From IMG/VR virus record IMGVR_UViG_3300020463_002275, positions 96,001 through 160,000 of that record: a DNA stretch of 64,000 bases, one strand, 5' to 3'. This document shows positions 1-64,000 of the stretch, in pieces (position 1 is the first letter of the stretch; each line of letters begins with the position of its first letter). The notes beneath the pieces were generated by a model. That model ran no database searches and was not told the DNA's origin. It saw only the letters and a list, made by a program, of their open reading frames with translations. A program made the translations under genes and the position numbers. This stretch comes from a virus.

Positions 1-6392: not shown

Positions 6393-8813
6393 ATGGCAGG
6401 ACCTGTAAAAGGAACGATAGGGCAAGACGAAGTAACCCTAAATGACGCGGCTACAGAAACTACGCTTCTAAAAATACTTGCGGCTATGAAAAAAAGTGGC
6501 GGAAGTGGTGGCGGAGGCGGTGGAGGTGCCGGCGGAGCCAAGAGTTCTGAAGAAAATCTTATGGATATGGCCAAAGCAACTGGCAAAACTACCAAAGAAT
6601 TAGAAGAATTTGAAGAACAAGTAGAAGAAACTAGCAGTATGTTAGCCAGAGGATTCGGGCAAATAAGTGGCATGCTACAAGGATTAGCCCATGAATTTAT
6701 GGGCGGTGCTACATCTATATCAGACTTTTCATCTCACATTACAGGCGCAATATCAGCAATACCAATAGTAGGTCCAGTTCTAGGAGGAGTTTTACAATTA
6801 TTAATCGGAGTTGTTGATAGCAATATTGCAACTTTCAGAGAAATGTCACAAGTAGGTGCTGATTTTGGTAACAGTATATTTGGTGCAAAACTGGCGGCTA
6901 CTCAAGCAGGATTAAGTTTAGAAACTTTTCAAAACGTAGTTACAAGTAATTCTGAATCACTGGCTTTATTTGCAGGAGGCGCAAGTGAAGGTGCGAAACG
7001 CTTTGCACAAATTAGCGGAAATATTCAAAAGACTTTTGGACCCCAGTTTAGTAAACTAGGTATGACAATGGAAGAAACTGCTGAATATACAGCAGATTAT
7101 TTAGAACTACAAACAAGATTAGGTCGTTCGCAGAGAATGACTGATTCACAACTAAGTGCAGGTGTGGCAAACACAGTTTTAGAAATTGATAAACTTGCTA
7201 GAGTTACAGGTAAACGTCGAGATCAAATCATGGAAGAGATGAAAGATAACATGGCAGACAAACGTCTGAAACTTATCTTTAACACCATGGAAGAAGGAGC
7301 ACAAAGAAATCTAAATGGTGTTCTTACAATGATGAATTCTGCAAGTCCTGATTTGAAAGATGCTATAACTGAAATGGTTGCAACGGGCGGTGTTCCATTA
7401 AATGAAATGGGACAAGATTTAATACGTTTAAATCCAAACTTAGCAAAAATGTCAGCAGGATTAAAAGATGGTTCTGTGAGCCAAGAAGACTTTATGGCTG
7501 AAATTAGAAAAACTGCTGAAATGGCAGACAACCTAAGTGATGCACAGAAACAACAGTATTCAACACTTGCGGCAATGGGTAGTAGCGTTGGTAGTGCTAT
7601 AATTGAAATTATAGGAATGAAAAATGCTGGTAAGAATTTAACCAAAGCACAACAAGATCAACTAGCCGCATTTAAATCGAGAGAAAAAGCAACAGCAGAC
7701 TTTGAACGTGTATTACAACAAACAAAAAACAAAATTATGGACGCACTTATTAATAGTGGTGTGTTTGATACTATAGCAACAATGATGGGAGATTTTACAG
7801 CATGGTTAGGAAGTCCAGACGGTATCAAGAGAATAGAAGAATTTACAACTACATTATCTACAAAATTTAAAGAACTATTAGATGCATTTAAATCAGGAAA
7901 CTTAATGCAGTATATTAAAGATATGTTAGCAACAGGACTGTCAGGCTTGGGCGGAATGATAGGCTCTATAATAGGTGGCATTTTTGGTGGTGGTGGAGAT
8001 GATGAAGAATCTGCAGATGGAGCAGGAGGCGAGAAGAAAAAATCAAGCGGTGGATTATTTAGTGGATTAGACGGAGCACTTAGTACCTTAGCAACAATGG
8101 TTGCGGCAGGCGGTGTAGTATATCTTGCAATAAAAGGATTCCAAACATTGTTAAGAGGGTTTGCTAGTCCAATGGTTATATTAGGTGCAGGTGTATTAGC
8201 AGGATTGTTAATTGGTACAGGTGCGGCAATTAGACTTGCAGGTGACGGAATTAGTGCGGCTGGAGACGGTGTTGAAAAAATGGCGGCTGGCGTAGAACGC
8301 ATGTCGGAAGTTAAAGACACAGCCAATTTAGCAAACGTTGCTGAATCACTAGGTCAATTAGGTAGTGCAATGCTAGGATTGGCCGCAGGCGGAGTATTAG
8401 ATAGTATTGCTAGTTTCTTTGGTGCTAGTTCTCCATTCGATAAAATGGTTGACGGTATCAATAAATTTGCTGGTATTGATGGTACAGCAGTTGAAAACTT
8501 AGTAGCATCATCAGGTGGATTACAAGGTTTGAAAGCATTCGCAGATGACTTAAATGCAAAAAATGTTGAAGATTTTGCAGAAGCACTAGACAAATTAGTA
8601 GATCAAATGAAAGATTTGAATGAAGAATTATCCAAAGATAACAACGGATTCTTCAAATCAGGCACAGGACCAAATGCAGGATCCTTTCTTGGAGGCGGAG
8701 ATGGTGGTGGAGGGCTAAGTAATGTTAGTATGCAAACCCTTGTCACTCTCATGCGTGAAAATAATAGATTAACTAAGGCTCTTCTTGAGAAGAACCCAGA
8801 GAGTGCATATTAA
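6393..8813 (+). CDS. Tape-measure / baseplate hub protein (gp29-like)
   Basis: 806 aa, long helical A/G/L-rich protein next to gp26/gp51-like chaperones. Confidence 0.6.
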   Translation: MAGPVKGTIGQDEVTLNDAATETTLLKILAAMKKSGGSGGGGGGGAGGAKSSEENLMDMAKATGKTTKELEEFEEQVEETSSMLARGFGQISGMLQGLAHEFMGGATSISDFSSHITGAISAIPIVGPVLGGVLQLLIGVVDSNIATFREMSQVGADFGNSIFGAKLAATQAGLSLETFQNVVTSNSESLALFAGGASEGAKRFAQISGNIQKTFGPQFSKLGMTMEETAEYTADYLELQTRLGRSQRMTDSQLSAGVANTVLEIDKLARVTGKRRDQIMEEMKDNMADKRLKLIFNTMEEGAQRNLNGVLTMMNSASPDLKDAITEMVATGGVPLNEMGQDLIRLNPNLAKMSAGLKDGSVSQEDFMAEIRKTAEMADNLSDAQKQQYSTLAAMGSSVGSAIIEIIGMKNAGKNLTKAQQDQLAAFKSREKATADFERVLQQTKNKIMDALINSGVFDTIATMMGDFTAWLGSPDGIKRIEEFTTTLSTKFKELLDAFKSGNLMQYIKDMLATGLSGLGGMIGSIIGGIFGGGGDDEESADGAGGEKKKSSGGLFSGLDGALSTLATMVAAGGVVYLAIKGFQTLLRGFASPMVILGAGVLAGLLIGTGAAIRLAGDGISAAGDGVEKMAAGVERMSEVKDTANLANVAESLGQLGSAMLGLAAGGVLDSIASFFGASSPFDKMVDGINKFAGIDGTAVENLVASSGGLQGLKAFADDLNAKNVEDFAEALDKLVDQMKDLNEELSKDNNGFFKSGTGPNAGSFLGGGDGGGGLSNVSMQTLVTLMRENNRLTKALLEKNPESAY

Positions 8814-8822
8814 GGATATAAA

Positions 8823-10568
8823 ATGAGTTGGAAAAAATATTTTACACCAGTACCAACAGGAGATAATCCGGGAGGAAACTATAGTCCTCTAGGTGGTGGT
8901 AGAGGGGGTAGTGGCAATGCAGGACCGGCACGTACAAACTATAGTTCTTATTTGCCAGATGTTTACGTAGGTGCTCCTAATAGAGTTGAGCGTTACGGAC
9001 AGTACAATACCATGGATTTAGACAGTGAGGTAAATGCCGCACTTGATATTTTAGCAGAATTTTGTTCACAAAAAAATGCACAAAATAAAACACCTTTTGT
9101 GTTAGACTTTAAGAAAAAAGCAACAACATCAGAAACTACAATTTTACAACAATACTTACAACAGTGGTGTAAACTACAAAAGTTTGATACACGTATGTTT
9201 AGAATACTACGTAATACATTTAAGTACGGAGATCAATTTTTTATAAGAGATCCAGAAACTAAGAAATTATTTCATGTTGATTCAGCAAACGTAGCAAGAA
9301 TTATTGTTAACGAATCAGAAGGTAAAAAACCACAACAATATGTAATCAAAGACTTTAATTTAAATTTTAAAGATATGGTTGCAACAACTCCTTTCCAAAC
9401 AAACGGAAACGTTACAGGCGGAGGAGACGGATACCTACAAGGCGGTGTTCGAGGAATGGTAGGTAATGCACCAAAGCAAAGCGGAAGTAGATTTCAAGAA
9501 GGAGAAACTGAAGTTGCTATTGATGCAGAGAATGTTGTACATCTAAGTTTGTCAGAAGGATTAGACAACAACTTTCCATTTGGTAACAGTTTGTTAGAAA
9601 CTATATTTAAAGTATACAAACAAAAAGAATTATTAGAAGATGCAATTATCATCTATCGTGTGCAACGAGCACCTGAAAGAAGAGTTTTCTACGTTGATGT
9701 GGGTAACATGCCATCGCACTTAGCGATGCAGTTTGTTGAACGTGTTAAGACGGAAATACATCAAAGACGTATCCCATCGTCAACAGGCGGAGGCACAAAT
9801 GTTATAGACTCGTCTTACAATCCGCTGTCAATTAACGAAGATTACTTTTTCCCACAAACAGCAGAAGGGCGTGGATCTAAAGTTGAAACATTACCAGGCG
9901 GTACTAACCTAGGCGAAATAGACGACTTACGTTACTTTACAAACAAACTTGTTAGAGGTTTACGTATTCCTAGTTCATATTTGCCTACCGGTGCAGACGA
10001 TTCAGCCGCACAATACAACGACGGAAGAGTTGGAACAGCATACATTCAAGAATTAAGATTTAACACTTACTGTGAAAGATTACAAGGGTTACTAACTGAA
10101 GATATAAATCAAGAATTCAAAAGATACTTACTTGAAAAGGGCGTAAACATTGATACAGCAATGTTTGATATTAGATTCCAACCACCACAAAACTTTGCGG
10201 CATATAGACAAAGTGAAATTGATAATGCACGTATTCCAACATTTACACAAATGAGTGCAATACCTTATATTTCAAATCGCTTTGCAATGAAACGCTACTT
10301 AGGTCTTAGTGAAGAAGAAGTTACTGAAAACGAAAGACTATGGCGTGAAGAGAACGATGAAAATATCACTCCACCACCAACAGACGCAGGTGGAGAACTT
10401 AGAGGCGCAGGAGTTAGCGGAGCAGGTATTGATGCAGACATGGGTGGTATGGAAGAAGAAGTACCAGGCGGCGAAGCACCAATCGATGGAGGTGCAACCG
10501 ATGCACCAGAAACTGCTACTGGTGGCGAAGGCGTTCCTCAAGAAGGCGCAACTGACGTAACGGTATAA
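8823..10568 (+). CDS. gp20: Portal protein (T4 gp20 family)
   Basis: EDAIIIYRVQRAPERRVFYVDVGNMP, EDYFFPQ..EGRGSKVETLPGG, YF..KL.RGLRIPSS motifs. Confidence 0.95.
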   Translation: MSWKKYFTPVPTGDNPGGNYSPLGGGRGGSGNAGPARTNYSSYLPDVYVGAPNRVERYGQYNTMDLDSEVNAALDILAEFCSQKNAQNKTPFVLDFKKKATTSETTILQQYLQQWCKLQKFDTRMFRILRNTFKYGDQFFIRDPETKKLFHVDSANVARIIVNESEGKKPQQYVIKDFNLNFKDMVATTPFQTNGNVTGGGDGYLQGGVRGMVGNAPKQSGSRFQEGETEVAIDAENVVHLSLSEGLDNNFPFGNSLLETIFKVYKQKELLEDAIIIYRVQRAPERRVFYVDVGNMPSHLAMQFVERVKTEIHQRRIPSSTGGGTNVIDSSYNPLSINEDYFFPQTAEGRGSKVETLPGGTNLGEIDDLRYFTNKLVRGLRIPSSYLPTGADDSAAQYNDGRVGTAYIQELRFNTYCERLQGLLTEDINQEFKRYLLEKGVNIDTAMFDIRFQPPQNFAAYRQSEIDNARIPTFTQMSAIPYISNRFAMKRYLGLSEEEVTENERLWREENDENITPPPTDAGGELRGAGVSGAGIDADMGGMEEEVPGGEAPIDGGATDAPETATGGEGVPQEGATDVTV

Positions 10569-10571
10569 ATA
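10564..10571 (+). promoter_or_regulatory. Late promoter TATAAATA, 5 nt before the ATG (leaderless)
   Basis: Exact consensus. Further NATAAATA copies at 11471, 18347, 21103, 22099, 26952, 33007, 37966, 43398, 45710, 50178 and 50606, all just upstream of structural genes. Confidence 0.8.
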
Positions 10572-10576
10572 ACAGT

Positions 10577-10825
10577 ATGATACTACGTGAAATATTTTAT
10601 TTTGATAAAGAAACAATTGAGCCTGTAGAAGATAAAGGTTATTCACCTAAAGATGACCAATCTCCTGTAGACTTTGATTCATCACGTAAGACAAGACTCA
10701 CACTTCGCCAAATTAATCGTGCAAGATTGGCCGCAGAAGTACATAAAGAAGAGCAAGTCAAAGACTTGCATTTTGTAAGACAAATGTATGGCATCGCGGC
10801 AAACGCAGAGGCCGGCGGAGTATGA
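10577..10825 (+). CDS. Small head-module hypothetical protein (possible prohead core)
   Basis: 82-aa ORF between portal and scaffold genes; RKTRLTLRQIN motif. Confidence 0.6.
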   Translation: MILREIFYFDKETIEPVEDKGYSPKDDQSPVDFDSSRKTRLTLRQINRARLAAEVHKEEQVKDLHFVRQMYGIAANAEAGGV

Positions 10826-10828
10826 TAA

Positions 10829-11431
10829 TTGAGCATAGCCTTTGTAATTGGTAACGGCATAAGTCGTAGACACATACCTTTAGAACCTCTTAGAAAATTT
10901 GGAACCATATATGCCTGTAATGCAGTGTATAGAGATTTCAAACCAGACTACTTGATTGCTGTTGATACTAAAATGGTAAATGAAATAGTTCAATACAGAT
11001 ATCAGCATGAAGGGCAAGTTTGGACAAATTATAATAAATCTTACGAAAAATATAAAGGATTAAATTACTTTGAACCAAGTAAAGGTTGGAGTAGCGGTCC
11101 TACAGCATTAGATTTTGCAAGCGAACAAGGGCATGAAACTATATATATTTTAGGATTTGACTATCAAGGAATAGGCCCAGAACATAAGCGTGTTAATAAT
11201 TTGTATAGCGGTACACCTAATTACAAGCGTGAGCATGACACATCAACATATTATGGCAATTGGTTACGTCAAACTACTACTGTATTACAGAAAAATTCAA
11301 AAAAGAGATATATAAGAGTGTTAGCAACGGAAAAGGCTTATATACCAGAGCCTTTGTTAAATTTTGCGAATTTATCGCATATTACAGTGGAAGATTTGTC
11401 AAAATCTTTCAACTTTTCGCTTAATCCGTAA
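10829..11431 (+). CDS. MptE/DUF115 (Maf/CstII-like) glycosyltransferase-fold protein
   Basis: AFVIGNGxSR, CNA, IAVD, SSG and ILGFD motifs; TTG start with GGAG SD. Confidence 0.6.
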   Translation: MSIAFVIGNGISRRHIPLEPLRKFGTIYACNAVYRDFKPDYLIAVDTKMVNEIVQYRYQHEGQVWTNYNKSYEKYKGLNYFEPSKGWSSGPTALDFASEQGHETIYILGFDYQGIGPEHKRVNNLYSGTPNYKREHDTSTYYGNWLRQTTTVLQKNSKKRYIRVLATEKAYIPEPLLNFANLSHITVEDLSKSFNFSLNP

Positions 11432-11534
11432 AAATGGCTCGTTTTGGGCCTATATCTACGCACTTTTCTTAATAAATAGTAAATATTAATGACAGCCTTG
11501 CCGTAAGGTAAATTTTATTTAACAGGAGACGAAA

Positions 11535-12569
11535 ATGGCAGATCTAAACAAGTTCGAGGAAATGCTCGAAAAACTAGTCAATGAAGATCGTGCTGGAGCA
11601 GAAGAATTGTTCCACGAGATTGTAGTTGAAAAATCAAGAGAAATTTATGAAAACCTTTTAGAAAATGATCTAGAAGAAGATGACAAAGAAGTTGATGAGT
11701 CTAGCAAAGACGAAGAAACTAAAGAGTCAGAAGACGAAAAAGTCGATGAAAAGGCAGACGAAGAAGTTGACGAAGCATCTGATGATAAAGAAGTAGATGA
11801 AGCAACCGACGAAGATGTCAAAGAAGATTCAAAAGATGAAGAAGCAAAAGAAGGCTTTGACATGAATGAATTTGAAGTTGAGCCTATGCCAGAAGCAGAT
11901 CCATCAGATGATATGATGGGTGACTTAGAAATGGGTGACGGCGATGAAGAAGGTGACGATGCTCCAGAAGGAGACGAAGACCTAGAAGATCGTATGGTAG
12001 ACTTAGAAAAAGAATTAGACGACTTACGTCAACAGTTCAATGACGAAATGGGCGGCGGCGACGACGAAGGAGACGACGAAGGCGATGCAGGCGACATGGG
12101 AGACATGGGTGCTGATGACGAAGCAGATGACGATTCAGAAGAAGAGTCATTTGATCTTGGCGTAGAAGAAGCGTCAGACGAAGAAGTAGACGAAGCATCG
12201 AAAGATGAAGAAGTTGCAGAAAAGTCTGAAGCAGAACAAATGCGTGAGTATGTTGAAAAAGTAAGTGGTGGTGGATTAGATGCACAAAAAATTGGCGGCG
12301 ATAACGGCGCAAATGCAAAAAGTCCAGTAGCAAGTGCTAACAACATGGGCGGAACATCTAGTAACTTAGTTGCTGGCGGTGAAGCAGACTCAAAAGGTAC
12401 AACAGGTGGACTAGAAGGTAACTCTGCTAAAGAGGACAATATGGGAAACATTAATGTACCAGGTGGTAAAGCATCGAAAAGCATGAAATCACAGCCAAAA
12501 GGCCACGGCGCTGAAAAGAAAAGTGCAGGCGAAACTGCTGACAATAAAAAATCTACTATTGGCAGTTAA
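11535..12569 (+). CDS. Highly acidic prohead core/scaffold protein
   Basis: 344 aa, E/D-rich with repeated (V/L)xE protease-type sites, directly upstream of the prohead protease. Confidence 0.65.
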   Translation: MADLNKFEEMLEKLVNEDRAGAEELFHEIVVEKSREIYENLLENDLEEDDKEVDESSKDEETKESEDEKVDEKADEEVDEASDDKEVDEATDEDVKEDSKDEEAKEGFDMNEFEVEPMPEADPSDDMMGDLEMGDGDEEGDDAPEGDEDLEDRMVDLEKELDDLRQQFNDEMGGGDDEGDDEGDAGDMGDMGADDEADDDSEEESFDLGVEEASDEEVDEASKDEEVAEKSEAEQMREYVEKVSGGGLDAQKIGGDNGANAKSPVASANNMGGTSSNLVAGGEADSKGTTGGLEGNSAKEDNMGNINVPGGKASKSMKSQPKGHGAEKKSAGETADNKKSTIGS

Positions 12570-12585
12570 TTAGGAGTAGAAGGAC

Positions 12586-13212
12586 ATGAATCTACTAAGC
12601 GAGAATTTGACATTCGACCAGGCGAAAATGGTTGTTGAGTCAACTGAAAACTCAAATGGAGGCAAAGATCTTTTTCTAAAAGGAATTTGTATCCAAGGCG
12701 GAGTACGCAATGCAAACGAGCGTGTGTATCCTGTTAATGAGATTGGAAGGGCTGTCAAAACTCTCAATGATCAAATTGAGACTGGTTACTCAGTTCTTGG
12801 CGAAGTTGATCATCCTGAAGGCCTAAACATTAACCTTGATCGTGTTTCACATATGATGACTAATATGTGGATGGAAGACCAAAACGGTTATGGCAAAATG
12901 AAAATTTTACCGACCCCGATGGGACAACTAGTTAAAACAATGCTTGAAAGCGGAGTTAAACTGGGAGTTTCATCGCGTGGTTCGGGTGAAGTTAACGAGT
13001 CCGGCGATGTATCGGGCTTTGAAATTATCACCGTGGACGTTGTGGCTCAGCCTAGCGCCCCTGGTGCATATCCTACACCAATTTATGAACATTTGATGAA
13101 TGCACGTGGGGGATACAAGGCATACGAATTAGCACAGGCAACAAAACACGACGACAAGGCACAAAAGTATCTTAAGGAATCGTTGATTAATTTAATCAAC
13201 AAACTCCAGTGA
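12586..13212 (+). CDS. gp21: Prohead core protease (T4 gp21)
   Basis: NxNERVYP, GEVDHP, GVSSRGSG and DVVAQPSAP motifs. Confidence 0.95.
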   Translation: MNLLSENLTFDQAKMVVESTENSNGGKDLFLKGICIQGGVRNANERVYPVNEIGRAVKTLNDQIETGYSVLGEVDHPEGLNINLDRVSHMMTNMWMEDQNGYGKMKILPTPMGQLVKTMLESGVKLGVSSRGSGEVNESGDVSGFEIITVDVVAQPSAPGAYPTPIYEHLMNARGGYKAYELAQATKHDDKAQKYLKESLINLINKLQ

Positions 13213-13228
13213 AACTAGGAGAAAAAGT

Positions 13229-14317
13229 ATGATAGATGCACTGAAAACACTCTTTGAAAACGATGTTGTTTCTCAAGAAGTCAGAGCACAAATAGAAGAG
13301 GCTTGGGAAAGCAAGATTCGCGAAAACAAACAGGCGGTAACGTCTGAGTTACGTGAAGAATTCGCACAAAAATACGAGCATGATAAGCAAACAATGGTTG
13401 AAGCCATTGATAAAATGCTAGATGACCGTCTTTCAAGTGAAATTGCTGAGTTTGCAGACGACCGCAAACAACTAGCAGAAGCCAAAGCAAAGTATGCTGT
13501 TAAGTTAAAGGAAAACGGAGACTTAATGAAAGCGTTTGTAATGGATCAGTTAGGAAAAGAAGTCACGGAATTACACGAAGACCAAAAGAAAATGGCAATT
13601 AATTTTGCTAAAATGGAGGAATTTGTTGTAGAGGCTCTATCTAAAGAAATTGCAGAGTTCCATGAGGATAAAAAAGACCTAGCCGAAACAAAAGTACGTT
13701 TAGTACGTGAGGCTAAGAAACACTTCAATAAAGTGAAGACTCAGTTTATTGAAAAGAGTGCAAAATTAGTATCTGAAACAGTAAGTAAGAACTTGAATAA
13801 AGAAATTACTGCACTTAAAGAAGATATTAACGTTGCAAGAGAAAACGACTTCGGTCGTAAGTTATTCGAATCTTTCGCAAGTGAGTATGCAAATAGTTAC
13901 TTGAACGAAAAGAGCGAAACTTCAAAACTTCTAAAAATTGTAGATCTAAAAGATAAGCAAGTTGAAGAAGCAAAAGCACAAGCGACTAAGGCTGTTGAAT
14001 TAGCAGAAGCGAAAGCAACTGAAATCAAGAGAATTAACGAAGCCGCTGAACGCAACAAAGTAATTAACGGTTTGATTGAGCCACTAAGCAAAGATCAACG
14101 TGAGATTATGACAGACTTACTGGAATCTGTTCAAACGTCTAAATTAGATAAGTCGTTTAACAAGTACCTACCAGCAGTTATTGACGGTAATGCTCCAGCA
14201 AAGAAGAAGGCAAAACTAGTAGAAGGCAAAGAAATCACAGGCAATAGAGAAACTAACGTTAGTAGTAAAGCAGACGAGAATGTCGTTGACATTAGACGTC
14301 TTGCTGGATTAAATTGA
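13229..14317 (+). CDS. gp22: Prohead scaffolding protein (gp22-like)
   Basis: 362-aa coiled coil between protease and major capsid genes. Confidence 0.8.
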   Translation: MIDALKTLFENDVVSQEVRAQIEEAWESKIRENKQAVTSELREEFAQKYEHDKQTMVEAIDKMLDDRLSSEIAEFADDRKQLAEAKAKYAVKLKENGDLMKAFVMDQLGKEVTELHEDQKKMAINFAKMEEFVVEALSKEIAEFHEDKKDLAETKVRLVREAKKHFNKVKTQFIEKSAKLVSETVSKNLNKEITALKEDINVARENDFGRKLFESFASEYANSYLNEKSETSKLLKIVDLKDKQVEEAKAQATKAVELAEAKATEIKRINEAAERNKVINGLIEPLSKDQREIMTDLLESVQTSKLDKSFNKYLPAVIDGNAPAKKKAKLVEGKEITGNRETNVSSKADENVVDIRRLAGLN

Positions 14318-14329
14318 TAGGAGATAATT

Positions 14330-15502
14330 ATGTCAGAACTACTCGAAAGCCGCTGGCAGGAGACTAAAACTGCGTTGCTAGAAGGCCTTAACGGTAATAA
14401 AAAATCCGTTATGGGTGCAACTTTGGAAAATACTAGAAAGTATTTGGCAGAGACTGCAACAGCAGGAACAACTTCAGCCGGTAATGTCGCAACTCTTAAC
14501 AGAGTTATTTTACCAGTAATCAGACGTGTAATGCCAACAGTTATAGCAAATGAACTTGTTGGAGTACAACCGATGACTGGTCCAGTGGGTCAAATCCACA
14601 CACTAAGAGTCCGTTATTCGGACACTTTTAACGCAGGTGCATCAGGTGCAACTGCAGGTGAAGAAGCACTTTCACCATTCAAGATTGCTGAAAGTTATTC
14701 AGGTGCAACTAGTGGTAAAGCAGATGCTACAGCCGCTAAAGAAGGTGTACCAGGAAACAAACTAAGCATCCAGATCCTAAAACAAACAGTTGAAGCGAAA
14801 ACTCGTAAATTGAGTGCTCGTTGGACTTTTGAAGCGGCTCAGGACGCACAGTCACAGCATGGTATTGATGTTGAAGCAGAAATTATGGCGGCACTAGCCC
14901 AAGAAATTACTGCTGAGATTGATCAAGAAGTTCTTGCTTCACTTAGAACACTTAGTGGTACAGCCGTTGAAACATACGACCAAGCCGCAGTAAGTGGTAC
15001 AGCAACTTTTGTTGGTGATGAGCATGCCGCATTGGCAGTTCAAATCAACAGAGCGGCTAACTTAATCGCACAGCGTACAAGACGTGGTGCTGGTAACTAT
15101 GCAGTGGTAAGTCCATTTGCGTTAACAGTACTTCAGTCTGCAACAACTTCAGCGTTCGCAAGAACAACTGAAGGTTCGTTCGAAGCACCAACAAATACTA
15201 AATTTGTAGGTACATTGAACAACGCTATGAAAGTATATGTTGATACATATGCAGGCGATGGTACAGCAGTACTAGTAGGTTACAAAGGTTCATCTGAATC
15301 AGATGCACCAGCGTTCTACTGCCCATACATTCCGCTAATGTCAAGTGGTGTTGTAATGGACCCAGGAACATTCGAACCAGTTGTGAGTTTCATGACTAGA
15401 TACGGATATGTTGAGTTATCAAACACAGCATCGTCACTTGGTAATGCAGGTGACTACCTAGCGAATGTAGCGATTACAAACGCTAACGTATCATTTAGTT
15501 AA
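14330..15502 (+). CDS. gp23: Major capsid protein (gp23 family)
   Basis: VGVQPMTGPVGQIHTLR, AKTRKLSARWTFEAAQD, EITAEIDQE, FYCPYIPL and MTRYG motifs. Confidence 0.96.
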   Translation: MSELLESRWQETKTALLEGLNGNKKSVMGATLENTRKYLAETATAGTTSAGNVATLNRVILPVIRRVMPTVIANELVGVQPMTGPVGQIHTLRVRYSDTFNAGASGATAGEEALSPFKIAESYSGATSGKADATAAKEGVPGNKLSIQILKQTVEAKTRKLSARWTFEAAQDAQSQHGIDVEAEIMAALAQEITAEIDQEVLASLRTLSGTAVETYDQAAVSGTATFVGDEHAALAVQINRAANLIAQRTRRGAGNYAVVSPFALTVLQSATTSAFARTTEGSFEAPTNTKFVGTLNNAMKVYVDTYAGDGTAVLVGYKGSSESDAPAFYCPYIPLMSSGVVMDPGTFEPVVSFMTRYGYVELSNTASSLGNAGDYLANVAITNANVSFS

Positions 15503-15526
15503 TAGGTACAAGGTACAAAATTGTAG

Positions 15527-15554
15527 AAATAGGCCCTTCGGGGCCTATTTTTTT
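15527..15554 (+). terminator. Rho-independent terminator after the major capsid gene
   Basis: AAATAGGCCC-TTCG-GGGCCTATTT followed by TTTT. Confidence 0.92.
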
Positions 15555-15555
15555 G

Positions 15556-15563
15556 ACTAAATA
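15556..15563 (+). promoter_or_regulatory. Late-type promoter ACTAAATA immediately upstream of the riboswitch
   Basis: TAAATA core; the predicted start (~15568) coincides with the 5' end of P1. Confidence 0.55.
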
Positions 15564-15567
15564 TTTG

Positions 15568-15614
15568 TACGTTCATCCTACGGGACGGAAGTAGCACTAA
15601 GCGAAGGAACGCAC
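15568..15614 (+). promoter_or_regulatory. Glutamine riboswitch (glnA RNA motif, class I)
   Basis: CGTTC-A-[TCC TACG GGA]-CGGAAGTA-[GC ACTAA GC]-GAAG-GAACG-C matches the glnA aptamer (P1 CGUU../..AACGC, CGGAAGUA and GAAG E-loop strands) with minimal P2/P3. Confidence 0.85.
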
Positions 15615-15637
15615 TTAACTGTAAAAGGGAGAGTGTT

Positions 15638-15790
15638 ATGAATCACAGAGACTTCGAAGCGGCTCGCAAAAAGATCCAAACGAAATTAGCACACAAAGCA
15701 ATACATCGGAAACAGATGGAAAGACCACTGTCAAGACCGCGTTGTGAGAAAAATATACTAAGTTCAGACCCAAGATTGCAAAAAATTTAA
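15638..15790 (+). CDS. 50-aa basic protein downstream of the glutamine riboswitch (not in ORF track)
   Basis: MNHRDFEAARKKIQTKLAHKAIHRKQMERPLSRPRCEKNILSSDPRLQKI*; SD GGGAG about 6 nt upstream. Confidence 0.75.
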   Translation: MNHRDFEAARKKIQTKLAHKAIHRKQMERPLSRPRCEKNILSSDPRLQKI

Positions 15791-15809
15791 TATTTTGGTA
15801 AAAAAAAGG

Positions 15810-15838
15810 TTGACTTTATATATAAAGTCTGTTATATT
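15810..15838 (+). promoter_or_regulatory. sigma70 promoter (TTGACT-N17-TATATT, extended -10 TG) containing an 18-bp palindrome
   Basis: -35 at 15810-15, -10 at 15833-38; GACTTTATATATAAAGTC at 15812-29. Confidence 0.8.
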
Positions 15839-15844
15839 ATATAC

Positions 15845-16061
15845 ATAAGCAACAAAAAAGTAATTAATTTTTGTTTATAGTGCCAGGAAGAGGCTCCTAC
15901 CAAAAGAGTCGAACTGGACTGTCCAGGGGTGGTACCCAGGCTTGGTAGTAGAAATACGCTGAGTCACATCGCACTAACCCGCGGGGATAGGTTGTACGGT
16001 TTAGAAATGGTATTTCGGTCCGTGCTTGTAGGTGTACCCAAGTCCTACCTATTTTGCTTAT
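15845..16061 (+). ncRNA. Unknown ~217-nt structured ncRNA with pseudoknot
   Basis: Bracketed by promoter and terminator; closing stem ATAAGCAA/TTGCTTAT, TAGTGC/GCACTA, CCAG/CTGG, loop CTACCAA complementary to TTGGTAG, ATAGGT/ACCTAT, GTACGG/CCGTGC; no convincing ORF. Confidence 0.7.
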
Positions 16062-16065
16062 AATT

Positions 16066-16090
16066 AAAAAGGCTCTTAGGAGCCTTTTTT
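16066..16090 (+). terminator. Rho-independent terminator
   Basis: AAAAAGGCTC-TTAG-GAGCCTTTTTT. Confidence 0.9.
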
Positions 16091-16091
16091 C

Positions 16092-16120
16092 TTGACAAAT
16101 CTCTCTTTAGAATATAAAAT
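16092..16120 (+). promoter_or_regulatory. sigma70 promoter TTGACA-N17-TAAAAT giving a leaderless btuB-like mRNA
   Basis: Near-consensus elements; ATG 5 nt after the -10; no SD. Confidence 0.8.
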
Positions 16121-16125
16121 ACAGT

Positions 16126-17862
16126 ATGAATAAAATAATAATGTTAGTCACGGTTCTTACCGTGTTTTTTTGTGGCAGAAGTTTGGCCGAACCTTTAGAA
16201 ATAACAATCACAATCCCTAGAACAGCAAGCGATCTAGCAACCAGCACATACTCGTATGATGTTATGGGTGTTGACACTCCAGTTGAAACTTCCAACGGTG
16301 TAAATATTGTACAAAACGGACCTCCAGGACAATCAAGTAGTTTGTTTATAAGAGGAACAGAAAGTGATCATAGTTTAATTTCATTAAACGGAATTGCAAT
16401 CAAAGACCATAGTACACCAAGCGGAGCAGATGATTTAAGTCAACATAACTTGATAGGAATTGACTATTTGACCGTTATAAAGGGTCCTATGAGCAACACA
16501 CACGGGCCTAATGCGGCAGGTGGTGTTATTGATATGCATTCAAGTACTTATGGAAACAGTTATATTGATGTTAGTATAGGCTCTAATAATCTTATCAGCA
16601 AAGAAATAAGTGTAGTTGATAATAATAAAACTGATAGGCATAATTTTAAAGTTACTGCTAATCAAACAACAACAGATGGTATAAGTGTATACGCTGAAGG
16701 AGAAGAAAAAGATCCACATGAAGCAAATACATTTAATATTGGATATGATTACATAGGAAACAAATACATTCTTAAACTAAACAAAATTAAAGACAAAAAT
16801 AATATGAGTCTTGATAGCGGATCAGCAGATGTATTAAATTATACAGGTGATTGGGAATGGAATAACAACCAAATAGATTTCCAAACCAAAAATACAAGAG
16901 TAGTCCTAAACAATAGTAAACATGATAGAACATATACTAAAAACGGAGTAGTTGACAAATACAACAGTGAAAGTAATACATATCTAACACAACATACATT
17001 CAACAAAGATACATATGATTATTCTGTAGGTTGGGAATACAACGAAGCAAGTGCTGACTTTTCAACAAATATAAACAGTTATCAAAGTAGTGTTAACGAA
17101 AACAGATATACAACTGGATTATTTTTTGAAATAGACAAAGAATATTACATGGGTACTATTTTAAGTTTCAGCAGTAGACTTGATAGTATCAGTGACTTTG
17201 ATAATCAGATAAGTTCTAGAATAGGTATATCACATGATGGTTATAGAGCAAGTTATTCACAAGGTTATAGACTACCAACATTATATGAAATGTATGGTAT
17301 TGACAGTTATGGATATCAAGGTAATACAAATTTAAAATCTGAAGATATAGATTCATATGAAGTAGGATATAGAATGGGCAATTTTGATACTGCATTATTT
17401 TACATAGAAGAATCAAATGCAATTACATATTCTAATTCATCTTATGTAAACGTTGCAGAAGGTGGTGAAAGCAAAGGTGCAGAAGTAAGTTACAGTAGAT
17501 CTATTTTAGGGTATGATCTTGCATCAAATGTTACATATACTGAAGCAAGACTTAATAATGGAAGTGAAAAATTACGTAGACCAACTTGGGTAAATAATTC
17601 TAGTATATCAAAAAATATTAATGATTTGAATTACAAAGTGTCAATGAATTATTATGGTGATCATAAAGACATTGACAGTTCAACATTTAAAACAATTGAT
17701 AAAGATAGTATTACTACTTTTGATTTAGAACTAAATCAACTAATGGAAAACAAAATGTTTTACTTAGGATTATATAATATTACAGATGAAAAATATGAAC
17801 AACCAGACGGTTACAACCAATTGGGAATTAATTTCCAAGCAGGTATTAGAATAACAATGTAA
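16126..17862 (+). CDS. btuB: TonB-dependent outer membrane receptor, BtuB (vitamin B12)-like
   Basis: Signal peptide; plug motifs QNGPPGQSSSLFIRGT..DH and IKGPMS..HG..AAGGVI closely parallel BtuB; PTLYEMYG..GNxNLKSE and LYNITDEKYE...GY barrel motifs. Substrate is inferred. Confidence 0.8.
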   Translation: MNKIIMLVTVLTVFFCGRSLAEPLEITITIPRTASDLATSTYSYDVMGVDTPVETSNGVNIVQNGPPGQSSSLFIRGTESDHSLISLNGIAIKDHSTPSGADDLSQHNLIGIDYLTVIKGPMSNTHGPNAAGGVIDMHSSTYGNSYIDVSIGSNNLISKEISVVDNNKTDRHNFKVTANQTTTDGISVYAEGEEKDPHEANTFNIGYDYIGNKYILKLNKIKDKNNMSLDSGSADVLNYTGDWEWNNNQIDFQTKNTRVVLNNSKHDRTYTKNGVVDKYNSESNTYLTQHTFNKDTYDYSVGWEYNEASADFSTNINSYQSSVNENRYTTGLFFEIDKEYYMGTILSFSSRLDSISDFDNQISSRIGISHDGYRASYSQGYRLPTLYEMYGIDSYGYQGNTNLKSEDIDSYEVGYRMGNFDTALFYIEESNAITYSNSSYVNVAEGGESKGAEVSYSRSILGYDLASNVTYTEARLNNGSEKLRRPTWVNNSSISKNINDLNYKVSMNYYGDHKDIDSSTFKTIDKDSITTFDLELNQLMENKMFYLGLYNITDEKYEQPDGYNQLGINFQAGIRITM

Positions 17863-18338
17863 TGAATAATTTATATTGGTTCTTAGGATTTATATTAGTA
17901 TTAGCATTAAGTAGAATTATACCACATCCACCAAACTTCACTCCAATAATTGCTGTGGCTGTTTTTGCACCAAGAATAATCAGGCACATTCCAACAGTAA
18001 TTTGTGCAACATTACTTGCTATGTTTATAGCAGATATGTATTGGGGATTGCATAGTTATATGATATGGACTTACAGCAGTATTGCTTTGTGTACGCTTTT
18101 AGCAATAAAAGTAAGATTACTAACTATGTCTGTTGTAGGACCTATATTATTCTTTATTGTAACTAACTTTGCAGTGTGGACAAGTGGATACTATGGATTA
18201 ACTATTCAAGGCTTGTTAGCATGTTATATAGCGGCAATACCGTTCTTTTATATGACACTGTTAAGCACATTAGTATACGTTTCTTCTTTCTATATTATCG
18301 AAAAAATGGTGATCACGCAGGTTAAACATCGTACTTAA
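17862..18338 (+). CDS. DUF6580-like integral membrane protein (putative ECF S-component-type vitamin transporter)
   Basis: SRIIPHPPNFTPI motif, FFIVTNFAVW, CYIAAIPFF; 5-6 hydrophobic helices; coupled to btuB (TAATG). Confidence 0.75.
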   Translation: MNNLYWFLGFILVLALSRIIPHPPNFTPIIAVAVFAPRIIRHIPTVICATLLAMFIADMYWGLHSYMIWTYSSIALCTLLAIKVRLLTMSVVGPILFFIVTNFAVWTSGYYGLTIQGLLACYIAAIPFFYMTLLSTLVYVSSFYIIEKMVITQVKHRT

Positions 18339-18439
18339 TTTAGTTTGATAAATACTTGTGTCGATAATCGTGCCGTGCAAACGGACTTATGCAGAATTGA
18401 CCCACTGCGTATTACTTAGAACGTAACAAGGAGAAACAA

Positions 18440-18901
18440 ATGGGAAGACCATTAAATAAACGACTATTTGGTGTAGCAGGCGTAGGACCTACAGCAAGTG
18501 GAACAGAAATCAAAGTAAATTTCCACAACGGAACAGCAGTTAAAGAGGGCTATATTGTAAAACAACTTGGCTCAAAAAAATTCCGTTGCGAAGAAATAGA
18601 AACAGCAGGTACATTTGATTGTACTTTAAAAACTGGTGTATTACCTGCGAATTTATCAGCAGGTGAAATGAGTATTTCAGTACAAGGTGCAGATTCAGAA
18701 ACATATGGCGTAAGTAAAATTACAGGCAGAAAAGTTACTGTTGCTTCACCAAGTGCAACTGGTTCAAATGCATTAGCAGGAACATCACTGCAATTTGCTC
18801 TAACAGGTGCCGCGGCATCAGGAATTGTTAGAATGGAAGAAGCAGGCGATGATAACACATTATCTGGTACAGATGATGATGATTTCACTGAAGATGCATA
18901 A
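18440..18901 (+). CDS. Virion structural protein (MGRPLNK family)
   Basis: Late promoter at 18347, SD AAGGAG; paralog of the next gene. Confidence 0.6.
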   Translation: MGRPLNKRLFGVAGVGPTASGTEIKVNFHNGTAVKEGYIVKQLGSKKFRCEEIETAGTFDCTLKTGVLPANLSAGEMSISVQGADSETYGVSKITGRKVTVASPSATGSNALAGTSLQFALTGAAASGIVRMEEAGDDNTLSGTDDDDFTEDA

Positions 18902-18909
18902 GGACTAAC

Positions 18910-19272
18910 ATGGGTAGACCAGTCAATAAAAAGAACTTTGGAGCAACAGGCGTTGATGCGGCACCAACAATTCCAATTCGTTTTCATGATGGAACGAGTT
19001 TGATTGAAGGTAAAGTAGTAAGTCAACGTGGTAACGGTAAGTTCCTTTGTTCTAATGATGCTGGAAATATTACAAGAATCTGTCGTTTGGTGAATGAAAT
19101 TTCACCAAACGCACAGTTCGAAGCATCAATAATTGGCATTGCTCCCGGAAACAGTCCTAAAATTATTAAGAAGATACATAACAGAACAGCAGTTGATTGG
19201 GATGGCAATCGTTATACATGGGAATGTCAAGATGATTCTACAGAGTCATTGATGATATTAACTGCGATATAG
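18910..19272 (+). CDS. Virion structural protein (MGRPVNK paralog)
   Basis: Shares MGRPxNK, F.FHxGT, G.(I/V)V.Q.G..KF.C with 18440. Confidence 0.6.
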   Translation: MGRPVNKKNFGATGVDAAPTIPIRFHDGTSLIEGKVVSQRGNGKFLCSNDAGNITRICRLVNEISPNAQFEASIIGIAPGNSPKIIKKIHNRTAVDWDGNRYTWECQDDSTESLMILTAI

Positions 19273-19281
19273 GTGAAATAA

Positions 19282-20259
19282 ATGAGTGCAAGTGTTGTAA
19301 GTATACCAAATGATGATTACATGATAAAAGTAACTCCTGGCGGAACAATTACTTTTGACACAGGACCTGTACAAGGTAATGTTATTTTTACAGGTAATTT
19401 TACAGTTGGTGGACAACAAACAGTAGTTAATTCAACAAACTTAGATGTACAAGATAATATTATCACAGTCAACCATGGTGAAACTGGTGCAGGTGTTACT
19501 TTAAATCAATCAGGTTTACAAATTGATAGAGGTACAGAAACCGACGCACAATTTGTTTTTGATGAAACTATGACATGGACAGATCCGGTAACTGATACAA
19601 GTATTACAGGCGGATTTGTTTTTAAAAATGTTGCAAATTCATTAGTAGGTATAAGAACAGTAAGTATTAATAGTAATGGCGGTGATTTATATTTGATAAA
19701 CAGTGGTTCTGGTGTGATCAGTGTAACAGGTACTAATAATTATGAAGGAAATGTTACTGATGATGACCACATACCTAATAAAAAATATGTTGACGATGAA
19801 ATTGTAACTGCATTAACAAGTACATTCCAAAGAAGAATTGAAGAAGGTAGCACAACAAAATCATTTGTTGAAGTACGAGATCAAGAAGTATCAGGTTTAC
19901 AAAGTGTAATTAATTTTGAACTTGATAGTGTTAATGTTGGTAAGGTATTCAAAGATAGACTTGAAATTCAAAGTCTTAGAATAGCAGACAACATGATTGA
20001 AACAACAGTTTCGGATGCAGACTTAGTATTATCTGCACCAGGAACAGGTGGTGTCAAAGTTAGAGATAACATGACACTAACATCAACCCCTGCGATTGAT
20101 GATGCATTAGCAGATCCAGCAGGTCCAGCAGACGGATTGAAACTTTATGTAAAAAATCCTGAGACAGGTGGTACAGGTTTGTTTTTCAAACATGCTAACA
20201 CTACTACTGGAGAAATAATAAGTAGAAAGAATGCTCTTTTATTGAGCATGTTATTTTAA
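19282..20259 (+). CDS. Fibre-like virion structural protein
   Basis: NLDVQDNIITVNHGE-type fibre motif and H..NKKYVD motif. Confidence 0.6.
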   Translation: MSASVVSIPNDDYMIKVTPGGTITFDTGPVQGNVIFTGNFTVGGQQTVVNSTNLDVQDNIITVNHGETGAGVTLNQSGLQIDRGTETDAQFVFDETMTWTDPVTDTSITGGFVFKNVANSLVGIRTVSINSNGGDLYLINSGSGVISVTGTNNYEGNVTDDDHIPNKKYVDDEIVTALTSTFQRRIEEGSTTKSFVEVRDQEVSGLQSVINFELDSVNVGKVFKDRLEIQSLRIADNMIETTVSDADLVLSAPGTGGVKVRDNMTLTSTPAIDDALADPAGPADGLKLYVKNPETGGTGLFFKHANTTTGEIISRKNALLLSMLF

Positions 20260-20270
20260 GGAAAGAAGAT

Positions 20271-20609
20271 ATGGCCATAGAATCCACAGCAATAGCAAGC
20301 ACAGATACAGACTTACTACTTGTCCCCGGCGGCAAATCCTATGCTGTTTTGACAATTATGGTTTGTAATATTGACACACCAAATCCAGTGCATCAAGAAC
20401 ACGGATTGACAAACTTTGACTTACACTTTGTAAAAAGCGGAGCGGCAAAGAGTAATACAAATAAAGTAATTAATAACTTACAATTACCTGCAGGAGAAAC
20501 ATTTACTTTTGATAGTGAAAAAGTTGTTTTAGAAGCAGGCGATAAGATTGTAGCATTAGGAGAATCTCCTACAAACTTAGTTGCAACAGTAAGTTTCTTG
20601 GAAGTGTAA
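20271..20609 (+). CDS. Small beta-rich virion protein (paralog of 31957 and 43082)
   Basis: 112 aa with shared N...IP...F...K.VL..G.K pattern. Confidence 0.6.
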   Translation: MAIESTAIASTDTDLLLVPGGKSYAVLTIMVCNIDTPNPVHQEHGLTNFDLHFVKSGAAKSNTNKVINNLQLPAGETFTFDSEKVVLEAGDKIVALGESPTNLVATVSFLEV

Positions 20610-20610
20610 T

Positions 20611-21111
20611 ATGAGATTGATTAAAGCACAAAGCACTAATATAAGAAATATTAGAGGTACAGGAATAAAATTTGATATAAACGGCCTAGGTAGAATTGGC
20701 GGTGAAAAAGCAATGGTTGTTCCTATAGGTAGTACATCTGAAAGACCAGTATTTGCAGAAGCAGGACAGATTAGATATAATACAGATGTAGATGCTTTTG
20801 AAATGTACTCAGCAGGAAATTGGGGAGAGATACGTAAAAAAGAACCAACTGAAATAGTACAACAAAATTTAGGAAACGGTGACGGAAATGAAACAATTTT
20901 TGGTCCATTAGTTAACGGAGATTTAAACTTTCCAGTACCTAGTGCGGCTCGTAATATTTTAGTATTTGTTGAAAACGTATTCCAAATAGCAACTACTAAC
21001 TATACATTAGTACAAAACCCTGCTGGAAAAGCGGCTGGTTACTATATTTCATTTAGTTCTGCTCCAGATGTAGGTAAGCCGGTCACGGTATTACATAATT
21101 TTGATAAATAA
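20611..21111 (+). CDS. Virion structural protein
   Basis: PIGSTSERP...GQIRYNTD motif typical of phage fibre C-terminal modules. Confidence 0.6.
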   Translation: MRLIKAQSTNIRNIRGTGIKFDINGLGRIGGEKAMVVPIGSTSERPVFAEAGQIRYNTDVDAFEMYSAGNWGEIRKKEPTEIVQQNLGNGDGNETIFGPLVNGDLNFPVPSAARNILVFVENVFQIATTNYTLVQNPAGKAAGYYISFSSAPDVGKPVTVLHNFDK

Positions 21112-21128
21112 TATTAGGAGACTATATA

Positions 21129-22085
21129 ATGGCATCGTTAAAATCATTACTAGGAAGTAGAAACTTTACACAAACGGAAACTAACCTTGAACAAGGTAGA
21201 ATATACTCATACACAAACGGTACTATGTACTCTAAAATGTGTAACGGTTTTTGCTTTGTAGCACCTGCGAATGGATCAGTAACTATTGATTCTTGGGGTG
21301 CAGGTGGTTCAGGTGCAAGAATGTGTTGTTGTGGTGGCGGTTTGCCAGGAAACGCATCAGCATATACAAGAAAAGCACATAGTATGAGCAGTGGACAACG
21401 TATATGCGGATGTCTAGGTAAATCATGCGGTAATGCAAGTTCTTTATGTTTTAGAGGTTGCGGTGAACCTACTATGTATTGTTGGTTCTCATCAGGTAGC
21501 AATGGTTGTGTTTGTACACAAGGTGGTAGAGGCGGAATTAGTTTTTGTTCAACTTCTCCAAGTTTATATTGTTGTTATCGTGCTAATGGTTTTTGTACAA
21601 CAAACAGAGGTCCAAACTGTGGACTAGTATGTAACCAGTGTTCGGGTGCATTTATTGCTAACTCGTACGGTGGAGATTTAAACTGTTGCGGAATGAAATC
21701 ATGTTCAAGTTTCTTAGGATGTTATCCACAATGTACATGTATGCACTACTATCACGTTGCAGTACCATCAGGTGTGTTTGGTAAAGACGGCGCTATGATT
21801 ACATATAATACTGAATCAGATAACCCATACTCACGTTGGTCAGGAATGGGAATTCACCAGTTTAGTAACGCATTGAATGCGGCAAGTAGAAATCCATCAA
21901 GAGGTGTTTATCACGGTAGTTGTTGGATGGGTAACAGAGCATGTCAGTGTTACGAACAAATTGGTTGCGGACACTTTGTACCATACGGAACAGGTGGACC
22001 AGCGGCTAACCCATGTCCAGGTGTTAGAGATCACGGATGGCGCGGTGGTGACGGTGCTGTACGTATTAAATTCGTCGAAGGTTAA
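21129..22085 (+). CDS. Cys-rich glycine-rich-domain virion protein (paralog 1)
   Basis: 318 aa, 31 Cys; WGAGGSG and GGDGAVRI motifs. Confidence 0.7.
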   Translation: MASLKSLLGSRNFTQTETNLEQGRIYSYTNGTMYSKMCNGFCFVAPANGSVTIDSWGAGGSGARMCCCGGGLPGNASAYTRKAHSMSSGQRICGCLGKSCGNASSLCFRGCGEPTMYCWFSSGSNGCVCTQGGRGGISFCSTSPSLYCCYRANGFCTTNRGPNCGLVCNQCSGAFIANSYGGDLNCCGMKSCSSFLGCYPQCTCMHYYHVAVPSGVFGKDGAMITYNTESDNPYSRWSGMGIHQFSNALNAASRNPSRGVYHGSCWMGNRACQCYEQIGCGHFVPYGTGGPAANPCPGVRDHGWRGGDGAVRIKFVEG

Positions 22086-22125
22086 TCCAAAAAATTCAAA
22101 TAAATACTGTGTCAGGAGAACATAA

Positions 22126-25100
22126 GTGGCACAAGTAGGTAGAATATCTGGTCCGTTACTAACGGCCAATCTTGAACGTCAAGGTAAAGATCTAGATTTT
22201 AGAAATCAACAAACAAGTACACCTTTATTAAAACTTAAAGTTGGCACTAACAAAATTGGTGTCAATACAACCTCTCCTGCGTTTCCATTACATGTTAGTA
22301 ATACAATAAGAAGTACTGAACTTACTACACCTACTATGAGTCCTGGAAATTTTACTATTTCAGGAAATGATATTAATGCCTTAACTGGTTCAATTAATAT
22401 CAAAAGTGATGTAAGATCAGCAGGAATTGCAACACAACAACTTTTAATACGCGACAATAATATTAGCACTACAGTTACAAATGCAGAAGTTAATTTATTA
22501 CCTAACGGCACAGGAACAATAGAATTACAAGCAAATACAAATGTAACAGGAAATTTACATGCTACAGGAAATATTACTTTAGATGGTAGTTTAGTTTTTG
22601 GTGATACCGGTGATGATAGTACACGACTTGCAGACACAGTAAAATTTAATGCAGATATTGATAGTAATATTATACCCGATGTAAATAATTCATTTGATCT
22701 TGGAGCAAATTATGCTAAATGGGATCAATTAAATTTTAATACAATAGAAGCAACTAATATACTAGGTAATAGTATTTTTCTTGAAAACGGATTAGTACAA
22801 CCTGCGTCACGAGTAGGTAATATATTTTATGTTGATAAAAATGGTAACGATTCTAATGTAGGTGACCATCCAAATGGAGCATTTTTAACATTAACAAGAG
22901 CATTAAGTTTTGTTGACGCTAGTATTCAAGGACAGGTTGCTATACATATTTCAGCAGGAGAATATGAAGAAACATTTCCATTAACAGTTCCATCAAATGT
23001 AACAATTATTGGCGAAGACATACGTAACGTTGTTATTAAACCAACAGTAGCAACAAATACAAACAATGCTTTCTTATTAGATGGTGAAACAACAATAGAA
23101 AATATTACTATACAAGATTATTTTAGTCCAGGATATGCATTTTCTTTTAAGCCTAATGCAACAGTTACAAGTAGAAGTCCTTATATTAGAAATGTAACTG
23201 TAATTACAAAAGGATCAGTTACAAGTGCAAACGACCCAAGAGGTTACGATCAAGGAGATGCTGGTAAAGGTTTGTTGGTAGACGGAGCAAGTGTAACTAG
23301 TTCAAGTCAAGAAGCAAGCATGTTATTTCACAGCGTAACATTTATAACTCCAGGAGTTGAAAGTGTTAAATTAACAAACGGTGTTAGAGTTGAATGGTTA
23401 AACAGTTTCATTTACTTTGCACAACAAGGTATGTTACTTGAAAGAGGAACAACAGGACACCTAAGCACAGATGGATCAACTATACAATATGGCGCAGAAA
23501 TGCGTTTGATAGGATCAGCAAACGTTTACGGAGAATTTGGAATCAAAGCAGACGGTGCAGGTACAAATGCATATTTGATTAATCATAATTTTACTTACAT
23601 AGGTACAGGCAAAAGCACAGCAAATGATCCTACTTTATCTATACATGCTAACGAAGTTGTAGAAATAAATTCCGGTAGAATAAACTATGCAACTGTAGAC
23701 GAAACTGGTAATTTTAGAGTAGGTACTGCACTTTTTGTAGATCAACAAACTGGAAAAACAGAAATAGAATCTGCTAGTATTGACTTTACAAATGTTGATA
23801 CACTACGTATTGTTACAGCAGGATCAACAGTAACAATAGATGATACTAGGGTAAGAACAGATTTTATAAGATTAAGAGATAATAAATTAGAAAGTCTTGT
23901 AGGAAATTTAAAAATTGATTCTGCACCGTCAGCATCTGTTAATATAAATGCAAATACAAATATTACTGGAAATTTAGATACATCTGGTAATACAACTATT
24001 GCAGGATCATTAGTTAGTTTAGGTGATGCAGACACAGATAATATTAGTTTCAACAGTGATGTAACATCAGGCATGACTCCAAATGTAAATTTAGCGTTTG
24101 ATCTAGGATCAGCAACAAAAAGTTGGAAAACTGCATATGCAGAAAAATTAACAACAGATGCATTTGACATTGAAGGTAATAGAATTACTACAAAAGATTC
24201 TAATGCAGATTTAGTAATAGGTGCAAATCCTAATCCACCTACTGTTACAGTAGGACCACAATTGAGTATAAACACAACAGAAAATGCTCCTAGAGGACTA
24301 ACATTCAATAACGATGGTACAAAAATGTTTGTTGCTGGAACACAAGGTGATGATATTGGTGAATACACCCTTTCGGTTGCATTTGATGTTTCTTCAACAG
24401 TAACTTATGTAGATAGCCTTTCTGTAATTAACAATCCAACAGCAGTAAAATTTAACTTAGATGGTACAAAAATGTACGTTACTGGTCCAGACACTAACTG
24501 CTTGACAGAATACAATCTCTCAACAGCATTTGATGTTTCCACAGGAGTGTTTAGTCAAAATTCACCATCGTGGAAGTTTTTAGTTACACCTAGTGAAGAT
24601 GATACTTTTGGCTTTGACTTTAACAATGACGGAACAAAAGTTTACGTCTCAGGAAATCAAAGAGACAAGATTTACGAATTTAATTTACCTGGAGCATTTG
24701 ATATATCATCAATAACATTTGTCCAAGAATTATATGTAGGACTTATAGATATTGAACCATTTGGTATTGAGTGGAGCCCTAATGGTAAAAGGTTGTTTAT
24801 TGTAGGAACAAGAGGCAACGGTATAGATGAATTTGAGTTAACCACAGCATTTGACATATCAACAGCAACACATGAAGGCTTTTATTCCATAGGTGGAAAT
24901 CCTTCCGGCATACATATTTCACCAGACGGATTAAAAATGTTTGTTTTAGGTAACCAAAATGACAAAGTTAAAGAATATTCAACAAACACAGCATATAGAT
25001 TTGTTGCTGGCATAAGCAAAATCAAAATGGGTGGTTTAACAACAGGACAAGCATTCACCCAAACAGATGTTAGTACATTAGACAGCGGTGATGTTAATTC

Positions 25101-26925
25101 TGATGTTGGTGTTACAGATAATATAACTGTTAACTCTGATTCTTTTTTGAATAATGTTGTTACTCCATTTTTACAAGTTGATGGATTTGCTAACCTAGGA
25201 ACAACAAGTTTTGTAGGAAATAGAATTACAACAAACGAAAGTGATGCAGATTTAGTAATGGCACCTGCAGGCTCAGGCAAAGTAAAAATATTAGGTAATG
25301 CTTTAATCGAAAATACAATTATAGCACCTGAAGCAAACTACAGTTTTTCAAGTGCAGTAATGGAAAAAACAAGTGGTGATAGATTAATAACAAATAATTT
25401 TACCACAGCACAAATGATTGCTGGCGATATAGTAATTGAAGGCAACGTTATAACAACAAATGTATCAAACTCTGATTTAGATTTTAGAGCAAGTGGTGCA
25501 GGAAAAGTAATATTAGACGAAAACGTTGACGTAGGAAAAAGTATTTCTGTTAATACTATAGGCGGTGTAGCACCAAATATTAACGCAGAAGATATTACAG
25601 CAGATTTTGCAACAATCAATACATTTTTCTCAGCACCATCTGCCATAGTTGGTTCAATTAGTTTAGCAGGAAATAGAATTCAAACAATTGATAGTAATGC
25701 TGATTTAGAATTTAACGCAAGTGGAACAGGTAAAGTTGTTTTAGATGAAATTGTTACAATACCAAATTTAACTGTAGAAGGAAATACAAATATAGGTATT
25801 TCTACTGCACCATCTGCTACATTTGATAATGCAACAGTTACAAATAATATAATTGCTCCTAGTAGAATTACTATGGAAGGTATTCAAATACTTGGAGATA
25901 AAATTAGAACAAAATCATCAGATAGTAATCTAGAGTTAGGTGCAAACGGAACTGGTGTTGTGCGTTTCAAAGAAGACACAACAGTATCTCAAAATGTTAC
26001 AGTCAATGGGACACTTACTGCACACAATATTGGTATAGCAGGAGATGTAGATTTAAATGAACTTGAAACAGATGGAAATATAGAATTCAATGACAACTAT
26101 GTGACAACTACTGTTTCTAATAGTGATTTAGAACTAAGAACATCAGGCGGTGCGTTTATAGATTTACAAGGAATGAAAGTTAGAGATAATGTTGTACAAT
26201 CAGGTTCATCTGCAGATATACTTTTAGATCCTGTTACAAACTTAAAAATAGATAGTACAGATAGTGTTGTATTGCCAAAATCTTTAACTGATAGCACAAA
26301 TACATTTAGTAACAACATTGGTGCTATACAATATAATTCAGATGTAAATGAAATAGTAGGCCTTACAAACTCCTTTAAAAAAGTACTAGGTGCAGGACTA
26401 TATAGTGATGATTTACAAACATCTGTAACTCCTAGACCAGGAAATAAAATAGAATTTACTGCACAAAGCGTCAATAGTATGACAACATCATATGGTGCTA
26501 CAACAATGAATCGCTTGGAACTGACATCTGGTATAGATATAGATGGCAACACAATCCAAACAAATATTACAAATAGTGATATAGTGCTTGCACCTGAAGC
26601 AGGACAAGGTAAAGTACAACTTGAAAAATTACATGTACTTGATAATACTTTTACTGATACTAACACTAGCGGTGCATTTAGTATTGGCGTAACAGACAAT
26701 GGTCGTGTTAAATTTAACCAAGATGGTGCGTTTGTTATTCCTGTAGGTACAAGTGCAAATAGACCAACTGTTGCAGAAATTGGTATGACACGATGGAACG
26801 TTGCTTTAGGGTACTTAGAAGTCTATACAGCAGGAGGCTGGACAGATGCTTCAGGATCTGGTGCTACTGTTAGTGCCGCAGATATGGACGAGATAATGAA
26901 TGAATTTATTCTTATCTTTGGTTAA
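22126..26925 (+). CDS. Giant fibre/virion structural protein (beta-helix-like domain, beta-propeller insert, SNxDL repeats)
   Basis: 1599 aa, GTG start; MAQVGRISG N-terminus shared with 27066; F(N/S)xDGTKM(F/Y)V propeller repeats ~24250-25010. Confidence 0.75.
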   Translation: MAQVGRISGPLLTANLERQGKDLDFRNQQTSTPLLKLKVGTNKIGVNTTSPAFPLHVSNTIRSTELTTPTMSPGNFTISGNDINALTGSINIKSDVRSAGIATQQLLIRDNNISTTVTNAEVNLLPNGTGTIELQANTNVTGNLHATGNITLDGSLVFGDTGDDSTRLADTVKFNADIDSNIIPDVNNSFDLGANYAKWDQLNFNTIEATNILGNSIFLENGLVQPASRVGNIFYVDKNGNDSNVGDHPNGAFLTLTRALSFVDASIQGQVAIHISAGEYEETFPLTVPSNVTIIGEDIRNVVIKPTVATNTNNAFLLDGETTIENITIQDYFSPGYAFSFKPNATVTSRSPYIRNVTVITKGSVTSANDPRGYDQGDAGKGLLVDGASVTSSSQEASMLFHSVTFITPGVESVKLTNGVRVEWLNSFIYFAQQGMLLERGTTGHLSTDGSTIQYGAEMRLIGSANVYGEFGIKADGAGTNAYLINHNFTYIGTGKSTANDPTLSIHANEVVEINSGRINYATVDETGNFRVGTALFVDQQTGKTEIESASIDFTNVDTLRIVTAGSTVTIDDTRVRTDFIRLRDNKLESLVGNLKIDSAPSASVNINANTNITGNLDTSGNTTIAGSLVSLGDADTDNISFNSDVTSGMTPNVNLAFDLGSATKSWKTAYAEKLTTDAFDIEGNRITTKDSNADLVIGANPNPPTVTVGPQLSINTTENAPRGLTFNNDGTKMFVAGTQGDDIGEYTLSVAFDVSSTVTYVDSLSVINNPTAVKFNLDGTKMYVTGPDTNCLTEYNLSTAFDVSTGVFSQNSPSWKFLVTPSEDDTFGFDFNNDGTKVYVSGNQRDKIYEFNLPGAFDISSITFVQELYVGLIDIEPFGIEWSPNGKRLFIVGTRGNGIDEFELTTAFDISTATHEGFYSIGGNPSGIHISPDGLKMFVLGNQNDKVKEYSTNTAYRFVAGISKIKMGGLTTGQAFTQTDVSTLDSGDVNSDVGVTDNITVNSDSFLNNVVTPFLQVDGFANLGTTSFVGNRITTNESDADLVMAPAGSGKVKILGNALIENTIIAPEANYSFSSAVMEKTSGDRLITNNFTTAQMIAGDIVIEGNVITTNVSNSDLDFRASGAGKVILDENVDVGKSISVNTIGGVAPNINAEDITADFATINTFFSAPSAIVGSISLAGNRIQTIDSNADLEFNASGTGKVVLDEIVTIPNLTVEGNTNIGISTAPSATFDNATVTNNIIAPSRITMEGIQILGDKIRTKSSDSNLELGANGTGVVRFKEDTTVSQNVTVNGTLTAHNIGIAGDVDLNELETDGNIEFNDNYVTTTVSNSDLELRTSGGAFIDLQGMKVRDNVVQSGSSADILLDPVTNLKIDSTDSVVLPKSLTDSTNTFSNNIGAIQYNSDVNEIVGLTNSFKKVLGAGLYSDDLQTSVTPRPGNKIEFTAQSVNSMTTSYGATTMNRLELTSGIDIDGNTIQTNITNSDIVLAPEAGQGKVQLEKLHVLDNTFTDTNTSGAFSIGVTDNGRVKFNQDGAFVIPVGTSANRPTVAEIGMTRWNVALGYLEVYTAGGWTDASGSGATVSAADMDEIMNEFILIFG

Positions 26926-26963
26926 GTTACCACTTATATTATCTATATTCATATAAATACAGT

Positions 26964-27060
26964 ATAACAAAGAATTAGACCTAAAATTCTTTTGTTATTA
27001 ATACTGTGGTCAACCCGCAATGCAAGGTGGTTGGAGGGACAGGATCCCCGTGTTAAGGAG
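26964..27060 (+). promoter_or_regulatory. Candidate structured 5' leader of the 27066 gene
   Basis: After TATAAATA (26952): 13-bp hairpin 26964-98, CAACC/GGTTG, GGGA/TCCC next to the SD. Confidence 0.4.
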
Positions 27061-27065
27061 TAGAG

Positions 27066-30000
27066 ATGGCAGTAGGTCGCATATCCGGTCCGCTCTTAAA
27101 GTCAAATCTCATTAGAAATGGGATTGATTTGGCTTTTGAGACAGACCTTTTATACTTAGATGTAAATAACAACCGCATCGGTATTAATACAGCAACTCCA
27201 CAACACGAATTAGACGTTGGCGGCACAATCAAAAGTACAAATGTTGTTTTAGATAAACTAACAGCAGGAAACATTGTAATTGAGAATAATGATATTACAA
27301 GTACTTCAGGAACAGTCAACTTAGGTACTGCTGATCAAATTGTTTTCCAAAACAAATTAATAATTGATAGTTTTGAAATAAACGACAATACAATCAGAAC
27401 AACTGATTCAAACGCAAATTTAGAAATTGACCCAAGCGGAACGGGTACTATTGAACTACTAGCAAATACAAATGTATCTGGTAATTTACACGCTACAGGA
27501 AATATTAGTGCAGATGGTAATATAGTATTAGGTGATGCCGACACAGATAATATTAATTTTAATGCTGAAATTGCAAGTAATATAATACCAAATGCAAACA
27601 GCACATATAATTTAGGTACTAGTACAAAAGCATGGAATAATGTTCATGTAGAAAATGTTAACGGACAAATTATAAATGCACAAACAGCAAATATAGCAGG
27701 AATAAATTTAGGTACTAGACACGCTAATACTTTATATGTTTCAGAAAACGGTAGCAATAATAATGCAGGTAATCATCCGCAATCACCTTATCAAACTGTT
27801 GAGAAAGCAATACAAAATGCTACAGCAGGAGATACTATTCACATTTATCCAGGAGTATATCAAGAAAGACTGCCGTTAGTAATACCAGCAGGAGTTACAA
27901 TCAAAGGACATAGCATGAGATCAGTTACTATCAAACCTGATAGTGTTGACTCAGAAGATGTATTTCATTTAAATGGTGAAACAACTGTAGAAGATTTAAC
28001 AATACAAGATTTTTACTACAACAGCGGAACTGATGTAGGTTATGCTTTTAAATTTGCACCTAACTTTAAAGTTACATCACGTAGTCCATATATTAGAAAC
28101 GTAACTGTTATTACAAAAGGTTCAGTTACAAATGCAAGTGATCCAAGAGGATTTAATCAAGGCGATGCAGGTAAAGGTGCTTTATTAGACGGAAGTGTTG
28201 CACATGCAGATTCAAAAGAGGCAAGTGTTTTATTTCATGCCGCAACATTTATTACTCCAGGTGTTGATGCGTTAACATGTAAGAACGGTGTTAGAATAGA
28301 ATGGCTTAATTCATTTACTTACTTTGCTAATAGAGGATTTTATGCCACACACGGATCAACTGGATTAAAAGGTTCAGGTGAAACAGAATTTAGAGTAAGT
28401 GATGTTACAGGCACTTTTAATGCAGGTGAAACTTTTGCTGTTAACAGCATAGATGGTAGTACTGTATTAGCAAGTGGAGTCATTGACAGAAAAGATGCTG
28501 ACGGAAAATTTTACATTGATGGAAATGTACAAGGAATTACAGAAGCAACAACAAGAACTGCAAAAGCAATAGCATTTAATGGTAATGCAAAATTAAGCAC
28601 TACAACTAAAAAGTTTGGAACATCAAGTTTATTCTTAGTTTCAAACAGTTTTTTAAGTTTAGGTGCTCATGACGATTTTGGTTTTAGCACAAATGATTTT
28701 ACTATAGAAGCGTGGATTTATTCAGGTGTTACATCATTTCCTTTTAAAAATTCTATATTTGATTTTAGAGCAGGTATTGCAACAGATACTGCGCCTTACT
28801 TTTATTTCCAATCAGGAGCATTGAAATATAATGTTGGTGATGCTACAGTAATAAGTGCCGGAACACTATCTGATAACCAATGGCATCATGTTGCAGTAAG
28901 TAGATTTGCTGGTGGTACAAGATTATATCTTGACGGTAATCAAGTAGGTAGCACATACGTTGACAACAACGATTATGGAACTACAAAGCCACTTAAAATA
29001 GGAACTGACTTCTCAACAACATCTTTTTATCAGAACGGTTTTATAGACGACATAAGAATTAGTAACAGTGCAAGGTATCTTGATACAACTTATACAGTGC
29101 CTACATCACAAATTGTTGGTGACACCAACACTGTTTTTCTTACTCATTTAGATGGTGCAAATAATGCAACTGCAATTACAGAAGATGTAAAAGTAAAACA
29201 AAATTTAACATTTAGTGGCGGAGCAACTGCAAACTTTATTGACTTATACAACACAACAGACTTTGGTGCTGAAATAAGATCAATAGGATCTGCAAACATC
29301 TACGGTAACAAAGGTGCAGTAGGTGATGGTAACGGTGTGTTAATGTATTTGATAGGACACAACTTTGCGTACATAGGAAATGGCAAAGAAGTTACCAATG
29401 ATGAAACAACTGTAATACAAGCAAACGAAGTAGAAGAATTAAACAACGCAAAAGTTAGATTTACAAGTGTTGACCAAAAAGGAGACTTTAGAGTTGGAGA
29501 CAAGTTTTTTGTTAATCAAGAAACAGGCGAAGTTGTTTTTGATGCTGTAAATTTAAACATCAATACACCACAAGGTATTACTTTTGGCTCAGGCGGTAAT
29601 GTAACATTTATTGACGGTACTAAGATTGAAACAGGTGATTTTAGATTAAGTGGAAACACTATTGAAACACTTACACAAAACTTTGTTATTGATAGTGCAA
29701 CAAATACAGTTGACATTGAAGCAGATACAAACATAACAGGTAACTTAGCAGTTACAGGAAACTTTACACTTGGTGGCAATATCACAATAGGTGATGCAGA
29801 TACAGATAGTGTTGAATTTGCTTCAGATGTAAACAGTGATATTTTACCAAACACAGATAATACTTTTGATTTAGGTGCAACTACAAAGCGTTGGAAAAAT
29901 ATTTACGCTAATAATTTTGATAACGGTAATCTTAAAATTGAAGGCAATACTATATCAGCACAAGATAGCAATAGTGATTTAGAACTTGTTGCATCAGGAT

Positions 30001-31952
30001 CAGGATCAGTAGTTGTTCCTAACAATAATGTTGAGATAACAGGAACATTTACTGCTAATGATACTGCAACATTTAATAATACTGTTACAGTAAATAATAA
30101 TTTAAATGTTACAGGCGGAATAAATCAAACTGGTTCAACTACAACAATTAATGCAAACCTTACAGTGCGTGATGGATTGATTGTAGACAATAGTGTACAA
30201 TTTGAAAACATTTTTATATCAGGTAACAAAATACAAACAACTGATTCAAACAGCGACTTAGAACTTGATGCCGCTGGTACAGGAAGAGTAGTATTTCCAG
30301 ATGCAGACTTAGAAGTTGGTGGAAACATTGTTGTAGCAGGTACTGCACAGTTTGCGAACTTAGCGGCAAGTGGTACTATAACTGCTGATACTATAACTGT
30401 TAACACAGCAACATTTAATGGTCAACTTAACTTAGAAGATATTGAATTTAATGACAACTATATTACTACAACAGAATCAAATAGTAATTTAGAATTAAGA
30501 GCCGCAGGAACAGGTAAAATTGTTTTTCCTGATAACGATGTAGACATCACAGGTGATTTGAATGTGTCAGGTACTGTACAATTTAATAGTTTATCTGGTA
30601 ATGTTTATACTACAAATTCATTAACAGTAAACAGAGAACTTAATATTAATGGCCAAGTACAATTTGAAGATATTGAAATTAATGACAATTACATTACAAC
30701 AACATTATCAAACAGTGATTTAGAATTACGTGCAAACGGCTCAGGAAGTATTGCGTTCTTAAATGATGCAATAGCAAAAACTAATTTAACAGTTGACGGC
30801 ACTACTACTTTTGTAGGAAATATTACTGGTACAACAGCAACATTTGACGATGTAACTATTAATAATAATATGACTGTGCAAGGTCAAATTAATTTTGATA
30901 ATATACAAATTAATGACAATACAATTACAACAACAGAGTCAAACAGTGACTTAGAACTAGAAGCAAGTGGAACAGGTACAGTAATTATACCAAGTAACAA
31001 TGTTGTTGTCGAAAAAGATCTAACTGTACAAGGTGTATTGAATGCAGACAACTTAGATGCTTTAGGTAGAGTAACAGCAAATAGTTTTAGCACTGGTGAT
31101 ATTTTAATTGATGATAATTTTATTACAACAACACAATCCAACAGTGATTTAGAATTAAGAGCACATGGTACTGGTAAAGTAACATTAGATGATATTAAAT
31201 TTAACAATAATATAATAAGCAGTACAGCAGATATGGTGTTGAATCCAGGTAGCGGTGTGTTACAAATTGATAGTATTGATAGTGTAATTATACCAAAAGG
31301 TGCATCAGCAGACCGTAATAGCACACCAGTAACAGGTATGTTACGTTATAACACTGACACAAACAGTTTTGAAGGATATAACGGACAGTGGGTATCGTTG
31401 CATGATGGATTACAAGATGGCGACGGTGATACAAAAATTACACCAGAATTAATACCCGGAGCCAATGATAATGTTATAAGATTCTATAATGCAGGGGCTT
31501 TAACAGCAGATTTAACTAGCCAACGGTTTAGCACCAACAAATTAATTGTTGATGATATAGAAATCGACGGTAATGAAATAAAAACGATAACTACTAATGC
31601 AGACTTAGTATTATCTGGAAACGGAACTGGCGGAATTGTACTTGATCACTTCAAATTTGATGCTAATTCAATTACAAACACAGTTTCAGATAGTGTAACA
31701 CTTTTCAATTCAACTGGAACAGGTTACTACAAGTTTGCAGGAACAGGTGGAGTTGTAATACCAACCGGTAACAACGTTCAGCGTCCAACAACAAGTTATG
31801 CTGAAACAGGCATGATGAGATACAATAACGAAGACGATCGTGTTGAGATCTATGATGGAACAAACTGGGCTAGTGTTGCAGGTTCAAGCGGTGGAATAAG
31901 TAGAAATGATGCTGAAGGCATCGCACTAGAATTTGTATTAGTATTAGGATAA
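27066..31952 (+). CDS. Giant fibre/virion structural protein with LamG (ConA-like) domain
   Basis: 1628 aa; FGFSTNDFTIEAWIY...WHHVAVSR...GFIDDIRIS LamG signature ~28560-29190; tandem NDNYITTT.SNSDLEL repeats. Confidence 0.75.
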   Translation: MAVGRISGPLLKSNLIRNGIDLAFETDLLYLDVNNNRIGINTATPQHELDVGGTIKSTNVVLDKLTAGNIVIENNDITSTSGTVNLGTADQIVFQNKLIIDSFEINDNTIRTTDSNANLEIDPSGTGTIELLANTNVSGNLHATGNISADGNIVLGDADTDNINFNAEIASNIIPNANSTYNLGTSTKAWNNVHVENVNGQIINAQTANIAGINLGTRHANTLYVSENGSNNNAGNHPQSPYQTVEKAIQNATAGDTIHIYPGVYQERLPLVIPAGVTIKGHSMRSVTIKPDSVDSEDVFHLNGETTVEDLTIQDFYYNSGTDVGYAFKFAPNFKVTSRSPYIRNVTVITKGSVTNASDPRGFNQGDAGKGALLDGSVAHADSKEASVLFHAATFITPGVDALTCKNGVRIEWLNSFTYFANRGFYATHGSTGLKGSGETEFRVSDVTGTFNAGETFAVNSIDGSTVLASGVIDRKDADGKFYIDGNVQGITEATTRTAKAIAFNGNAKLSTTTKKFGTSSLFLVSNSFLSLGAHDDFGFSTNDFTIEAWIYSGVTSFPFKNSIFDFRAGIATDTAPYFYFQSGALKYNVGDATVISAGTLSDNQWHHVAVSRFAGGTRLYLDGNQVGSTYVDNNDYGTTKPLKIGTDFSTTSFYQNGFIDDIRISNSARYLDTTYTVPTSQIVGDTNTVFLTHLDGANNATAITEDVKVKQNLTFSGGATANFIDLYNTTDFGAEIRSIGSANIYGNKGAVGDGNGVLMYLIGHNFAYIGNGKEVTNDETTVIQANEVEELNNAKVRFTSVDQKGDFRVGDKFFVNQETGEVVFDAVNLNINTPQGITFGSGGNVTFIDGTKIETGDFRLSGNTIETLTQNFVIDSATNTVDIEADTNITGNLAVTGNFTLGGNITIGDADTDSVEFASDVNSDILPNTDNTFDLGATTKRWKNIYANNFDNGNLKIEGNTISAQDSNSDLELVASGSGSVVVPNNNVEITGTFTANDTATFNNTVTVNNNLNVTGGINQTGSTTTINANLTVRDGLIVDNSVQFENIFISGNKIQTTDSNSDLELDAAGTGRVVFPDADLEVGGNIVVAGTAQFANLAASGTITADTITVNTATFNGQLNLEDIEFNDNYITTTESNSNLELRAAGTGKIVFPDNDVDITGDLNVSGTVQFNSLSGNVYTTNSLTVNRELNINGQVQFEDIEINDNYITTTLSNSDLELRANGSGSIAFLNDAIAKTNLTVDGTTTFVGNITGTTATFDDVTINNNMTVQGQINFDNIQINDNTITTTESNSDLELEASGTGTVIIPSNNVVVEKDLTVQGVLNADNLDALGRVTANSFSTGDILIDDNFITTTQSNSDLELRAHGTGKVTLDDIKFNNNIISSTADMVLNPGSGVLQIDSIDSVIIPKGASADRNSTPVTGMLRYNTDTNSFEGYNGQWVSLHDGLQDGDGDTKITPELIPGANDNVIRFYNAGALTADLTSQRFSTNKLIVDDIEIDGNEIKTITTNADLVLSGNGTGGIVLDHFKFDANSITNTVSDSVTLFNSTGTGYYKFAGTGGVVIPTGNNVQRPTTSYAETGMMRYNNEDDRVEIYDGTNWASVAGSSGGISRNDAEGIALEFVLVLG
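30450..31180 (+). repeat. In-frame tandem repeats (~66-77 aa unit) N(D)NxITTTxSNSDLELxAxGTG
   Basis: Units start at 30450, 30681, 30912 (231-nt period) and 31110; further degenerate copies in both 22126 and 27066. Confidence 0.8.
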
Positions 31953-31956
31953 AGAT

Positions 31957-32286
31957 ATGGCAACGTTTTTTAGAACAAAAGTAATTAAAGACATAGGAAC
32001 ACAAAAGATTGTAGTGTTTGAAGTACCAGCGGCAACTAACGCAACAGTTATCGGACTGAACTTAGCAAACATTACAGACTTTGCAGTAACAGCAAGTGTA
32101 TTAATTAAAGATGACGGAAGTGTTGAAGGATTTTATGTTAAAGATGTTATGATACCTCCCCAAACAGCATTCAAGGCAATGATTGGTGGAGAAAAAATTG
32201 TTTTGCCAACAGGACATCAATTAATAGTACAGTCTAGTTCAACTGCCAGCATTGATGCTGTTGTAAGTTATGTGGATATACAGTAA
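31957..32286 (+). CDS. Small beta-rich virion protein
   Basis: 109 aa, paralog of 20271 and 43082. Confidence 0.6.
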   Translation: MATFFRTKVIKDIGTQKIVVFEVPAATNATVIGLNLANITDFAVTASVLIKDDGSVEGFYVKDVMIPPQTAFKAMIGGEKIVLPTGHQLIVQSSSTASIDAVVSYVDIQ

Positions 32287-32296
32287 GGAGAAATAA

Positions 32297-33025
32297 ATGA
32301 GTCAATATGCAGGAAATGATGTAACAAATGTAACTGGAAACATTGACGGTAGATATCTGTATGCACTACGCAGAACAGACCAAGGCGAATTATTTTTTAC
32401 TAAAATTGATCAGATGGATTCAAACGCAAGTATACAAATTAATAAACCTGGAGACCCACAACAAAATTACAATGATTTTGAACAAGGTATAGACTTCTAC
32501 GAAGGTAGAGACCAAAATCATGAAATTGTTTATCCTAATTTAAATTACGAACAACTAAGATGGGATAATAGACATATTAATTACTATATAAATGCAGATG
32601 GAGAATTTATACTTAAATTTAACGAACATCATGATTACTCGACAGATGTAAGCAGTGATGGATTAACAGATTACAATAAAAACTTTTATCAAGTTACTGT
32701 TGCTACTGGAACTAATTCATATGGAACAGGAAACAAATATTATTTTAACGGAATTACAAGTCCAACATTAAATTTATATGAAGGTCAAACTTATACGTTT
32801 GGACAAAGTAATTCAACAAATTCAACTCATCCTTTGAGATTATCTACCACACCAAATGGAACACATGCTGGTGGAGTAGAATATACAAATGGTGTAACAG
32901 TATTAGGCGTTCCCGGCGTCGAAGGTAGTTATGTGAAGTTTAAGGTGCCAGTAAATGCACCAACTCTGTACTATTACTGTACTCAACATCCGGGTATGGG
33001 CGGACAAATAAATACACTTACATAA
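32297..33025 (+). CDS. Virion protein with C-terminal cupredoxin-like domain
   Basis: HPLRL...LYYYCTQHPGMGG provides His/Cys/His/Met type-1-copper-like ligands. Confidence 0.6.
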   Translation: MSQYAGNDVTNVTGNIDGRYLYALRRTDQGELFFTKIDQMDSNASIQINKPGDPQQNYNDFEQGIDFYEGRDQNHEIVYPNLNYEQLRWDNRHINYYINADGEFILKFNEHHDYSTDVSSDGLTDYNKNFYQVTVATGTNSYGTGNKYYFNGITSPTLNLYEGQTYTFGQSNSTNSTHPLRLSTTPNGTHAGGVEYTNGVTVLGVPGVEGSYVKFKVPVNAPTLYYYCTQHPGMGGQINTLT

Positions 33026-33044
33026 TTAGTGGACAGGAAAAACA

Positions 33045-36000
33045 ATGGCAGAATTTAGAATTGATAGAATTAGATTTAACTGGAAAGGTCCATGGGTTAC
33101 CGGCACAGCATATAGAAAAGATGATGTTATAAGTTATGGTGGTAAAGTTTTTGTTGCTTTACAAGGACACACAGCAAGTGCAGACTTCAACACAGACTTA
33201 GACTTTCTTGTAGCAGGAGAATCAACACCTAAATGGGAACAAATGGGTGATGGTAAAGCATGGCAAGGCGATTGGCAACCAGAAGCATTCTATAAAGTAA
33301 ATGATGTTGTAAAATATAGAGGTATAATTTATGTCTGTATTGATAGTCATACAAGTGCTTCTACACTAAGTTCTGGATTAGAGAATGATGATGGTAAATG
33401 GTCTCCTTTTGCTAAAGGAACAAACTATCTTGCATTATGGACTGCAAGTACAATTTATAAGAAAAATGATTTAATTAAATATGGTGGTCAACTTTATAGT
33501 TGTCTAGTAGACCATACAAGTAGTACAGTTGAACAAGGTTTAGAAGCAGATCAATCTAAATGGGCAACATATAATAGAAGTGATAATTGGCAAGGTGCTT
33601 GGTTAGAAAATACAAGATACAAAGTTGATGATATTGTACGTTACGGAGGTAATGTATATCGTTGTATTGTTGGGCATACAAGTAATAGTGATATTAGAGA
33701 AGGTATTGGTTCTGATTTAGGTGACGACTCAACAGCGGCAAAGTGGGAACTAGTTGTTGAAGGTATTGAATACAAAGGTGACTGGTCAGGAGCACAATGG
33801 TATAAAACAAATGATATTGTGAGATTTGGACCAAACTTGTACAAAGCAAAACGCGGTATGAGTGGTACAGACACATTTAATGATACTGCTGATTGGGACA
33901 TATGGTTACCAGGTTTAGGATTTGAAGAAATATGGAATCCTAACGAAGCATATCAACCAGGAGATATAGTACAGTACGGAGGATATACCTATACTGCGTT
34001 AACTATTAACATTGGTTCAAATCCAAGTGCATTTGGCTTAGAACAAGATGGCGTAGGTGCTGACTGGGAAGTACTTATACGTGGATACAAAATGAAAGGC
34101 GAATGGGATATAAGCAATAATTATGCTCCAGGTAGTGTTATACGCAAGGGCGGATACTTGTACGAAGCGTTAGTTAATATTTTAGCAAATGAAGTTATTG
34201 AACCAGGCGACCCAGATACAGATACATCATCAAAATGGAAATTACTTGTAACAGGTATTGCTTGGAAAGGTGAATGGAAAGAATCTCAAGGCACAGGAGA
34301 AGATAGTTCATTCTTCCAATATTATCCAGGTGAAGTTGTAATGGACGAAAGTGAAACTTACATTTGTAAAAAGCAACATTACAGTAATCTATATGAATCA
34401 AGACCGAGAATTGATACAGATACACTAACTGGTAACGATTATTACTGGACAAAATATATGGGTAATAACGAAAGTAGTGCGACAAATAACGTGCTACGTT
34501 ACAGAGGTGATGTTAGAACATATGCAACTAAAGATGATGGAAGTACATTAGGAACAGCAAGATTAGCAATAGGAAATTCAGGTGAACTGTTAAAAGTCGA
34601 CGAAGATACTACATTAAAATATGAAAACTTATTTGAAATTAATAAGGTTTGGTATGTAAGTACACAAGGTGAAGATTTACCTACGTCAGGTAAAAACCCA
34701 GCAACACCTTTTAAAACAATTAAGTATGCACTACAATTTTTACAAGGTAATTTAGCAGAAAGAACTCCTGCTACAGTATTTGTTGGAACTGGTGCATATA
34801 AAGAATTACTGCCAATGGTTATTCCAAAAGACGTTGCTGTTGTTGGTGACGAATTGCGTTCAACTGTTGTAATGCCGGCAGATGGATATGAATTAGACAA
34901 CATGTTTTACATGCACAACGGTTCGGGATTACGTAATTTGACATTACAAGGTCTAACAGGAACACTAGGCCAACCAAATGATAATTTAACAAGAAGACCA
35001 ACAGCAGGTGCTTATGTTTCATTAGATCCAGCAACTGGTCCTGCTGATACTTATGCACATATATCAACAAAATCACCATATGTACAAAACGTTACAACTT
35101 TTGGAACAGGGTGCATAGGAATGAAAGTTGATGGAGACTTACACAGCACAGGAAACAAATCAATTGTTGCTAACGACTTTACACAAATCTTAAGTGATGG
35201 TATAGGTTATTGGGCAAACGGTGATGGTAAATCAGAACTTGTGTCTGTGTTTACTTACTATTGTCATATTGGATATCTTGCAACTGCTGGTGGTAAAGTT
35301 CGTGCATTGAATGGTAACAACTCATACGGAGAGTATGGTTGTGTTGCTGAAGGATACGACATTGACGAAGTTCCTATTACCGGAACAGTAAACAACAGAA
35401 GTAAAGAAGCACAAGTTTATCAAACTTATACAGACAATAATGAAGTGCATGGTGTTGCGTATACACACGCAGGTGAAGGTTATACAAATGCAACAATGAC
35501 AGTAACAGGAAATGGTCAAGGAGCAAGTGCAATTTTTAATGAATTTAGAAATGGTGCAGTAAGACAAGTATTTGTTACAGAAGAAGATTCAAACTTTATT
35601 GGTGGTAGTAATTATACATTTAAAGCAAACAAAGCACAAATTGGTACTACAACTACGTTAACACTTAGTGGAGCAGAAGATACAACTGATCCTGCAGATT
35701 ACATCGGACAACGATTGTTTATATATGCAGGTAAAGGTGCTGGACAATATGGTAGAATTTCCGACTACAATACTGTTAGTAAAATTGCTTCTGTAGAAAA
35801 AGAAGTAAACGGAGAACCAGGCTGGGAACATGTTGTTGGTCAACCTATACAATCATCATTAAATGATACATCTCGTTATTACATTGAGCCAAGAGCAGTA
35901 ATTTCAGAACCTTCTTATCAAATACAAACACTAGGTTTAGGTGGAACAACACCGGCTTGGAACGATATTATTAGAGGAACGTATAGCGGTCAAGATATTT

Positions 36001-37958
36001 GGGTAGCAGGTCATCCTGATGGTGTTAGTATTAGTACAGACGGAAATGGTTGGTCTCATACAGATAGAACTGGTAAAGGCGGATTTGTTGCTATTGGTTC
36101 CGGTGCTATTGCATTAGTTAACCCAGATGGAAATGTAAACACAGGTTCTCAAAGTTCAGACGGTGGTGCTACTTGGAATGATACAACTTGTGGTCTAAGT
36201 GCAACAAACACACTTACAGGACTAGCAGGACAAGATACTGTAAGTACCTTTATGGTAGGTACATATATCGACTCAGGAGGTCCATCAACTGGTGTAATTA
36301 GATCAACAGATGGTGGTAACAGTTGGGGTGCAGGCGGAACTTTACCAAACGCTGATTATTATACAGACGTTACTTATGGTAATGGAAAATTTGTAGCCAT
36401 TGCAGGTACAGCGGCTAATCCAAGTAATAATGCGGCATATTCGACAGACGATGGTTCAAATTGGACAGCAGTAACTCTTCCAGCAACAAGTGCTTGGTCA
36501 AAAATTATATATGCTAAAGATAGATTTGTTGCAATGACAGCAAAAACAGATAGTAGTACAGCAGAAACAGCAGTAAGTCATGACGGTATTACGTGGCATG
36601 CAGGAAGTATAGAACCAGGTGAATGGACTGGATTAGGATATGCACAAGGAACATTCTGTGCAGTCAAAAGTGATACAGGATCTCAATCAGATGTTGTTGC
36701 GTTTAGTAGAGACGGATATCATTGGAAAACAAAATTATTACCAGCAGGGTTTGAAACTCGTGCAGGTGTAGCAGGTGCAAGCACATCAAGTGATTGGATT
36801 GTTTTAACATCAGGTGAATCAAACGCTGATAAAATTACATATGGTACACAAGCACTTTGTAGACCAATTGTTGGTAGCGGAAGAATTGGAACATTTGTTT
36901 TGCATGAGCCAGGTGCTGGTTATACTGGCAATCCTACTGTAATTGTACATGATAATAAAAATGCATTAGATGTAACAACACGAGCAGAAGTTGCAAATGG
37001 AGTATTACCTCAACCCACTATGCAGAACAAAGGTACTGGTTACTTTAGATCATCAGCAGAAGTAACAGCAGGTGATGGTTATGCGGAAATTTTACAAATT
37101 GCAGATGAACTAATTTTAGAAAATATTAGTAAAGTTCCAGGACCTGGAGATAATATTAGTATTACAGGAATTGACGGAGTAACGTACTTTGTTGTTAAAA
37201 TAAAAGAACAGACAGGTATTCTAGGAAATTACAATTTAAAATTACAAATTAGTCCAAACTTAGGACGACAAGAAGCACCAGTGCATGGTGAAAGTATAAT
37301 TATTAGACAACAATATAGTCAAATACGTCTAACAGGACATGATTTCTTAGACATAGGTACTGGTAACTTTAGTAGAACAAATTATCCAGGACTCTATGTA
37401 TTTGGTTATAATCCAGATGAAAATGCAGAGCCAAAACAATTTAACGAAGTTTTACAATACGATGGCGGTCGTGTTTTCTACACAAGTACTGACCAAGATG
37501 GTAACTTTAGAGTAGGTGAACTATTTGAAGTTGAACAGTCAACAGGTACAATTAGCATTAATGCTAGTTTCTTTGAACTTGACGGTCTTGAAGAACTTAG
37601 ACTTGGTGGTGTTGTATTAGGTGGTACAGGAGCAGTTATTAGAGAATTTAGTACAGATCCAACATTTGCGGCAAATTCTAACAATATTGTACCAACACAG
37701 AGAGCAATCGGCAAATATGTAACAGCAAGAGTATCATCAGGTGGATCAGATCTTAAAGTTAACAGGCTAAATGCTGGTAATATTAGTTTTGAAGGTAACA
37801 AAATCTTTAAACCTTTAGGCGGAACTATTACATTTAATGCCCCAGTAAGTATTCAGGGCGGAGCAGGAACAGTTGGTGGTGATATGGCGGCACAAGCATA
37901 CTTTTCAGCAGGTAGTCCTGATGCACCAGGTGGATTTCCGGGAATGGGCGATGATTAA
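33045..37958 (+). CDS. Giant tail fibre-like protein: 8 CBM5/12-like repeats, beta-helix, Asp-box (BNR) propeller
   Basis: W-x5-Y-x3-D-x-V-x-YGG-x2-Y repeats; SxDGGxxW Asp-boxes ~35930-36830; STDQDGNFRVG. Confidence 0.75.
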   Translation: MAEFRIDRIRFNWKGPWVTGTAYRKDDVISYGGKVFVALQGHTASADFNTDLDFLVAGESTPKWEQMGDGKAWQGDWQPEAFYKVNDVVKYRGIIYVCIDSHTSASTLSSGLENDDGKWSPFAKGTNYLALWTASTIYKKNDLIKYGGQLYSCLVDHTSSTVEQGLEADQSKWATYNRSDNWQGAWLENTRYKVDDIVRYGGNVYRCIVGHTSNSDIREGIGSDLGDDSTAAKWELVVEGIEYKGDWSGAQWYKTNDIVRFGPNLYKAKRGMSGTDTFNDTADWDIWLPGLGFEEIWNPNEAYQPGDIVQYGGYTYTALTINIGSNPSAFGLEQDGVGADWEVLIRGYKMKGEWDISNNYAPGSVIRKGGYLYEALVNILANEVIEPGDPDTDTSSKWKLLVTGIAWKGEWKESQGTGEDSSFFQYYPGEVVMDESETYICKKQHYSNLYESRPRIDTDTLTGNDYYWTKYMGNNESSATNNVLRYRGDVRTYATKDDGSTLGTARLAIGNSGELLKVDEDTTLKYENLFEINKVWYVSTQGEDLPTSGKNPATPFKTIKYALQFLQGNLAERTPATVFVGTGAYKELLPMVIPKDVAVVGDELRSTVVMPADGYELDNMFYMHNGSGLRNLTLQGLTGTLGQPNDNLTRRPTAGAYVSLDPATGPADTYAHISTKSPYVQNVTTFGTGCIGMKVDGDLHSTGNKSIVANDFTQILSDGIGYWANGDGKSELVSVFTYYCHIGYLATAGGKVRALNGNNSYGEYGCVAEGYDIDEVPITGTVNNRSKEAQVYQTYTDNNEVHGVAYTHAGEGYTNATMTVTGNGQGASAIFNEFRNGAVRQVFVTEEDSNFIGGSNYTFKANKAQIGTTTTLTLSGAEDTTDPADYIGQRLFIYAGKGAGQYGRISDYNTVSKIASVEKEVNGEPGWEHVVGQPIQSSLNDTSRYYIEPRAVISEPSYQIQTLGLGGTTPAWNDIIRGTYSGQDIWVAGHPDGVSISTDGNGWSHTDRTGKGGFVAIGSGAIALVNPDGNVNTGSQSSDGGATWNDTTCGLSATNTLTGLAGQDTVSTFMVGTYIDSGGPSTGVIRSTDGGNSWGAGGTLPNADYYTDVTYGNGKFVAIAGTAANPSNNAAYSTDDGSNWTAVTLPATSAWSKIIYAKDRFVAMTAKTDSSTAETAVSHDGITWHAGSIEPGEWTGLGYAQGTFCAVKSDTGSQSDVVAFSRDGYHWKTKLLPAGFETRAGVAGASTSSDWIVLTSGESNADKITYGTQALCRPIVGSGRIGTFVLHEPGAGYTGNPTVIVHDNKNALDVTTRAEVANGVLPQPTMQNKGTGYFRSSAEVTAGDGYAEILQIADELILENISKVPGPGDNISITGIDGVTYFVVKIKEQTGILGNYNLKLQISPNLGRQEAPVHGESIIIRQQYSQIRLTGHDFLDIGTGNFSRTNYPGLYVFGYNPDENAEPKQFNEVLQYDGGRVFYTSTDQDGNFRVGELFEVEQSTGTISINASFFELDGLEELRLGGVVLGGTGAVIREFSTDPTFAANSNNIVPTQRAIGKYVTARVSSGGSDLKVNRLNAGNISFEGNKIFKPLGGTITFNAPVSIQGGAGTVGGDMAAQAYFSAGSPDAPGGFPGMGDD

Positions 37959-37996
37959 AGATAATGATAAATATAACGTATACGGTGGAGTAACCA

Positions 37997-40900
37997 ATGG
38001 CAGAATTTAAATTAGGTAGAATTAGATTTATTTGGAAAGACGAATGGTCTGAAGCAACCACTTACTACAAAGATGACGTGGTAAGATATGGCGGTAAAAC
38101 GTTTATGTGTGTAGTAGGACACATAGCCCAAACTGACTTTATGTTGGATTTAAATAATTCTACACCTAAGTGGCAACAGTTTGCAGACGGTCAAACTTGG
38201 AGAGGTGACTGGGCAACTGGTGCAGTTTATAGAATTAATGATATTGTAAAATATGGCGGACAACTTTACATTTGTAACACAGGACACATTTCAGACGCAA
38301 GTGCCATTGGCGGTTTGGAAAGTAATCTAGGTGATGATAGTACTGCAACATTTTGGGATTTATACGGTGAGGGCTTCGACTACAAAGGCAACTGGGCAAT
38401 CAACACACGTTATAAAGTAAATGATATTGTAAAATATGGATCTAGAATTTATATTTGTACAACTTTTCATGTAAGTGCTCCGAACACTACATCAGGATTA
38501 GAATTAAATCAAGCATCATGGGATATTATCAGTGATGGCTTCATGTGGAAAACAGATTGGACAACTGGTACACGTTACATAGTAGGCGACTTAGTTAAAT
38601 ATGGCGGACAAGTTTATTCATGTAATACTGGACATACTTCAGCGGCAACAGGTACAATTGGACTTGAAGCAGATCAAGCAAAGTGGGATTATTTCCATAA
38701 AGGTATTGAATACTTAGGCGAGTGGGCAAGCGGATATAGATATAAAATTAATGACGTTGTAAAAGATTCCGGTGGATTATGGATTTGTACAACTTATCAT
38801 ACTTCAACTGTTGCGGCAGATTTAAAAACTGATGAAGCAAACTGGGCACAATTTGTTCCAGGATTAGAATTTGAAGATAGTTGGGGACCTTATTCAGACT
38901 ATCAACCAGGTGACATTGTAACATACGGTGGATACACTTATGTTGCAAAAACAAATAACACAGAAAAACATCCAACAGATAATCCAAGTGACTGGGACGT
39001 ATTTGCAACTGGATTCAATTTAAGAGGCGACTATGGAGATGATAGTGCAAACCAAGATTATAGAACAGGTGATGTAGTTAGAGTAGGTGGATTTACTTAT
39101 CTTGCTATTGCAAATTCAAACGGTGTTAGACCGCCTAATACAACATATTGGGAAAAATTAAATGAAGGTGCAAATTGGAGAAACACTTGGACTGACGCAA
39201 CATATTATGACTTAGGCGATACTGTTCAACAAGGTGTGAATAGTTATATTGCAATACAATCACATACTTCAAGCAATGGAGTAAATGATCCTGCTAACGA
39301 CACAGGCGGATTATTTTGGAACTTTATGAGTGGTGGTGCTGAATCAGGCAACTTAACAACTGTTGGTGACATTGTTTACTACGGTGGTTCAGGTCCAGTA
39401 AGGTTACCAGTTGGTAAACCAGGACAAGTTTTAAAAGTTAACGATGCACAAACTGCACCTGAATGGACATACTTTGGATCAGTAAATCATGTTTATTATG
39501 TAGATACAGCAAGTGGTGTAGACGGTAAAACTCCAAACAGAGGTATTACATTAGACAGACCATTCAAGACAGTACGCTTTGCAACAGAACAAATTAGAGA
39601 TGGCTCTGTGTATCAAAATGATAGAATTTTATTAGAAGCAAATAGATCTTTCTTACAAGCAGAAGCAACAGAATGGGTAACATATCAAATAGCAAATTCT
39701 ATTGCACCGTTTGCAGGTTATACACACGATAAAGCAAAATGTGTAAGAGATATGGGACAACAAATAGATGCCGCCGCGTGGGATTTATCACATGGTGGTA
39801 ATGTAAGATCACGTGAAGCGGCTCTTTCATATTTCAAAGGTGATGGTTCTAGTTATATTGCAGGACAAACAGGTCAAACTGTTGCAACAATCAACTACAT
39901 GCTAAGTATTATACCAAACATTCTTGCAAAAACAGATCCTGCGGCAAATTACCAAGCACTAAACAGTGTTGCATCGCCAATTACACAACAAAAATTAACA
40001 GCATACGATCAAACACCAGGTACTGCTACGATTGTTGAAAACTTAATAAAACTTACAACAGCGGCAATTACAGCAGGAAACATAACTGGTGTTCCAGCAG
40101 AACTTCATGCACAAAAAACAATATTTGTAAAAACTGGAGAATATGAAGAAGTACTTCCAATTATTATTCCAGAAGATGTTGCTATTGTTGGCGACGAATT
40201 ACGTTCAACTAGAATTAAACCAGCACCAAGTCAAACAAGTGCGGCAGACGTTCCAAAAAGTATTGCGGCTATAACAAGAATAGAGGCTGTAGTAAGTAAT
40301 ATCGTACAAAACGTAGCAATTACAAAATCAACAGGTAACAGTGCAACACAAGTTACAACAAGACCAGCAGGAAATGCAAGTGCAGGTACAGCAACAGCAG
40401 GCTTGTTTAGAGAACTTGCTGATTATATTGATTGGGGTGTTAACGGTGTTAGTGGAGATAGTTCAGAACCTGCAGTGCGTGGTACAAACACACCAGAAAC
40501 ATCAACAGGATATACATATGCTGTTGAAGTATTAGAAGCAAACAGAGACTTTATTATTGCAGAAGTACATGCTTATATTGCAGTAACTTATCCAAGTTAC
40601 ACATATACACTAGCGGCTTGTGCAAGAGATGTTAACGCATATATTGATGGCGTCAAACATGATTTAATTTACAGTGGTAATTATAGAACATTACTAAACG
40701 GAAAATATTATGTACACTCAGTAGAAGGTAACTTGTTAAAAGATATGTTCTATGCACGTAACGGAACAGGTTTAAGAAACATGACATTTACAGGTTTAAC
40801 TGGAACACTTAGTGGTGCTAATAGTTATGGAACTAAACGTCCTTCATCAGGTGCGTATGTTTCATTAGACCCAGGTTGGGGACCAGCACATACAGATGCA

Positions 40901-43069
40901 TGGATTACTAACAAGTCACCTTACGTACAAAACGTAACTACATTCGGTACAGCATGTATTGGATTGAAAGTTGATGGTGATTTACATGATGGTGGTAATG
41001 ATTCAATTGTTGCTAATGACTTTACACAAATTTTAAGTGACGGTATTGGTTATTGGGTTACAAACTTAGGTAGATCAGAACTTGTTTCTGTGTTTACATA
41101 TTATAACCATATTGGTTACCTGGCAGAAAACGGTGGTAAGATTCGTGCTACAAACGGAAACAACTCATACGGAGACTTTGGTTCAGTTGCTGAAGGTATT
41201 GATATTACAGAAACACCAGTATTAGGTGTTGTTGATAACCAACAACTTGAAGCACAAATTTCAAATGTTGTTACAGATGGCGCAAATGAAATATTACAAC
41301 TAGAATATTCAAATGCTGGTACAGGATATACAACGGAAGCAACTACTGCAATTCTAACACTTACTAATATTATTAATAATGATCCTCTTAGAAAAGCAGG
41401 AACATACAAAGGTATTACAGGGTCAAGTGCAGGTTCAGGTTCAGGACAAGAATTCGATATTGAAATAACTTCAGTTGGTGGTGTTGTACCAACAGTAATC
41501 AAAGGCGGTACTGGACATGCAATCAATGATACAATAACAGTTAACGATTCACTACTAGGCGGTGGTGGCGCGGCTAACGTAACATTTGATGTTGAAACAA
41601 TTGGTGCGGCAACAAGATATACGCTTGCAGGTGAAGGTTTTGGAGCGGCAGTAAATACACCAGTTGTACGTAATGGCGGTGTGTTTGAAGTACAACTTGA
41701 TTCAGATTCAAGTGTATACGGCGGTGCTGGATTTGTTACTATTGCTTCTAATGCACAAGCAGGAAACACTACACAAATTACACTAGCGGCTACTGATATT
41801 AATCCAACAGGCACATACAACGGCATGATGATTTATCTTTTAAGTGGACTAGGTGCAGGACAATATGGTGTTATTTCAGCATTTAACGCGGCAACAAAAA
41901 TTGCAACTATTGTAAAAGAGTCAGATGGTACAGCGGGCTTTGAACATATTAAAGGTTCATCGATTGCGGCCACACTAGATGCAACAACAGCATATGATAT
42001 TACTCCAAGAGTAATATTTACAGCACCTACAAGTGGAACACGAGCAAGAGGTAGAGCAAGAGTTGCAGATGAAAAAGTTGTTGAAGTTAAAATTATTGAA
42101 CCAGGTAGCGGTTATACTGTTGCACCACAAATGACAATAGTTGATCCAAGTCACACAATTATGGTACCACACTCAGTTAGAATTGGTAACGGTGTGTTAG
42201 CACAACCTACTTACTCCAATAGGGGTACAGGATTTATTACTGCGGCGGCAGAAGTTGTAGGTGATGGATTTGCAGATATTAGACAAAGTGGCACAAAAAT
42301 TAGAATGGATGGCTTAGACGCTGTTCCTCAAAAAGGATCAAATGTAGAATTTGCAAGTTTACCAAACAGATGGTTCAAACTTGTAAGTGTTACAAATTTA
42401 TTAGGTAATAGTCCATATAGTGCATTGCTACAAATTAGTCCAGCATTATTAGCATCAGAAAGACCACCACACGATGACGTAATTACTATTAGAAGACGGT
42501 ATTCACAGGTGCGTTTGACAGGACACGATTTCTTAGATATTGGTACAGGTAACTTTGCAAATACAAATTATCCAGGAACACCTTTAGTAGACCCACAACC
42601 AACATATGAAACTAATGATTTTGGTGGAGGAAGAGTGTTCTACACAAGTACAGACCAAGATGGTAACTTTAGAGTAGGTGGACTGTTTAACGTTGAGCAG
42701 GCTACTGGTATTGCAACATTGAATGTTGAAGCGTTTAATATTTCAGGATTGAACGAATTACAACTAGGTAGTGTTGCACTTGGTGGTGCAGGAGCAGTTA
42801 TTACTGAATTTAGTACAGATGGTACGTTTAGTGCTGATAGTGATAATGTTGTTCCAACACAAAAAGCAATCAAAACATATATTACATCACAAATTGGTGG
42901 TGGTGTTGCTACACTTAACGTTAACAGTGTAACAGCAGGTGTGATTGAAGTAACTCAAAACCAAATATCAACGACAGACGGCGGTAGGATAAATATACTT
43001 AACGCAGTAAACTTTAAAGGCGGAATAGACGGTGCTCCAGTAGCATTAAGTATGTTCCTAAACAATTAA
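37997..43069 (+). CDS. Giant tail fibre-like protein (paralog of 33045) with helical KCxRD domains
   Basis: MAEFKLGRIRF N-terminus, 8 CBM-like repeats, shared beta-helix blocks. Confidence 0.75.
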   Translation: MAEFKLGRIRFIWKDEWSEATTYYKDDVVRYGGKTFMCVVGHIAQTDFMLDLNNSTPKWQQFADGQTWRGDWATGAVYRINDIVKYGGQLYICNTGHISDASAIGGLESNLGDDSTATFWDLYGEGFDYKGNWAINTRYKVNDIVKYGSRIYICTTFHVSAPNTTSGLELNQASWDIISDGFMWKTDWTTGTRYIVGDLVKYGGQVYSCNTGHTSAATGTIGLEADQAKWDYFHKGIEYLGEWASGYRYKINDVVKDSGGLWICTTYHTSTVAADLKTDEANWAQFVPGLEFEDSWGPYSDYQPGDIVTYGGYTYVAKTNNTEKHPTDNPSDWDVFATGFNLRGDYGDDSANQDYRTGDVVRVGGFTYLAIANSNGVRPPNTTYWEKLNEGANWRNTWTDATYYDLGDTVQQGVNSYIAIQSHTSSNGVNDPANDTGGLFWNFMSGGAESGNLTTVGDIVYYGGSGPVRLPVGKPGQVLKVNDAQTAPEWTYFGSVNHVYYVDTASGVDGKTPNRGITLDRPFKTVRFATEQIRDGSVYQNDRILLEANRSFLQAEATEWVTYQIANSIAPFAGYTHDKAKCVRDMGQQIDAAAWDLSHGGNVRSREAALSYFKGDGSSYIAGQTGQTVATINYMLSIIPNILAKTDPAANYQALNSVASPITQQKLTAYDQTPGTATIVENLIKLTTAAITAGNITGVPAELHAQKTIFVKTGEYEEVLPIIIPEDVAIVGDELRSTRIKPAPSQTSAADVPKSIAAITRIEAVVSNIVQNVAITKSTGNSATQVTTRPAGNASAGTATAGLFRELADYIDWGVNGVSGDSSEPAVRGTNTPETSTGYTYAVEVLEANRDFIIAEVHAYIAVTYPSYTYTLAACARDVNAYIDGVKHDLIYSGNYRTLLNGKYYVHSVEGNLLKDMFYARNGTGLRNMTFTGLTGTLSGANSYGTKRPSSGAYVSLDPGWGPAHTDAWITNKSPYVQNVTTFGTACIGLKVDGDLHDGGNDSIVANDFTQILSDGIGYWVTNLGRSELVSVFTYYNHIGYLAENGGKIRATNGNNSYGDFGSVAEGIDITETPVLGVVDNQQLEAQISNVVTDGANEILQLEYSNAGTGYTTEATTAILTLTNIINNDPLRKAGTYKGITGSSAGSGSGQEFDIEITSVGGVVPTVIKGGTGHAINDTITVNDSLLGGGGAANVTFDVETIGAATRYTLAGEGFGAAVNTPVVRNGGVFEVQLDSDSSVYGGAGFVTIASNAQAGNTTQITLAATDINPTGTYNGMMIYLLSGLGAGQYGVISAFNAATKIATIVKESDGTAGFEHIKGSSIAATLDATTAYDITPRVIFTAPTSGTRARGRARVADEKVVEVKIIEPGSGYTVAPQMTIVDPSHTIMVPHSVRIGNGVLAQPTYSNRGTGFITAAAEVVGDGFADIRQSGTKIRMDGLDAVPQKGSNVEFASLPNRWFKLVSVTNLLGNSPYSALLQISPALLASERPPHDDVITIRRRYSQVRLTGHDFLDIGTGNFANTNYPGTPLVDPQPTYETNDFGGGRVFYTSTDQDGNFRVGGLFNVEQATGIATLNVEAFNISGLNELQLGSVALGGAGAVITEFSTDGTFSADSDNVVPTQKAIKTYITSQIGGGVATLNVNSVTAGVIEVTQNQISTTDGGRINILNAVNFKGGIDGAPVALSMFLNN

Positions 43070-43081
43070 CGGAGAAAGTAA

Positions 43082-43402
43082 ATGGCAACAGGAAGAATAG
43101 GCGCATCAGATTTATCAGGAGGAGCAAATACTACAGTGTATACGTGTCCTACAGATAACTATGCGGTTGCAAGTATAAACCTTTGCAACAGAGGAAACCA
43201 GGCAACGTCAATAAGAATTGCTGTTGCCGCTTTGGATACACCAGTAAATGGTGAATACATTGAGTACGACACTGAATTACTGTCCAAAGGTGTCCTAGAA
43301 CGAACAGGTATCGTGCTAGCCGCAGGACAAAAAATTGTATGTTACGCTTCAGGGGCTAACATATCAGCAGTCGCTATGGGCATTGAAACGTCTACAGCAT
43401 AA
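43082..43402 (+). CDS. Small beta-rich virion protein
   Basis: 106 aa; YTCP..YAV.SINLCN pattern, paralog family of 20271/31957. Confidence 0.6.
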   Translation: MATGRIGASDLSGGANTTVYTCPTDNYAVASINLCNRGNQATSIRIAVAALDTPVNGEYIEYDTELLSKGVLERTGIVLAAGQKIVCYASGANISAVAMGIETSTA

Positions 43403-43425
43403 ATACATAGGAGAAGGATAAAACC

Positions 43426-43758
43426 ATGGGAAGATATATAACAACAATAGGTACTGCTGGTGCTACTACTAAAGAAGTTAGTACAACATTCAGTGCCACG
43501 GTAAATGATAGAATATTAGCAAATACTGCTAGTAGTGCATACACTATTACATTACCAGCCAACGCTTCGTTGTTAGATGGCGATATAGTACAAATTATTG
43601 ACATCTCAAACAATGCGGCAAGTAATAATCTTACTATAGGTAGAAACGGAAGTTTAATGAACGGTGCCGCAGAAAATCTAACTATTGACGTTAGTGGCGC
43701 TATCGTAACTTTAATTTACTCAGGTTCTACATATGGTTGGATAATTGGCTCGGTATAA
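43426..43758 (+). CDS. Small virion structural protein
   Basis: TITLPAN...GDIVQIID...NLTIGRNG...LIY..STYGW fibre module. Confidence 0.6.
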   Translation: MGRYITTIGTAGATTKEVSTTFSATVNDRILANTASSAYTITLPANASLLDGDIVQIIDISNNAASNNLTIGRNGSLMNGAAENLTIDVSGAIVTLIYSGSTYGWIIGSV

Positions 43759-43770
43759 TAGGAGAAGTAC

Positions 43771-44727
43771 ATGGCATCATTAGAAGCATTAATCAAAGCG
43801 AAATCACCTAGTTCAGCAGAGGACAACTTAGAAACAGGTAGAATTTACAGTTTCACTGAAGGTAATACTTACACCAAGTTTTGTAAGTGTTCATGCTGGT
43901 GTCCATGTTCAAACGGTACTGCAATAATTGAAGTTTGGGGCGCAGGCGGCTCAGGCGCAAAGATGTGTTGCTGTGGTAATGGATTACCAGGTAACTCAGG
44001 CGCATATTCAAAAACAACAAAAGTAATGACAACATCAGATTACATGTACGGTTGTACAGGGTTTGCATGTGGTAACTCAGACGCACTATGTTTTAGAGGT
44101 TGCTCAGAACCAACAGCGGTTTGTATGGTAGCGGCCGCAGGAAACAGTTGTATGTGTGCCAGAGGCGGCAAAGGTGGAGTAAGTATTTGCTCAACATCAC
44201 CAAGCATGTACTGTTGCTTTAGAGCAAACGGATTTTGTTATACTAACACAGGACCAAACTGTGGTACAATATGTAATCAGTGTAGCGGACAATGGGACGC
44301 TATTGCATATGGTGGAGATTTAAACAGATGTGGAAACATATCATGCATGGGCTTTCATGGTTGCTATCCGTCATGTGTATGTTTATTTAGAGGCATGGTT
44401 GCGTTTCCTCCAGGAATGATTGCAGAGTGCGGTGGAGTTGTACAATACGGTATGTCAGATGACTCATCACACTCACGTTGGTCAGGAATGGGACAATTTG
44501 AAGCAACTGCCGCAATTAACGGTACAGGTAGATCACCAGGTCAAGGGTTAACATGGAAAGCATGTTACCAAGGTGATACTAGTTGTGGTTGTTATAATAC
44601 AAACGGTTGTCAAAGTACAATGCCATATGGCGTAGGTGGTCCAGGACCTCAACCTTGTCCAGGCGTGAGAGATCACGCAACACGTGGTGGTATGGGTGCA
44701 ATTAGAATTAAGTTTATAGAAAGTTAG
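43771..44727 (+). CDS. Cys-rich glycine-rich-domain virion protein (paralog 2)
   Basis: 318 aa, 33 Cys. Confidence 0.7.
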   Translation: MASLEALIKAKSPSSAEDNLETGRIYSFTEGNTYTKFCKCSCWCPCSNGTAIIEVWGAGGSGAKMCCCGNGLPGNSGAYSKTTKVMTTSDYMYGCTGFACGNSDALCFRGCSEPTAVCMVAAAGNSCMCARGGKGGVSICSTSPSMYCCFRANGFCYTNTGPNCGTICNQCSGQWDAIAYGGDLNRCGNISCMGFHGCYPSCVCLFRGMVAFPPGMIAECGGVVQYGMSDDSSHSRWSGMGQFEATAAINGTGRSPGQGLTWKACYQGDTSCGCYNTNGCQSTMPYGVGGPGPQPCPGVRDHATRGGMGAIRIKFIES

Positions 44728-44742
44728 GAACAGGAGTAGAAT

Positions 44743-45699
44743 ATGCCAGGATTAAAAGCATTATTAGCAAGCAGAGCGTCCCCGTTCACTGAGACAAACC
44801 TTGAAAAAGGTAAGGTATGGTCGTACTCTAACATTGCTACATATTCAACGTATCCAGGTTGCTTTTGTTGGATATCACCAGGATCAGGAGCAGTTACATT
44901 AGAAGTATGGGGTGCAGGCGGAGGCGGTTCGAGAATGTGTTGTTGTTCAGCAACAATATCAGGTAACTCAGGCGCATACGCAAGAAAAGAACTTACAGTA
45001 GCATCAGGCTGTTGGATCTGCGGACACGCAGGCAAAAGTTGTCGAAATGGTAGTCTCTGTCATAGAGGCTGTTCAGAACCAGGCAAAGTTTGTTGGACAG
45101 GTAACAGCGGATCAAATGGCTGTATGTGTGCTCAGGGCGGTTGGTCAGGAGCAAGTTGGTGTACAACAGGAACTGCACGTAGATGTTGTTTCTCAGCAAA
45201 CAGTTGGTGCTATACAGGATACAGTGGCTATTGTGGTCTTGTATGTAATGCATGTAACAACAGTTGGAAAAACAGTGCATACGGCGGAGATATCAATCGA
45301 GGCGGTGTAAACAGTTGTGTAACTTTTTGGCATTGTTATCCAAACTGTAACTGTTCAACTATCCATCACACTGCATTGCCACCAGGCATGTTTAGTGAAT
45401 GTGGCGGTGTTGCATCTTATAGTTTAGATGATGATAACGGTCACGGTAGATGGTCTGGACAGGCACTAAATGGTTACCAATCGGCACTAAATTCTCTGTC
45501 AAGAATGCCAGGCGGTGGTACATATTGGTCAAACTGTTGGAACGGTGTTCGAGCATGTGGTTGTTATGATACGCAGGGTTGTTCAATGTATGTGCCACAC
45601 GGTTCAGGTGGTCCAGCGGCGACTCCATGTTCGGGTGTTAGAGATAACGGCTGGGCAGGTGGCGATGCCTTAATTAGAATCAAATACTTAGAATCTTAA
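44743..45699 (+). CDS. Cys-rich glycine-rich-domain virion protein (paralog 3)
   Basis: 318 aa, 30 Cys. Confidence 0.7.
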   Translation: MPGLKALLASRASPFTETNLEKGKVWSYSNIATYSTYPGCFCWISPGSGAVTLEVWGAGGGGSRMCCCSATISGNSGAYARKELTVASGCWICGHAGKSCRNGSLCHRGCSEPGKVCWTGNSGSNGCMCAQGGWSGASWCTTGTARRCCFSANSWCYTGYSGYCGLVCNACNNSWKNSAYGGDINRGGVNSCVTFWHCYPNCNCSTIHHTALPPGMFSECGGVASYSLDDDNGHGRWSGQALNGYQSALNSLSRMPGGGTYWSNCWNGVRACGCYDTQGCSMYVPHGSGGPAATPCSGVRDNGWAGGDALIRIKYLES

Positions 45700-45738
45700 T
45701 GGAAATCTTAATAAATAAAGAGTAATGGAGATATAGAA

Positions 45739-46434
45739 ATGAACAAAACTTTTACAGTAACTTACGCAGATGAGCCGTATAAAACGACCACTGCGAAAGG
45801 AAATACGTTTGAATGTACGTATACAGGTCCAAGATGGATCTTAGCACAAGTCGACAAAGATGACGACCAAGTTAGAGAAGCAGGACGTAGTGATTCGTCA
45901 GCAGACGATACAGCGTTAGATGCATCTGGTTACGAGCCAGATGAATATGATTACATCGTAATGGATGCTAACGAAAGCGACGATATGGCTATGCGTTGTG
46001 CATTTATTACAGATGAATACACACACCCAGATGTAGCAGATTATTCAGAAGAAATCACTGATGCAGATGGCGTCAAGTACACATGGGAACATGTATATGA
46101 AGGTACAACTGGCATGTTAGCACACATTTATGTAAGTGACAGCCTATTATACAATCATGAATCAAAAACTTGGAGAAATCCGGTTTTACGTGAGCATAAC
46201 AACGCAAGAGATGATACATTGGCTACATGGGCCGCAATGGCCGCAGGTATTAGACGTGCATTATCATCAGCAGGTGACGCACACAATAACTTAACAGATG
46301 CCGAAAAGAAAACATTAGGTGATCATGCTACATGGTTAGAGTCTATTCCAACAAAATATGCAGATATTAATCATTGGAAAATTCCTTATCCAGATACAGT
46401 ATTACCAAATTATGTAGATCCAGCGGATCAATAA
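45739..46434 (+). CDS. Putative tail fibre assembly chaperone
   Basis: C-terminal ...ATWLESIP...W.IPYP resembles the fibre chaperone motif (W..YRQALRDLP...WP); follows the Cys-rich genes. Confidence 0.45.
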   Translation: MNKTFTVTYADEPYKTTTAKGNTFECTYTGPRWILAQVDKDDDQVREAGRSDSSADDTALDASGYEPDEYDYIVMDANESDDMAMRCAFITDEYTHPDVADYSEEITDADGVKYTWEHVYEGTTGMLAHIYVSDSLLYNHESKTWRNPVLREHNNARDDTLATWAAMAAGIRRALSSAGDAHNNLTDAEKKTLGDHATWLESIPTKYADINHWKIPYPDTVLPNYVDPADQ

Positions 46435-46460
46435 AAACTAAAATTTCTATATCCAATCTT

Positions 46461-46510
46461 AATCGGATTCAACAGTATTTTTTATAACTATTGTTGAGTC
46501 CGATTTTTTT
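46461..46510 (+). terminator. Strong hairpin plus U-tract terminator
   Basis: AATCGGATTCAACAG / TTGTTGAGTCCGATT (15 bp with 2 G-U) then TTTTT. Confidence 0.75.
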
Positions 46511-46526
46511 ATGGAGACAATTATAG

Positions 46527-47495
46527 ATGACTAGAAGTAAAGCATTTTTTCTAAACGGTGGCGCAGGACGTATGCTATGTTCAATACCTGCACTTGAATT
46601 ATATGAACAAAAGTCAGGTGATAAAGATTTTGTAATAGTATGTGAAGGCGGTACTGACATGTTTAAAGGTCATCCTAAATTACATAAACGTGCATACGAT
46701 CCTTGGCACAAAAACTTATTTGAAGATATTATCAAGCATAGACAGGTAGTAAATCCAGAACCATATCAAGTATGGGAATATTACAATCAAAAATGTAATT
46801 TATCACAAGCATTTGATATATTACTAAATGATAAGGGTGTAAGAAAATTAGATAAACCTTATATTAATTTAAGCAAAGACGAAATGCTAGTTGGAAGAAA
46901 ACTAGTAAACGAAGTTAAAGAAAAAATTAAAAAAGAAAAAGTAATTGTAGTTCAGCCGTTTGGACGAGGAATCGAAATAATGGACGATACTCCAATTGAC
47001 ACTACTGCACGTAGTTTTGAATTCAAAGATTTAAAATCATTACTTAAAAAATTAGAAAAAGATTATGCTATTGTAATGATGAGTGAAATGAAAATGGAAC
47101 TAAAAGGCGAAGGTATTAAACAAGAAGTAGCAATGCCTGAAGGACTGTCGTTACGCCAGTGGGCAGGAATGATAAAATTTTGCGATCATTTTTTAGGTTG
47201 TGACAGTGTAGGACAACATTTAGCATATGCAGTTGGTACTCCAACCACAGCAGTAATTGGTGCAACTTTTCCTAGCAACGTAAGTTATCCAGGTAAAGAA
47301 GGAATCAAAGTTATTGACTTAGGAATGAATGATAGATTATATGATCCTATTAGAATTACAGTAGATGAAACTGTTAACAGACATAACGAAAAACTTATGC
47401 AAATGGATGATGCTATTCAAGATTATGTAATTGGTGTAATTAAAGGCGAAATTGATCCAGACGCAGAGGAAAAAACTGCTGAAGCAAAAAAATGA
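46527..47495 (+). CDS. GT9 (heptosyltransferase-like) glycosyltransferase
   Basis: VVQPFG, LRQWAGMIKFCDHFLGCDSVGQHLAYAVGTPT is a GT-B/GT9 C-terminal motif. Confidence 0.7.
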   Translation: MTRSKAFFLNGGAGRMLCSIPALELYEQKSGDKDFVIVCEGGTDMFKGHPKLHKRAYDPWHKNLFEDIIKHRQVVNPEPYQVWEYYNQKCNLSQAFDILLNDKGVRKLDKPYINLSKDEMLVGRKLVNEVKEKIKKEKVIVVQPFGRGIEIMDDTPIDTTARSFEFKDLKSLLKKLEKDYAIVMMSEMKMELKGEGIKQEVAMPEGLSLRQWAGMIKFCDHFLGCDSVGQHLAYAVGTPTTAVIGATFPSNVSYPGKEGIKVIDLGMNDRLYDPIRITVDETVNRHNEKLMQMDDAIQDYVIGVIKGEIDPDAEEKTAEAKK

Positions 47496-48352
47496 CCCGA
47501 CTATACGTTTTAGGTTGTTCGTTTACTAATTATGCTTGGCCTACTTGGGCAGACATGCTAGGCTTAGAATTTGATGAATGGGAAAATTGGGCATTTCCGG
47601 GATTAGGAAACAGAGCAATAGCAGAACGTGTTGCCGAAATTCACGCAAAAAATAATTTAACAAAAGACGATACTGTTATAATACAGTGGACCAGTCATTT
47701 AAGACATGACTGGCATGCAACTGATACCAGACATCAAGACAATGCAGGCTGGAAAACTTCAGGAAGTTTGTTTAACTATATCAATCAAGAAATATTTGAT
47801 GAAAAATGGATTAAAACTTTTTGGTCTGAACCTAGTTATATGATGCATACATTTAACAATATACTATTAACACAAGAATTTTTAAACGGTATAGGATGTA
47901 ATTGGCGAATGACAAGTATGGGATATATTAATAAAATGAATAGTGATTATCCTGATGGAGAACACGGAGAACAAACTTCGGATATTGATGTGTGGGACAG
48001 TCATCCTAATTTACAAGTGTATAAAAAAGTTTTTAAAGATAAATCAAAATGGATTAAACCAGTAGGAACATTTGCTTGGAATCATAAATCAAAGCCGTAT
48101 AAATTTAAATCTATGCAAGATCAAGCAGTGTTTGCATTAGACAGGCATCCTACTATTACACAACATAAAGACTATTTAAACAAACATATTTTACCTAGTC
48201 TAGGTATAAGCCAAAAACAAACCGAAAAAGTAGATTATTGGATAGATACTGTTAGTAATGCATATGAAACTAGTCATAGGGATTTTGATTTGTTTTGTGA
48301 AACACTTGATAAAGAAATAAGTGATCGTAATAACCATTACAGAGGATTTTAA
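47492..48352 (+). CDS. SGNH/GDSL-like hydrolase or acyltransferase
   Basis: LGCSFT (block I), GLGN (block II), DRHPT (block V D-x-H). Confidence 0.55.
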   Translation: MTRLYVLGCSFTNYAWPTWADMLGLEFDEWENWAFPGLGNRAIAERVAEIHAKNNLTKDDTVIIQWTSHLRHDWHATDTRHQDNAGWKTSGSLFNYINQEIFDEKWIKTFWSEPSYMMHTFNNILLTQEFLNGIGCNWRMTSMGYINKMNSDYPDGEHGEQTSDIDVWDSHPNLQVYKKVFKDKSKWIKPVGTFAWNHKSKPYKFKSMQDQAVFALDRHPTITQHKDYLNKHILPSLGISQKQTEKVDYWIDTVSNAYETSHRDFDLFCETLDKEISDRNNHYRGF

Positions 48353-48355
48353 ATT

Positions 48356-50158
48356 ATGAGTAAACCAGTTTGGATAGCAGGTATAGCAAGAGGACATAAC
48401 GCAGGCGTATGTTTATTAAAAGACGGCGAAGTAATATTTGCTGTTGAAGAAGAACGTTTAAGCAGACAAAAATACGACGGTGGACCATTTGCAAGTATAG
48501 TGAAAATACTTGAATATACAGATAAGTTAGATTATCTTGTTGTTGCCCATACACAAAAATTACAAGAAACAGCAGGTAGAGTTGATTATAGTGGTGATGA
48601 TGTTTACACAGGATTAGCACGTAAATTAGGTTTGATTGATAAAAAGAAAAATGCAACAACATATGAGCATCCACAAGTAATTGACCTTGCATTTATGCAT
48701 CACAAACTTCATAGTGCTTGTGCATTTTATCGTTCAGGATTTGATAGTGCAGTAAGTGTTATTGTAGACGGAGCAGGAACTTTTGTTCCTATTGGCGTTA
48801 ATAATGAACAAGTAATGAGTTGGGAAGTAGAAAGTATTATTGATTGTGATTATCCGGCTACATTTAATACTATGCATAAAGTTTACGGTACAAGAGACCC
48901 TATACCAGGCGGCGTTGTTCAAATGGACAGTACACAGTTTGGTGAGAACGGACGTACACACTCAGCAATAGTAAGTGATAGAGCAGGTATTGTTAAAGCA
49001 TATGAAGCGGCAACTATGTACTGCGGATGGCAAAGTATTGAAGCAGGAAAAACTATGGGACTATTTCCATACGGAAAACCTAACGATAAATTTCCAAAAC
49101 TTTTTGATGACACAACAGATTATCCATTAACAAATAGAAATATTGTTGTTCCAAATTATCCTAATGGTGCAATGATTAATGCAGGGTTATATGGAGAACT
49201 TGCACAATCAGGAAAGTCACCAGAAGATGATTTAACTCTATTGCAGAATAGAAGAGATATTGCATATGCTGTACAAACAGAAACACAAGAACAAGTAACT
49301 GCTTTAATTAGAAATGCTGTAGAACTATCAGGTAAAAAAAATGTAGTAATTAGTGGAGGTTATGGACTTAATTGTGTTGCTAACTATCACTACCTAGAAC
49401 AATTAAAAGATGAAGGTATTAAAATTTATGTTGAACCTGTAAGTAATGATGCCGGCACAGCAATGGGTGCCGCTATGATGTTTTGGTATGGATTAGAAGA
49501 CGAAACTGAAACACGTCAAACACAAACATTATATCTTGGACCGCACAACAATTATACAAAAGAAGATATTATAACAAAAGCAGAAGAAGCAGGTGTAGAA
49601 TTAACAGATGCAACTCATAAAGATGTTGTAAAATTAATTACTGATAGAAATATTGTAACAATTTTCCAAGGACAAAGTGAAAATGGTCCTAGAGCATTAG
49701 GTAATAGAAGTGTTTTATATGATCCAACAGATCCAGATGGTAAGGATCATGTTAACAAAGTTAAACATAGAGAATACTTCCGTCCATTTGCAGGTAGTAT
49801 ACTACAAGATGATGTACATGAATGGTTTGATTTACGCGGCATGGAAGATAGTCCTAGCATGATGTATGCTGTTAACTGTCAACCAGGCGTGGAAGAAAAA
49901 ATTCCTGCTATTATCCATGTTGATGGAACATGTAGAATTCAAACTGTAACACAAGAACAAAACAAACATTACTATGATTTGATTAAAGAATTCAAAAATC
50001 AAACAGGTTGCCCAATTATTTTCAATACTAGTTTTAATTTAGGAGGAGAACCACTAGTTGAAACAGTTGAAGATGCTATTTGGACCTTACAAAATAGTGA
50101 TATTGAATACCTTTACCTACCAGAATTTAATAAATTAATTACGGTTAAAAACACATAG
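48356..50158 (+). CDS. Carbamoyltransferase (NodU/CmcH/TobZ family)
   Basis: EEERLSRQK, HHxxHSACAF, GKTMGLFPYG, SGGYGLNCVAN, GPRALGNRS, VKHREYFRPFA, NTSFNLGGEP. Confidence 0.92.
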   Translation: MSKPVWIAGIARGHNAGVCLLKDGEVIFAVEEERLSRQKYDGGPFASIVKILEYTDKLDYLVVAHTQKLQETAGRVDYSGDDVYTGLARKLGLIDKKKNATTYEHPQVIDLAFMHHKLHSACAFYRSGFDSAVSVIVDGAGTFVPIGVNNEQVMSWEVESIIDCDYPATFNTMHKVYGTRDPIPGGVVQMDSTQFGENGRTHSAIVSDRAGIVKAYEAATMYCGWQSIEAGKTMGLFPYGKPNDKFPKLFDDTTDYPLTNRNIVVPNYPNGAMINAGLYGELAQSGKSPEDDLTLLQNRRDIAYAVQTETQEQVTALIRNAVELSGKKNVVISGGYGLNCVANYHYLEQLKDEGIKIYVEPVSNDAGTAMGAAMMFWYGLEDETETRQTQTLYLGPHNNYTKEDIITKAEEAGVELTDATHKDVVKLITDRNIVTIFQGQSENGPRALGNRSVLYDPTDPDGKDHVNKVKHREYFRPFAGSILQDDVHEWFDLRGMEDSPSMMYAVNCQPGVEEKIPAIIHVDGTCRIQTVTQEQNKHYYDLIKEFKNQTGCPIIFNTSFNLGGEPLVETVEDAIWTLQNSDIEYLYLPEFNKLITVKNT

Positions 50159-50208
50159 TTGCCTTTTATCAAACTCCGATAAATACTATAAAGCGAGTTT
50201 GAATCATT

Positions 50209-50595
50209 ATGGATATACTAAAATACTTAAAACAAGGTTTGCGTGGTACTATAAATGTGTACGACAGTCATTTTTCTTACGGTAGCACTTGGCAAGCAGT
50301 AGAGAGTGCTTTACCACTAGATAGATGGTATCAAGGTGATTTTGCTAGTGCGGAATACACCATTAGCATTGAACTTGGTACAGATAAAAAAGAAATTATA
50401 AAATGTTTATTGACGGCTTCACCGAATGAAGCAAGCGTAGTAGTGTATGGTAGAGCAAGCACAACTACTGATTTAGTTAGTGTAACTGCACAGGTTACTA
50501 ATTCTTATGTTGAACTAATATTAAGTCCTAAAACTGATGCTCAAAAGGGCTGTAAAGCATCATTTAGCGCCACATATTTTAAGAGTCATACCTAA
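50209..50595 (+). CDS. Hypothetical virion protein
   Basis: 128-aa ORF after late promoter 50178. Confidence 0.55.
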   Translation: MDILKYLKQGLRGTINVYDSHFSYGSTWQAVESALPLDRWYQGDFASAEYTISIELGTDKKEIIKCLLTASPNEASVVVYGRASTTTDLVSVTAQVTNSYVELILSPKTDAQKGCKASFSATYFKSHT

Positions 50596-50633
50596 ATCAT
50601 TGTTAGATAAATATATAAAACTGGAGTGCTAAA

Positions 50634-51566
50634 GTGGCCGTAGAAGAACGTCAATTTGAATCAGAATTTGGGTTTAAAAGTCCTGGATTTACTGTAGATA
50701 AATTAGGTAATATAACTGCAACATCTATCAATGCGGCAGGAGCAGGTGGCGGAGGAAGTGCATCAGGCGACTTTTCTGTTGCTGAAAGTGGCGGAAATTT
50801 CATAGTTACAAGTAATACAGTTATTGTAGGTAGTGGTGCTAATCCTACACTTGCATTTGTGCGTGGACAAGAATATAGTTTTACACTAAATTTATCTGCC
50901 GCACCAATTTCATTTAATATTTTAGATTCAACAGGCTTAGTAAGATACAACGACGGAATACAACATCAGGCAGAAGATGGTACAACATCAACCGGTGCGG
51001 CGGCACAAGGTTTTTCATCAGGTAAAGTTGTGTTTACTGTTCCTAATACTGCACCAGATACATTGTATTATGGTAATTCTAGTGGAAGTGTTAGAGGAGT
51101 TATAAACATTGCCGATCCACTTGCAGTTGATGCAACATTTGCTAATCTTACAGCAACAGGAACGACAAGTTTACAAACCTTAACAACAACAGCACTTACA
51201 TTAAATGGCAATGGTACTGTTACAGGTGACTTAGCAGTACAAGGAAAGTTGACAGGAGATTCATTAAGTGTAAATGGATTAGGTGTTGCAGAATTTAATG
51301 CAGGAACAAATATTGTTTTACGTGCAGGAAACAAATTAGATTTTATAATAAATGATGCTATTGTAGGAAAAATAGACAGTAACGGATCAACTGTTGCAGT
51401 AGTTGATACAACAGTTAACAATACAACTATTGGTGCTACTACAGCATCAACAGGAGCATTTACTTCTGGAACCGTTGCTAGCCAACCAACAACAGCAAAT
51501 GGCATAAGTAATAAGAAGTATGTAGATAACACATCAACAGCATTAGCGATTGCACTTGGGGTATAA
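50634..51566 (+). CDS. Virion structural protein with a ligand-less cupredoxin-like module
   Basis: PTLAFVRGQEYSF...VFTVPNTAPDTLYY; NKKYVD and ALAIALG C-terminus. Confidence 0.6.
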   Translation: MAVEERQFESEFGFKSPGFTVDKLGNITATSINAAGAGGGGSASGDFSVAESGGNFIVTSNTVIVGSGANPTLAFVRGQEYSFTLNLSAAPISFNILDSTGLVRYNDGIQHQAEDGTTSTGAAAQGFSSGKVVFTVPNTAPDTLYYGNSSGSVRGVINIADPLAVDATFANLTATGTTSLQTLTTTALTLNGNGTVTGDLAVQGKLTGDSLSVNGLGVAEFNAGTNIVLRAGNKLDFIINDAIVGKIDSNGSTVAVVDTTVNNTTIGATTASTGAFTSGTVASQPTTANGISNKKYVDNTSTALAIALGV

Positions 51567-51569
51567 TTA

Positions 51570-54500
51570 ATGGCAAAGAAAAAGATTAATAATTATAAGT
51601 TTAAACCAGGAATAGGTTATGTAGAGAACCTATATCCAAACGCTTATGCACTTTTAAATTCAAACAAAACATTTTTACAAGCAGAAACAGGACAGTTTAT
51701 AACTTCTAGAGTAAGTGATGCTACAGCATTTCAAGCAGACCTTGTTTCAATGATTGACGACCTAGAACAAGAAATGGTTTTAGGAACTACTGCTACACAA
51801 AGACTTTGGGGATATATTGAAAGTCAAAAAAGTATTAACCAAAAAACAACACGTAAAAGAACTATACAAAGATTAAAAACAGGGTTAACTGCATTAAGTA
51901 ATGTTACAGGTACTTACCAAACAGCAATAGAAACTGCTATAGACGAAATAGTAGATATTGCAGTTAATGGATTTGCAAGTGCGGCAGTAGATTTAACAAC
52001 TTCAGAGCGTACAGGCGAAACAGAAGTTAATATTGGCTATGCTGTTGCTAGAATGAAAAGTAACAGAGCATTTATGATTTCTGAAACAAAAGCATTTATG
52101 GATGCAGATACTCCTGGTAATACTGTAACTACAGCGGCAACTTTTGAAACTGAATTAGGTATTTTAATTGATTGTATTTGTCAAGACGTATCAACAACAG
52201 CAAATAATTTAACTAAAACAATTAATGAAGAAATTTATGTAAACACCACACCAGGAAATAGATCACTTTTAAGTGACGGTATGACTAGACTAGCAACTGT
52301 TATGAAACAAATTGCTGAAGGTGCTACAGTTGCACGTACAACAGGAAATTCTTTAACACAAGACACAAGCGGAACTAGTGCAAACACAGTATTAGGTGAT
52401 AGATGTAGACAACATATATTAGATACACAATCAGTAGTTGCTAACGGTACAACATCAAGTTTACCTACACCAGTATATCCAAATTATAGTGATGAACCAG
52501 CACAAGGACAATCAGCCGCTACAGATTTAGAAAATAATAAAACTACTGTTGCTACAAATATTAATGCTTTTTATAACTATACATTTAATCAAGCAAAATG
52601 TGAAAGAGATACAGGATTAATTATTAAATCGTATTTGTTTGATTTAAGATACGGTGGTAATCAAAAAACATATGAATATGCAAGTAAGTATTGGGAACAA
52701 GATGTAGCACAAATTGACGGCACACGCTATCCTGAAACAGATACACATACTTGGCTAACAGAACTTATTAGAGATTATGTTTTTAATAAAACAACATATC
52801 CAAATGAACAAACAGCAACAACACAAACAATTACAGGAACAGACGCAGAAGCAGGCGCAGATACACCAATTACAGATTTAGGTTCTTTAGTAGTAACTAC
52901 TATTGAAGGTGGATTAAGTGCAAGACCAGCATTTGTTGACACTGGAGCAGGTTATATTAAATTTCCTGGAAATTATGATTCTAGCGATATATTATTAATT
53001 ACAAACACTACAGACAACGAAGTTATATACTCGTTCAATGATGTAAATAGTGGAGGTGTTACAGAACTTGCTACATCATTTGTTAGTACGAATGATTATG
53101 CATACACAGAAGATGAAGACTTCCCTGCATATCTGCAAACAACAGATGCAATTACAAAAGTTTATTTAAACAAGAATACTGCAAGTATGCTTGCAGAAGA
53201 CAAGTTACAAATTTATGTTGATACAGATGAATTAATTATTAGACCATTTGAATTTGGTACAGATGCTATTGAAAGAAATAGAACTGCTGAACCACAGTCA
53301 ATGCTAGACGCTGACTTTGAGTACGGACTACAGCCTACTAAATGGAGTGCTATTGCAACGATGCGAGGTTATCCATCAGTTTACGAAGTTCCAGGAACTG
53401 AAACAAGTGTTATATCAATCATTTCAGACAGTAGTGCAGGCACAGCAGGAGTTGGTAGTTCATTAATTACAGTAACAACAGCAGGTGCTCACGGATTTGA
53501 ACTTGGTGATGCAATTACAATAAAAGGTTTAAAACAAGACGTACAAGGTTACAGTAGAGCAGAAGGTGCATTTATAATAATTTCAGTACCTAATGCAATT
53601 AGTTTTCAATATTATGCAAAAGCAAAAGTTGGTACAAGTGGAAATGTAAACATTGAAGCAGAAGCAACACAACTTAGACAAGCAGGATTTTATACAGGTG
53701 CTAGTATTGGTGTTCCGGCATTTAGCGTTGAAAGTAATGGTAGTTCAGGTACAATAAGACCAGCACTGACTGTTGGATCAGGCGAAGACGTAATACCATT
53801 TACTGTTACAGTAGGCTTAGCACCAGAGATTGGTGCTCCTTTAACAGCATCATCAGGAATTGCTTTAGGTACACAGGTCACAGGTAGAGTTGGTACAGGA
53901 GGAGTTGCAGTAACTCCAGTTGTAACAGCAGACTATGGTCCGGGATCAACACAAGTTGATGTTCAATCTACTTCAGGCATTCAACAAAATATGGCGGCTA
54001 ACAAAGGTGACGGAACAGCAACACTAGTCAATACTGTTGTAGGAAACACAATTACATTAAGCGATGCTACAACAAATGATATTAAAGGTAACTATGTTAA
54101 TTACACAGCAGTTGAAGGACAAAATATTGTTAGTTTAGGGTTTGGTGCTACGTTTGATGTTAGTAGAGCAGGCGGTAACTACACAATTGATGCTATTGTT
54201 AATTCAGGTCAAGACTATTCGCCCAATGATGTGTTAATAATTCAAGGTGAATTTTTAGGTGGTGTTACACCAACAAACGATTTAACGATTACAGTATCTA
54301 GTGTAGATACAGGTGGAGAAATTTTAACTACTTCTGTAAGTGGTACAGCATTTAATGGTACAGGAAACTTTGGTAATGTTACTGGTACATATTTAAATGG
54401 TAACGGTACAGGCGGTCTTTGGAACATAGGATATACAAACGGAGTGTTTAACAATGTTACACTAAGTAATCCAAGTTTCCCTTCACAAAACGGAACAGTT

Positions 54501-57500
54501 AGTGGCGGTGCTGGTACTGGTGTATTACTTGATTTTGTTGTTACAAACAATACATATGCAGTAACAGTAGATCCAGCAACAGCAGGTGTTACAGGTTATA
54601 GTGTGTATGATATTATTCAAGTTTCAGGTAATAACTTAGGTGGTACTTCACCTAACAATGATGCACAAGTTACTGTAACAAATGTTGATAGTACTGGATA
54701 TCCAACCGGAGTAAGTGTAACAGGTAACGGTGGCAATGCGACAAACAATTTTACTAATGTAACTTATAGCACAAATAATTCAGGTATTGGTGCAAATTTA
54801 AATATCCAAACTAATGGTACAACTTATACTCCAGTGTTTACTGTTACTGGTACAGGATTTGCACAGAATGATACAGTCACAGTATTAGGTACACAAGTTG
54901 GCGGATTAAGTCCTGCAAACGATATTACAATTACAATAGATACAGTTGATACTGGTGGAGAAATTTTAACATTTACTACAACAGGTACAGCAGTTAATAG
55001 TCATTCATATAGTGGTATTGGTAATGGAATAAACTTAGTTGGTAGTGGAGCGGACTTTAATGTTACAATTAACGGACTAAATGAAACTTACGGAGTTACA
55101 GTTGGCAATGCAGGTAATAATTATGCACCTAATCAAACAATTACAATTCCAGGCACACAATTAGGTGGTGCTACTCCAGACAATGATTTAACAATTACAG
55201 TAACAGATGTTGATAACGATTCAACTCTCACAGTAGGTGGTATATTAACCGTTAATGCTACAGGTACAGCAGTTAAATCAACTTCAGGTTATGCAATTGG
55301 TGACAGATTAAAAATAAACGGTAGTTCCTTTACAGGAGGAGCAGATACAACTAACGATGCAATTATTGAAGTTACATCAGTAGACGGTACAGGCGGTATT
55401 ACTAACTATACAACAACTGGTACAGCACCAGACGGAGTACAAACTTATACAGCAGTAACAGGCACAGCAAGTTTAAGCGGTACAAATGCTTCATTTGATG
55501 TAACACGTACTGGGTCAACATATACAGCAGTTTTAAACTTAGCAGGTGCTAACTTTGTTCAAAACGAAACTATTGTAATCTTAGGTACAGATTTAGGCGG
55601 TGCTACAACAGCAAACGATTGTACAATTACAGTTGATAGTGTCGACGGTAGCGGAGCAATCCAAACACTTACGCCAACAGGTACTGCGGCAAATGTAGGA
55701 TTGCTGTCTGAACAATCAGCAGGTAGTATTGTAGGTAATGGTGCAACGTTTAATGTTGCGTTAGCCGCAGGAAGTTATACAACTACACTTGCACAAGCAG
55801 GTCAAGAATATTATCCTGGACAAAAATTCCTAGTAACTGGTAATCTATTAGCAGGTGCTACACCAACAAATGACTTAACAATTACTATTTCAACTGTAAA
55901 TGCAACTGGAGGTATATTAACAGTTTCAGACTCAGGTTCAGCAAGTACAGATGTTGCTAGTTTTGCAAACGTTTCTGCAAACGTAGCAAGTTCAACAGGT
56001 AACGGATTTAGTTTAGATATTTTAAGAGATGGTACTACTGCTGATAGTAGTGTAGGAACATATACATTTAGTTTAAATCAAGGTGGAAGTAATTATCAAA
56101 TAAGTGATAAGATAAAAATTGGTGGAGAAAATTTAGGAGGCCAAGGCAGTATACATGATGTACAAATTGTTGTAGATAGTATAGATAGTGCAGGAGCAGT
56201 GCTAACATTTACAGCAACAGGAGATGCTTTTGCAGGTACTTCGTTTGACTTATACAGTACAGTTACAGTTGATACTCCAACTACCGGCCAACTAGCAACT
56301 TCATTAGACATATCATTTAGTGCATTGGCTACATTACGAATTAACTTTGATTCAGCACATGGTTTAGTACCAGGTGATACATTTATTACTACGGTTGATT
56401 CAGACGATGGCAGTAACAATCATGATTTAGCGGCAGGTTCGTTTATTGCAACAGCAATACCAAGTGCAACATCACTTACATTTACTGCTAGAGCGGCAGG
56501 AACTATTGATGCTACAAGCGATAATATTAACGGTACGGTTTATCCAAGACCAGATTCATTCTTTATTCACAGACCATTTGACGGTGGTGTGCAATTAGGT
56601 ACTGGCGGTCCACAACATGGCGCACAAGCAATACGTCAAAGTAAAAAATATATTAGATACCAATCAGGTAAAGGCATCATGTACACAACAGGTGCGTTGT
56701 TTGCTCCAAGTTATGACTTGAGAAGTATAACAGCAAGTGGTGTAGAAATTGGTGCAACAATTACTGTAACTTGTGATGATAATGATCATGGTTTACAGAT
56801 TGGTTCAAGCATAAAATTAATTGGCATTGAAACTGTAGGATATAACGGAACATATACAGTTAATGATGTAATTGATGAGCGTACATTTGAAGTAATTAAC
56901 ACCCTCAACAGACTAGGTAACACTACTGCGGTTTTAAGTTTTGGTGCTCAAATGTCAACATATCAGTGGCACGGTGCAACTGTACGTTCGGGTGTGTTTG
57001 ATGATCAAAACGGCATTTATTGGGAATATGATGGCACAAACTTATTATGCTGTCAGCGTACTTCAACTAAACAAATTTCAGGCACAGGGGCAATAACACC
57101 AGATACAAACACCGTTACTGGAACAAACACAAGATTTAGAGATCAATTAAAAGCAGGTGATAGAATTGTTATACGTGGTATGACCCATGTTGTAAGTGCA
57201 GTTACTACACAAACACAAATGACAGTAACACCAGACTATAGAGGTGTAAACACAGCAGTAGGTACTAAAATATGTTTAGTTGCTGATAAAAAAGTTAGAC
57301 AAAAAGACTGGAACCTAGATAGAATGGACGGCACTGGTCCAAGTGGTTATAATTTTGATCCTGCTAAAATGCAGATGATAGGAATTGAATATTCATGGTA
57401 TGGTGCTGGTTTTATTGATTATATGGTGCGTGGTGCAGACGGTAACTTTGTATATGGACATAGAATTAGAAATTCAAATGTCAATACTGAAGCATATATG

Positions 57501-58997
57501 CGTTCAGGTAACTTGCCTGTGCGTTATGAAATTACCAACGAAGGTCAAAATGGTAAATTAAAAACAGATATTGATGCAACACAAACAACCATACCGTTAG
57601 AAACAGTTGACTTCTTTCCAACTTCAGGTACAGTTTATATTGACAACGAACTTATAAGTTTTACAGGTACAGACACAGCAACTAATAGCATTACAGGTTG
57701 TACAAGACAGGCAACACTTACAAACTTCCAAGCAGGTGCGGCACGTAGTTACACAGCAGGAAATCCGGCGTCACATGATGCTAGAACAGGTGTAATTTTA
57801 ATTAGTAATACAACAACACCACTAATATCACATTGGGGATCGGCGTTTATTACAGATGGCGGCTTTGATGAAGATCGTGGTTACATTTTCTCTTACACAG
57901 AACAAGCACTAACAGTTACAAATGTTAGACAAACAGCATTTATGATAAGACTAGCACCTAGTGTATCAAACGCTATTATTGGTGACTTAGGAGATAGAGA
58001 ATTACTTAACAGAGCACAATTACTACTAAGTTCTCTAGAAGTTACATCAGAAGCAAACTCAACAGGTTCTATTGTTATTGAAGGTATCCTAAATCCGCAA
58101 AACTATCCTACTAACCCAGCGTTGATTAGTTGGACAGGATTAAGTGGACTTGCACAAGGTGGACAACCAAGTTTTGCACAGATTGCATCAGGTGGTGGTA
58201 TTACATGGTCAACTGGTGCTACTACAACTACATCAAATATTACTGCACAAGCAGGAGTAAATGCTGTACTAGATTCAGGAATATATAGATCAAGAAACGG
58301 AAGTAGATATATCTATGTAAATGGTTCAGACTATAGAGCAACATTTGGAACAGATAGTACAGATCCAGTATTAGGTAAAACAATTACAGGTAACAACATA
58401 AGATCCAATACAAGAGTTGACGGTGGTTATATTTCTGCAAGTGGAACTTATGGTTACTTATTCTTATCCCAGACACTTAGTGGAAACATTACTCAGAATA
58501 CATCAAATGCAATGACAATTACATCACATGGGACAGTAGAAAATGCTAACTTTGCATACATTCAAAAAGCAAGTTGGGAAGCAAGTGGTGGTAGAGATGG
58601 TACAGCAGTAAGCCCAACAAGTTCATCACCAACTTGGCCTGCTAACACAGTTATTAACAAAATTGAATTGGTAGACTTTGCTGGTACTGAATATTATTTG
58701 ATTGAATTTAACAACGCCGCTAGTGGAGATTTAGTAGCAGGTAGTGGTACTATTACACTTGAATTTAGTTCACCACCCTACGGACAACCAGGTGAAACAG
58801 TTCTATCATTTATTGCACAGCCAGGTTCTCGTGCTGACTTAGATCTAAGTCAATTGAAAGAACTTACAAATACTACATTAGGTGGTAGAGGTACTTTTCC
58901 AAACGGTCCAGACGTATTAGCGATTAACGTGTTTAAAACAACAGGCACTGATGTTGAAGCCAACATTATTCTACGTTGGTCAGAGGCTCAAGCGTAA
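51570..58997 (+). CDS. Giant (2475 aa) virion/baseplate-fibre protein
   Basis: T/G-rich repeats (GGxxPxNDxTITVxxVDxxGxI) ~54100-56230; DADFEYGLQPTKW; RYQSGKG lectin-like block. Confidence 0.75.
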   Translation: MAKKKINNYKFKPGIGYVENLYPNAYALLNSNKTFLQAETGQFITSRVSDATAFQADLVSMIDDLEQEMVLGTTATQRLWGYIESQKSINQKTTRKRTIQRLKTGLTALSNVTGTYQTAIETAIDEIVDIAVNGFASAAVDLTTSERTGETEVNIGYAVARMKSNRAFMISETKAFMDADTPGNTVTTAATFETELGILIDCICQDVSTTANNLTKTINEEIYVNTTPGNRSLLSDGMTRLATVMKQIAEGATVARTTGNSLTQDTSGTSANTVLGDRCRQHILDTQSVVANGTTSSLPTPVYPNYSDEPAQGQSAATDLENNKTTVATNINAFYNYTFNQAKCERDTGLIIKSYLFDLRYGGNQKTYEYASKYWEQDVAQIDGTRYPETDTHTWLTELIRDYVFNKTTYPNEQTATTQTITGTDAEAGADTPITDLGSLVVTTIEGGLSARPAFVDTGAGYIKFPGNYDSSDILLITNTTDNEVIYSFNDVNSGGVTELATSFVSTNDYAYTEDEDFPAYLQTTDAITKVYLNKNTASMLAEDKLQIYVDTDELIIRPFEFGTDAIERNRTAEPQSMLDADFEYGLQPTKWSAIATMRGYPSVYEVPGTETSVISIISDSSAGTAGVGSSLITVTTAGAHGFELGDAITIKGLKQDVQGYSRAEGAFIIISVPNAISFQYYAKAKVGTSGNVNIEAEATQLRQAGFYTGASIGVPAFSVESNGSSGTIRPALTVGSGEDVIPFTVTVGLAPEIGAPLTASSGIALGTQVTGRVGTGGVAVTPVVTADYGPGSTQVDVQSTSGIQQNMAANKGDGTATLVNTVVGNTITLSDATTNDIKGNYVNYTAVEGQNIVSLGFGATFDVSRAGGNYTIDAIVNSGQDYSPNDVLIIQGEFLGGVTPTNDLTITVSSVDTGGEILTTSVSGTAFNGTGNFGNVTGTYLNGNGTGGLWNIGYTNGVFNNVTLSNPSFPSQNGTVSGGAGTGVLLDFVVTNNTYAVTVDPATAGVTGYSVYDIIQVSGNNLGGTSPNNDAQVTVTNVDSTGYPTGVSVTGNGGNATNNFTNVTYSTNNSGIGANLNIQTNGTTYTPVFTVTGTGFAQNDTVTVLGTQVGGLSPANDITITIDTVDTGGEILTFTTTGTAVNSHSYSGIGNGINLVGSGADFNVTINGLNETYGVTVGNAGNNYAPNQTITIPGTQLGGATPDNDLTITVTDVDNDSTLTVGGILTVNATGTAVKSTSGYAIGDRLKINGSSFTGGADTTNDAIIEVTSVDGTGGITNYTTTGTAPDGVQTYTAVTGTASLSGTNASFDVTRTGSTYTAVLNLAGANFVQNETIVILGTDLGGATTANDCTITVDSVDGSGAIQTLTPTGTAANVGLLSEQSAGSIVGNGATFNVALAAGSYTTTLAQAGQEYYPGQKFLVTGNLLAGATPTNDLTITISTVNATGGILTVSDSGSASTDVASFANVSANVASSTGNGFSLDILRDGTTADSSVGTYTFSLNQGGSNYQISDKIKIGGENLGGQGSIHDVQIVVDSIDSAGAVLTFTATGDAFAGTSFDLYSTVTVDTPTTGQLATSLDISFSALATLRINFDSAHGLVPGDTFITTVDSDDGSNNHDLAAGSFIATAIPSATSLTFTARAAGTIDATSDNINGTVYPRPDSFFIHRPFDGGVQLGTGGPQHGAQAIRQSKKYIRYQSGKGIMYTTGALFAPSYDLRSITASGVEIGATITVTCDDNDHGLQIGSSIKLIGIETVGYNGTYTVNDVIDERTFEVINTLNRLGNTTAVLSFGAQMSTYQWHGATVRSGVFDDQNGIYWEYDGTNLLCCQRTSTKQISGTGAITPDTNTVTGTNTRFRDQLKAGDRIVIRGMTHVVSAVTTQTQMTVTPDYRGVNTAVGTKICLVADKKVRQKDWNLDRMDGTGPSGYNFDPAKMQMIGIEYSWYGAGFIDYMVRGADGNFVYGHRIRNSNVNTEAYMRSGNLPVRYEITNEGQNGKLKTDIDATQTTIPLETVDFFPTSGTVYIDNELISFTGTDTATNSITGCTRQATLTNFQAGAARSYTAGNPASHDARTGVILISNTTTPLISHWGSAFITDGGFDEDRGYIFSYTEQALTVTNVRQTAFMIRLAPSVSNAIIGDLGDRELLNRAQLLLSSLEVTSEANSTGSIVIEGILNPQNYPTNPALISWTGLSGLAQGGQPSFAQIASGGGITWSTGATTTTSNITAQAGVNAVLDSGIYRSRNGSRYIYVNGSDYRATFGTDSTDPVLGKTITGNNIRSNTRVDGGYISASGTYGYLFLSQTLSGNITQNTSNAMTITSHGTVENANFAYIQKASWEASGGRDGTAVSPTSSSPTWPANTVINKIELVDFAGTEYYLIEFNNAASGDLVAGSGTITLEFSSPPYGQPGETVLSFIAQPGSRADLDLSQLKELTNTTLGGRGTFPNGPDVLAINVFKTTGTDVEANIILRWSEAQA

Positions 58998-59515
58998 ATA
59001 TTAAAATTTACTATACAACGAGGATTATCAGTTGGAAATCCACCTGAGTGTAAAGTTTCTCCGTCAAATAAAACTATACGTCCTTTTTTAGGAGTAACTT
59101 TTTCTATTACTTTTTCTTTTTCAAAGAATACAGTATCACCGTCACTATCATTTACATAATAAATTAAACCTAAATGTTTTTCAGGTCGATCTGTATGAGG
59201 AGCATAAAAGTCAAGTTTAGTTTTATGCGGCACTGTAATAAAAAGTCTTGCGGCAATGATATCAATAAAATCAATGTTTAATTCTGCAAAAACAGTTTGC
59301 GGTATTTTTGAAAAATTGCCATAGTGTTCAGTAAGTTTTGTACTACTCTTTAATACATGTTCAAAACTTACAGGTATGTTACCACCATCAAATGCAGTTG
59401 GCTCATATTTACAAACTAAAGGTAGTGTTGCATTAATTTTTGTACTACCAAAAACAAGTGTGTGATAGTAATCCTGTAATTCTTGTGGTATAAGATTATC
59501 TTTAACTATTATCAT
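58988..59515 (-). CDS. 2OG-Fe(II) oxygenase superfamily protein
   Basis: PHTD (HxD), YYVNDSDGDTVFF, PKKGRIVLFDG..LH, R..VNFN. Confidence 0.85.
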   Translation of the reverse strand: MIIVKDNLIPQELQDYYHTLVFGSTKINATLPLVCKYEPTAFDGGNIPVSFEHVLKSSTKLTEHYGNFSKIPQTVFAELNIDFIDIIAARLFITVPHKTKLDFYAPHTDRPEKHLGLIYYVNDSDGDTVFFEKEKVIEKVTPKKGRIVLFDGETLHSGGFPTDNPRCIVNFNIYA

Positions 59516-60137
59516 CTAGCATATCAACAAACGAAGAAAGGTTATCAAATACTCTTGTTGCTTTCCTAATATTTCTGTATGTAAATCTTTTGTTAATTAA
59601 TTCTTCTGTTTCTTTCCCGTATCCTGTGCGAACTAATACAGGTCTTGCTCCCATCTTAAGAGCGGCTTTTAGATCTGATATTTTATCTCCAACAAAATAT
59701 CCTTTATTAAATTTAACATGTTTTACTTCTTGTTCGCAACGCTTAAACATTCCTGTGTTAGGTTTTGCAAACATATCTTTTTTTGAACTACTTGCACTAT
59801 AGTATAATCCGTCTATACTAGGACATCCTGCTAATCCTAATTGTTGAAACATATGTTCGTGTACTTTTTCAACATCTTCTTGTTTGTAAATGCCCTTTTC
59901 AATACCGCCTTGGTTGGTAATAATAACAATTTTGTGACCTAGTTTACGTAGTTTTACTATTGCCTCTAAACTACCTTCTTCAAATTCCCAATCATCTACT
60001 TTATAAACATAATCGCCAATGTCTTTATTAATTACACCGTCTCTGTCTAAACCAACTACACACTTAGGTGCAACATAATCTGGTCTATAGACGTCGATGT
60101 TAACATCATCACTCCATACTATCTTCGGGTCGCTCAT
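59502..60137 (-). CDS. gmhB: D-glycero-D-manno-heptose 1,7-bisphosphate phosphatase (HAD)
   Basis: GLDRDGVIN, IITNQGG, KPNTGM, VGDKISDLKAA, VRTGYG. Confidence 0.88.
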   Translation of the reverse strand: MSDPKIVWSDDVNIDVYRPDYVAPKCVVGLDRDGVINKDIGDYVYKVDDWEFEEGSLEAIVKLRKLGHKIVIITNQGGIEKGIYKQEDVEKVHEHMFQQLGLAGCPSIDGLYYSASSSKKDMFAKPNTGMFKRCEQEVKHVKFNKGYFVGDKISDLKAALKMGARPVLVRTGYGKETEELINKRFTYRNIRKATRVFDNLSSFVDMLDDNS

Positions 60138-60534
60138 CTGCTACTTTTCCTTTTAACTCTTCTAACAAACCTTCTTGGCTATCACCTGGAATAAGCCTAT
60201 AATTATCTTCTACACTATCAGCAGTACTTACTTCTGTGATGCTACTGTTATCTTCTAATGCTTCTAACTGATGCGGCAATAATGGTTTATTACGCCACGT
60301 CATTCCTTGTGTTAATGTTTGACTGAATAATGTTGCAGTCTTTGTATCAATCCATCGTACAATAAAACTACCTTCATTTACAAACCAACTTTCATCTTTT
60401 TCTTTATGAAAATGCATACTAAATTTATTTCCTTTTTTAGTAAACACCATCATTTTGCCACAATATAAATCATTGGTAGCCCAAATTATTTCATAGCCCC
60501 AACCTTTATCTACTTTACCTTCTAATCTTGCCAT
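60109..60534 (-). CDS. Cupin-fold sugar isomerase-like protein
   Basis: KGWGYE, FSMHFHKEKDESW, PHQL cupin motifs; start may be 60534 or 60546. Confidence 0.75.
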   Translation of the reverse strand: MARLEGKVDKGWGYEIIWATNDLYCGKMMVFTKKGNKFSMHFHKEKDESWFVNEGSFIVRWIDTKTATLFSQTLTQGMTWRNKPLLPHQLEALEDNSSITEVSTADSVEDNYRLIPGDSQEGLLEELKGKVADERPEDSME

Positions 60535-61463
60535 GTTTCTATCCATTCCTCCGGTTTGGTAAATTTAAACTCACCTATTGTTTTAATTAACTTTGTATTA
60601 TCACTACAAGTATACTTTTGATATTGACTAACCAAATTATCAGGCATTGGTATAGGTTCTACTTTTGCATTATATTTGTTTGCAATACTATGTGCAATAG
60701 TTGTAAAACTTGTTGTTTCGCCTGTACCTACATTCCATATACCCATTTCATCAATGTTCATCATTTTTTCAATAATTTTACATACATCTCCTACGTATAT
60801 AAAATCTCTTAAAAATTCACTACTGCCTACAAATGGATGTACTTTGCCTGTTTCTTTTGCTTGGGCTTTAAACTTATGGAATACACTCATTTGATCACCT
60901 TTGTGTTCTTCGTGTTCTCCATATACATTAAAAAAGCGTAACCCTTTAATATTACATTTATAATCTTCCCATTTAATCATTTCTACACCACGATCAAATA
61001 AATATTTTGACCATGAATAAGGACTTTGTGGTTGCTTAGGTGCATCTTCTTGAAAATTTGTACCATCACCATATATACTAGCACTTGATGCATATATTAA
61101 ATCAACTCCTTGCATGTCGCAAACTTGCATTAATCTATGACTGAAATCTAAGTTTTGTTTTAAAACTTTTTCAACATCACGTTCTGTTGTGCTTGATATT
61201 GCACCCATATGTAAAACTTTATCAAATTGACTGCAATCAGGAACTACATTTTCAATAAATTCATACTCTGCTATACCGTGGCCTTTGCTCATGAGATACT
61301 TTTTTAAATTTTTTCCGATAAATCCATCGGCTCCTGTAATTAATATTTTTAATTTATTCTTATTCATGCTTCTTTCTTTGTTATTCCTACGTGATGCTTC
61401 TAAACTCATTTTTAATTCTTGTTCTTCCTTTGGCCACTCTTCATGAAAATATTTTTTATTCAT
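60522..61463 (-). CDS. hldD: ADP-L-glycero-D-manno-heptose 6-epimerase
   Basis: ITGADGFIG, HMGAISSTTE, YASSAS, YSWSK, RFFNVYG..E.HKG, RDFIYVGD. Confidence 0.88.
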   Translation of the reverse strand: MNKKYFHEEWPKEEQELKMSLEASRRNNKERSMNKNKLKILITGADGFIGKNLKKYLMSKGHGIAEYEFIENVVPDCSQFDKVLHMGAISSTTERDVEKVLKQNLDFSHRLMQVCDMQGVDLIYASSASIYGDGTNFQEDAPKQPQSPYSWSKYLFDRGVEMIKWEDYKCNIKGLRFFNVYGEHEEHKGDQMSVFHKFKAQAKETGKVHPFVGSSEFLRDFIYVGDVCKIIEKMMNIDEMGIWNVGTGETTSFTTIAHSIANKYNAKVEPIPMPDNLVSQYQKYTCSDNTKLIKTIGEFKFTKPEEWIETWQD

Positions 61464-62598
61464 TTATTTTCTCTAATATATTTGTTGTTGAAAAATCTTC
61501 AACTGTAGGCACAATATAAACGCTAGTTAAATCATGTCCTACTACTTCATTAACTTTGTAATCACCACCTTTAACGATTAGGTTAGGCTTTATTGACTTG
61601 ATTAAATCATATGGTGTATCTTCACTGAATACAATAACTTCATCTACCCAAGGTAATATTTCTAATTGTTTCTTACGTGTTTCTACAGGATTAATTGGAC
61701 GATTATCTCCTTTTAATCTCCTTACACTACGATCATCATTTAATCCTACAATAAGTTTGTCGCCTTTTTCTTTGGCGGCTTTTAATAATTCAAAATGACC
61801 AGTATGCAATATATCAAAACATCCATTTGTAAAAACAACAGTGCTTTCTAAATCTTCTTTTTTTAATTTATATGTGCCACTATGTTTAACACTTTCAGTT
61901 GAACCTCTTATAGCAATTTCTAAGCATTTTTTATAATCATAACCTTTTACCAAACCAAAAACAAGTCCTGCTAAGAAACAATCTCCTGCTCCTGTTACAT
62001 CTGATACTTCTACATTTTCTACAGGTATATTATAATCTACACCGTCAATATTAGCAATTACTTCTTTACCTGCATTAGTTGTTATAATATTTCCTTGCCA
62101 CTTGTCAAATCCAAATTTGTAAAATTCGTTATAGTTTGGTTTTACTAGCCATGCACCTTCGTATTCACTTGCATTACGCTTAGGATCAACAATTATTTTA
62201 CAGCCAAATTTATTAATATGATTTATTATTTTTTGTGTATGATCTAATGCACCTTTATTGTAATCACTTAGTATCACATAATCATATGGTGCAAAATCAC
62301 TTTGCAGTATTTGTTCTAAAACAGCATCTGCATCAGCATGTTCATCTTCGTCTAATCTAGTTATATAATGTCCATCTGATATTATTCTTGTTTTAGTACT
62401 TCTATTTTGATTATTATGTACAAGTGTTGCATCTATATCTAAATTTTTTAAATTTTCTAATACAAGTCCTGCACCGCCTAGCGAAGTTGATACTTTATCA
62501 ATATTAACTATAGGCACTGGTGCCTCTGGACTAATTCTTGAACTAGTGCCATACACATATTTGTCTACAATAACATCGCCGAATACTAAGACTTTCAT
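61456..62598 (-). CDS. hldE: Bifunctional heptose-7-phosphate kinase / heptose-1-phosphate adenylyltransferase
   Basis: RISPEAPVP, LSDYNKG, DVTGAGD; FTNGCFDILHTGH, VGLNDDRSVRRLKG..RP, VKGGDY. Confidence 0.93.
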   Translation of the reverse strand: MKVLVFGDVIVDKYVYGTSSRISPEAPVPIVNIDKVSTSLGGAGLVLENLKNLDIDATLVHNNQNRSTKTRIISDGHYITRLDEDEHADADAVLEQILQSDFAPYDYVILSDYNKGALDHTQKIINHINKFGCKIIVDPKRNASEYEGAWLVKPNYNEFYKFGFDKWQGNIITTNAGKEVIANIDGVDYNIPVENVEVSDVTGAGDCFLAGLVFGLVKGYDYKKCLEIAIRGSTESVKHSGTYKLKKEDLESTVVFTNGCFDILHTGHFELLKAAKEKGDKLIVGLNDDRSVRRLKGDNRPINPVETRKKQLEILPWVDEVIVFSEDTPYDLIKSIKPNLIVKGGDYKVNEVVGHDLTSVYIVPTVEDFSTTNILEKINE

Positions 62599-62603
62599 AC
62601 TAT

Positions 62604-62632
62604 ATAATAACTTACTTACTAAGGTTTGTCAA
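62604..62632 (-). promoter_or_regulatory. sigma70 promoter TTGACA-N17-TATTAT for the heptose operon (leaderless hldE)
   Basis: -35 at 62632-27, -10 at 62609-04, ATG 5 nt downstream, no SD. Confidence 0.8.
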
Positions 62633-63059
62633 GTAAATTCAAAACTTTTGTTACAGTTTCTAATTTACTTTGATTAATTTTACTTTGCAATGTATTACGC
62701 AATCCGTGATGTAAAGGTTTAGGCCAACTTCCGCTCTTAACCCAAGCGTATCCATCATGTTCTCCGTTTAGAATAGGAATAAATTCTTCTTTCACTGCAC
62801 ACAAATAAGTATGAAATTGAAATTGATGGTCAGTTGATATAAAAGTTTCAAGAGGAATAGTCTTTTCAATCTTTGGATTAAATCCTACTTCTTCTTTTAT
62901 CTCACGCTTTAGTACTTCCCAAGGTGTTTCTTTGCCTTCACCTGTACCTCCAACTAAACCCCATAAGTTCTTAGTTTTACCTTTAGTACGATGTAATAGT
63001 AAAAAGCGTTGTGTTTTTAGACTGTAGAACAGAGTTCCACTACAAATTATCTTGTTCAT
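62619..63059 (-). CDS. NUDIX hydrolase
   Basis: GGTGEGKETPWEVLKREIKEEVG Nudix box; EHDGYAW. Confidence 0.9.
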   Translation of the reverse strand: MNKIICSGTLFYSLKTQRFLLLHRTKGKTKNLWGLVGGTGEGKETPWEVLKREIKEEVGFNPKIEKTIPLETFISTDHQFQFHTYLCAVKEEFIPILNGEHDGYAWVKSGSWPKPLHHGLRNTLQSKINQSKLETVTKVLNLLDKP

Positions 63060-63067
63060 AAAAATAA

Positions 63068-64000
63068 TTAGCCGTTGAGAGCGATCCGCCAGGTCCCTCC
63101 TGGATATAGACCTTCAACACTTAATAGCCATTCTTCGCCGTCCCAGCGATATTGAATGCCTGTTTTAAGGTTTGTTACGTATGTAACTTCTTTGCTAGTA
63201 GCCGCTTCAAATACAACTACAAATTTAGTACCGTCCCATTCAACAATATCATTGCGTTTTGCAACAAAGTCAACTCCGCCTGCTGATTTCCATGCATCTG
63301 GACCATCGTTATTCGATGCGTCACCTATGTCATTAAGCAATAGTATTCTACCACCTAATCCTTTCATTACATTTGTAGGAACAGTTTTTTGTGGATCAAT
63401 AATATAATCTATAGTAGTCCATTGGTTATTATTTCTTACAGGACCTGAAATAACGCTATTACTTGGGAATGTATCTGTGTCCCAATTAATTATTAATTGT
63501 GTTTCGTCCATAGAGTTTACACTTATAGTACCAGTAATTTCGTGTGTAGTTTCGTTTAATTTTGTAAAGTAAATTCGACTAATATCATCTTGATACTGTC
63601 CTGGATGACTTTCTAGTATTTGTCTCCAACTAGTTGAGCCAACCATACCTTTACTTTCTATTTGTGCTAGTGTGCCTGTTACGTAGACTCCATAATCTTG
63701 GTAATTAGTACCTACTACATGCTGAACTGATGTTGTTTCTACATTACGATTGCCGTCTTTATCTGCAACGCCTCTAACAATACTATCATCATATGCATTT
63801 AATTCTGGCATACTTAATCCTAAGTCTAATGTTCCTCTTTCCTCATCAAATATACTTGTTATAATGTTTGTAATAACACCAAGCCTTTTTACTTTGACAG
63901 GTGGACTAATATAAATTGGTGTTGTAAATGTCAATGTTGACACATCAATTTCGCTATCAACACCAACTGGCACACTACGTGAACTCCATGTTACACTATC
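63068..64000 (-). CDS. Tail sheath stabilizer/neck protein (gp15-like) with C-terminal extension, 5' truncated
   Basis: Frame is open from the window end; SEIDVSTLTFTTPIYISPPVKV resembles the gp15-like pattern. Confidence 0.55.
   Translation of the reverse strand, partial: DSVTWSSRSVPVGVDSEIDVSTLTFTTPIYISPPVKVKRLGVITNIITSIFDEERGTLDLGLSMPELNAYDDSIVRGVADKDGNRNVETTSVQHVVGTNYQDYGVYVTGTLAQIESKGMVGSTSWRQILESHPGQYQDDISRIYFTKLNETTHEITGTISVNSMDETQLIINWDTDTFPSNSVISGPVRNNNQWTTIDYIIDPQKTVPTNVMKGLGGRILLLNDIGDASNNDGPDAWKSAGGVDFVAKRNDIVEWDGTKFVVVFEAATSKEVTYVTNLKTGIQYRWDGEEWLLSVEGLYPGGTWRIALNG

Follow-up and report, generated by a model that had tools for sequence, protein, structure and literature searches.

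A type-1 glutamine riboswitch behind the capsid gene of a marine jumbo phage and its probable output, a 50-residue basic protein

What is controlled by a glutamine-sensing RNA that stands directly behind the capsid gene of a marine phage? To our knowledge, viral riboswitches are rare and their outputs are mostly unassigned. The locus considered here lies in a stretch of 64,000 nucleotides (hereafter the window) taken from a 182-kb IMG/VR record with a CheckV completeness of ~51%. The phage is an uncultured marine jumbo myovirus which encodes a T4-type portal, a prohead protease and a gp23-type capsid gene (Pfam); its capsid protein is 71% identical to that of Vibrio phage 2.275.O (349 kb), and the nearest isolates are phages of about 290–470 kb. 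The riboswitch and the small gene that follows it form a cassette occupying a variable slot directly behind the capsid gene (Table 1), and the role that we find most likely for the switch is that it lets a 50-residue basic protein be made only in a nitrogen-rich infected cell.

Table 1. Features of the capsid locus and the riboswitch cassette, in coordinates of the window
Feature	Position	Strand	Remarks
Major capsid protein gene (T4 gp23 type)	14330–15502	+	Pfam Gp23, 8e-99
Intrinsic terminator of the capsid transcript	15525–15554	+	Hairpin 15525–15552 with UUCG loop, then U-run
T4-type late-promoter-like motif CTAAATA	15557–15563	+	Ends 6 nt upstream of P1; putative function
Type-1 glutamine riboswitch aptamer	15568–15615	+	Rfam RF01739
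Aptamer helix P1	15570–15574/15607–15611		CGTTC/GAACG
Aptamer helix P2	15576–15578/15583–15585		
Aptamer junction motif	15586–15593		CGGAAGTA
Aptamer helix P3	15594–15595/15601–15602		
Aptamer junction motif	15603–15606		GAAG
Linchpin C	15612		Putative long-range G-C pair
Expression-platform hairpin	15611–15636	+	GCACUU 15611–15616 pairs with GAGUGU 15631–15636
Shine-Dalgarno sequence GGGAG	15627–15631	+	6 nt upstream of AUG; 3 of 5 bases paired in the hairpin
Basic micro-protein gene, family A	15638–15790	+	50 aa; GGGAG 6 nt upstream of AUG
manA-family RNA	15853–16058	+	RF01745, 47.5 bits (gathering 55.2), E 5.7e-11
TonB-dependent receptor (Plug and barrel) and DUF6580 membrane protein	16126–18338		Between the manA and freshwater-2 RNAs
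freshwater-2 RNA	18371–18442		RF02980, 43 bits (gathering 49.9), E 9.3e-6

The aptamer matches RF01739 over the full length of the model (positions 1–53 of 53), scoring 48.4 bits (E 1.5e-7; gathering score 35). This is the sole Rfam family to exceed its gathering score in the 64-kb window, the 182-kb record holds a single copy, and the type-2 family, RF01704, scores only 16.9 bits in the window. The P1 helix CGUUC/GAACG encloses the junction strands ACGGAAGUA and GAAGG, all of which are present and identical to the consensus. A sequence-only reading of this DNA had proposed a compact glnA-type aptamer with this P1 and these motifs, to be checked with Infernal against RF01739, and on both counts it was borne out. 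Among the 24 leaders of an alignment termed A3, P1 is invariant, P2 carries compensatory changes and the linchpin column, C15612 here, is C in every sequence; MAFFT placed P2 and P3 out of register in this alignment, and only the outer pairs of each were counted. P3 is reduced to 2 bp, and the whole leader folds no more stably than its shuffles (z -0.3), which is usual for small aptamers that need their ligand and tertiary contacts. Judged by its sequence, the RNA is a genuine glutamine-sensing riboswitch, with glutamine binding predicted. The C directly 3' of P1 is described as partner in a long-range G-C “linchpin” pair of the glutamine-bound aptamer (Ren et al., as quoted in PMC6212724), and a pair of this kind at C15612 is putative.

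T4-type late promoters have a TATAAATA-like -10 element placed at a set distance ahead of the transcript start and lack a -35 element. A late-type promoter had been suggested upstream of the aptamer, and a candidate for it, CTAAATA, is present there. TAAATA ends 3–10 nt (mode 6) upstream of P1 in 186 of 374 unique viral leaders (50%), against a background rate of 0.6% in the same contigs, an enrichment of ~80-fold in the viral leaders; at that distance it is found in 4 of 70 cellular leaders (6%). The spacing of CTAAATA and the enrichment of the motif together suggest that the aptamer forms the extreme 5' end of a late transcript, whose start is predicted ~6 nt downstream of CTAAATA, near position 15569, at the first base of the aptamer, the promoter function being itself putative. 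The hairpin which precedes this element has a folding energy of -19.5 kcal/mol (z -3.1), matched by 1 of 200 shuffles, and, with its U-run, it agrees with the earlier placement of the aptamer right after a capsid terminator. A simple promoter and terminator scan flagged neither the terminator nor the late promoter, and both were examined separately.

No terminator was found between the aptamer and the small ORF, so that control would be exerted at translation. An alternative helix, GCACT/AGTGT, had been noticed around the Shine-Dalgarno (SD) sequence, overlapping the 3' strand of P1. This helix (GCACU 15611–15615 with AGUGU 15632–15636) is indeed present and is extended to six pairs by U15616–G15631; its 5' strand GCACUU includes the final P1 base and the linchpin C, whilst its loop holds the GGGA of the SD, with CU at 15619–15620 paired to GG at 15627–15628. 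The local hairpin (-8.1 kcal/mol, z -2.2) is part of the minimum free energy fold of the whole leader. Covariation was analysed in a set of ~575 aptamers that reduced to 262 unique platform classes, viral leaders with a non-canonical 5' strand and cellular leaders having been added. The contiguous helix that begins at the linchpin C and stops immediately 5' of the start codon has a mean length of 4.61 bp, compared with 3.03 ± 0.07 (maximum 3.23) in 500 permutations, which combined each 5' strand with a start region taken from another platform class, and helices of at least 5 bp occur in 64% of the platform classes versus 19% in the permutations. The covarying classes include CACU/AGUG, CACC/GGUG, CAUCU/AGAUG, CAAUCU/AGAUUG and CGCC/GGCG, the first of which is that of the window and has at least 4 bp in 34 of 34 cases. 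Within A3, 97.5% of the cells of the platform helix are paired, versus 26–59% when the partner is slid, and two of the pairs change on both sides (C-G to U-A). Roughly one third of the platform classes have other layouts and no linchpin helix, so the rule is common rather than universal; such classes (e.g. CACCA...GUAAAGGAGCA) were excluded from A3 and retained in the permutation test. A second layout, ..AAUACC..GUAAAGGAGCA..CC.AUG, was observed at viral loci such as L490, L501 and L340; it has no linchpin helix and may work differently.

In the gifB riboswitch glutamine raises translation, and it has been postulated that the linchpin C and its 3' neighbours pair there with the ribosome binding site in a helix which glutamine melts (PMC6212724). 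The helix of the window exists, is conserved and covaries, and it fits this postulated ON mechanism. Because the linchpin C and a base of P1 are both engaged in it, the helix and the bound aptamer exclude each other, and this exclusion, taken with the activation shown experimentally in gifB, leads us to infer a switch that is translationally ON with glutamine.

The mechanism that we propose is as follows. A T4-type late promoter would start the mRNA at the first base of the type-1 glutamine aptamer. When glutamine is absent, the linchpin C15612, the next four bases and the last base of P1 would pair with the six bases between the SD and the AUG, and the closed hairpin would bury both the SD and the start region. 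When glutamine is bound, P1 would close and the linchpin C would enter its long-range G-C pair, the base of the hairpin would be lost and the ribosome binding site freed, turning translation on by analogy with the tested Synechocystis gifB switch. The output would be a very basic protein of 50 residues, in which a single amphipathic helix is followed by a conserved C-terminal motif that is probably disordered. Late in the infection of a nitrogen-replete cell, this protein most likely binds a macromolecule of the host or the phage. Taken as a whole, this model of a late-promoter mRNA, a glutamine-ON platform and a 50-residue basic protein as the output of a self-contained cassette is in our judgement quite probably correct.

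The ORF behind the aptamer had been described as unannotated and basic (7 R, 7 K, 5 D/E), and the composition holds (7 R, 7 K, 2 D and 3 E; pI 11.0). The family to which its product belongs, family A, has a pN/pS of 0.29 over 37 distinct coding sequences and a codon-position entropy of 23/16/41, variation thus falling mostly at third positions, and the other two frames are closed in 36–37 of the 37. By these substitution patterns the ORF is a real gene under selection. Family A is narrow and found only in marine phage contigs. A profile search of 5.8 billion clusters recovered 117 family A clusters at 90% identity, all of ~50 aa, all from marine metagenomes (Tara, JGI) and none of them named, whilst an exhaustive HMMER search of 1.84 billion representatives gave only 59 relatives (50% identity), essentially all small. 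A tblastn search of 50,697 isolated phages found nothing, and the peptide has no match in Pfam, PHROGs, NCBIfam, PDB sequence profiles or the ESM Atlas; in PHROGs only families B and B2 find a counterpart, phrog_32989 (function unknown). Three long profile or HMMER matches were rejected as translated tandem repeats that matched by chance. A divergent subfamily of 51 aa has its C-terminal motif in common with family A. A search for longer forms gave singletons on short contigs, read-through or frameshift forms, and two fusions in which the N-terminus of the divergent subfamily is joined to DUF6321 (function unknown).

AlphaFold2, supplied with an alignment of 69 sequences, modelled a single helix at residues 3–28 (pLDDT 84–95) and a tail at residues 29–50 which, despite a pLDDT of ~58, is the most conserved part of the family: N39, Q48 and I50 are invariant and R33, P34 and P45 nearly so. 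A tail that is modelled with low confidence yet highly conserved is typical of a short linear motif which folds on its partner. The 50-residue peptide lacks any hydrophobic or transmembrane stretch.

An IMG/VR scan with a 17-mer covering the 3' end of the aptamer and the platform found at least 119 contigs, and almost all of the matches listed have a short basic ORF behind the same SD-AGUGU-AUG platform; one match (L036) was rejected as due to chance. More than 60 contigs of the window's lineage have the cassette immediately behind their capsid gene, and the post-capsid slot carries unrelated small basic peptides in different phages (families A, B, D and G). Family A was also found in a second context, between the IscU gene and tRNAs/DNA ligase, and in a third, ahead of a dNMP kinase and the tail sheath; three contexts with no constant functional neighbour indicate a mobile, self-contained unit. 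Many further viral glutamine riboswitches (e.g. L465, L449, L348) drive peptides of 16–35 aa that hold little beyond the DUF4278 core YRGVxY, and others drive unrelated basic peptides of 30 aa (families C–G). With YRGVxY-type outputs elsewhere and family A here, phages carry both kinds of output. A survey of the genes downstream of the motif in other phages, as had been advised, thus recovers the same aptamer-platform-small-ORF unit with differing peptide families.

The post-capsid slot of the window holds three structured RNAs in series. The manA RNA, which has a sigma70-like promoter of its own at 15810–15838, follows the cassette in 9 of 9 related capsid-slot loci and is usually followed in turn by a freshwater-2 RNA. 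The latter lies directly upstream of the next structural gene (18440–18901) and scores above threshold at the same place in related contigs (46–71 bits). The TonB-receptor and DUF6580 genes which separate the two RNAs have 29–33% GC versus ~40% in the flanks, and among the matches listed this insertion is common only to the window, L063 and L079. For the receptor and the DUF6580 protein, the best of the cellular matches examined came from adjacent genes of a SAR116 SAG (27% and 49%) and from a SAR86 MAG (25% and 38%), and these are too distant to name SAR116 or SAR86 as the host.

What the protein does once it has been made can be read in several ways. It may be a late structural or nucleic-acid-binding accessory, neutralising DNA or RNA or binding ribosomes or RNA, in which case the riboswitch would limit a dispensable Arg/Lys-rich product that is costly in nitrogen to nitrogen-replete cells. 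Such a role would be in keeping with late expression from a promoter that adjoins the capsid gene, with a pI of 11 and with one long amphipathic basic helix, and the occurrence of unrelated small basic peptides (families B, D and G) at the same slot in related phages suggests a generic physico-chemical function. However, strict conservation of the C-terminal motif speaks for a specific partner rather than bulk charge, and one location of the cassette, between IscU and DNA ligase, is remote from structural genes. We consider an accessory of this kind unlikely.

Glutamine riboswitches of cyanobacteria precede DUF4278 proteins, namely IF17 and IF17-like proteins (Klahn et al., 2018, PMC6212724), and the sequence-only reading had raised a gifB-like output that modulates glutamine synthetase (GS). 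This part of it found no support. DUF4278 matches none of 26 family A members at E<=10, the YRG motif is absent from all 43 members inspected for it, and the C-terminal region typical of IF7 (consensus R.L..........R.Q.ML.RLA.EVG, from fetched sequences) was not detected in family A; kinship with IF7/IF17 was rejected by hhalign comparison with 27 IF17 and 3 IF7-like sequences, C-termini included, at probabilities of 0.1–0.2%. Nor was there a GS or PII gene near any copy examined. It is therefore decidedly unlikely that the peptide acts as a functional analogue of IF7/IF17, which at high glutamine would bind and inactivate host GS or another nitrogen-regulation protein such as PII. What speaks for it is the regulatory logic of gifB, in which a type-1 glutamine riboswitch precedes a small, very basic and partly disordered protein (PMC6212724), the tandem glutamine riboswitches before glnA and amt in marine heterotrophs, which tie the signal to nitrogen assimilation, and the YRGVxY mini-peptides driven by many other viral glutamine riboswitches. 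The case for GS inhibition by family A is one of functional analogy.

The neighbouring RNA bears on a further alternative, in which the switch would be OFF with glutamine, or would have mRNA stability or the manA RNA behind the ORF as its main target instead of translation. The manA RNA accompanies the ORF in all nine capsid-slot loci, and no terminator was found between the stop of the ORF and the manA RNA, so the late transcript may run through it, perhaps as far as a terminator near 16065–16090. Against this stand the covarying helix, whose linchpin C and P1 base make it incompatible with a bound aptamer, the cassettes without manA in other genomic contexts and the fact that the tested type-1 switch is ON, and we regard the alternative as very improbable. 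Lastly, that the cassette sets lysis timing by releasing a holin, antiholin or spanin-like factor as glutamine rises, as the sequence-only reading and a speculation for phage Melnitz (PMC9004378) would have it, is hardly credible in spite of the late expression, since the peptide has no hydrophobic segment and so is not a holin or spanin, its model shows a soluble basic helix and neither lysis nor nitrogen-assimilation genes are neighbours in the three family A contexts examined.

The preferred reading, a late, glutamine-ON cassette whose basic protein binds a specific partner, could be extended further. Glutamine-gated basic micro-proteins may represent a widespread coupling of late infection to host nitrogen in marine phages, with related small ORFs behind tandem glutamine riboswitches in SAR86-type bacteria, and the C-terminal motif of family A may bind and reprogram a component of host nitrogen assimilation or translation by a mechanism unrelated to IF7/IF17. 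This extension is offered tentatively, as a speculation that is unlikely to hold in full.

Phage glutamine riboswitches as such are not new, and their novelty was earlier overstated: they have been published for cyanophages (PMC9964418, PMC9602691) and for Melnitz, Mosig and pelagimyophage MAGs (Buchholz et al., 2022, PMC9004378). No description of their outputs was found in the papers searched. What is new here is a late-promoter-driven riboswitch of type 1, a platform that sequesters the spacer and a new output family. An output can be assigned, a micro-protein being the sole product of a phage late mRNA that has a metabolite sensor at its start. Hundreds of marine viral contigs contain the unit of aptamer, platform and small ORF, the peptide families in it being interchangeable, and it is proposed that phages read host glutamine late in infection.

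In its logic the cassette resembles gifB of Synechocystis, with which it has the aptamer family, a small basic protein as output and the pairing of the C after P1 and its 3' neighbours with the ribosome-binding region in common. The details differ. In cyanobacterial gifB leaders the CGCCUC after P1 pairs with the GAGGCG of the SD, so that the 3' strand of the helix is the SD itself, whereas here it is the spacer between SD and AUG (AGUGU); the promoter there is NtcA-regulated rather than a phage late promoter, P3 is cut to 2 bp here, and the product is unrelated to IF17/DUF4278. No association with a nitrogen-metabolism gene or a gifB homologue was seen, the downstream ORF having no match to DUF4278 or another family. 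Family A is like IF7 and IF17 (gifA/gifB) in being small, basic, partly disordered and, as predicted, made in a glutamine-dependent manner, but no sequence or profile similarity to them was detected in family A. A further parallel is the type-2 or Downstream-peptide motif RF01704, which precedes yfr6-type short ORFs in marine picocyanobacteria (Weinberg et al., 2010, PMC2864571). There too a glutamine aptamer stands before a very short conserved ORF (17–100 aa), recognised by its pattern of synonymous substitutions; the ORFs of that motif have the DUF4278 core, however, which family A lacks.

Among phages, Melnitz and Mosig are, like the phage studied here, marine myoviruses of streamlined heterotrophs or their gene pool, and positions 15569–15641 of the window are 87.8% identical to Melnitz over the aptamer, the platform and the start codon. 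The Melnitz element was published as the 3' domain of ssrA, controlling the tmRNA (PMC9004378). In the Melnitz genome (MZ577095; our locus L001) the Rfam tmRNA ends before the aptamer begins (2575–2992 and 3000–3048, respectively) and the ARAGORN call overshoots to 3038. Behind the aptamer, at 3071–3169 (+), is an unannotated basic ORF of 32 aa with the same platform, overlapping an annotated CDS on the minus strand (3094–3195). The Melnitz riboswitch probably gates this 32-aa micro-protein and not ssrA, and the published reading of it as a tmRNA control is likely to be wrong. The present phage differs from Melnitz in its peptide, which belongs to another family and has 50 aa, and in being a jumbo phage with a different capsid lineage.

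A survey in 2018 found glutamine riboswitches only in cyanobacterial genomes (PMC6212724). RF01739 aptamers, mostly in tandem and scoring 54–65 bits, were found here in SAGs and MAGs of SAR116, uncultured Alphaproteobacteria, Pelagibacteraceae, SAR86 and other Gammaproteobacteria (cellular contigs with tandem aptamers: L132, L141, L209, L240, L170, L195 and L224). The genes downstream of them are amt, glnA and porin-like genes, as well as small basic ORFs that end in ..PYYL and have a phage-like platform. Glutamine sensing by the glnA RNA is thus not confined to cyanobacteria, and the range of the type-1 glutamine riboswitch is extended to marine heterotrophs (SAR116, Pelagibacteraceae and SAR86).

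Follow-up and report, generated by a model that had tools for sequence, protein, structure and literature searches.

The window analysed here is a stretch of 64,000 nucleotides (positions 96,001 to 160,000) of the IMG/VR virus record IMGVR_UViG_3300020463_002275, which totals 181,934 bp and has a CheckV completeness of about half. The element under study occupies 15845-16090 of the window, downstream of a gp23-type major capsid gene, the product of which is 71% identical to capsid proteins of T4-like jumbo phages of ~350 kb. A glutamine riboswitch, accompanied by an ORF of 50 codons, lies between the capsid gene and the promoter of the RNA, and of 18 related loci scanned, 8 likewise have a glutamine riboswitch as a neighbour of the RNA. 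On the other side, a second promoter leads into a TonB-dependent receptor gene, which is followed by a DUF6580 gene. The receptor was noted to have a BtuB-like character. The features of the locus are:

14330-15502: gp23-type major capsid gene, 340 nt upstream of the RNA
15568..15615, + strand: glutamine riboswitch (RF01739, 48.4 bits against a cut-off of 35)
15810..15838, + strand: predicted promoter of the RNA, TTGACT-17 nt-TATATT, sigma70-type and T4 early-like (10/12 consensus matches, TG before the -10)
16066..16090, + strand: predicted intrinsic terminator, an A-tract followed at 16071-16090 by the hairpin GGCUC-UUAG-GAGCC with U6 (-7.7 kcal/mol)
16092..16120, + strand: predicted promoter of the next gene, TTGACA-17-TAAAAT (11/12 consensus matches), outside the RNA
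16126-17862: TonB-dependent receptor gene, downstream of the second promoter

A permissive E-value Rfam scan of 701 nt matched 15853-16058 to the manA RNA family (RF01745) over the whole length of the model (positions 1-192 of 192, 47.5 bits, E 5e-11). The score lies below the Rfam gathering cut-off of 55.2 bits, which is an operational threshold and does not reflect a structural feature. For this reason, the default scan of the whole window at gathering scores missed the manA match and listed the glutamine riboswitch alone. The relatives of the RNA, found in marine viral contigs and in Pelagibacter phage Mosig, place it more firmly in the family. Among 18 related viral contigs, 11 score above the RF01745 cut-off (55.7-73.7 bits), and the clade therefore straddles it. 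The counterpart in Mosig (74% identical over 235 nt) reaches 64.0 bits, and is an unannotated spacer in the GenBank record. In a blastn search against cultured phages the RNA was matched in Mosig only; the matches to Melnitz cover the glutamine riboswitch stretch instead and were discarded. Conversely, a covariance model built from this clade alone (R1) recovered 46 canonical manA RNAs with 31-63 bits (E 1e-9 to 1e-22) from 100 loci that had been pre-picked by a canonical-manA consensus pattern. R1 detected no second copy of the RNA in the whole 181,934-bp record with default filters.

The architecture of the family is present in full, with P1, a P2 helix enclosing the P3 arm, a P4 junction with P5, P6 and P7, and the P8 and P9 hairpins. 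So are the conserved loop motifs GUGGUA (L5), ACUAACCC (L7), GAAA (L6) and GGAAGA/GAA (the internal loop between P3a and P3b). The family was described from marine metagenomes, T4-like cyanophages and two gamma-proteobacteria, preceding genes of many kinds, and was rated a probable riboswitch (Weinberg et al. 2010, PMC2864571). Rfam labels it as cis-regulatory and corrected its structure in release 14.3. The carrier is of the expected type (marine T4-like phages and gamma-proteobacteria), as judged by the gp23 capsid gene, the viral record and the marine relatives. The element is thus almost certainly a member of the manA RNA family, a diverged copy in a T4-like marine myophage. The initial annotation had recognised no known family in the sequence, which the end-to-end match, the score of the Mosig copy and the 11 relatives above the cut-off show to be wrong; it had also made its claim of novelty depend on the lack of a described Rfam counterpart, and with RF01745 that claim falls. 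The RNA family is already described, and it is the subclade that Rfam captures only in part.

The permissive scan returned no cobalamin family even at E values up to 10. A cobalamin riboswitch had been considered given the BtuB-like receptor downstream, and was rejected on this result. The Rfam models of ROOL, GOLLD and raiA had no match in the window.

To define the fold we collected relatives by two IMG/VR pattern scans and R1, which gave 142 matches, ~90 of them distinct. The pattern GTGCNNNGAAG…GTCACATC yielded 87 newly fetched loci, of which only 21 contain the RNA, the others being chance matches. Pairs were counted on 70 distinct sequences, using the Rfam manA fold with one added helix, P0. 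In this alignment pairing amounts to 93.1% of cells, and double changes occur in 42 of the 64 pairs. None of 500 shuffles reaches these values, and sliding the partners by 1-3 columns lowers pairing to 33-48%. The fold energy is also well below that of shuffled sequences (z = -2.7), and in the minimum-energy fold P0 and the terminator coexist with no competing helix. The stretch 15845-16090 holds a real, strongly structured RNA, with the following elements:

15845-15852 / 16054-16061, + strand: P0, ATAAGCAA / TTGCTTAT; 5/8 pairs doubly changed; begins at the predicted +1 (15845)
15853-58 / 15868-73, + strand: P1 hairpin, from the Rfam alignment; 5/6 pairs doubly changed
15861-15866, + strand: 6-nt palindrome UAAUUA within L1, the 9-nt loop AGUAAUUAA of P1
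15876-80 / 16049-53, + strand: P2, 5' strand UAUAG; encloses the junction of P3, P4, P8 and P9
15883..15917, + strand: P3 arm, with P3a CCAG/CUGG, P3b GGCUC/GAGUC and loop L3 CUACCAAAA
15883-86 / 15914-17, + strand: P3a; 100% paired, 3/4 pairs doubly changed
15892-96 / 15906-10, + strand: P3b; 99% paired, 5/5 pairs doubly changed
Between P3a and P3b: purine-rich internal loop GAAGA / GAA
15919..15990, + strand: P4 domain, in which P4 closes the junction of P5, P6 and P7
15919-24 / 15985-90, + strand: P4, CUGUCC/GGAUAG; 98.8% paired, 5/6 pairs doubly changed
15926-28 / 15935-37 (15926-15937), + strand: P5, GGG/CCC with loop GUGGUA; covaries
15939..15965, + strand: P6, 27 nt, GGCUU/GAGUC, middle GGU(A)/GCU, GUA/UAC; covaries
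15939-43 / 15961-65, + strand: P6a
15948-50 / 15955-57, + strand: P6b, with the GNRA loop GAAA at 15951-15954
15970-72 / 15981-83 (15970-15983), + strand: P7, loop ACUAACCC; covaries
15994..16025, + strand: P8 arm; outer helix 15994-99 / 16020-25, GUACGG/CCGUGC, 6/6 pairs doubly changed; inner helix GAA/UUU
16007-16012, + strand: L8, AUGGUA
16028-32 / 16044-48, + strand: P9, GUAGG/CCUAC; 100% paired; 11-nt loop L9 UGUACCCAAGU
16049..16061, + strand: P2 3' strand CUAUU and P0 3' strand UUGCUUAU

P0 is absent from the Rfam manA model and from the constructs used for cryo-EM. It is replaced in relatives by compensatory variants (ATAAGC/GCTTAT, AATGC/GCATT, ATATGC/GCATAT and ATAGC/GCTAT), and is missing in promoterless copies located directly behind a tmRNA gene. 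P2 varies in the same manner (GUGUAG/CUACAC, GUGUCG/CGACAC, GCUUUG/CAAAGC, UUAG/CUAA), as does P9 (GGAGG/CCUCC, GUGGG/CCCAC). The ACCA of L3, by contrast with these helices, is invariant (70/70 sequences). Two small ORFs within the RNA (15929-16063 on the + strand, 15875-15967 on the - strand) were rejected as coding, since the variation tracks base pairs and loop indels and not a reading frame.

Much of the secondary structure drawn in the initial annotation is recovered in this fold. The closing helix that it placed at 15845 is P0, one base off the implied place, with compensatory changes in 5 of 8 pairs. Four of its local helices (CCAG/CTGG, GGCTC/GAGTC, GTA-GAAA-TAC and GTACGG/CCGTGC), together with the purine-rich internal loop, are supported by covariation, and so is its GGGT/ACCC hairpin, found here as the GGG/CCC of P5. 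The two long-range domain helices had to be abandoned. TAGTGC/GCACTA has no compensatory changes at all, its middle pair forms in 22 of 70 sequences, and it clashes with P2, P3a and P7; where G15971 changes (P7 stem CGCUC to CACUC), the proposed partner C15883 stays as it is. ATAGGT/ACCTAT (15987-92/16047-52) is 77% paired and is incompatible with P4, P9 and P2, whose 3' strands it would occupy; these three helices pair at 83-100% and have many double changes.

A pairing of the apical loop L3 with the middle of P6 had also been proposed. The complementarity is there: CTACCAA (15897-15903) in L3 perfectly matches TTGGTAG (15942-15948), a perfect 7-mer complement occurs at the same place in only 58 of 2000 dinucleotide shuffles (2.9%), and the pairing is 94% formed across the close clade. 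Evolution of the site speaks against a conserved pair of partners. Among relatives fetched without fixing this site, mid-P6 takes the forms UGGUU, UUGUA, UUAUC, UUACC and CAAAG, whereas UACCA is retained in L3. In the UUGUA variant, found in L183-type relatives, the change G15944 to U is matched across P6 by U15960 to A, and in the same group the P6 pair G48-C57 has become C-G. Because the change is compensated inside P6, mid-P6 behaves as a helix rather than as a conserved partner of L3. UGGUA is present three times in the RNA, in L5 (15930), mid-P6 and L8 (16008), so that L3 has three possible partners that the sequence does not distinguish. In no relative is a run of at least 4 pairs of L3 missing with mid-P6 and with L8 at once, possibly by phylogenetic accident. 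An enrichment statistic for UGGUA was dropped: three copies are reached in 24 of 2000 shuffles, yet 82% of shuffles have one 5-mer or another in triplicate.

Upstream of the RNA, the -10 hexamer ends 6 nt before 15845, and 15845 is therefore the expected +1 as well as the first base of P0. The structured core spans 218 nt and the terminator ends at ~16090. The consensus scan that found the promoters missed the terminator at 16071-16090. This arrangement is conserved. Of 95 distinct related loci, 89 have a promoter of the form TTGnnn-16/17-TAnnnT at the same position, and in 86 of these 89 its -10 ends 5-8 nt before P0, so that in the relatives too the +1 is expected at, or directly beside, the first P0 base. 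A terminator-like hairpin occurs within 70 nt in 73 of the 95 distinct loci, compared with 9 of 300 random 70-nt windows (3%), and three further loci have hairpins with an interrupted U-run. The terminator stems of the relatives are unrelated in sequence. The first ORFs downstream are equally diverse and fall into 16 unrelated clusters; those named among the ten largest are an FCCH-domain protein, a mannose-6-P isomerase/cytidylyltransferase, rubrerythrin, redoxin, a TonB receptor, gp32, a PKD-domain protein and a radical SAM protein. The placement in a 5' UTR that the cis-regulatory label of manA implies is not found in the window, where the terminator (16071-16090) and a promoter (16092-16120) precede the next gene. 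It does occur in the Mosig-type subclade, where the RNA has no terminator and lies in a 5' UTR, with 7-16 nt between its end and a start codon; this arrangement looks cis-regulatory. The Mosig copy itself precedes a rubrerythrin gene.

As read from its signals, the element has the layout of a small, free-standing RNA gene with a predicted host-type promoter and a predicted terminator of its own. The initial annotation was right on this point, both in assigning a promoter (TTGACT-17-TATATT, 15810-15838), a start site (15845) and a terminator (hairpin with T6, 16071-16090) to the element and in calling it an RNA gene rather than a coding stretch, and the positions of promoter and terminator are conserved across the relatives. 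In RNA libraries of four marine studies there are Logan contigs that cover the RNA: one is identical over 15833-16020 and another over 15908-16042, and further contigs span 15792-16090. One spans 15792-15854 and so crosses the predicted start; such contigs neither prove transcription nor give transcript ends. None from the four runs extends past 16099, where the lack of contig cover is not informative. As carry-over of DNA is possible, we take these contigs as a weak hint that the RNA is present.

The stand-alone layout raises the question of what the RNA does. A bioRxiv preprint of July 2026, not peer reviewed, describes cryo-EM structures of five manA RNAs, all of which form pentamer-based assemblies: decamers, an octamer and a 60-subunit cage (10.64898/2026.07.01.735769). 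The subunits assemble through kissing loops, and the contacts are L5-L7', L8-L9' or L3-L8', L6-P6' and L1-L1' (10.64898/2026.07.01.735769). The long-P6 RNAs from Photobacterium (A28C, A767) use L5-L7', L3-L8' and docking of the GNRA loop on the helical middle of P6', and the short-P6 RNAs (A0F1, 67AA) use L5-L7' and L8-L9', with L1-L1' in addition in A0F1 (10.64898/2026.07.01.735769). The assemblies were obtained in vitro with RNA at high concentration; the particles consist of RNA only and no ligand is reported (10.64898/2026.07.01.735769). The helix names of the preprint supplement match those used here (10.64898/2026.07.01.735769). The initial annotation had suggested, as one option, that the loop pairing is intermolecular and multimeric, which fits these structures (10.64898/2026.07.01.735769).

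Among known RNAs, the Photobacterium long-P6 type is close to the window RNA. Both have P1-P9, the purine-rich P3a/P3b module, a long P6 with a GNRA loop, a large L3 with a 5-nt complement in L8, complementary L5 and L7 loops, and a near-identical L9/P9 (…CCAAAGUCCUACCU…). The letters of L3/L8 differ (UACCA/UGGUA here, UCAGC/GCUGA there), although the places are the same. In contrast to the Photobacterium RNAs, the copy in the window has the extra helix P0 and a palindromic L1 instead of one of the GCGACGG type, is phage-borne, lies in a stand-alone gene with promoter and terminator, and scores below the gathering cut-off. With the canonical short-P6 type of cyanophages and marine metagenomes (A0F1, 67AA) it shares the core fold, T4-like marine phage carriers, AGUG after P2, GGUGGU in L5 and ACC(A) in L7, and it is this type that R1 finds at 31-63 bits. 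Here the differences lie in P6, which has 10-16 nt in the canonical type and 27 nt in the window, in L3, which is small there and large here, and in the L8/L9 pair. In fetched canonical copies a 5-7-nt L8/L9 complement covaries (CUGUA/UACAG, AAUGUA/UACAUU, UUAUGU/ACAUAA), whereas nearly all copies of the window clade share only 2-4 pairs between these loops. Other structured non-coding RNAs of unclear role, some of them phage-borne, also assemble into closed symmetric multimers; ROOL, GOLLD and raiA are examples, and are several hundred nucleotides long. They are unrelated to the window RNA, with its core of 218 nt, in sequence and in fold.

The contact loops of the window RNA complement one another over 5 nt in L3/L8 (UACCA/UGGUA), 3 nt in L5/L7 (4 nt in most relatives) and 4 nt in L8/L9, a complementarity that reads the same for intra- and intermolecular pairing. 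In 21 of 90 relatives L8 is AUGGCAU, which leaves 3 contiguous pairs with L3. No loop-loop covariation was seen within the clade, which is too uniform to show it for L3/mid-P6, L3/L8 and L5/L7 and was in part selected by a pattern fixing L5 and mid-P6. In L1, a palindrome of at least 6 nt is present in 66 of 90 distinct relatives (UAAUUA in 35, UAGCUA in 20, AAUUAAUU in 10 and UUAUAA in 1), and it is kept through double changes, as from UAAUUA to UAGCUA. Such retention is what a homotypic loop contact requires, and the pattern of substitutions suggests a homotypic RNA-RNA contact. In the dimerisation initiation site of HIV-1, the 9-nt loop consists of a 6-nt palindrome preceded by two purines and followed by an A, and L1 has the same 2+6+1 format (AG-UAAUUA-A). 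The two are not homologous, and the L1 palindrome, consisting of A-U pairs only, would be weak on its own. We infer an L1-L1' contact here because one was reported for manA_A0F1 (10.64898/2026.07.01.735769).

We hypothesize that the RNA would act as a folded, self-assembling particle, with no cis action on the neighbouring gene. It would form pentamer-based closed oligomers like those of the long-P6 Photobacterium manA RNAs, held together by three intermolecular contacts: L5 (GGUA) with L7' (ACC), L3 (UACCA) with L8' (UGGUA), and the L6 GAAA loop docking on mid-P6'. The palindromic L1 (UAAUUA) would be available for a homotypic L1-L1' contact.

Other explanations have to be weighed against this proposal. 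That the element is a new, unclassified pseudoknotted RNA, composed of TAGTGC/GCACTA and ATAGGT/ACCTAT domains and an intramolecular pseudoknot of L3 with TTGGTAG, is highly improbable. All three complementarities do exist in the window sequence, and the perfect 7-mer is both rare in shuffles and well conserved in the close clade. However, the RF01745 match identifies the RNA, the two domain helices are nearly devoid of compensatory change and clash with helices that covary strongly, and mid-P6 varies while L3 keeps UACCA, with G44 to U compensated by U60 to A in P6. A trans-acting RNA that is free-standing and works as a monomer, for example by binding or sequestering a host or phage protein while self-assembly has no role, would agree with the promoter and terminator layout; the invariant single-stranded ACCA, UGGUA and AGUCC could be its protein or RNA contact sites, and no loop-loop covariation is seen within the clade. 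We nevertheless consider it distinctly unlikely, given that other manA members self-assemble in vitro (10.64898/2026.07.01.735769), that the contact-making loops are mutually complementary here too, and that the L1 palindrome is kept through double changes.

The original view of manA, from 2010, is that of a cis-acting riboswitch or leader. Applied to the window, the 16071-16090 hairpin would be the expression platform of a metabolite-binding domain and would control how far transcription continues into the TonB-dependent receptor gene. The cis-regulatory label in Rfam and the rating as a probable riboswitch (Weinberg et al. 2010, PMC2864571) agree with this view, a complex aptamer-like fold with a terminator directly behind it is a common riboswitch layout, and the Mosig-type loci look the part, as they lack a terminator, carry a Shine-Dalgarno-like AGGA and place a start codon 7-16 nt behind the RNA. 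In the window, however, P0 seals the domain and the terminator forms alongside it, with no mutually exclusive helix. The terminator stems of the relatives are unrelated, and no conserved anti-terminator is therefore apparent by inspection. A near-consensus promoter (11/12) separates the terminator from the TonB-dependent receptor gene, the downstream genes belong to 16 unrelated clusters, and the assemblies of the preprint are RNA-only with no ligand reported (10.64898/2026.07.01.735769). We therefore regard cis action as unlikely for this copy. The best explanation overall, and in our judgement a probable one, is a diverged manA RNA that is a stand-alone gene and forms a self-assembling particle. 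For self-assembly as the mode of action in vivo, which is argued by analogy with the in vitro assemblies, the case is finely balanced and we hold it with some reserve. More tentatively still, we speculate that the manA RNA of this clade may be no riboswitch but the product of a free-standing RNA gene, sealed by P0 and with a palindromic L1; inside infected cells it would form a closed particle (decamer or cage) that has its own role, for instance in sequestering or scaffolding.

Since 2010 manA has been an orphan riboswitch candidate, and the 2026 preprint has added RNA-only decamers and a 60-mer cage formed in vitro, with no biology attached. The window and ~140 related viral contigs present manA as a discrete gene in which the promoter is conserved, the terminators are interchangeable and the neighbours are unrelated. 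The unusual feature is that the RNA has a separate small gene with promoter and terminator, as opposed to being the leader of a protein gene; this layout favours an autonomously acting particle over a cis-regulatory role. The Rfam cut-off misses part of the clade, and the unannotated copy in the cultured phage Mosig offers a starting point for studying the role of the RNA during infection. If the proposal is true, the assembling stand-alone manA RNA would be a phage-encoded RNA nanostructure with a function in vivo.

The manA RNA of the window lies among the following features:

14330-15502, gene for the gp23 capsid protein
15568-15790, glutamine riboswitch (RF01739, 48.4 bits) and a 50-codon ORF
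16092-18338, genes for a TonB-dependent receptor and a DUF6580 protein, with a promoter ahead

The terminator of the capsid gene is followed directly by the glutamine riboswitch and then by the ORF, which has no Pfam match. In the records of the Methylophilales phage Melnitz (MZ577095-MZ577098, ~45147-46472), a feature annotated as 'SsrA' covers a stretch 88% identical to the riboswitch region of the window (15569-15641). The phage-borne TonB-dependent receptor (578 aa, Plug plus barrel) overlaps the DUF6580 protein gene by one base, and the pair is preceded by a near-consensus promoter, with no riboswitch ahead of it. A TonB-dependent receptor gene follows manA in only three related loci.

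The closest relatives of the window's gp23 (68-71%) belong to T4-like jumbo phages of ~350 kb that infect Vibrio, Sinorhizobium, Xanthomonas, Erwinia and Serratia, and CheckV estimates the virus record to be 51% complete at 182 kb. Together, these observations suggest that the virus is not a pelagimyophage but a marine jumbo phage.

The cultured Pelagibacter phage Mosig also carries a manA RNA (MT647606.1, 108156-108391; L001:4001-4236), which scores 64 bits, above the Rfam cut-off, is unannotated in the GenBank record and lies directly 5' of a rubrerythrin gene. A promoter-less subtype, lacking the extra closing helix P0, starts 0-11 nt 3' of a permuted alpha-type tmRNA gene, a spacing that suggests co-transcription of the two. 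It occurs in these viral loci:

L181:2879-3169, tmRNA/manA
L029:3942-4268, tmRNA/manA
L129:8395-8720, tmRNA/manA
L149:85-652, tmRNA/manA

Many manA matches are cut at the 3'-end, and the ends of many IMG/VR contigs fall within the RNA or at its very edge (20 of the 119 loci from the first pattern scan; L020, L035, L037, L044, L057, L058, L074, L075, L093, L116 and L121, among others), as expected if a conserved RNA between variable flanks breaks metagenome assemblies.

Of the 18 related loci that were scanned, 8 have the same glutamine riboswitch a few hundred nucleotides 5' of manA. Freshwater-2 RNA (RF02980, 51-75 bits), absent from the window, occurs within ~100 nt 3' of manA in relatives:

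L010:4319-4402, freshwater-2 RNA
L011:6624-6706, freshwater-2 RNA
L059:4425-4507, freshwater-2 RNA
L183:8197-8282, freshwater-2 RNA
L191:6073-6156, freshwater-2 RNA
L208:468-550, freshwater-2 RNA
L167:114-183, freshwater-2 RNA

With manA and the glutamine riboswitch, freshwater-2 RNA makes up a small island of structured RNAs in relatives.
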